Assembly (NCBI RefSeq): GCF_900167395.1
Contig: NZ_FUWK01000003.1
Coordinates: 90,001-122,000 of the forward strand
Length of the DNA: 32,000 nt
Source of the DNA: Nitrosomonas europaea
GTDB lineage: Bacteria > Pseudomonadota > Gammaproteobacteria > Burkholderiales > Nitrosomonadaceae
Direction: 5' to 3'
The notes under the pieces are model-generated. The model saw only the letters and a list, made by a program, of their open reading frames with translations, searched no databases and had not been told where the DNA came from. Both the position numbers and the translations under genes were made by a program. Shown in pieces: positions 1-32,000 of the stretch; within the stretch, counting starts at the first letter, position 1, and every line of letters begins with the position of its first letter.

Positions 1-491
1 TCCGCTTTGAGATTCTGGCAGTGCTGGCGCCAGATCATGTACTCGGTAACAAACGGGTACTGGAGGCGGTTGATTTTGCACAGGATGTATTGATTACCTA
101 TTCGGTCCCCGAGGAACGGATCGATCTGATCCGGCAGGTGTTGATTCCCGCTGGCGTCAGCTGGCAGCGGCGAACGACCGAGCTGACCGTGGCCATTCTG
201 CAACTGGTGGCGAGCCGGCGGGGAATTGCCGCGTTGCCCGGTTGGGGCATCAAAAACTATCTGGATTACGAGTATGTGATTGCCAAACGTATCGGCACCC
301 GTGGATTGTGGAGCGATCTGTACCTTTCGGTGCGGGAAGAGGATGCCTCATTGCGTTATCTGCAGGATTTTCTGGAGACTATTGGTCAGATCTGCTTTGC
401 CAGGCTGGATGGAATCAGGCCACTGAGCGGGAAAAGGAAAGAGAAAAAACGAGAGGCCAGAAAGACGATCGGGCAGTCATCTCCGGTTTAA
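1..491 (+). CDS. metR: LysR-family transcriptional regulator, MetR-like (C-terminal part; the 5' end lies outside the window)
   Basis: The frame is open from base 3. The effector-domain blocks LAPDH, LITYSV, PAGVS, LQLVASRRGIAALPGW and GLWSDLYLSVR parallel the E. coli MetR blocks LVLAPDH, LLIYPV, PAGVS, IQMVAARMGIAALPHW and GLWSRLYAAVR (recalled from memory). Confidence 0.75.
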   Translation, partial: RFEILAVLAPDHVLGNKRVLEAVDFAQDVLITYSVPEERIDLIRQVLIPAGVSWQRRTTELTVAILQLVASRRGIAALPGWGIKNYLDYEYVIAKRIGTRGLWSDLYLSVREEDASLRYLQDFLETIGQICFARLDGIRPLSGKRKEKKREARKTIGQSSPV

Positions 492-539
492 GGAAGGCGA
501 CTGCCCGGTATGGGTCGTTTGCTTATCAGACTTGCAGGA

Positions 540-1280
540 TCAGTGCAGGGTGGCTGCGGTTTTTTCCTCGCAAATGAGATTGGCACAGTAATTTTCGTGG
601 ATACCATCCAGGAATTTCCACAGTGCATCGCAAGCCCGGCGTGTAGCGGCCAGTACTTCAGCCTGTTTTTCCGGTGTATCGGCAAATTTCTCGATGATTG
701 CCCATTCGGCTTGTGAATGGAAGATATCGGCTGTCTGATGAACCGAGAAGAATTCGTAGCTGTCCGGATCTTTCATACCGTAAAACTTGGCCAGACCATC
801 GATTTTGACGGCAGCAATATCAGGCACCTGAGATTCGAACGCATGTAATGCGGCCAATCCTGCATAGAATGGTTCGTTGATGCAGATATCACGGAAAGTT
901 GCCACCAGGTTTTCTGTTTCCGGCAGCGCATCGGCTTGTGTCAGGCTGGCATCGTCGGCTCCCAGCGCAAATGCAAATGCTTTCCACAGAGCAGGATGAT
1001 TTTTCTCTCCGTGTTCTTCATCGATCAGGTTTTTCAGAACTTCCTGACGAATGCTGATATCACCACTATTTTCCACATTATGGAAATGCGGGGTATTGAA
1101 GTGAACTGCGCTGAGATAGGTAGGCTCTGCCAGCACATTGTAGAAATACTGCTCAGCATAGTGGCGTAACTGTTCACGAGTCAGTTTGCCTTCGGTCCAG
1201 GCAATGTAGAACGGATGCTGCAGCAGGTGTCTGCTTTGAATGATGGAATCGACCTGTTGCTTGAATGTGTTTGTAGCCAT
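540..1280 (-). CDS. CADD/CT610-type heme-oxygenase-like di-metal oxidase (TenA/PqqC superfamily); candidate non-canonical p-aminobenzoate synthase
   Basis: 246 aa. The blocks HPFYIAWTEGKLTREQL, LIDEEHGEKNHPALWKAFAFALG, ALHAFESQVPDIA and FSVHQTADIFHS match Chlamydia CT610/CADD (HTFYVKWSKGELTKEQL, LMDEENGYPNHIDLWKQFVFALG, ALYSYESQIPRIA, FTEHEEADVRHA). The E/H/E/H/D/H ligand pattern is present. A GGAG RBS lies upstream of the ATG. Confidence 0.8.
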   Translation of the reverse strand: MATNTFKQQVDSIIQSRHLLQHPFYIAWTEGKLTREQLRHYAEQYFYNVLAEPTYLSAVHFNTPHFHNVENSGDISIRQEVLKNLIDEEHGEKNHPALWKAFAFALGADDASLTQADALPETENLVATFRDICINEPFYAGLAALHAFESQVPDIAAVKIDGLAKFYGMKDPDSYEFFSVHQTADIFHSQAEWAIIEKFADTPEKQAEVLAATRRACDALWKFLDGIHENYCANLICEEKTAATLH

Positions 1281-1486
1281 GAAAAGCTCCTGTTCAGAGT
1301 GAAATGAAATAATATGATGCTTTTTTTATCATCGCCAATTCGGTAAATGAAGTCAAATTGATACAAGGATTTCATGCCCGGGAACCGTATCTGTTTCATG
1401 GGCGGAAAGTCATGTTACAATTACAGCTTGCAATATGGCGCGATGATAGAATGGCCGTTTTTCAATAAAAATCAGAGAGAAATATT

Positions 1487-2737
1487 ATGTTTTCACAGAG
1501 CTTGACGATTGAGCAGGTCGATCCGGATTTATGGCAGGCTATCAAAGGTGAAGTACAGCGGCAGGAAGATCATATCGAGCTGATTGCCTCGGAAAATTAT
1601 GCCAGTCCGGCCGTTTTACAGGCACAGGGTACCGTACTGACAAACAAGTATGCTGAAGGGTATCCGGGCAAGCGGTATTACGGGGGGTGCAGGTATGTGG
1701 ATATCGTCGAGCAGCTTGCTATCGACCGTCTCCGGAATCTGTTCAATGCGGAATATGTCAACGTGCAGCCACACTCCGGTTCTCAGGCAAATGCCGCGGT
1801 CTATCTGTCGGCTCTGAAGCCCGGAGATACGCTCCTGGGTATGTCGCTGGCTCATGGTGGACATTTGACTCACGGATCAGCAGTCAATATGAGTGGCAAG
1901 ATATTCAATTCAATCTCTTACGGTCTGAATCCGGAAACCGAAGAGATCGATTACGCAGAACTGGAGCGGCTTGCACATGAGCATAAACCGCGCATGATCG
2001 TGGCTGGAGCATCCTCCTATGCACGAGTCATAGACTGGAAAGCTTTTCGTCAGATTGCTGACAACGTGGGTGCCTATCTGTTTGTTGATATGGCGCACTA
2101 TGCCGGATTGATTGCTGCCGGTTACTATCCCAATCCTGTGGGAATCGCTGATTTTGTCACCAGTACCACACATAAAACACTGCGTGGTCCGCGTGGCGGA
2201 GTAATCATGGCCAAGCCGGAACATGAAAAGGCACTCAATTCGGCAGTATTTCCGCAGACACAAGGCGGCCCGCTGATGCATGTCATCGCGGCCAAAGCAG
2301 TGGCTTTCAAGGAAGCCTCCAGCCAGGCGTTCAAGGATTACCAGAAGCAGGTCATCGAGAATGCACGTGTCATGGCAAGGGTGCTGCAACAGCGCGGCCT
2401 GCGTATCGTATCTGGCCGTACGGATTGCCATATGTTCCTGGTCGATCTGCGTGCCAAAAATCTGACAGGAAGGGAGGCAGAATCCGCGCTGGAGGCGGCG
2501 CATATTACCGTCAACAAGAATGCGATTCCGAATGATCCGCAAAAACCTTTCGTTACCAGTGGAATACGGATCGGTACTCCGGCCATTACTACGCGCGGAT
2601 TCAAGGAGCCTGAGTCCGAGGAACTTGCCAATCTGGTGGCTGATGTGCTGGATGCTCCGGCCAACACAGCAGTGCTGGATCAGGTCGCCCGGAAAGCGCA
2701 GGCATTGTGTACGAAGTTTCCGGTGTATGGAAACTGA
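1487..2737 (+). CDS. glyA: serine hydroxymethyltransferase
   Basis: 416 aa. Classic SHMT blocks are present: [24 protein letters not shown] and the PLP-lysine motif [14 protein letters not shown]. Confidence 0.97.
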
Positions 2738-2764
2738 TGTTCGTTTCAATTTGGAGGTGTGGCG

Positions 2765-3244
2765 GTGAGATGTCCGTTCTGCGGTGCTGAGGATACCAGT
2801 GTAGTTGATTCGCGAATCAGTGAGGAAGGTGCACGGATCAGGCGCAGACGGCGTTGCGTGGAATGCGAGAAGCGCTTTACAACCTATGAGACGGTTGAAT
2901 TGCGTTTCCCGCAGGTCATCAAGCAAGATGGTAATCGTGTGGAATTCAACCGGGAAAAACTCTACACCAGCTTTGCCCGGGCGTTGCACAAACGCCCGGT
3001 TCCAACCGGGCAGGTGGATGCTGCAATCGAGCGCATACTGCAAAAACTGCTGGGAAGCGGGGTGCAGGAAATTTCATCACGCACGATCGGTGAATGGGTC
3101 ATGCAGGAGCTTTACAGCCTGGATAAAGTGGCTTACATACGCTTTGCTTCGGTATACAGAAGTTTTGAGGATGTAGGAGATTTTCAGGAAGTCATCAGGG
3201 AAGTTCAGTCGTCTCCGCAGAACGGTGATGGCCCATCCTCCTGA
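2765..3244 (+). CDS. nrdR: transcriptional repressor NrdR (ATP-cone / zinc ribbon)
   Basis: Zinc ribbon CPFC...CVEC followed by an ATP-cone. The ORF track starts at the GTG at 2759. I prefer the GTG at 2765, which gives MRCPFCG. GGAGG at 2753-2757 sits 7 nt upstream of it. Confidence 0.9.
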
Positions 3245-3359
3245 CAAGAATTAAAACGGCTACTTGCTTTTCAGTATCATTTTCACCGCATTGAATCAAG
3301 CAATCAGCCTGAATCGAGGAGATTGTGGTCGTACAAAAAGAGATTGCCGGGCAATTCCG

Positions 3360-4589
3360 TCAGTTTGCCTGTTTGCCGCTTTGTTCGGTTACGAGGGTAA
3401 CTTTCGCAAACTTTCTCTTGCCAATCTGGGCAATGACGGTGACATTGGATGGGATGATCCGGGTTTTGTCGCTTACCTTATCTCCATTCAGTTTTACCCC
3501 GCCCTGCTCGATCATGCGCAGAGCTTCACTGGTACTGGCAGTCAACCCGGCCAGCTTGAGCAGTTGTGGAAGAGCCAGTCCGGCATCCTGAATATACAGC
3601 TTCTTCTCCGGAATATCGTCAGGGATGACACCTTTGCTGAAACGGGCTTCGAATTCTTCTGCCGCTCGAACGGCATCAGTCTGACTATGGAAACGTGCCA
3701 CGATTTCCCGAGCGAATCGCATTTTGATTTCACGCGGATTACAGCCTGATTCCACTTCATTTTGCCACTGGCGTACGGTTTCCAGTGATTCAAAAGACAG
3801 TAATTCGATATAACGCCACATCAGAGTATCGCTTACCGACATCAGTTTGCCGAATATCTCAGCAGGTGATTCATTGATGCCGACATAGTTGTTGAGTGAC
3901 TTGGACATTTTCTGGATACCATCGAGTCCTTCCAGAAGAGGCATGGTCAGGATGCATTGGGGTGGCTGACCATAATGCTTCTGTAATTCACGTCCTACCA
4001 GTAAATTGAATTTCTGATCGGTGCCGCCCAGTTCGAGATCAGCCTTCAATGCCACTGAATCGTAGCCCTGAACGAGCGGATAAAGAAACTCATGAATGGC
4101 GATTGGCCGGTTCTCGTGATAGCGTTTGCTGAAATCGTCCCGCTCCAGCATGCGTGCGACAGTATAAGTGGCCGCTAGCCTGATGACATCCGCCGCGCTG
4201 AATTTATCCATCCACGATGAATTGAAAACCACCTCTGTCTGCTCAGGTTTAAGTATTTTGAATACCTGAGATGCATAAGTGTCTGCATTTTGCGTAATCT
4301 GCTCGCGTGTCAGGGGCGGACGTGTGGCGCTTTTGCCGCTGGGATCACCAATCATTCCGGTAAAATCACCAATCAGAAACAGAATATGATGGCCGAGATC
4401 CTGAAGCTGGCGCAGCTTGTTCAGCAGGACGGTATGTCCCAGATGCAGATCCGGTGCGGTTGGGTCAAAGCCGGCTTTAACTCTGAGAGGCCTGCCCTGG
4501 GCGAGCTTCTGTGCGAATTCCTCTTCGATCAGCAGCTCCTGACAGCCGCGCCTGATTAGCTGCAGTTGATGAGAAATTGATTCAGACAC
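3360..4589 (-). CDS. tyrS: tyrosine--tRNA ligase (type with C-terminal S4-like domain)
   Basis: 409 aa. HIGH-type motif (DLHLGHTV) and KMSKS motif, with a C-terminal S4-like RNA-binding tail. Confidence 0.95.
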
Positions 4590-4682
4590 GGCTACTCAAC
4601 AAAAAATCAGTCGTCATCATATTTATGCATTTCCATGTTAGACTTAAAAAGTTTCCAACAGACGAAATAGGAGTGATGGCAT

Positions 4683-6014
4683 TTGATTTACTACCAGTCA
4701 CCTCGCAAAAGAAGAAGCATTCTAGCGCAAAAGCTCGCTGTTCTCGCACAAAAAAAAGTACGCTGGATAACCATTTTGTCCAGTTTGCCGTTATTCGGAA
4801 TGGTTACTGCCTTCGGGATCGTTCCTGATGCTCCCCCGCATGAAATACCTGGTAAAAAAATCGTTCGTCCTTTACAGCTTCCGGAAAAATTTGCATCTTC
4901 TGACCCCGAGATGACATTCTGGCACCAGGAAAGTATACGCCGGGGGGATACCATTGTAGCGATTCTTGCTCGCCTTGAAATCAGCCAGGAAGATAAAAAC
5001 AATTTTCTGGATGCGACTCGTGGCAGCAAGGCAATGAGCCAGCTTAAGCCGGGCGAAGTCGTTCATGCGGAAACTCGTCCAGATGGAGAATTGCTGACAT
5101 TACGTTATTTCTATGGAAATGGTGAGCAGTTCCAGGTTGAAAAAGTGGACGGTGCGTTTGAACTGAGTGAGCAATCCGGTAAAAGTGATACTCATATCCA
5201 GATCGGTTCAGGGGTAATCAGCACTTCATTGTTTGCAGCCGTTGATAAGGCCGATTTGCCGAGTACAATTGCTTCTCAGATGATCGATATTTTCTCCAGC
5301 AGTATCGACTTCCATCGGGATATCCAGAAAGGTGACTATTTTACAGTCGTTTATGAATCCAGGCAGGATGAAGGTGGAAAAATTCAGGTGGGCCGAGTGC
5401 TTGCAGTAGAGTTTTTCAATAAGGGTAAATCCCGGAGAGCCGTTTATTTTCAACCATCAGACGGTAAGGGTGAATACTACACACCTGAAGGAGAAAGCCT
5501 GCGTCGACCTTTCCTGATGGCACCTCTGAAATTTTCCCGGATCAGCTCCGGATTCTCCAATGCGCGCTATCATCCCATATTGAAGCGATGGCGCGCCCAC
5601 AGGGGAGTCGACTATGCTGCTCCGAGAGGAGTGCCTGTGATGGCGACGGCGGATGGTATCGTTGAATACAAGGGCTGGCAGAATGGCTACGGAAATTTGG
5701 TGGTACTCAAACATAATGCACAGTACAGCTCTGCGTATGGTCATCTTTCGGGTTTCGACAAGAGATTGCAGAAAGGAAAGCGTGTCAGGCAGGGGGATGT
5801 TATCGGTTTTGTTGGGTCAACCGGAATGGCAACCGGTCCGCATCTCCACTATGAGTTACGGGTAAACGGTGTTCAGCGTGATCCTTCCAGAATCGTCATG
5901 CCGGCTGCTCAGCCCATTAGTAAGAAACATTATTCAACTTTCCGTAGACAAACCAGCGAGTTGCTTTCCCAGCTTGATCTGCTGCGTAATTCCAGCTTTG
6001 CTGCGTTGAACTGA
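4683..6014 (+). CDS. membrane-anchored M23 (LytM-type) murein endopeptidase
   Basis: M23 metal motifs HRGVDYAAP and GPHLHYE, with an N-terminal TM segment WITILSSLPLFGMVTAFGIV. The start is uncertain. The first in-frame ATG (4800) would cut the TM helix, so a non-ATG start such as the TTG at 4683 is implied. Confidence 0.85.
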   Translation: MIYYQSPRKRRSILAQKLAVLAQKKVRWITILSSLPLFGMVTAFGIVPDAPPHEIPGKKIVRPLQLPEKFASSDPEMTFWHQESIRRGDTIVAILARLEISQEDKNNFLDATRGSKAMSQLKPGEVVHAETRPDGELLTLRYFYGNGEQFQVEKVDGAFELSEQSGKSDTHIQIGSGVISTSLFAAVDKADLPSTIASQMIDIFSSSIDFHRDIQKGDYFTVVYESRQDEGGKIQVGRVLAVEFFNKGKSRRAVYFQPSDGKGEYYTPEGESLRRPFLMAPLKFSRISSGFSNARYHPILKRWRAHRGVDYAAPRGVPVMATADGIVEYKGWQNGYGNLVVLKHNAQYSSAYGHLSGFDKRLQKGKRVRQGDVIGFVGSTGMATGPHLHYELRVNGVQRDPSRIVMPAAQPISKKHYSTFRRQTSELLSQLDLLRNSSFAALN

Positions 6015-6046
6015 TTCAGTTCCGGGCAGTACACATATCGGATGAA

Positions 6047-7138
6047 ATGTATTACGTCGGCATCATGTCGGGTACCAGTCTGGATGGTATCGATGCAGTA
6101 CTGGTAGATTTCTCCGGGCCGTCGTTTTCGCTGCTGCATACTTGTTATATTCCCTATGATCAGTCTCTCCGAGCTGCGCTGTTGGGCCTGAATCAGGCCG
6201 GTGAAAATGAACTGCACCGTGCAGCTATACTGAGTAACCAGTTGTCAGGGTGGTATGCGCAAGCAGTGGGACGGTTGCTTGAGAAATCCGGGATTGATCC
6301 CGGGGAGATCATAGCAGTTGGCTGCCATGGCCAGACGATCAGGCATTGCCCGCAACCGGAAAACGGCTACAGTATCCAACTGGTAAATGGTGCCCTGCTG
6401 GCGGAATTGACAGGTATGACTGTCGTGACTGATTTCAGGAGTCGTGATATTGCTGCCGGAGGGCAGGGAGCACCACTGGTTCCTGCATTTCATCATGAAA
6501 TGTTTGCACACCGGGATATTCACCGCCTGATCATCAATATCGGTGGGATCACCAATATAACCAGTTTACCCGTCAGTGGCGGTGTGAATGGCTTTGACTG
6601 TGGACCAGGGAATATGTTGATGGATGCCTGGTGTCTGAAGCATACAGGTATGACTTATGACCACAATGGATCATGGGCGGAATCAGGAAGGGTGATCAAT
6701 CCACTACTGGAAAATCTGCTGAATTTTCCCTATTTTTCTTTGCCACCACCAAAAAGTACCGGCAGAGAAATGTTCAGTCTTGACTGGTTGCAACCTTGTT
6801 TGAGGGGTGATGAAGCTACACAGGATGTTCAGTCCACGTTGCTGCAGTTGACTGTGCGAACGATCACCGATTCAGTCGAGACTTACTATCCTGCTGTCCG
6901 TGAGCTCTATTTATGCGGGGGAGGGGCGCATAACGGCACCCTGGTTACCCGGTTGCAGCAGCAATTACCGGGTCGGAGAATCAACCTAACTGATGCACTG
7001 GGTATCGAGGCTGACTGGGTGGAGGCGTGCGCATTCGCCTGGCTGGCGCGACAATCGATTGAACGCGCTCCTGGCAATCTTCCTGCTGTAACCGGCGCAA
7101 CTGGCAGCCGGACGCTGGGTGCGATTTACCCGGCCTGA
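6047..7138 (+). CDS. anmK: anhydro-N-acetylmuramic acid kinase
   Basis: 363 aa. N-terminal GIMSGTSLDGIDAV, and the overall length and pattern typical of AnmK. Confidence 0.92.
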   Translation: MYYVGIMSGTSLDGIDAVLVDFSGPSFSLLHTCYIPYDQSLRAALLGLNQAGENELHRAAILSNQLSGWYAQAVGRLLEKSGIDPGEIIAVGCHGQTIRHCPQPENGYSIQLVNGALLAELTGMTVVTDFRSRDIAAGGQGAPLVPAFHHEMFAHRDIHRLIINIGGITNITSLPVSGGVNGFDCGPGNMLMDAWCLKHTGMTYDHNGSWAESGRVINPLLENLLNFPYFSLPPPKSTGREMFSLDWLQPCLRGDEATQDVQSTLLQLTVRTITDSVETYYPAVRELYLCGGGAHNGTLVTRLQQQLPGRRINLTDALGIEADWVEACAFAWLARQSIERAPGNLPAVTGATGSRTLGAIYPA

Positions 7139-7142
7139 GACT

Positions 7143-7517
7143 TCAGACCGAGAAGGAAGAGCCGCATCCGCATGTGCTGGCTGCGGATGGATTTTTGATA
7201 ACGAACTGTGCGCCTTGGGCACTTTCCTGATAGTCGATTTCTGCGCCTACCAGGTACTGAAAGCTCATCGAATCGACCAATAGTTTCACTCCCTGCTTTT
7301 CCATCACGAAATCATCTTCGTTGACGATCTCATCGAAGGTAAAGCCGTATTGGAACCCGGAGCAGCCGCCACCACTGACGAAAACCCTTAATTTGAGCGC
7401 CTGATTATCCTCTTCTTCAATCAGTTCTTTTACTTTGCTGGCAGCACCATCGGTAAAATTCAATGGAGGTTGAGCTGCACTTGTTTCTTCATGGATCGTT
7501 GTACCCATTTTGTTCAC
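7143..7517 (-). CDS. erpA: iron-sulfur cluster insertion protein ErpA (A-type carrier)
   Basis: [23 protein letters not shown] and the C-terminal [11 protein letters not shown] are near-identical in pattern to E. coli ErpA. The start could be the internal Met at 7508. Confidence 0.93.
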
Positions 7518-7774
7518 CTGTCTATGTGATTGGTTATTCCAATAGTTGAACAGTCAGGATTGTTTATGCCATTAACACGAGATGTGCAGTAGAAATTTTT
7601 CTGAATATCTCATGAATGCCTGACATGCCTGTAAACGCAAGCACTTTTCAGGAATCCGTGACATGATGGTTTTGCCGGTACCGGTAACCTGCAGTAAAGT
7701 AACATACCATCATAAATATGGTTTGAGGAACTGCCAAACCGTATTGTATACAGAATATTCAGGCATATAAACGG

Positions 7775-8164
7775 CTATGCTGTTTTCTTCTGAATGAACT
7801 CTATTTTGTAACCATCCGGATCCTCTATGAAGGCGATAACGGTAGCCCCATGCTTCATCGGACCTGCTTCGCGCGTAACGCGACCACCAAGATTCCGGAC
7901 TTTCTCACAGGCTTCATAGGCATTGTCGACTTCAATGGCAATATGTCCAAAACCTGTTCCGAGATCGTAGTGATCGGTTTCCCAGTTATGAGTCAGTTCC
8001 AGTACCGTACCTTCTGTTTCACTTTGATAACCGACAAAAGCGAGGGTGAATTTTCCCTCCGGGTAGTCCTTGCGGCGCAGGATCTGCATTCCCAGAACAT
8101 CGGTATAAAACCGGATCGAACGTTCCAGATTGCCTACCCGCAACATGGTATGAAGAATACGCAT
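7775..8164 (-). CDS. gloA: lactoylglutathione lyase (glyoxalase I)
   Basis: 129 aa. [20 protein letters not shown]...GYQ...LELTHNW...GHIA...GYKIE is the GloA/VOC pattern. Confidence 0.93.
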
Positions 8165-8352
8165 TACACCTTGACCATTTCAAAATCTTCTTTCCGTGCA
8201 CCACATTCAGGACATGTCCAGTTCATGGGAACGTCTTCCCAGCGGGTTCCGGCAGGAATACCATCCTGTGGCCACCCTTCTGCTTCGTCATAGATGAAAC
8301 CACAAATCATGCACATATAACGATTGTAAACCTGGTTGTCCTCTGTAGTCAT
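8164..8352 (-). CDS. rubredoxin
   Basis: 62 aa with the two CxxCG knuckles (CMICG, CPECG) and the WEDVP/W motif. Its TAA stop overlaps the gloA ATG (TAATG at 8162-8166). Confidence 0.93.
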
Positions 8353-8404
8353 AATAGATAAGTAGATTTGCTTAAGTTAAAATGACATTTTACGGTATTA
8401 GTGC

Positions 8405-9250
8405 ATGTCTCTACCACCACCAATCGTATTATCCTTTGCTGCCAGCGACCCGAGCGGGGGGGCTGGTATCCAGGCGGACATACTGACACTTGCCGGAATG
8501 GGCTGCCATCCGCTTACTGTGCTTACTGCCGTGACTGTGCAGGATACGACCGGTGTTGAGGATATATTCGTGATGGATGCCGAATGGGTTACTGATCAGG
8601 CACGGACCGTTCTGCAGGATATGCCGGTACAGGCATTCAAGATCGGCATGCTGGGCAGTGTTGAAATCATCTCGGCCATTGCTGAAATCATATCGGATTA
8701 TCCGGATATCCCGTTGGTGCTGGATCCCGTCCTGGCTTCCGGCCGCGGTGACACGTTTGCCAATGAAGAAGTCATTGCGGCCATGCGTGAAATGCTGTTT
8801 CCTCAGGCAACCATTGTTACACCCAATAGTATGGAAGCCAGGCGTATTGCGCTCGATGACGAGGATGATCCGGAAATACTGGATCTGAAACAGAGTGCAG
8901 ACCGGCTGCTGCAATGGGGATGTGGTTATGTGCTCATCAAAGGCGCTCACGAAAACACGCCAGAGGTAGTCAACATACTTTACGATGCCAATGGCGTGGT
9001 CCGCTCCGATGCGTGGCAGCGTTTACCCGGATCGTTTCATGGTTCGGGGTGTACCTTGTCTTCTGCAATAGCGGCCTCACTCGCTCATGGTATGTCGATT
9101 ATGGATAGTGTGTATGAGGCGCAGGATTTTACCTGGCATACACTCAAGGCAGGTTTCCGTCCTGGAATGGGGCAGTATATTCCGGACAGGTTTTTCTGGA
9201 CAGAGAGCGAAAATCCGGAGGAAGAGACTGGCGGTGGTACCAGCAGCTGA
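8405..9250 (+). CDS. thiD: hydroxymethylpyrimidine / phosphomethylpyrimidine kinase
   Basis: [13 protein letters not shown]...KIGML...TPN..E...LIKGAH...[11 protein letters not shown] is the ThiD pattern. Confidence 0.93.
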
Positions 9251-9254
9251 ACCT

Positions 9255-9878
9255 ATGAAACAGGGTGGAGTAAGTGGTCTTTATGCAATTACCCCCGATA
9301 TGGCAGATACCGGTCGGTTGTGTGATGCAGTTCGTCAGGCGTTAGCTGGTGGAGTGAGCTGGCTCCAATACCGGAACAAAACGGCCGACAGCCGATTGCG
9401 ACTTGTGCAAGCTGCGGAGATTCATCTGCTCTGCAGGCAGTTTCAGGTTCCCCTGATCGTCAACGATCACCTGGATCTGGCCATGGAGATCGATGCAGAG
9501 GGCTTACATGTGGGTGGGGATGACATTTCTCCGGCGGTAGCCAGATGTCATTTGGGCCAGGATAAAATTATCGGGGTCTCCTGTTACAATCAGCTCGACC
9601 GCGCGATCGAAGCGGAAGAAGCAGGAGCAGATTATGTTGCGTTTGGCGCTTTTTATCCATCCATGACCAAAACGGGAACGTATCAGGCGCCGATTGAGTT
9701 GCTGACTGCTGCAAAAAAGAAACTGGGTATTCCTGTCGTGGCAATTGGCGGTATCGATTTGGATAATGCCGGAATGTTGATTGCTAGCGGATGTGATGCT
9801 GTGGCTGTCAGTCAGGCTTTGTTCGGTGCACAAGATATCCAGTCTGCCGCGCGGTATTTCTCAGAATTATTTGATTGA
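9255..9878 (+). CDS. thiE: thiamine-phosphate synthase
   Basis: GLYAITPD...LQYRNK...[10 protein letters not shown]...GLHVG..D...GVSCY...[13 protein letters not shown]...VVAIGGI. I start at the ATG at 9255. The longer track ORF from 9087 overlaps thiD and is an upstream extension. Confidence 0.92.
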
Positions 9879-9914
9879 ATCAAAAGTTTCTCAATAATCT
9901 TTATAAACATTCCA

Positions 9915-11222
9915 ATGACGATCACTAACCAGCAACTATTCGAACGTTCCAGGCAATATATTCCGGGAGGAGTCAATTCACCCGTACGGGCTTTTAAATC
10001 CGTAGGAGGCACACCTGTTTTTTTTCAACGGGGGCAGGGCGCCTATTTCTGGGATGTGGAAGGAAAATCCTATATCGATTATGTCGGATCATGGGGGCCA
10101 CTCATTCTTGGGCATGCACATCCGGATGTCGTCAGGGCAGTCCAGATTGCAGCAGGACATGGTACCTCTTTTGGTGCGCCAACGGCTGCGGAACTGGAAA
10201 TAGCCGAGTTACTGTGCCGTTTGCTGCCTTCTCTGGAAATGGTACGGCTGGTGAGTTCCGGTACTGAAGCGGGAATGAGTGCCATTCGGCTGGCGCGTGG
10301 CTATACCGGCAGAAATCGGATCATTAAGTTTGAAGGCTGCTATCACGGGCATGATGATGCGCTGCTGGTCAAAGCCGGTTCCGGTGCGTTGACTTTTGGT
10401 CACCCCAGTTCAGCGGGAGTTCCTGCTGAGACGGCAGGCCATACCCTGGTATTGAACTATAACGATGTGGCAGGGGTAGAAGAAACTTTCAGCAAGATGG
10501 GTACTGAAATTGCAGCCGTGATTGTCGAGCCGGTGGCTGGCAACATGAATCTGATTAAAGCGACCTCTCAGTTTCTAGAGACATTGCGCACATTATGTAC
10601 GAAACATGGCAGTTTACTGATTCTGGATGAGGTGATGACCGGTTTCCGTGTGGGCTTGGAATGTGCGCAAGGATTATATGGTATCAAACCGGATCTGACC
10701 ATTCTGGGTAAGGTGATCGGAGGGGGACTACCTATGGCGGCCTTTGGTGGTCGGCGCGATGTGATGGAATGTCTTGCGCCGCTGGGATCGGTATACCAGG
10801 CAGGTACACTTTCCGGTAATCCGGTTGCCGTTGCTGCCGGATTGGAAACATTGCATCAGATCCAGGTACCTGGCTTCTTCGACAAATTGTCGACCATGAC
10901 TCGTAAACTGACCGAGGGGTTGACTGCGGTGGCTGCAAAACATAGTGTGGCGTTCTGTGCACAGGCGGTGGGTGGAATGTTTGGTCTTTATTTCAGAAAA
11001 TCTCCACCGGAAAGTTTTGCTGAAGTGATGGAGAGCGATCGTGAGGCATTCAACCACTTTTTTCATGCCATGCTGAAAGAGGGCGTATATTTCGCTCCTT
11101 CCGCATTCGAGGCAGGTTTCGTTTCTGCTGCGCACAGTAATGAGGAAATCGATAAAACATTGGCAGTGGCTGATCGGATATTTGGTCAGGGTATGCGAAG
11201 AACGGAGAAAGCAACTCTGTAG
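9915..11222 (+). CDS. hemL: glutamate-1-semialdehyde 2,1-aminomutase
   Basis: 435 aa. [35 protein letters not shown] and the PLP-lysine region [13 protein letters not shown]. Confidence 0.96.
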
Positions 11223-11341
11223 AATAAGCGAAAGGTTCAATCCATGCAGTTGATTGCCGTTTATATTTTGCCAGTTGGTTTACTGCGATTTCTCTGATTG
11301 TGGCAATATGTCCAATTCATATAAAGAATAATTAACGGGTT

Positions 11342-12121
11342 ATGTTTACTTGCTCTCTTTGTTTTCGGAAACTATTGATACTCTTGGCATTGGGTAGTGT
11401 ACTGTCGGCTTGTGCCACTGTGGATAATCGGCATGATCCTCTGGAATCGATGAACCGTGCGGTATTCTCGTTCAATGAGAAACTGGATGAAGTCGTGCTG
11501 GAGCCTGTTGCCAGGGGATATCAGCGGTTTATACCGTCTCCGGTTAGAATGATCGTTGGCAATTTTTTTTCCAATCTCGATGATGTCGTTGTTGCTGCCA
11601 ATTCGTTGCTGCAATTGAAGTTCATGGATGCAATGGCAAGCACAACACGTATCGTGATCAATACAACTTTTGGAATGTTGGGCGCTATCGATCTGGCCAG
11701 CGATATCAGTCAGGTGAGTGATATCGATATCAGTAAACGTAATGAAGATTTCGGCCAGACTTTGGGTTTCTATGGAATTGGTAGCGGCCCCTACCTCGTG
11801 TTACCGATACTGGGGCCCAGCACGGTAAGAGATACGGTAGGGATTGGTGTGGACAGTACCATTTTCCACCCGGCAAGAGCTATTTACACTAGCTTCGATC
11901 TGCTGACCGTACGTCTGCCCGTTACGACTGTCGAATTTATCGATCGGCGTGAACAATTACTGGATCTGGACAAAACGCTGGAGGAAGCTTCTCTGGATAA
12001 ATATGAGTTTGTCCGTGATGCCTATTTGCAAAGACGAGAGAGTCTGATAAAAAATGACGGTGCTGCTTCCGAAGAGGAGCCCGTGAATTTTGATGAAGAA
12101 GAGATAATAATCGATGATTGA
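11342..12121 (+). CDS. mlaA: MlaA/VacJ family outer-membrane lipoprotein
   Basis: Lipobox LSAC, then DPLE..NR..F.FN..LD..V..PVA..Y and GP..VLP.LGPST.RD. The C-terminal tail is acidic. Confidence 0.88.
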   Translation: MFTCSLCFRKLLILLALGSVLSACATVDNRHDPLESMNRAVFSFNEKLDEVVLEPVARGYQRFIPSPVRMIVGNFFSNLDDVVVAANSLLQLKFMDAMASTTRIVINTTFGMLGAIDLASDISQVSDIDISKRNEDFGQTLGFYGIGSGPYLVLPILGPSTVRDTVGIGVDSTIFHPARAIYTSFDLLTVRLPVTTVEFIDRREQLLDLDKTLEEASLDKYEFVRDAYLQRRESLIKNDGAASEEEPVNFDEEEIIIDD

Positions 12122-12155
12122 TTCGGTTAGGGCAGTTATATTGACGGTATTTCTG

Positions 12156-12192
12156 CCGGGGCTGGGTAAATTACCAGCCCCGGTTTTGTTTC
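12156..12192 (+). terminator. rho-independent terminator downstream of mlaA, abutting the htpX stop codon (possibly bidirectional)
   Basis: Perfect 10-bp GC-rich stem CCGGGGCTGG / CCAGCCCCGG (12156-12165 / 12174-12183) with an 8-nt loop, followed by TTTTGTTTC. Confidence 0.7.
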
Positions 12193-12193
12193 A

Positions 12194-13075
12194 TCAGGCA
12201 GATTGCAGTGCCTGGATTCGCTCTTCCAGAGGCGGGTGCGACATGAACAGACGCCCGATCTGGCTTTTTTGTCCGGAGATGCCAAAAGCAGCAATCTTGT
12301 CTGGCAAATGAGAAGGTTCATACTCCTGCTGCAACCGCCGCAGCGCAGCAACCATCTTGTTCCTTCCGGAAATCTGCGCACTGCCGGCATCCGCGCGGAA
12401 TTCACGCTGACGGCTGAACCACATCACGATAATCGTGGCAAGGATACCCAGCACCATTTGAGCGATCAGGCTGGTCACAAAATAAGCTGGCCCGTGCCCT
12501 TCTTCCGATTTGAAAACGGCGCGATCGACGATATGGCCGATGATCCGGGAGAGAAAAATCACGAAGGTATTCACGACCCCCTGGATCAATGCAAGCGTTA
12601 CCATGTCACCATTGGCAACATGGCTGACTTCGTGAGCCAGCACGGCCTCAGCCTCGTCCCGGTTCATTTTTTGCAACAATCCCGTACTGACTGCCACCAG
12701 CGCATTGTTCCGGTTCATTCCGGTAGCAAATGCGTTGATATCGGGTGAATCGTAGATCGCTACTTCAGGCATGCCTATTCCTGCCGCTTTTGCCTGACGA
12801 CGTACCGTTTCCACCAGCCAGCCCTCGGTTGAGTTGGAAGGCACATCAATGACCATGGCGCCGGTCATGTGTTTTGCACTCCACTTGGACATGGCAAGAG
12901 AAATGAGCGAGCCGCCAAATCCCAGTACGGCCGAGAAAACCAGCAGCGCATTAAAATTTAATTCACTGCCTTCGGCATCCAGTATGCGGTCAACGCCAAG
13001 CAGACGCAGGGTGATGCTCAGCATTAACAGTATGGCCAGGTTCGTTACTATAAAAAGAAAAATCCGTTTCATCAT
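12194..13075 (-). CDS. htpX: heat-shock membrane zinc protease HtpX
   Basis: 293 aa. M48 HEXXH motif ([12 protein letters not shown]), multiple TM segments and the typical MMKRI..F..TNLA N-terminus. Confidence 0.94.
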
Positions 13076-13377
13076 CCTCTTCCTTCAAGTTGATTGGTAC
13101 GCCTATCTGACTTTGAGAGTAATAAAAAATAATCGTTCAAGCCAAGCGCCTATATGGTGACATATTTCACAATATCAAGGGATGTGTGATTTCACGTAAC
13201 TCCCCCTGGTATGTCACTGGAATCCTCTTTGCTTGAGGTACAATAAAAACCTGGAAAATACGCTGGTTGCTGTACAAAATCTGAAATTACAGGCAGAGAT
13301 GTACAAAAAATTACCGGCTTCACCATTTAAGAAAAAGGGAGAAGTAAATTGACTGGAGTCAGGTGGGGTGTATCAAG

Positions 13378-14532
13378 ATGAATCAGCCGTCTGTGGTAGT
13401 GGTGGGAAGCGGATTGGCTGGTTATACGGTGGTACGTGAATTGCGGAAACTGGATGCCGCGGTACCGATTACTCTCCTGTCTGCCGATCACGGCAGTTTT
13501 TATTCAAAACCGATGTTATCCAATGCATTGGCAACGGGTAAAACGCCTGATTCGATTTTGAGTGCCGGTACCATGCAAATGTCCGGGCAACTGGATATTA
13601 CGGTGCGGCCTTATACCAGTGTCAACGCTATCGATGTTGCTGCAGGCAGTGTTTCTTTCGAAGAAGGCGGACAACTGACTTACGATCGACTCGTTCTGGC
13701 GCTGGGAGCTGACCCGATTCGCCTGCCGATACCGGGAGAAGGTGTGGATGAAATATTATCCGTCAATAATCTGGATGATTACCGCAAATTTCGTGAAGCC
13801 CTGGAAAGTAAGCGCCATATCGCCATATTGGGTGCCGGACTGATAGGTTGCGAGTTTGCCAATGATCTTGCAGCAAAAGGTTATCAGGTAAGTGTATTCG
13901 ACCTGAGCCCACAACCGTTAGGGCGATTGCTTCCTCCCGAGGCTGGCAGGTTCTTTCGCGATAAACTGACTGCAGCAGGGGTCAATTTTTTACTCGGTAC
14001 AACGGTCGAAAGAGTCAGTAAGGAAAACGGGTACTATCAGTTGTTCTACGAGGGTGGCAAAGTCGTTCAGGCAGACATGATCCTGTCCGCTGTGGGTCTG
14101 AGACCACGTACCCGCCTGGCTGCGGTTGCTGGAATTCAGGTGAATCGCGGCATTGCCGTGAATCGTTATTTGCAGACCAGTATTCAGAATATTTATGCTT
14201 TGGGAGATTGTGCAGAAGTGGAAGGAAAGGTTTTACCTTTCATTTTGCCGATTGCGCATGCGGGCAGGGCTCTGGCAGCGACGATTGCTGGCAATCCAAC
14301 GCTGCTGCACTACCCGGCGATGCCGGTAATGGTCAAGACGCCTGCATGTCCGACCGTCGTCTCACCTCCTGACCCTGCTGTACAAGGCGAATGGGAAGTC
14401 GTAGCGATCGAGAATGGCATGAAAGCGCTTTATCACGATGAAGCCGGTAATCTGCACGGCTTTGCCTTGCTCGGGACAGCAACGGTTGAGCGTAATACAC
14501 TGGCTTCCCGTTTGCCGCCTGTATTGGCATGA
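13378..14532 (+). CDS. FAD-dependent pyridine-nucleotide-disulfide oxidoreductase, rubredoxin-NAD(+) reductase-like
   Basis: Two dinucleotide folds (VVVGSGLAGY and IAILGAGLIGCEFANDL) plus the ALGDCAE motif. The length and pattern resemble RubB/AlkT-type reductases. I start at the ATG at 13378 (MNQPSVVVVGSG). Confidence 0.75.
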   Translation: MNQPSVVVVGSGLAGYTVVRELRKLDAAVPITLLSADHGSFYSKPMLSNALATGKTPDSILSAGTMQMSGQLDITVRPYTSVNAIDVAAGSVSFEEGGQLTYDRLVLALGADPIRLPIPGEGVDEILSVNNLDDYRKFREALESKRHIAILGAGLIGCEFANDLAAKGYQVSVFDLSPQPLGRLLPPEAGRFFRDKLTAAGVNFLLGTTVERVSKENGYYQLFYEGGKVVQADMILSAVGLRPRTRLAAVAGIQVNRGIAVNRYLQTSIQNIYALGDCAEVEGKVLPFILPIAHAGRALAATIAGNPTLLHYPAMPVMVKTPACPTVVSPPDPAVQGEWEVVAIENGMKALYHDEAGNLHGFALLGTATVERNTLASRLPPVLA

Positions 14533-14547
14533 ACAATGGTTGCTTAC

Positions 14548-14570
14548 GGTAAACCCGGTTTTACCTTTTC
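14548..14570 (+). terminator. weak candidate terminator after the reductase gene
   Basis: GGTAAA / TTTACC 6-bp stem with a 6-nt loop, followed by TTTTC. The stem is short and AT-rich. Confidence 0.3.
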
Positions 14571-14645
14571 TGGAGAAATGAAATCGAGCTTAGATGATTT
14601 TTCCGGAAATCGCAGAAAATTCATATGGATTGAGAGAAAACAGAC

Positions 14646-14948
14646 ATGCTTTATTTGATATATGGTGAGGATGTTCCCGATAGCTTGGCACAGCGGGTTG
14701 CCAGCCGCCCTGCACATCTGGCCAGAATTCGTGAATTGCAGGAGCAGGGAAGGCTGTTACTGGCTGGCCCATGTCCGGCGATAGATAGCATTGACCCGGG
14801 GCCGGCCGGGTTTACCGGAAGTCTGATAGTGGCTGAGTTTGCATCACTGGATGCTGCCCGGGAATGGGCAGACGCAGACCCGTATCTGCTGTCTGGCGTG
14901 TATGCAAAAGTAACCGTCAAGCCATTCAGGAAGGTTCTGCCTGAATAG
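14646..14948 (+). CDS. YciI family protein
   Basis: 100 aa. The layout is YciI-like: [22 protein letters not shown] ... [23 protein letters not shown]. Confidence 0.8.
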
Positions 14949-15103
14949 ACAGGCGGCAGTGACAGGGATTACGGATACATCCTTCAGGAAGTTTGTGAAA
15001 AATTTATCTGTTTCTGAAAAGGATTCATCTGTATTTTGTTAAGATGTATGCTTCTCAGATAAAATTTGTCAACCACTTAATACTATTCAATAAAGGAAAT
15101 TTT

Positions 15104-15898
15104 ATGCGCTTATCCAAGTTTCTCTGTGTGCCACTGACTGTTCTGGGGCTGGTCTGTGTTGCTCCTCTGAATGCCCAGAGCGGGGGGACAGTCGCCAAGG
15201 TCAACGGCGTAGCGATTCCGCAATCACGTCTCGACCTGGTAGTCAAGGCCGCAACAGCGCAGGGCCAGCCCGATTCGGCTGAAGTAAGGAACGCATTACG
15301 TGAAAATCTCATCACGGAAGAGATACTGGCGCAGGAAGCAATCAAGAAAGGGCTTGACCGTAGCCCGGAGGTGGTAACACAGATCGATCTCGCGCGCCAG
15401 GGCATACTGATCAGAGCATATCAGGCTGATTTCATGCGGAACAATCCGGTCAGCGACAGCGAATTGCGCAAGGAGTATGAATCAGTAAAAGCACAGATGG
15501 GCGACAAGGAATACAAAGCACGTCATATTCTTGTGGAAACCGAGCAGGAAGCCAAGGATCTGGTTGCGGCTCTCAAAAAAGGCAGTGCGTTCGATAAACT
15601 GGCGGGCGAACGTTCCATTGACACTGGCAGCAAGAGTAATGGTGGCGAACTGGGCTGGAGTTCAGCGGCTGTGTACGTCAAACCATTTGCTGATGCGCTG
15701 ATCAGACTGAAAAAAGGCGAAACCACCAGTCAACCGGTACAGAGCCCTTTTGGCTGGCACGTCATTCGTCTGGATGATGTCCGGACCGCTGTTCCGCCTT
15801 CCTTCGAGGAAGTAAAACAAAATATGCAGCAGCGGGTATTGCAGCGCAAGTTTGCAGCGGTGGTCGAATCACTGCGTAAAAACGCCAAAGTTGAATAA
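15104..15898 (+). CDS. periplasmic parvulin-type peptidyl-prolyl cis-trans isomerase (PpiC/Par27-like)
   Basis: Signal peptide MRLSKFLCVPLTVLGLVCVAPLNA, and a parvulin domain with YKARHILV, GGELGW and FGWHVIRLDDVR. I start at the ATG at 15104 rather than the track start at 15044. Confidence 0.88.
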   Translation: MRLSKFLCVPLTVLGLVCVAPLNAQSGGTVAKVNGVAIPQSRLDLVVKAATAQGQPDSAEVRNALRENLITEEILAQEAIKKGLDRSPEVVTQIDLARQGILIRAYQADFMRNNPVSDSELRKEYESVKAQMGDKEYKARHILVETEQEAKDLVAALKKGSAFDKLAGERSIDTGSKSNGGELGWSSAAVYVKPFADALIRLKKGETTSQPVQSPFGWHVIRLDDVRTAVPPSFEEVKQNMQQRVLQRKFAAVVESLRKNAKVE

Positions 15899-15916
15899 TC
15901 AGAATTCAATCAGTAG

Positions 15917-17005
15917 TCAGGGGATAGAGCTCACGGTTTGCACTCTCGGAGAAAGTGCAGCCAGGAGCTCGTAACTGATAGTTTGTGCTGATCTGGCAAC
16001 TTCTTCTACCGGTAACCCTTCACCCCAAAGGGTTACCAGGCTCCCTGCACCAGCTTCATTGATCCCGCTTAGATCAACAGTCAACATATCCATTGAAACA
16101 CGTCCGATCAAGCGTGTGCGTCGGCCGTTGACCAGTACCGGAGTTCCGGTAGGAGCATGGCGCGGGTACCCGTCCGCGTAACCTGCTGCAACGACTCCGA
16201 CACGCATCGGCTGATCGGCAACGAACTGTCCTCCATATCCCAGTCGATCCGAAAAATCAAGATGCTGTACAGCGATGATCCGGCTGGTCAGAGTCATGAC
16301 TGGTTGTAATCCGAGTTCGATACCTGTTTTGTCCGGTAAAGGGGAGGCGCCATAGAGTATTATGCCGGGACGTACCCAGTCTGCATGTGTTCCGGGATAA
16401 CGCAGGATTGCAGCAGAATTGGCCAATGTTCGGGGTATACAGCCTTCCCGTTTTTCCTCGAGTCGTGCAAAACTGCCCAGTTGCTGATCAACATGATCTG
16501 CTTCCAGTAAATCATCGGCGCAGGCAAAATGTGTCATCAGCGTGATACTGATATCTGTATGCCATTGTCTGAGCCTGTTCAAGACAGAATTTCCTTCTTC
16601 AGGCCTGAAACCAAGACGGTTCATCCCGGTATTGATTTTGAGGAAGATATCCGGTTTTCCTGTTTTTTTATGGGCCAGCAGCATCGATAGCTGTTCATGA
16701 CAGTGAATTACCGTGCTCAGCCTGTAGTGATTGATCGCTTCAATTTCCTCTATCGAAAAGAAACCTTCCAGGAGCAGAATGAGCTGGCTGAATCCGGCTT
16801 CTCTCAACTGAATCGCCGCTTCCAGTTCAAGTACCGCAAATCCGTCGACAGCATCAAGTGCCCGGGCGACACGAAGTAAACCGTGACCATAGGCATCAGC
16901 CTTGACGACGGCCATGATACGAGCCTGGTGAACGTGTCTGCGAACGACGGCGAGGTTGTGCCGTAAAGCAGCACAATTTATGAAGGCGCGGATCGGCCGG
17001 GACAT
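15917..17005 (-). CDS. alr: alanine racemase
   Basis: 362 aa. PLP-lysine motif VVKADAYGHG, plus later YGG and MDM motifs. Confidence 0.94.
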   Translation of the reverse strand: MSRPIRAFINCAALRHNLAVVRRHVHQARIMAVVKADAYGHGLLRVARALDAVDGFAVLELEAAIQLREAGFSQLILLLEGFFSIEEIEAINHYRLSTVIHCHEQLSMLLAHKKTGKPDIFLKINTGMNRLGFRPEEGNSVLNRLRQWHTDISITLMTHFACADDLLEADHVDQQLGSFARLEEKREGCIPRTLANSAAILRYPGTHADWVRPGIILYGASPLPDKTGIELGLQPVMTLTSRIIAVQHLDFSDRLGYGGQFVADQPMRVGVVAAGYADGYPRHAPTGTPVLVNGRRTRLIGRVSMDMLTVDLSGINEAGAGSLVTLWGEGLPVEEVARSAQTISYELLAALSPRVQTVSSIP

Positions 17006-17127
17006 TTATAGGGGATCAACCGAGCTGAAAAAGAGTCAGCAGCTCGCGGCTGGGATGGCCACGAAGCAAACAATAAATAACTGGCGTCACGATCAATTTT
17101 CAGATCGTCTCCAGGAAACAAACCGAG

Positions 17128-18516
17128 TCAATGTTTCAGCTCGATGTTACTGTTCCGGGGGTGTGTGGTTTCTGGTAGAGGTTGCGGATCCAGCACGGCA
17201 ATCGTCAGTGAATCATCGATCAGATATTTCTCGGCTACTTTCCTGATCTGTTCCGCGGTAACCGCCTGCAACCCCTCCAGAATGATATCTGCATCGCGGT
17301 GGGACAGCCCGACGCTTTCCAGTCTGCCAATCTGCATTGCCTGAGCAAATGTGGAATCGAGCTGATAAATATGGTTTGCCACTACCTGTGCCTTGACACG
17401 CGCAAGCTCTTCCTGTGTGACTCCGGACTGGATGATTTTGCCGATTTCAGTACGGATCGACTGCTCCAGATCATCCACCGTCTTGTCCTCGCTGGGCGCT
17501 CCATCGATGAAAAAAGTACCCGGGCCGCGTTCAATGGCATTATAGCTGGCGTCGGCCGAGATCGCGACACGTGTTTCGCGTACCAGCGTTTTGTTGAGTC
17601 TTGCAGAGGCATTGCCATCCAGCACCTCTGCCAGAATGGTCAGTGCATAGGGCTCCCATTCATTTTTCGGATCTTTCAGAACGGGGACTTTGTATCCCAT
17701 GATCAGATAGGGAAGTTGTGCAGAGGCTTTCACCACCAGGCGCTTGATTCCTGTTTGAGGTGGTTCGATTTGCGGCTTGCGTTCAGACAGAGCAGGGACC
17801 CTGGCGGCACTGAATCTGCCGTAATATTTCTTTGCCAGTACGAACACATTTTCCGGATCAACGTCACCCACCACCACCAGCACCGCATTATTGGGAGCAT
17901 ACCAGCGCTGGTACCAGTCCCTGGCGTCATTTACCTGCATATTCTCCAGATCGTTCATCCAGCCGATGACCGGACGCCGGTAAGGGTGTGTCTGAAAAGC
18001 CGTTGCCATCATCTTTTCATACAATAGTGAATGTGCCTGGTCATCGGTACGCAATCTTCTTTCTTCCATGACAACTTGTATTTCCTTGGCGAATGCTTCC
18101 TCCGTCAATTGCAAGTTGTGCATGCGATCGGATTCGAGCTCCATCGCCATCGGTAAGTGGCGCTGGTGCAGCTGCTGATAATAAGCAGTGTAGTCACGGC
18201 TGGTGAATGCATTCTCCTTGCCACCGATGGCAGCAATCTTTCTGGAAAATTCGCCAGCAAGCACACTGTCCGTTCCCTTGAACATCATGTGTTCCAGCGC
18301 GTGTGCAACACCGGTTGTGCCATTGACTTCGTCCATACTGCCGGCTTTATACCAGACCTGTTGAATAACGACGGGGGAACGGTGATCTTCTTTGACGACC
18401 AGTTTGAGACCGTTGTCGAGCAGATATTCATGTGAATTGGCTGTAGCCGGCAGCGGCCATGCCAATGTAATGCAAAGTAAAGTGGCGAAGTAGCTGAAAT
18501 GGAAACTGATTTTCAT
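17128..18516 (-). CDS. M16 (pitrilysin/insulinase) family zinc peptidase, secreted
   Basis: Inverted zinc motif HALEH (GVAHALEHMMFKGT). I start at the ATG at 18516, which gives the signal peptide MKISFHFSYFATLLCITLAWPLPATA. The track ORF extends to 18717 and overlaps the ftsY start region. Confidence 0.88.
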   Translation of the reverse strand: MKISFHFSYFATLLCITLAWPLPATANSHEYLLDNGLKLVVKEDHRSPVVIQQVWYKAGSMDEVNGTTGVAHALEHMMFKGTDSVLAGEFSRKIAAIGGKENAFTSRDYTAYYQQLHQRHLPMAMELESDRMHNLQLTEEAFAKEIQVVMEERRLRTDDQAHSLLYEKMMATAFQTHPYRRPVIGWMNDLENMQVNDARDWYQRWYAPNNAVLVVVGDVDPENVFVLAKKYYGRFSAARVPALSERKPQIEPPQTGIKRLVVKASAQLPYLIMGYKVPVLKDPKNEWEPYALTILAEVLDGNASARLNKTLVRETRVAISADASYNAIERGPGTFFIDGAPSEDKTVDDLEQSIRTEIGKIIQSGVTQEELARVKAQVVANHIYQLDSTFAQAMQIGRLESVGLSHRDADIILEGLQAVTAEQIRKVAEKYLIDDSLTIAVLDPQPLPETTHPRNSNIELKH

Positions 18517-18621
18517 GTCGTACTGGAAATTGAACAGACTTGGGTCGGGTGACCGGCACCACCCCGGTAACCGGTTGATGGTATGATATTTACCTTCCTG
18601 AAACAGAAACAGCCTACCAGA

Positions 18622-19620
18622 ATGTTTAGTATTTTTAAATCCAAAAAGAATCCTGATGAAAAAAATCCGGCTCAGGTTGAAACCAGGCCGGTCAGTTTTA
18701 CCGATAAGATCAGGCAAGGGCTGACACGTACACGACAGCAGCTTGGAAAGCAGTTATCCGGATTGTTCGGTGGCAGGAAAATCGATGAGGATTTGTACGA
18801 AGAGCTCGAAACTGCTTTATTGACGGCAGATACCGGAATCGAGGCGACAAACCGGTTGCTGGAGTCATTGCGCACTCGTGTCAGGCGTGATGCACTGGAT
18901 GATTCGGAACAGCTCAAAACAGTCTTGCAGGATGTGCTGACCGAACTGCTGCAGCCGCTGGAACGGCCACTGGTCACAACCGGGCATACACCTTTCGTGA
19001 TCATGATCGCGGGTGTGAATGGTGTTGGTAAAACTACGACCATCGGCAAGCTGGCCCATTATTTCCAGTCACAGGGACACTCCGTATTGCTGGCGGCGGG
19101 CGACACTTTTCGCGCGGCAGCACAGGAACAGCTCAAGGTATGGGGTGAACGTAACCAGATCACGGTCATTTCACAGGAAAGTGACCCGGGTAAAAAAAGT
19201 GATCCGGCAGCCGTGATTTTCGATGCAATCAATGCTGCCATTGCCAGAAAAATCGATATCGTCCTGGCTGATACCGCCGGTCGCCTGACGACCCAGCTTC
19301 ATCTGATGGAAGAAATCAGGAAAATCAAGCGGGTCATCGCTAAAGCTATCCCGGATGCGCCACACGAGGTATTACTGGTGTTGGATGCAAATACTGGTCA
19401 GAACGCCGTCAGCCAGTTAAAGGCTTTCAATGATGCGCTGGGCGTTACCGGGCTGGTCATGACCAAACTGGATGGAACTGCCAGGGGCGGAGTGATTGCT
19501 GCCATCGCTGCACAATTTACCGATACACCACCAGCACTGCGCTTCATCGGGGTGGGGGAGGGGCTGGATGATTTAAGGCCCTTCAATGCCCGTGAATTTG
19601 CTGAAGCACTGTTCGACTGA
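18622..19620 (+). CDS. ftsY: signal recognition particle receptor FtsY
   Basis: NG domain motifs GVNGVGKTTTIGK, DTAGR and TKLDGTARGG. I start at the ATG at 18622 (MFSIFKSKK). Confidence 0.95.
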   Translation: MFSIFKSKKNPDEKNPAQVETRPVSFTDKIRQGLTRTRQQLGKQLSGLFGGRKIDEDLYEELETALLTADTGIEATNRLLESLRTRVRRDALDDSEQLKTVLQDVLTELLQPLERPLVTTGHTPFVIMIAGVNGVGKTTTIGKLAHYFQSQGHSVLLAAGDTFRAAAQEQLKVWGERNQITVISQESDPGKKSDPAAVIFDAINAAIARKIDIVLADTAGRLTTQLHLMEEIRKIKRVIAKAIPDAPHEVLLVLDANTGQNAVSQLKAFNDALGVTGLVMTKLDGTARGGVIAAIAAQFTDTPPALRFIGVGEGLDDLRPFNAREFAEALFD

Positions 19621-19657
19621 CGTCTTTTGCCTTGTTTGAGTGTCCGGTATGGCGGCA

Positions 19658-20311
19658 ATGATCAGCTTCAACGATGTCAGTAAGTGTTATCCGGGAGGAT
19701 TTGAGGCACTCAAAGGCGTTACCCTGTCGATCGATCAGGGAGAGCTGATTTTATTTGCCGGGCATTCCGGTGCCGGTAAAAGCACATTGCTGAAGTTGAT
19801 TGCAGCCATAGAACGCCCGACTTCCGGAAGTATCATCGTTGGGCAGCAGAATATCGGTACACTCAGGCGCAGTGCCATTCCTTACTTGCGCCGGAATATC
19901 GGAATGATCTTTCAGGAACAGAAAATTCTGTACGATCGCAACGTCTTTGCCAACGTTATGCTGCCGCTGCAGGTGACTGGCTTCGATACCAGAACCAGTG
20001 CATCACGAGTGCGTGCCGCGCTGGATAAAGTTGGTCTGCTGGATAAGGAAAGAGCGGATCCGATTACCTTGTCGGGTGGTGAAAAACAGCGGTTGTGTAT
20101 TGCCCGTGCAGTTGTCCATCGTCCATCTCTCCTGATCGCCGATGAGCCTACCGCCAATCTCGATAGCAATTATGCACGGGACATCATGGCGGTATTCGAA
20201 TCATTCAACCAGGTGGGTGTCACCGTTCTCATTTCGACACACGACAGAATGCTGCTTGATTCGACCCGGCATCGTATCATCGAATTGAAACAGGGAAAGC
20301 TGGTCGCATGA
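19658..20311 (+). CDS. ftsE: cell-division ABC ATPase FtsE
   Basis: Walker A GHSGAGKST, signature LSGGEKQR and Walker B LLIADEP. MISFNDVSK resembles the usual FtsE N-terminus. The track start is a GTG at 19640. Confidence 0.93.
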   Translation: MISFNDVSKCYPGGFEALKGVTLSIDQGELILFAGHSGAGKSTLLKLIAAIERPTSGSIIVGQQNIGTLRRSAIPYLRRNIGMIFQEQKILYDRNVFANVMLPLQVTGFDTRTSASRVRAALDKVGLLDKERADPITLSGGEKQRLCIARAVVHRPSLLIADEPTANLDSNYARDIMAVFESFNQVGVTVLISTHDRMLLDSTRHRIIELKQGKLVA

Positions 20312-21228
20312 GCAACTGGTTATCCCAACATGGCTATGCGCTGATACGTGCACTCAGGCAGCTTGCCGGAACGCCGATGACCAGCTTGCTGAGCATCATC
20401 GTTTTCAGCATCGTCCTGAGTCTGCCGGCCGGTATCTTCATCCTGCTGGAAAATTTGCGCGCACTATCCGGGCACGCAACGGATTCGCAGCAGATGACCC
20501 TCATCCTGGATACTGCGGCGGGTTCGGCTGATGTGGAACTGATCAATACCCGACTGGAGGAAATGACTGTAATTGAAGGTTTCCAGTTCATTTCCCGGGA
20601 AGTCGCCCTGCAGGAATTGCAACGGGAAAGCGGGATGGCTGAGGTAATGCGTAATCTCGAACAGAATCCGCTGCCGGATGCATTCGTGGTCAACCTTGGC
20701 AGCCTGTCCGCCGGTGAAATTGAAAAAATGCAGGCCATGATGCAAGCCTGGCCCAAGATCGCTCATGTACTGGTGGATACCGACTGGGCCAGAAAACTGG
20801 ATGCCATGCTCGATGTTGGCAGGCTGGTCGTCATCATGCTGACATCAGTATTTGGCACGACACTCGTCATCGTCATGTTCAACACCATCCGCTTGCAGAT
20901 ACTGACGCGGCGCGATGAAATCGAGCTGTCCAAGCTGATTGGTGCTACGGATAGTTATATCCGTCGTCCATTTCTTTATTTTGGCGCGATACAGGGGCTG
21001 GCAGGTGCTGCGCTGGCCTGGCTGCTGCTTTATTTTACAATCATCAAATTGAATGAAGCTTTGTCCGAACTGGCCCGGTTATATGCCACCACGTTCACAC
21101 TCGATCCTCTTTCCTGGCAGGACAGCCTGATTCTGATCTTATTCTCCGGCACATTGGGGTGGATTGGGGCGCGCTGGTCAGTCGCCCGGCATTTTGCACA
21201 AATCGACCACGAAAGTGCCATTTCCTGA
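20308..21228 (+). CDS. ftsX: cell-division permease-like protein FtsX
   Basis: ATGA overlap with ftsE. Four-TM FtsX architecture with a large first periplasmic loop. Confidence 0.9.
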   Translation: MSNWLSQHGYALIRALRQLAGTPMTSLLSIIVFSIVLSLPAGIFILLENLRALSGHATDSQQMTLILDTAAGSADVELINTRLEEMTVIEGFQFISREVALQELQRESGMAEVMRNLEQNPLPDAFVVNLGSLSAGEIEKMQAMMQAWPKIAHVLVDTDWARKLDAMLDVGRLVVIMLTSVFGTTLVIVMFNTIRLQILTRRDEIELSKLIGATDSYIRRPFLYFGAIQGLAGAALAWLLLYFTIIKLNEALSELARLYATTFTLDPLSWQDSLILILFSGTLGWIGARWSVARHFAQIDHESAIS

Positions 21229-21264
21229 TGGTTATGGATTCATATCTGCTCACAGGGTGGTTGC

Positions 21265-21972
21265 ATGGCTGAATTCATAGCACTGATCCCGGCTGCCGGT
21301 TCCGGCTCGCGTATGGGAGAAGATATTCCCAAGCAGTACCGGCCACTGGCCAGTAAACCGATGATTTATCATGCGTTGCGCACCTTGTGTAGCGCAGAGC
21401 GTATTGGCATGGTCTGTGTTGTACTGGCACCTGACGATACAGAATGGGCACGGCATGACTGGAGTGAATTTGCCGGCAAGATCCGGGTGTTTGGCTGCGG
21501 CGGGGCAACCCGTGCCGAAAGCGTCACCAACGGGCTGAAAGCATTGCGTGCTGAGAATCATGTACAGGATCAGGATTGGATACTGGTACACGATGCAGCT
21601 CGTCCAGGGTTGAGCCGGGCGCTGGTTGAACGATTGCTCGATCAGCTTGCGCAGGATGAAATCGGTGGCCTGCTGGCAGTGCCGCTGGCAGATACATTAA
21701 AGCGTGCAGATGATACTGGCCGGGTGATGTGCACTGAGCCGAGAGAACGTCTGTGGCAGGCACAAACACCACAGATGTTTCGTACGAAGTTATTACTTGA
21801 AGCACTGGAAAAAGCCCCGACAGGAATTACCGATGATGCCAGTGCCGTGGAAGCGCTGGGATTCTCTCCCAAACTGGTAACGGGCGATGCTTATAACTTC
21901 AAAGTGACGTATCCGCAGGATTTGAAACTGGCTGAACTGATCCTGCAAGAGCGTACCGCAACGCAGAACTGA
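21265..21972 (+). CDS. ispD: 2-C-methyl-D-erythritol 4-phosphate cytidylyltransferase
   Basis: [15 protein letters not shown] ... VHDAARP ... DTLK ... QTPQ.F ... TDDAS is the IspD pattern. Confidence 0.94.
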
Positions 21973-21977
21973 TCTCA

Positions 21978-22126
21978 TAAGGGAACCTCTGAAAAACGTC
22001 AGCGAGGCAGTCAGTTCAAGGCAAAAATCGGCGAAAAAGCGGAGTTTATACATAATAAATGAGCATTTTGATGCCAACTTTTAACGCAGAAATGGCAACG
22101 CAGGTAGTTTTTCAGAGGTTCCTAAG
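21978..22126. mobile_element. MITE-like non-autonomous element: 141 bp with perfect 16-bp terminal inverted repeats, flanked by a 4-bp direct duplication
   Basis: GGAACCTCTGAAAAAC at 21982-21997 is the exact reverse complement of GTTTTTCAGAGGTTCC at 22107-22122. TAAG occurs immediately outside both ends (21978-21981 and 22123-22126). There is no ORF of convincing coding character inside. Confidence 0.65.
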
Positions 22127-22469
22127 CAGAACATTTGTAGTGCAACCGTCTGCTGTTCGTTGATTTTGCTGAGCTACTGTGATTCATTGGATTAGACAAA
22201 AAGCAAGCTAAACAACTCTGAAATTTCCCGTAGCCAGTCCCATACCAGGGTATCCTGACGCTGCTTACGGTGTGCTAGTGATGGTGACTGCGAACAGCAG
22301 TTGAGTTGCTCCACGCTGTTCGCAGCCTGCTTCGCAGAAAATTCTGATTACCCGGCCAATACCGTACGGTATCGATATCTGTCATTTCCGGATCCTGACA
22401 ACCTGAATCGGAAAACACAATAACAGTATCAGGTTTCGATAATCAGGGAGGGATGGTATTCAGACTGTT

Positions 22470-22498
22470 CCAACCCCCTGAATTTACCAGAGGGTTGG
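22470..22498 (-). terminator. stem-loop 12 nt downstream of the amoC stop codon (candidate terminator or mRNA-stabilising hairpin)
   Basis: CCAACCCCCTG / CAGAGGGTTGG forms an 11-bp stem with one mismatch and a 7-nt loop. No clear U-tract follows on the minus strand. Confidence 0.4.
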
Positions 22499-22510
22499 AA
22501 ATATGCCCGG

Positions 22511-23335
22511 TTACGGAGTTGTTACGACATCGTCCAGAATGGCTCTGTCCTGCTTGTTCCATTCCACGTCAACCAGATTGGAATAACGTGTTATGAGCTG
22601 TATGGCAAGACCACCCTGGAACAGGGCAGCCCAGGCCAGGATAACGAAGCCCCAGTGCAGTGGCGCGCTGAAGAGTTCTTCCATGAACCAGAAGGCATGC
22701 CCCCACTCATTCAGACCAACGTTGGGCAGACTCATCAGCGGGCCGGCCACTACCATGATCAGCGGGAACGACCACCCCTTGTTATACAGCGGTAACCGGG
22801 TTTTGGCGTAAATGATCATCGCTATACCCATGATGATGTATACCGGGAATGAGCCATAGAACAGAGGAATATGGCTGGGTGTAAAACTGGTATCCCGGAT
22901 AATCACCTGGTGCCATGAGGCGTCTTGCTCGGTAAAGAAGCTTGATCCCCAGTAAACGGCAAATATATAGACTCCAAGCCACATCATGAAATAAAAATAC
23001 CGCTTTATTTCCTGTTTGGGAGTCAGGCTGGCAAGCTGTTCTGCCGTATTCCGGGTTTTCAACAGCCATCCCCAGATGGAGAATGCTGCCAAGGCAATAA
23101 CGACCATCTGAACACGCCACAGACCCATCCAGATCCGGTCAAAATCCGGCTCCATCGAATCCATGCCATGGGAATAGGCAAACGTACGCTGATACCATAC
23201 CCAGAATACCGCTATGCCCAGAATGGGCAGCAGGCCGTATTTGTAGTACTTGGCGTCAAACCATTCTGATTTGTCGTAAGCCGGTTTATCAGTGACTTGC
23301 TGTGCAGTCTTATCCTTCAATATGCTTGTAGCCAT
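22511..23335 (-). CDS. amoC: ammonia monooxygenase subunit C, orphan (amoC3-type) copy
   Basis: 274 aa from the ATG at 23335 (MATSILKDK), with a GGAG RBS just upstream. Long identical blocks to Nitrosomonas AmoC: [96 protein letters not shown]. No amoA or amoB lies adjacent. Confidence 0.97.
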
Positions 23336-23567
23336 AAATGACGCTCCTTCTTGCAGCAATCGGAATTTCCGGAGAAATTCCTGAATTAGAAAAAAGTAAG
23401 TTACCAGTCGGGCTTCAAAGTGAAATCCGATTTAGGACAATTCCGGGTTGCTGAGAAAATTGCGGTTAATCGAATCAGTCTCATGCAACTGCCGGATTCA
23501 GACGCTTTCATGGCGGATATCTCCTCTGTTTGGATGAATAAAAAACCTGTTTTTTTACAGGCACTTA

Positions 23568-23594
23568 TGTGAGTCCTTAAATCCGATAAAGTTC
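23568..23594 (-). promoter_or_regulatory. ECF sigma-E-like promoter motif upstream of amoC
   Basis: The minus strand reads TGAACTT-tatcggatttaaggac-TCACA. The -35 GAACTT is at 23594-23589, the spacer is 16 nt, and the -10 TCACA is at 23572-23568. Compare the enterobacterial sigma-E consensus GGAACTT-N16-TCAAA. This is a motif match by eye only. Confidence 0.4.
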
Positions 23595-23866
23595 AATGTC
23601 GAAGTGGATGGCCTATCCCAAGTCAATTACACTGAAAAGCAAGGGCGTATTCCTGGCTCAGAACTGCTTCTGTAGTAGTGTCGGTACGTACTGGCAAAAG
23701 TGTGTAACAAAATAATGGGTCATCGCTTCCACAGCAAAGGTGTTGCGATCATGAAATCCGGCCGGCTGTATCAGGTTTTCCTCATTCAGTTTTCGTTCAG
23801 ACAGAGTGGCGTAAATTGACGCCATCAGGAATGGGCCTGATGAGCACAACACCGAGGAGAAATGAC

Positions 23867-24211
23867 ATGACCACTCAAACAAAAACAAGAAATCTGACCG
23901 GCCTGATATTAACCGGCTTATTAACAGCCAGCCTCACCATGTCCTCTATAGCGCATGCAGACAGAGGTCATCGCCATCATCGTCACCATGATCATCACCG
24001 CCACCATCACCATGATCGTCATGACCACCATCGTCATTCCGGCGGGCATGTGCATATCTACAACCAGGCACCTGCCTATTACCGGCAGAACTACCCGCAG
24101 CCGCAGCAGTACGGCTACTATCCTCCGATCCCAGCCCCGGTGTACGTCGTTCCCCCGCAAATGATGATGGGGATCAATACCGGAAGGGTGGATTTTATGT
24201 TACGGTTCTGA
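23867..24211 (+). CDS. small secreted histidine-rich protein (hypothetical; candidate periplasmic metal-binding protein)
   Basis: 114 aa from the ATG at 23867, with GAGGAG at 23854-23859. Signal peptide with an AHA cleavage-type site. The mature N-terminus DRGHRHHRHHDHHRHHHHDRHDHHRHSGGHVH has 17 His in 32 residues. It is followed by a Pro/Tyr/Gln-rich tail. The stop codon lies 6 nt before a 19-bp perfect hairpin. Confidence 0.7.
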   Translation: MTTQTKTRNLTGLILTGLLTASLTMSSIAHADRGHRHHRHHDHHRHHHHDRHDHHRHSGGHVHIYNQAPAYYRQNYPQPQQYGYYPPIPAPVYVVPPQMMMGINTGRVDFMLRF

Positions 24212-24217
24212 TGTCAC

Positions 24218-24275
24218 AAGCGGGTATGGGGATGAACCGGAAATTCATCCCCATACCCGCTTGATTTCAATTTTC
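24218..24275 (+). terminator. strong rho-independent terminator of the His-rich protein gene
   Basis: Perfect 19-bp stem AAGCGGGTATGGGGATGAA (24218-24236) / TTCATCCCCATACCCGCTT (24244-24262) with a 7-nt loop, followed by GATTTCAATTTTC. Confidence 0.85.
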
Positions 24276-24293
24276 AGTGTGTAAGGATGTGGT

Positions 24294-24587
24294 GTGATGA
24301 GCAGATGGCAGCAAGCTTTACTGATTATGTCGATCATGGTTGCTGCGATGCCGGACACTTCAGCCCGCCGGCATGATGCGGCCAGTGGACATGACAGAGC
24401 AGGCAAGCCGGCTGGTGGTATTTCGGAACAGCGTGCGATCGCAATCGCGCAACAGCATTTCTCGGGGCGCGTACTGGCAATCAGTCAGACCGATCGCGTC
24501 TACCGCATCAAGATTCTCAGTGATCAGGGTACCGTCCACACGATTCTGATCGACGCACTGAATGGTGCCGTCGTATCAGCCCGTTGA
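24294..24587 (+). CDS. secreted PepSY domain protein
   Basis: 97 aa. Signal-like N-terminus, then a single PepSY-like module (ISEQRAIAIAQQHFSGRVLAISQTDRVYRIKILSDQGTVHTILIDALNGAVV). The start is the GTG at 24294 or the ATG at 24297. Confidence 0.75.
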   Translation: MMSRWQQALLIMSIMVAAMPDTSARRHDAASGHDRAGKPAGGISEQRAIAIAQQHFSGRVLAISQTDRVYRIKILSDQGTVHTILIDALNGAVVSAR

Positions 24588-24628
24588 TCTCAAAAATAAA
24601 TTTCATGATTCAATCCGGTACGTTTACG

Positions 24629-24698
24629 TAATAAATGAGCATTCTGAGCCGACTTTTAACGCAGAAATGGCAATGCAGATAGTTTTGCAGAGGTTCCT
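24629..24698. repeat. truncated second copy (right-hand half) of the MITE-like element at 21982-22122
   Basis: A hand alignment of 24629-24698 against 22053-22123 gives about 65 identical positions out of 71, with one 1-nt indel. Both are in the same orientation. Similarity stops right after the terminal GGTTCCT in both copies. The left terminal repeat is absent here. Confidence 0.75.
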
Positions 24699-24729
24699 CA
24701 GTCATTACCGTATGCTGCAGGAAAGTTAA

Positions 24730-25419
24730 ATGCGCATCCTGGTCATCGAAGATGAATTTCGTCTGCAAAATCAGATCCGCCGGCAGTTGGAGGCAGCGGG
24801 TTATATGGTCGATACCAGCAGCAGTGGCGATGAAGGGTTGTTTCTCGCCACGGAATACCGGCCCGATGCTGCCATCATCGATATTGGCCTGCCCGGTAAA
24901 TCCGGCCTGGAAATCATCAAGGCACTGCGGGAACGCGGCAGCCTGCTGCCTATCCTGATTCTGACTGCGCGCAGCAGCTGGCAGGACAAGGTGCAGGGAC
25001 TGGAAATGGGCGCGGATGATTACCTGACCAAGCCGTTTCAGATGGAAGAGCTGCAGGCCAGAGTCCGGGCATTATTGCGCCGTGCTGTCGGTATACCGCA
25101 AACCTTGCTGAAGTGTGGCCCCATCGCGGTGGATGTCACAGCACAATCGGTCAGTGTCGATGGTGCGAACATCGAACTGACATCGTTTGAATATCGCCTG
25201 CTGGAAGAACTGGTGTGCCACCGTGGCGAGATACTTTCCAAGGAGTCACTTGCTGATGCCCTGTATCCGCACAATGAGGATCGTGACAGCAACGTGCTCG
25301 AAGTCATGATCGGTAGGTTGCGGCGCAAACTCGACCCGGAGGGTACATTGAAGCCGATCGAAACCATGCGCGGGCGCGGCTATCGTTTTACGCTGGAATG
25401 TAACAGCAAATCGCCATGA
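24730..25419 (+). CDS. OmpR/PhoB-family response regulator, PhoP-like
   Basis: Receiver domain (MRILVIEDE...DAAIIDIGLPG...) with ILILTARSSWQDKVQGLEMGADDYLTKPF closely paralleling E. coli PhoP ([29 protein letters not shown]). Winged-helix C-terminus (GRGYRF). Confidence 0.88.
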   Translation: MRILVIEDEFRLQNQIRRQLEAAGYMVDTSSSGDEGLFLATEYRPDAAIIDIGLPGKSGLEIIKALRERGSLLPILILTARSSWQDKVQGLEMGADDYLTKPFQMEELQARVRALLRRAVGIPQTLLKCGPIAVDVTAQSVSVDGANIELTSFEYRLLEELVCHRGEILSKESLADALYPHNEDRDSNVLEVMIGRLRRKLDPEGTLKPIETMRGRGYRFTLECNSKSP

Positions 25420-26756
25420 TGTCGCTCAACAAGCGCGTCTTGCTCAGTGCTGCTCTGGTATTACTGGTTTTCATCGCCGGAATTACCCTGACATTGGATC
25501 GCGCCTTCTATGACAGTGCGCGTATCGGTGTGAAGGATCGGCTGTTTGCAAGGCTGCTGATGCTGCTGGGTGATACCGAAGTGGATGAATCCGGTGAACT
25601 GGAGATTCCCACCAACCTGCTGGATGCGGAATTCGGTCATGTCAACTCGGATATCTATGCTTTCGTGACCGGCCCTGCCAATACCATCGTCTGGCGCTCC
25701 ACTTCGTCGCTGAATAAACCGATTCCCGGTATCACGCTGCTGGAAAAGGGTAAACAGGAATTCGAGCAAATCACGCTCGATGAAGAGCCCTACTTCATCT
25801 ACCGCTACAGCGTTGCCTGGGAAACATCTTCTGGCAACTATCCACTGATTTTCAACGTGATGACCGATACCGCGCTGCTGGAAGCGCAGATCGAACGTTA
25901 TCGCGAAGATTTGTGGGGCTGGCTGGGTCTGATGGCCGTTTTCCTGCTGGCTACGCAAATGCTGGTATTGCGCTGGGGGTTGCTGCCATTACGCACGGTT
26001 TCAACGGAGCTTGCCGCGATCGAATCCGGCCGGCAGGAAAGTCTGAAAGACCGCTATCCCAAAGAGCTCAAGCTGCTGACCGACAGTATCAATTCCCTGA
26101 TTACCCACGAACATAAACAGCAGAAACGCTATCGTAACGGTCTGGCTGATCTGGCGCACAGCCTGAAAACGCCGCTTGCCGTATTGCAGGGCGCGATTCA
26201 TGGCGGAAACGACGAAGCTGCCCGGCTCAAAACGATTCAAGAGCAGATCGACCGTATGGATAACACCATCCAGTATCAATTGCGCCGTGCTGCAACTGCC
26301 GGCAGTTCACCGGGTATGAGGTTGATCCCGTTACGTTCGATGGCGGACAGGATCATCAATACCATCACCAGAGTCTACCGTGACAAACGGCCGCATATTA
26401 CGGTGAAGATCGATGACAGTATGAATTTGCGCATCGATGAAGGTGATTTGATGGAGCTGCTTGGCAACCTGATCGACAATGCATTCAAATGGTGTCACCA
26501 CAGCATTCATTTATCTGCCGGTTATCAGGAGGATCAAGTGGTGATTCAAGTCAGGGACGATGGCCCAGGTATTTCGCCCCACGAAATCGCCCGTATCCTG
26601 GAACGTGGTGTACGGGCCGATCAATCCATCCCTGGCCACGGTATCGGTCTGGCCATCGTACGTGACATCATGCAGGTCTATGGAGGTGAGCTGTTGATCA
26701 GCAACAATCCTGACGGTGGTCTGAGTGTGACTTTGCGCTTTGAGAAAAGCAAATGA
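25416..26756 (+). CDS. sensor histidine kinase, PhoQ-like
   Basis: ATGA overlap with the regulator gene. Two TM segments flank a periplasmic domain of roughly 140 aa, followed by a HAMP domain. The H-box LADLAHSLKTPLAVLQ is nearly identical to E. coli PhoQ LTDLTHSLKTPLAVLQ. N box (NLIDNAFKW) and G boxes (DDGPGI, GHGIGLA) are present. Confidence 0.88.
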   Translation: MMSLNKRVLLSAALVLLVFIAGITLTLDRAFYDSARIGVKDRLFARLLMLLGDTEVDESGELEIPTNLLDAEFGHVNSDIYAFVTGPANTIVWRSTSSLNKPIPGITLLEKGKQEFEQITLDEEPYFIYRYSVAWETSSGNYPLIFNVMTDTALLEAQIERYREDLWGWLGLMAVFLLATQMLVLRWGLLPLRTVSTELAAIESGRQESLKDRYPKELKLLTDSINSLITHEHKQQKRYRNGLADLAHSLKTPLAVLQGAIHGGNDEAARLKTIQEQIDRMDNTIQYQLRRAATAGSSPGMRLIPLRSMADRIINTITRVYRDKRPHITVKIDDSMNLRIDEGDLMELLGNLIDNAFKWCHHSIHLSAGYQEDQVVIQVRDDGPGISPHEIARILERGVRADQSIPGHGIGLAIVRDIMQVYGGELLISNNPDGGLSVTLRFEKSK

Positions 26757-26874
26757 TGTTGGGGGTAAGATTACTGTGATAGTGGAGCGCCATGAAACAA
26801 GGAAAAATTCTGCTGGTTTGTTGTCATGATGAAGGTAAAAATGGCTGCTTTACCACCTTCAGTATTTCCGGAAT

Positions 26875-27117
26875 TTACCTTTTCTTCAGATAAAACAGGA
26901 ATTCACCGGTAGTTTCGGATGAGGACAGTAGTTCATGTCCGGTCTGGTCGGCGAATACCTGAAAATCGATCACTGCACCCGGGTCGGTTGCCATGATTTT
27001 GAGCACCTGTCCCCGTGTCATTTCAGACAGGGATTTTTTCGTTCGCAGGATGGGCAGTGGACAAATAAGCCCGCGCACATCCAGTTCCCTGTCAAAAAAT
27101 TCATTATTCGGATTCAT
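26875..27117 (-). CDS. TusA/SirA-family sulfurtransferase-like protein
   Basis: 80 aa from the ATG at 27117, with a GAGG RBS. Conserved Cys-Pro-x-Pro motif (LDVRGLICPLPILRTKK) and ATDPGAVIDF, comparable with E. coli TusA (LGLRCPEPVMMVRK ... ADDPATTRDI). Confidence 0.85.
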   Translation of the reverse strand: MNPNNEFFDRELDVRGLICPLPILRTKKSLSEMTRGQVLKIMATDPGAVIDFQVFADQTGHELLSSSETTGEFLFYLKKR

Positions 27118-27202
27118 ACTGTTATTACCTCGAATTACCTGATCAGCAAATGGGTGGATTCTATCTGTTTGTAATATCTGCTGACAGTCTGTCAAATCAG
27201 TT

Positions 27203-28273
27203 TCACATCGATAACGGACGTACGTAGCCGGTTAGTTCCATATAGCCACGCCCGGCTGGTTGGCCATCGCGTGTGAATGTTACTGCACCTTCCCAGTAAA
27301 CTGCTCCGGCAGAGGCACGTGAATCCAGTTCCTGATCATCCATCAGAGGTGTAATCTGCCACTCGGTTTCGCCTGTCAGGACGCGGGTGGCAACCGGATA
27401 TACAGCCTGTGTGCGGGCAGAGCGCCAAGTGCGAATCGGATGAAAACTGACCTGGTCAGGTGTAAACAGCCGGGTATGGCCGGAAGCGTCGCGCAATGCG
27501 GCATACGCCCAGATTTTGCTGTCGTCTTTTCCGCGTATCTGAAATGCCATCAACGCTGAGCCATCATCGAGGTTTGCACTGATCCAGTCCCAGCCCGCAG
27601 CATTCGGGTCGAGATACTCGCTTGACCATTCACGATCGAGCCAGGCTGTCCCGGTTACAGGTATATCCTCTCCCTGGCGATTAATTATGCCACTTACCTG
27701 TAAATGCGGCTCGCTGTAGTAGTAGCTGGCTTGCGGCGCTCCCGGGCCTTTACGTGAAAACCCATTCTCGCCCTGCAGCATCAGCGGTTGTGAAGGTGTC
27801 AGGATGAACGTCAGAGTGAAATCTTCTGCCTCGATACGGGTACGGTAGCGGCCATCGGTTTCACGTACAAAAATCCAGTCATCCAGTTTGACATCCGTAT
27901 TACCGGTGCGGGCATACGCCAGATCGAACCCTGCGCGAGCGATTTTCTGGTCATGTTGCAATTTGCCGATTGCCGGGTCAGATAGTGCTACATGCGCAAT
28001 GATCAGTTGATCGGGAGCGAAATGACTGGGGTTATCCCTGTCGATTTCAGTCGCTGTACGAAAAAATGTGATCTGGAAACCGAGCGGTTTTCCTGTCGGG
28101 GTTTCCAGCCAACCGGTCACGTACCACCATTCGATCCTGAAATCATTGTGAGCACCGAAATCCTGCGGGAATTCGAGTGCTTTGCCGGGAACGACCGGCG
28201 CCAGCACCGGCGGAGCGGAAAACAGCATATTCTGGACGGCAAGCCAGCCCAACAGTATCCATAAGTAACGCAT
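27203..28273 (-). CDS. AttH-like secreted protein (CrtC / lipocalin-like domains)
   Basis: 356 aa with a signal peptide. The FPQDFGAHNDFRIEWWYVTGWL motif is typical of AttH / hydroxyneurosporene-synthase-like proteins found next to double-FtsX ABC permeases. Its ATG overlaps the permease stop (TAATG). Confidence 0.8.
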   Translation of the reverse strand: MRYLWILLGWLAVQNMLFSAPPVLAPVVPGKALEFPQDFGAHNDFRIEWWYVTGWLETPTGKPLGFQITFFRTATEIDRDNPSHFAPDQLIIAHVALSDPAIGKLQHDQKIARAGFDLAYARTGNTDVKLDDWIFVRETDGRYRTRIEAEDFTLTFILTPSQPLMLQGENGFSRKGPGAPQASYYYSEPHLQVSGIINRQGEDIPVTGTAWLDREWSSEYLDPNAAGWDWISANLDDGSALMAFQIRGKDDSKIWAYAALRDASGHTRLFTPDQVSFHPIRTWRSARTQAVYPVATRVLTGETEWQITPLMDDQELDSRASAGAVYWEGAVTFTRDGQPAGRGYMELTGYVRPLSM

Positions 28274-30822
28274 TACCAGTCCTCCCTGACAGCGCGGATG
28301 ACATTACCGGAAGCTGCGTGCCGGCTGGCAGCAAATGCCGTCAGTGCAGCAGCACCCAGTACTGCCAGCGCCATCAGCAGCAGCCATGTCCAGGGCATGT
28401 GCAGCTGCATGGTCCAGTGAAAAGATTGCGGGTTGACGACAAAAATCAGAATCAGGCTGATAGCTGTTCCTGCCAGGAACCCGGTAATAATGCCGAATCC
28501 GGCCAGCAATCCGCCTTCCAGTGTCAGCATGCGATGGATTTGCCGTCTGCTGAGACCGATATGGCGCAACATGCCGAATTCCCTGATCCGGGTCAGCGTT
28601 TGCGCGGAAAAGCTGGCGGCCACGCCCATCAATCCGACGCCAATCGCAACCAGTTCCAGCAGATAGGTGATGACGAAGCTGCGGTCGAATTGCTTCAGGG
28701 CAACTGCCCGGACCCGGCCGGTTTCCATGATTTCCAGCGTATCGCCAAACGGCAGTGCCTGCAGTGCGGATATTACCGTATCAATTGCAGCCCCCTCTTT
28801 TACCCATAGCGCCGCATCACTGGCATGGTCATCGCCAGTCAGTCTGCGGTAATCGGACAATTGCATCTGGATTGCACCGAATATGCGGCCGTAATCACGC
28901 CAGATTCCAGCGACAATAAATGTTTGTTCCGGATCAGCAAAGGGGAGTGTGACCCGTTTGCCGGTTTTGAAACCATACAGATCGACCATGGCTTCCGATA
29001 CCCAGATTGGTATCGCATCAGGCGGAATATCACCGGGCGGCAGTCTATCTTCCGTCAAAGGCAACGTCAGCCCGGGGTCGTTCCGGTCGATCGGGCGCGC
29101 CAGCAGGGTGATGTTCGATCTGGCAGGGTCGAAGGTGAGCGGGATCGAGCGGATGAAGTCGATGCGTTCGATTCCTGGCTGGCTGGCAATGATCTGCTGC
29201 TCATCCGGTATGAATCCACGCATATCCTGATGAATGGTGGGGTGCAGGTAGAGATCGGCCGGCAGTACCCGTGCAAGCCAGTCATCCACCGATATGCGGA
29301 AACTGGCTACCATGATCGCCATGGCGACCATCAGGCTGAAACTGACCAGTACACCGCCCAGCGCAATGGCTGCCAGACCGGATGCATTCGAAAGCCGGGT
29401 GATGGCCAGCGTGTACAAAACACTTGATCTGTTTGGATTGAGCGCGCGTGACAGCGTGGAAAAAAACAGTTCGCACAGGTACGGCAGCGCAGCCATGCTG
29501 CCGATCAGCAACAGGACAATGGCGAGGTAACCGAACACGGGCAGATCATCGACCGGCGGCAAGCCGGCAAAGATGACACCTGTCAGCAGACAGGCAGCCG
29601 CCAGTCGGGGAGCGCGCAGTGCCGCCAGCACGGTGTATTCACTGCCGGATTTGAGCGCGGGTGCCGGATGGGCGTGGGCAGCTTCCCATGCAGGCAGCAG
29701 GCTGCCTGACAGGGTGACACCCGTGCCCAGCAGAAAATAAAACAGTGCTGCCAGAGGATCAGGATGCAGCCGCGGTTCCAGCCCCGGGAAAAAGCCGGCC
29801 CCCAGATCTGCACCAAAGAAATACAGCGCCGTGGCGGCCAGCAGATACCCCAGCGCCAGTCCCAGTAACGATCCCAGTACACCCAGCATCCCGCTTTCGA
29901 GCAGAAGCTGGCGCAGTATCTGTCGGCGGGTCATGCCCAGAACACGTAACAGGGCAAGCTGTGATCGTCGTCGGATAGTGGATAGAACCTGGCTGGAAAA
30001 AATCAGAAACGCGCCGGTAAACAGTGCCACCAGTGCCAGAATGTTCAGATTGACGCGATAGGCGCGCGACATATTGTGTGCGCGCTCATCGTCATCTTCG
30101 CTCTCCGTCAGTAGATAGGATGCACCCAGCTCCTTGCTCAATGTTGCACGGAAGGTATCGCGATCGACACCTTGCCGCAGCTTCAGCTCGATGCGGGAGA
30201 GTTGCCCGAGCTGATCGAAATGCCACTGTGCCGCGCCGATATCCATGACGGCAATGCGCTGGCCGGCGTGTGCTCGCGTCAGTCCACCGGCCACCCGCAA
30301 CGTGATGCGTTTGGCACCTGCACTGACTTCGATCGAATCTCCCTGTTTGACTGACAGCCATTCCATTGCGGCAGGGGACAGAAAAACGGCATCGCTGGCC
30401 AGTATGTCCATTTGTCTATCCTCTGCGGGAACGCCCAGCAGATCAGGTGTGACGGCGGTTGCGCGAAAAACATCCAGACCCAGTATCTTGAAAACAGGGT
30501 TATGCATGCTTTTTGCTTTGGCGGGCACGCCTGCGGTGATTTCCAGTACCGGGCTGGCCTGTGCCACGCCTTCATGTTGCATGAGAGTCGGGTAGAGGGA
30601 TTCATCGAACGTGGATTGCACTGCGCGTACTGTCAGATCGGATGTACCGGAGAGGCTGCGGGTGGCTGCAGAAAATTCACTGACCGCTGCGGTATTGATC
30701 AGATGAATGGTAAATCCCAATGCTACCCCGAGCATGATAGCCAGAACAGCCACAACAGACTGCAAGCGGTGCGAGCACCATTCACCCAGCAACAGCCAGC
30801 GAGTGAGCGATACCGGATTCAT
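28273..30822 (-). CDS. ABC transporter permease with duplicated FtsX/MacB-type domains (YbbP/AttFG-like)
   Basis: 849 aa. Two repeats of the pattern TM, large extracytoplasmic domain, then three TMs of FtsX type. ATGA overlap with the upstream ATPase gene. Confidence 0.85.
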   Translation of the reverse strand: MNPVSLTRWLLLGEWCSHRLQSVVAVLAIMLGVALGFTIHLINTAAVSEFSAATRSLSGTSDLTVRAVQSTFDESLYPTLMQHEGVAQASPVLEITAGVPAKAKSMHNPVFKILGLDVFRATAVTPDLLGVPAEDRQMDILASDAVFLSPAAMEWLSVKQGDSIEVSAGAKRITLRVAGGLTRAHAGQRIAVMDIGAAQWHFDQLGQLSRIELKLRQGVDRDTFRATLSKELGASYLLTESEDDDERAHNMSRAYRVNLNILALVALFTGAFLIFSSQVLSTIRRRSQLALLRVLGMTRRQILRQLLLESGMLGVLGSLLGLALGYLLAATALYFFGADLGAGFFPGLEPRLHPDPLAALFYFLLGTGVTLSGSLLPAWEAAHAHPAPALKSGSEYTVLAALRAPRLAAACLLTGVIFAGLPPVDDLPVFGYLAIVLLLIGSMAALPYLCELFFSTLSRALNPNRSSVLYTLAITRLSNASGLAAIALGGVLVSFSLMVAMAIMVASFRISVDDWLARVLPADLYLHPTIHQDMRGFIPDEQQIIASQPGIERIDFIRSIPLTFDPARSNITLLARPIDRNDPGLTLPLTEDRLPPGDIPPDAIPIWVSEAMVDLYGFKTGKRVTLPFADPEQTFIVAGIWRDYGRIFGAIQMQLSDYRRLTGDDHASDAALWVKEGAAIDTVISALQALPFGDTLEIMETGRVRAVALKQFDRSFVITYLLELVAIGVGLMGVAASFSAQTLTRIREFGMLRHIGLSRRQIHRMLTLEGGLLAGFGIITGFLAGTAISLILIFVVNPQSFHWTMQLHMPWTWLLLMALAVLGAAALTAFAASRHAASGNVIRAVREDW

Positions 30823-31493
30823 GTCTGATTTTCCAGTGGGACGGGTGTAAGACCGTGTTTGCTCAGCATCAGGATTTTATCGGCTGTCTCGGCGGCCAGG
30901 CGCGAGTGCGTGACGATAATCGCGGAAGCCTGATTGGCTTTGATTTCGGTACGGATCAGTTGCAGTACCTCATGGGCGGTATCCTGATCGAGATTGCCGG
31001 TAGGTTCATCAGCCAGAATCAGACGAGGGCGGTGTACCAGCGCACGGGCAATGGCTACCCGCTGCAGTTCTCCTCCGGACAGCTGATGGGGAAAATCCTG
31101 TTCCCTTCCCTGTAAACCCACTGCCGTCAGCATGACGGGTGCACGATCGAGGGGCAGACGATTGAGCAACAGCGGCAGCGAGACATTTTGCAGCAGCGTC
31201 AGGTGCGGCAGGATGTGAAATGCCTGAAAGATGAATCCCAAGTGCCTGCGTCGCAGGTTCGTTGCTGCTTCGTCTTCCACCGGCAGGATTTTGCCGTCAA
31301 TTCTGATCTCGCCGCTGTCGGGGCTGTCCAGTCCGGCGATCAGGTTCAGCAGGGTCGATTTGCCTACTCCGGAATCTCCCATGATTGCGACATATTCCCC
31401 GGCTGCAAAGCTGTACGACAAACCGGACAGCACCTGCCGGCTCGAATAGGTTTTGCTGACATTGCTCAATTCCAGAACGGGTGTAAGGCTCAT
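30819..31493 (-). CDS. ABC transporter ATP-binding protein (LolD/MacB/YbbA-like)
   Basis: Walker [10 protein letters not shown], signature LSGGELQR and Walker [14 protein letters not shown] start at the ATG at 31493 ([16 protein letters not shown]). The track ORF extension to 31715 runs antisense into the DUF488 gene. Confidence 0.92.
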
Positions 31494-31547
31494 ACCGGGT
31501 ATTGTATAGTTGATGACATGATCAGAGCATACGAGGTTTTTACCGAT

Positions 31548-31895
31548 ATGGACATCCAAATCAAAAGAGCTTACGAACCGGCCGATCCCGCAGATGGCTG
31601 CCGTATCCTGGTGGATCGGCTCTGGCCGCGCGGACTGACCAAACAGCAGGTGGCATGTGATCTGTGGCTGAAAGAGATCGCTCCCACTGCTGATTTGCGT
31701 AAGTGGTTTAATCATGACCCTGCAAAGTGGGCAGAATTCCAGCGTCGCTATCGTGACGAGCTGTCAGTCAATCCCTGCGTGAAAGAGTTGCTGGACAGAG
31801 CTGCCAAAGGGCGGTTGACACTGCTTTACGGTGCACGTGATGCCGAATGCAACCAGGCCGTGGTGTTACGGGATTATCTGCTGGAACGAAACTGA
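31548..31895 (+). CDS. DUF488 family protein (YeaO-like)
   Basis: 115 aa from the ATG at 31548. [30 protein letters not shown]...LRKWF...LTLLYGARD parallels E. coli YeaO ([30 protein letters not shown]...LTLLYSAK). Confidence 0.88.
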   Translation: [115 protein letters not shown]

Positions 31896-32000
31896 CAAGG
31901 ATATGCATTTTTTACAGAGAGGCTGGTGGCTGGCCGGCATCAGTTGCGGATTTTCGCAGTCGGACCGGTCGTGCGATAATTGCGTGTTTCGTCCATATGC

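Follow-up and report, generated by a model that had tools for sequence, protein, structure and literature searches.

The window analysed here, 32,000 nucleotides of Nitrosomonas europaea DNA, contains a gene for a small secreted protein of 114 residues, the mature part of which starts with a long His-rich tract. The gene is preceded by a promoter-like block and followed, just downstream of its stop codon, by a very stable hairpin. Genes for a PepSY-domain protein, a response regulator and a sensor histidine kinase come next on the same strand (Table 1). On the other side of the His-rich gene, an amoC gene starts at position 23335 on the minus strand, 531 bp from the His-rich ATG, which is the distance given in a preliminary description of this DNA.

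Table 1. Coordinates of the features at the His-rich locus, numbered from the first nucleotide of the window
Feature	Position	Strand	Remarks
Direct-repeat response-regulator box ATTCAG-TTTTC-GTTCAG	23784..23800	+	PhoP-box-like; 11-bp periodicity; position conserved
-10-like hexamer TAAATT	23812..23817	+	11 nt 3' of the box; upstream alignments show TA[AGC]ATT at constant spacing to the box
Short stem-loop CAUCAGG-N6-CCUGAUG	23821..23845	+	At the predicted mRNA 5' end; CCATCAGGAA...CCTGA conserved in nearly all loci
Ribosome-binding site GAGGAG	23854..23859	+	7 nt 5' of the ATG; AAGGAG or GAGGAG conserved in all loci
Coding sequence of the His-rich secreted protein	23867..24211	+	114 aa; mature protein 83 aa, 10.1 kDa, pI 9.8, no Cys
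Sec-type signal peptide	23867..23959	+	31 aa; A-H-A before the predicted cleavage site; conserved across homologues
His-rich tract	23960..24055	+	32 residues, of which 17 His, 6 Arg and 4 Asp; length and sequence hypervariable
Tyr/Pro/Gln-rich low-complexity segment (IYNQ..YY..YPQPQQY..YYPP..APVYVV)	24056..24151	+	Contains residues invariant in alignment A1
C-terminal motif PPQMMMGINTGRVDFMLRF-COOH	24152..24208	+	Most conserved part; alternating hydrophobic residues, terminal aromatic
Intercistronic hairpin	24217..24263	+	Perfect 20-bp stem, 7-nt loop; starts 5 nt 3' of the stop codon
Small secreted PepSY-domain protein, DbfQ-like	24297..24587	+	Pfam PepSY E = 5e-8; N-terminal signal sequence
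OmpR/PhoB-family response regulator	24730..25419	+	PhoP best match; Pfam Response_reg and Trans_reg_C
PhoQ-like sensor histidine kinase	25416..26756	+	Periplasmic domain of about 140 aa with a conserved acidic cluster (GDTEVDESGELE)

The His-rich protein and its family

The ribosome-binding site, the signal peptide ending in AHA, the number of His residues in the N-terminal tract, the Tyr/Pro/Gln-rich segment and the FMLRF end had all been pointed out in the preliminary description, and all are present. The signal peptide consists of a basic n-region, a hydrophobic core and an AxA motif that is kept in all homologues. Cleavage probably takes place after A-H-A, and the mature N-terminus would then read DRGHRHHRHHDHHRHHHHDRHDHHRHSGGHVH, a tract that contains no Met or Cys ligands. 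In a structure prediction by AlphaFold2 with an alignment of 30 sequences, the signal peptide forms a helix and the remainder of the protein is disordered (mean pLDDT 55). The calculated net charge of the protein is about +4 at pH 7.5 and rises to about +17 at pH 5.5.

The family comprises at least 45 distinct homologues, which come only from Nitrosomonas or from metagenome-assembled genomes. Their His tracts have 3 to 21 His residues (median 13) within 14 to 60 residues; Glu is almost absent, and divergent members carry blocks of Lys and Arg. The DNA of the tract has an imperfect periodicity of 6 to 24 nt, and the tract differs from that of the closest relative by in-frame insertions and deletions. 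The suggestion that its length might vary between strains is borne out among close relatives: the protein and its counterpart in locus L003 are 70% identical, as against 95-97% identity for the neighbouring genes. The non-His half behaves in the opposite way. Y65, Y71, Y84, Y85, A90 and Y93 of the Tyr/Pro/Gln segment are invariant in alignment A1, as are P96, P97, G102, F110, M111 and R113 of the C-terminal motif. The invariant stretch comprises 19 residues, and the chain terminates in V-D-F-M-L-R-F. As at least 45 homologues share the reading frame and have invariant residues in the C-terminal half, the frame is genuinely coding, and the open reading frame is a real gene for a small, secreted and, according to the prediction, disordered protein.

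A search with a profile of the C-terminal half alone, which had been recommended, recovers 43 proteins at a library-scaled E-value of 1e-3 or better. The terminal pattern G[IVL]x[TAS]Gxxx[FL][MV][ILF]x[FY] is found at the end of 49 of the 148 proteins retrieved. Metagenomes were scanned for relatives with a narrower alignment (A5). No Pfam or NCBIfam model is matched above its cut-off by the family, in agreement with the earlier view that it belongs to no named family; the matches below threshold are compositional and correspond to the His loops of the Ni/Co/Zn proteins ZrgA, DmeF, RcnA, ZnuA and HypB. To the ZrgA family (PF10986) the window protein scores 13.2 bits at a cut-off of 27.4, through its His stretch only (residues 23-63). 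Weak ZrgA matches occur in 24 of 30 members with a best E-value of 1.5e-5, and this resemblance is one of composition.

Several other assignments were considered and rejected. Matches to the ZraP/CpxP/Spy families (Metal_resist, PF13801; LTXXQ) occur in 13 of 30 members with a best E-value of 0.049, and AlphaFold2 predicts no helices beyond the signal peptide. The VPA0510 family (NF052668) is matched by 7 of 28 members with 23.3 bits (E = 7e-5), against a curated cut-off of 95 bits. No SilE or PcoE model in Pfam or NCBIfam is matched, and the tract is devoid of Met. An OprH-like β-barrel is disfavoured by the length of the mature chain (83 residues) and by the lack of strands in the AlphaFold2 prediction (mean pLDDT 55), the likeness to a β-signal being confined to the last seven residues. 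A PEP-CTERM-type sorting signal finds no matching NCBIfam/TIGRFAM model, and the C-terminal hydrophobic run is too short for a transmembrane helix. A leader peptide of the his-operon type is not compatible with a secreted product of 114 residues that has no his genes nearby, nor is a lipoprotein with a sequence lacking Cys. A bacteriocin precursor (Sec signal present, weak YxzE match only) and a sulphur-globule protein (a weak compositional Tyr/Gly match) were likewise set aside, as was an ATCUN Cu/Ni site, because the first His occupies position 4 and not 3 of the mature chain. Literature searches on Neut_1364-1367 and VPA0510, and on His-rich periplasmic proteins in Nitrosomonas or His-rich proteins with PhoQ or PepSY, retrieved nothing relevant.

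Putative promoter block and hairpin of the His-rich gene

Every family member is preceded, at a distance of about 70-85 nt, by the box pattern [A/G]TTCAG-N5-RTTCA. Counted on both strands, 389 kb of loci contain 43 copies of the pattern, 42 of them 70-85 nt ahead of a family gene; the box in the window is the sole exact copy within its 32 kb. The box is also present in L036, L038 and L039, which are short contigs with no PepSY gene adjacent, L038 and L039 being too short to judge. Apart from its first base, the window box is identical to the PhoP consensus of Pseudomonas aeruginosa, GTTCAGNNNNNRTTCAG (PMC3156716), and the oprH promoter of that organism has a GTTCAG-N5-RTTCAG PhoP box (PMC3156716). 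Such a transfer from Pseudomonas is an analogy, because the regulator and the kinase score below the NCBI equivalog cut-offs for PhoP and PhoQ. The box, which is conserved in all loci, occupies the place of the -35 element, in the window 11 nt ahead of TAAATT. The lack of a -35 consensus at TAAATT is as expected for an activator-dependent promoter, and a scan of the plus strand between 23000 and 25000 with the sigma-70 consensus found no complete promoter. From its sequence and position, the TAAATT block is the putative promoter of the His-rich gene. The stem-loop at the predicted mRNA 5' end has a folding energy of -13.4 kcal/mol (z = -1.8) in the window and is weak in other loci; it might contribute to mRNA stability or serve as a binding site.

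The hairpin after the stop codon is far more stable (-39.4 kcal/mol, z = -7.9 relative to shuffled sequences). The preliminary description had noted a perfect terminator stem of 19 bp, 6 nt after the gene; the stem is indeed perfect, although it has 20 bp and is separated from the gene by 5 nt. Almost all loci have a hairpin here, with stems that differ in sequence, and compensatory changes in five of the seven consensus pairs indicate that it is the structure that is conserved. The U-tract 3' of the hairpin (AUUUCAAUUUUC) is weak and is missing in some orthologues. It therefore does not follow from the hairpin that the gene is an independent unit, as had been concluded: the conserved partners of the gene are the three genes downstream, and each locus has a single regulator box, located ahead of the His-rich gene. 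The hairpin is either a leaky terminator or a 3' stabilizer. The PepSY gene begins only some 35 nt beyond it, and for this gene ATG 24297 fits the AAGGA site better than GTG 24294, the start in the open reading frame list. Neither a second box nor a plus-strand sigma-70 consensus promoter was found ahead of the PepSY gene, and a hidden promoter for that gene might lie within the His-rich coding sequence.

The downstream module and related systems

The His-rich gene is followed on the same strand by the PepSY gene in 41 of 41 loci, by the regulator gene in 37 of 37 and by the kinase gene in 32 of 32, the counts referring to distinct loci with enough downstream sequence. A reverse check starting from the kinase (N. 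ureae, JL21-like contig) led to a family member with box and hairpin upstream. Among the matches listed, homologues of the kinase come from Nitrosomonas only, with at least 68% identity. One family member, L036, is away from the module, so that physical linkage is not obligatory. The constant partner of the His-rich gene across Nitrosomonas is the PepSY and PhoP/PhoQ-like module, and not amoC.

The best NCBIfam match of the regulator is PhoP (PRK10816) with 226 bits, under the equivalog cut-off of 336 bits, and a search of PDB sequences with the regulator gave generic OmpR-family matches only. The kinase is most similar to PhoQ (PRK10815), with 201 bits and an equivalog cut-off of 497 bits. 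In the PDB it is matched best by PhoQ catalytic domains (3cgy, 1id0), and its orthologues contain the Pfam domain HAMP_PhoQ (PF26769) and are named PhoQ by JGI. The sensor of PhoQ is a periplasmic PDC domain whose acidic patch binds Mg2+/Ca2+. The sensor domain of the Nitrosomonas kinase has no detectable relative among PDB sequences; the acidic cluster conserved within it reads GD[AT]EVE[ED]SGEL[DE]. As judged by these sequence comparisons, the pair is PhoPQ-like and does not consist of PhoP and PhoQ equivalogs.

Small secreted PepSY proteins encoded beside two-component systems are an established class (PMC12714742). In DbfQRS of Vibrio cholerae and BqsP/BqsQ-BqsRS of P. aeruginosa, as in Nitrosomonas, genes for an OmpR-family regulator and for a kinase whose sensor domain is periplasmic directly follow the gene of a small secreted protein that has a single PepSY domain (PMC12714742). 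The DbfS sensor domain is a binding partner of DbfQ, and expression of dbfQRS is under positive autoregulation (PMC12714742). In P. aeruginosa the next gene upstream, PA2659, encodes a further small secreted protein (PMC12714742). Unlike in these systems, the extra gene of Nitrosomonas does not encode a second PepSY protein but an unrelated protein, His-rich and predicted to be disordered, with a hairpin of its own. Furthermore, the Nitrosomonas box is PhoP-like.

The oprH-phoP-phoQ operon of P. aeruginosa has a comparable layout: it opens with the gene of an abundant, basic envelope protein, the regulator and kinase genes follow, and autoregulation proceeds through the first promoter. OprH, however, is an outer-membrane β-barrel, whereas the mature His-rich protein has 83 residues and is predicted to be disordered; in addition, a PepSY gene is interposed in Nitrosomonas, and the regulator and kinase are not equivalogs of PhoP and PhoQ. 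The two-component systems ZraSR and CpxAR each induce the small periplasmic protein encoded beside them (ZraP and CpxP, respectively), and ZraP binds metal and exerts negative feedback on its kinase. ZraP and CpxP are helical, folded proteins whose genes diverge from those of their systems, while the His-rich protein is predicted to be disordered, is encoded by the first cistron and matches the LTXXQ/Metal_resist domain below threshold only.

SilE and PcoE are secreted, disordered, His-rich metal binders that are encoded next to a metal-sensing two-component system and controlled by it. The His-rich protein has no sequence relationship to them (no Pfam match). They bind Ag or Cu through His/Met motifs, in contrast to the His/Arg/Asp tract without Met found here, and neither of them has a Tyr/Pro/Gln segment or ends in FMLRF. 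SmbP of N. europaea is a periplasmic, His-rich protein of roughly 10 kDa that binds several divalent metals. It differs from the His-rich protein in being made of helical heptad repeats, and it is not known to have a Tyr/Pro-rich segment or a C-terminus of the FMLRF type. We know of no two-component system linked to SmbP.

Possible function of the His-rich protein

By combining these observations, it is possible to describe how the locus might work. The His-rich gene would be the first cistron and a direct target of a four-gene envelope-signaling module of Nitrosomonas. The phosphorylated regulator would bind to ATTCAG-N5-GTTCAG in place of a -35 element and switch transcription on. High output of the His-rich protein would be favored by the strong ribosome-binding site and by a stem-loop at either end of its cistron. 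Part of the transcripts would pass the hairpin with its weak U-tract, so that the PepSY protein, the regulator and the kinase are also expressed and hence autoregulated. The His-rich product would be exported by the Sec system and remain disordered in the periplasm, where its His/Arg/Asp tract would bind divalent metal ions, protons or both. Through its invariant C-terminal motif the protein might be tethered to a conserved partner, for which the PepSY protein and the acidic sensor domain of the kinase are the likeliest candidates, and the cation or pH status of the periplasm might in this way feed back on the kinase, in the manner of ZraP and CpxP.

This description taken as a whole stands at about even chances, and its parts differ in strength. 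Regulatory coupling of the gene to the two-component system is highly probable, and cation binding is likely; the preliminary description had already suggested metal binding by the tract, which is chemically plausible, the database echoes being sub-threshold only. Feedback on the kinase is a tentative proposal. In this view, the protein would most probably serve as an accessory protein that binds cations or protons. The description as a whole is supported by the following: 1) the gene order and the reverse check; 2) the distribution of the box and its match to the PhoP consensus; 3) the lack of a second box and of a plus-strand sigma-70 consensus promoter ahead of the PepSY gene; 4) the covariation in the hairpin; 5) the DbfQRS precedent; 6) the predicted disorder and the contrast between a variable tract and an invariant C-terminus; 7) the charge calculation and the acidic cluster of the sensor.

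The action of PepSY and two-component modules through a secreted protein that binds the kinase has been demonstrated only recently (PMC12714742). Compared with the DbfQRS type, the Nitrosomonas module carries an additional, near-invariably linked first gene. The chemistry of poly-His (pKa near 6, affinity for metals) suggests pH and divalent metals as testable cues, and both are central stresses for ammonia oxidizers, which acidify their surroundings and need Cu and Fe enzymes. The conserved box offers a reporter and a handle on the regulon in organisms with few characterized regulators.

A more specific version, speculative and rather unlikely, is that a self-made disordered polycation, gated by pH and metals, acts as a periplasmic co-sensor of a new kind on the PepSY protein or on the acidic patch of the kinase. 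Host cationic peptides are activators of PhoQ. By comparison, acidification of the periplasm by ammonia oxidation would turn the nearly neutral His tract strongly cationic, or the tract would take up metal ions, and the invariant C-terminal motif would pass the signal on. The protein might also self-assemble through its Tyr/Arg/Gln-rich segment in response to the stimulus. If true, Nitrosomonas would possess a built-in feedback for acid and metal stress, and the three-part module of the DbfQRS type would become a four-part one.

The protein might instead be a bulk metal sponge without any role in signaling, which like SilE and PcoE buffers Zn, Ni, Co, Cu or Fe(II) in the periplasm. The module would then switch the gene on under metal stress or scarcity, and the C-terminus would be required for folding, oligomerization or turnover. 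The density of His residues with Asp interspersed, the predicted disorder, a property reported also for SilE and PcoE, the database echoes, all of them His loops of Ni/Co/Zn proteins, a gene layout that favors high expression and the free variation in tract length, as expected for a capacity function, are all consistent with such a protein. However, a sponge would need neither an invariant C-terminus of 19 residues nor near-obligatory adjacency to sensor genes, the Lys/Arg blocks of divergent members do not coordinate metals, and the tract is without Met and Cys ligands. There is perhaps one chance in a few that this explanation is correct.

The same Lys/Arg blocks fit a polycation better than metal coordination. 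At low pH or during a shortage of divalent cations, the cationic tract might replace Mg2+ or Ca2+ on lipopolysaccharide or phospholipid head groups and so stabilize the envelope, as OprH does. The C-terminus, with alternating hydrophobic residues and a terminal aromatic in V-D-F-M-L-R-F, would hold the protein at the outer membrane in the manner of a β-signal. The operon logic and the type of box are those of oprH-phoPQ, the pI is 9.8, the calculated charge reaches +17 at pH 5.5, and the PhoQ-like kinase bears an acidic cluster. Nevertheless, a mature protein of 83 residues that is predicted to be disordered cannot form a barrel on its own, its two putative strands of about seven residues each are too short to span a membrane, and the localization at the outer membrane is a postulate of this explanation, which is on balance improbable.

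The neighboring amoC gene had led to the proposal that the His-rich protein supplies or sequesters metal, in this case copper, during repair of ammonia monooxygenase (AMO) and is controlled together with the stress-type amoC through the 531-bp region. That AMO contains copper and that Cu(II) is bound by poly-His are established facts. In the window the gene does adjoin and diverge from an isolated amoC, and isolated amoC3 copies are induced by stress (PMC13058606). The recommended survey for recurrence beside amoC, however, placed amoC next to the gene in the window, L003/L004 and L009 alone, out of about 40 loci whose upstream sequence is long enough; the other loci have DUF924, MdoG/H, a BBP2 porin-like gene or HGSNAT_cat at that place. 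Adjacency to amoC is confined to the sub-lineage to which the window belongs. Nor is a shared control region supported: the conserved promoter block of the His-rich gene, 70-85 nt from its ATG, is private and about 450 bp away from amoC, which has its own sigma-E-like -35/-10 pair on the opposite strand. The His-rich gene, for its part, accompanies the two-component system wherever it is found (for L036, see above). The proposal is thus largely refuted by synteny and is very improbable; the survey corrects a tempting guilt by association with amoC3. That the reading frame is a chance product of CAY-rich low-complexity DNA, in which several frames are open across the tract on both strands (two of the three plus-strand frames, not all three as had been stated, the third having three TGA stops), is already refuted by the conservation of frame, signal peptide, ribosome-binding site and C-terminus in at least 45 homologues, between which the insertions and deletions are in frame.

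The His-rich protein and its family

The best-supported reading of the sequence data is that the His-rich gene comes first, as a strongly expressed cistron, in an envelope-sensing module of PhoPQ/DbfQRS-like type that is conserved across Nitrosomonas, and that it is controlled by an upstream direct repeat (the box). The encoded protein probably serves as an accessory protein that binds cations or protons. The four-gene arrangement with a His-rich first cistron would be a new form of a known type of system.

Features of the His-rich gene and the adjoining module in the window
Feature	Position	Strand	Remark
Direct repeat (box)	23784-23800	+	conserved upstream block
-10-like hexamer	23812-23817	+	conserved upstream block
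His-rich ORF	23867-24211	+	114 codons; GAGGAG 7 nt 5' of start
Signal peptide	first 31 residues of His-rich protein	+	ends A-H-A
His tract	23960-24055	+	17 His in 32 residues
Tyr/Pro/Gln-rich segment	3' of His tract in His-rich protein	+	
FMLRF	C-terminal end of His-rich protein	+	
Hairpin	24217-24263	+	perfect 20-bp stem, 5 nt past stop codon of His-rich gene
Small secreted PepSY protein	24297-24587	+	directly 3' of His-rich gene
OmpR/PhoP-type response regulator	24730-25419	+	
PhoQ-like histidine kinase	25416-26756	+	
Kinase sensor domain (periplasmic)	25491-25925	+	highly conserved across genus

The secreted protein of the preliminary description, with its signal peptide, His tract and C-terminal end, was confirmed in the window sequence. 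All three local frames had been said to be open across the tract; two of the plus-strand frames are open, but the third is not. The mature protein has 83 residues (10.1 kDa, pI 9.8, no Cys), and its net charge, by a simple pKa calculation, is about +4 at pH 7.5 and about +17 at pH 5.5. An AlphaFold2 model based on a 30-sequence alignment contains the signal-peptide helix only, the rest being low-confidence coil (mean pLDDT 55).

In a word-indexed search 29 homologues came up, and searching 1.84 billion cluster representatives with a profile gave 121 matches at E <= 1e-3; of all 148 proteins retrieved, 49 have the complete C-terminal motif. The residues invariant in the family (Y65, Y71, Y84, Y85, A90, Y93, P96, P97, G102, F110, M111 and R113) all fall outside the His tract. 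When the profile is restricted to the C-terminal half, it still recovers 43 proteins (library-scaled E <= 1e-3), and the family is therefore not a compositional artefact. Judged from its sequence, the ORF is a real gene. The family scores below the cut-off of every Pfam and NCBIfam model, and the weak matches (ZrgA, Metal_resist, DmeF, RcnA, ZnuA, HypB and VPA0510) lie on the His stretch in every case. The protein represents an undescribed family.

The deposited model of the N. eutropha C91 member (Neut_1364; locus L001, 6001-6474), a 157-residue 'transmembrane protein', starts too far upstream. Judged by alignment, ribosome-binding site and distance from the box, its true start is MNVKTKK, giving 117 residues. 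Several metagenome gene calls are over-extended in the same way. A much wider set of small secreted proteins (P0058-P0148) also matches the profile. They share a charged stretch rich in His, Trp and Arg, repeats of the form (YYAPPP)n, and a C-terminus that ends in a few hydrophobic residues, for instance SFGLNLVFPLR. In this set the genomic context was inspected for one compositionally similar protein; its Planctomycete-like locus (L037) has neither the box nor the module with its two-component system. The resemblance may mark a larger architectural class that is as yet undescribed, or be compositional only.

The downstream module and the box

Loci were collected by exact-protein look-ups; by scanning one genome per species, which gave 27 loci, all from Nitrosomonas (N. 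eutropha, N. mobilis, N. oligotropha and N. supralitoralis among them) or MAGs; by searching metagenomes with the 'FMLRY' subgroup, which is more divergent (19 loci); and by a reverse test from the kinase in N. ureae and a JL21-like contig. Among the 45 distinct family genes, counting only loci with enough downstream sequence, the His-rich gene is followed by the PepSY gene in 41 of 41, the regulator in 37 of 37 and the kinase in 32 of 32. The gap to the PepSY gene is about 85 nt. One family member (L036) lies clearly apart from the module.

The best NCBIfam matches of the regulator and kinase are PhoP and PhoQ, but both score under the equivalog cut-offs. The kinase orthologues carry a HAMP_PhoQ domain and the JGI name PhoQ, and the top PDB matches of the kinase are PhoQ catalytic domains. 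Its sensor domain, which has no relative detectable by sequence in the PDB, shares with its orthologues the invariant acidic cluster MGD[AT]EVE[ED]SGEL[DE]. In many Nitrosomonas loci (L002, L005, L007, L040, L062 and L063) the kinase is directly followed by a convergent half-size GDT1/UPF0016 gene (90 aa), replaced in the window by a TusA gene (26875-27195). The GDT1/UPF0016 family includes Ca2+/Mn2+ transporters, and this neighbour may hint at the cation handled by the two-component system.

Judged by their sequences, the PepSY, regulator and kinase genes fit the recently defined, widespread DbfQRS class. There the kinase is biased towards phosphatase activity by a small secreted PepSY protein, encoded next to it, that binds its sensor domain, and the operon autoregulates (PMC12714742). 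One member of the class is BqsRS of P. aeruginosa, which has two PepSY genes upstream (PMC12714742).

Alignment of the 130 nt 5' of each family start codon revealed a conserved block, which reads [C/T]ATTCAG-N5-[G/A]TTCA[G/T], then, 11-12 nt on, TA[A/G/C]ATT, followed by CCATCAGGAA..CCTGA and AAGGAG or GAGGAG. The repeat period of the box, 11 bp, is typical of OmpR/PhoB-family sites. In 389 kb (every fetched locus, both strands) NTTCAG-N5-RTTCAN has 43 matches, 42 of which are this site, one per family gene. The box is also present on three short contigs where the PepSY gene does not adjoin (L036, L038 and L039), the last two being too short to judge the presence of the module. The window holds no second exact copy, and a sigma-70 consensus scan found no complete promoter on the plus strand here. 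Such a layout would be expected of an activator-dependent promoter with the box replacing the -35 element. The box differs by one base only from the P. aeruginosa PhoP consensus GTTCAGNNNNNRTTCAG (PMC3156716), and the PhoP-like regulator is inferred to bind it. The layout parallels that of oprH-phoP-phoQ, where a basic envelope protein comes first, the regulator and kinase stand behind, and the box is of the GTTCAG type. A second conserved direct repeat, ATTCATNGCGTATTCAA, lies on the minus strand some 1.43 kb 5' of the His-rich gene, at a constant distance in seven metagenome loci (L047, L048, L049, L051, L052, L054 and L061); it may be a further site for the same regulator or merely conserved coding sequence.

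The hairpin and the proposed operon

The gene had been described as an independent unit closed by a terminator. A perfect hairpin is indeed there (-39.4 kcal/mol, z = -7.9), but its U-tract is weak, and the tail is U-poor in several lineages. A long hairpin directly follows the stop codon in almost every locus. Its stem sequences vary by lineage, and MAFFT/RNAalifold detected double compensatory changes in 5 of 7 consensus pairs (one of them is G-C in 11 sequences and U-A in 9). The PepSY start follows the hairpin after only about 35 nt, and a search of the fetched loci found no second box that could serve the PepSY gene. The simplest reading is that the four genes form one operon, the hairpin being an internal leaky terminator or a 3' stabiliser, which would yield far more His-rich protein than signalling proteins. 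The two-component system would then autoregulate through the single promoter ahead of the His-rich gene. Alternatively, an internal promoter may lie within the His-rich coding sequence.

Function of the His-rich protein and its upstream neighbours

Across loci, the regulator and kinase are 72-97% identical, the PepSY protein 45-96% and the His-rich protein 43-70%. Relative to L003, the nearest relative, identity is 95-97% for the neighbouring genes and only 70% for the His-rich protein; substitutions and in-frame indels of 6, 6 and 3 nt fall in the signal peptide and tract, and the final ~50 codons are nearly unchanged. Across the family the tract has 3-21 His in 14-60 residues, with Glu almost absent, and divergent members have Lys/Arg-rich blocks. 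The variable tract and near-constant C-terminus suggest a bulk physico-chemical property in the former and a specific contact at the latter.

ZraP and CpxP are induced periplasmic accessory proteins feeding back on their kinases, and SilE and PcoE are disordered periplasmic metal sponges beside their two-component systems. By analogy these are the closest functional counterparts of the His-rich protein, although none is homologous to it. SmbP of N. europaea is a further His-rich periplasmic protein from the same genus. Metal binding is plausible from the sequence. The protein may feed back on the kinase, merely buffer metals, or shield the envelope.

The proposal of a metal-handling partner of AMO, sharing a control region with amoC, is not supported by the comparison of loci. 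The amoC gene (Pfam AmoC, E = 3e-135) lies on the minus strand, its start 531 bp from the His-rich gene, and is its neighbour in the window, L003/L004 and L009 alone; in other loci the upstream neighbour is a DUF924, MdoG/H, BBP2 or HGSNAT_cat gene. The 32-kb window contains neither amoA nor amoB, the other genes being housekeeping, which makes this amoC an isolated copy of the amoC3 type, as PMC13058606 uses the term. Upstream of it, on the minus strand (23545-23600), a sigma-E-like pair GAACTT-N16-TCACA (~23594-23568) is directly followed by a terminator-like T-run hairpin (23562-23545), and the amoC start lies about 210 nt further on. Together they could serve the isolated amoC as a stress promoter followed by a leader or attenuator.
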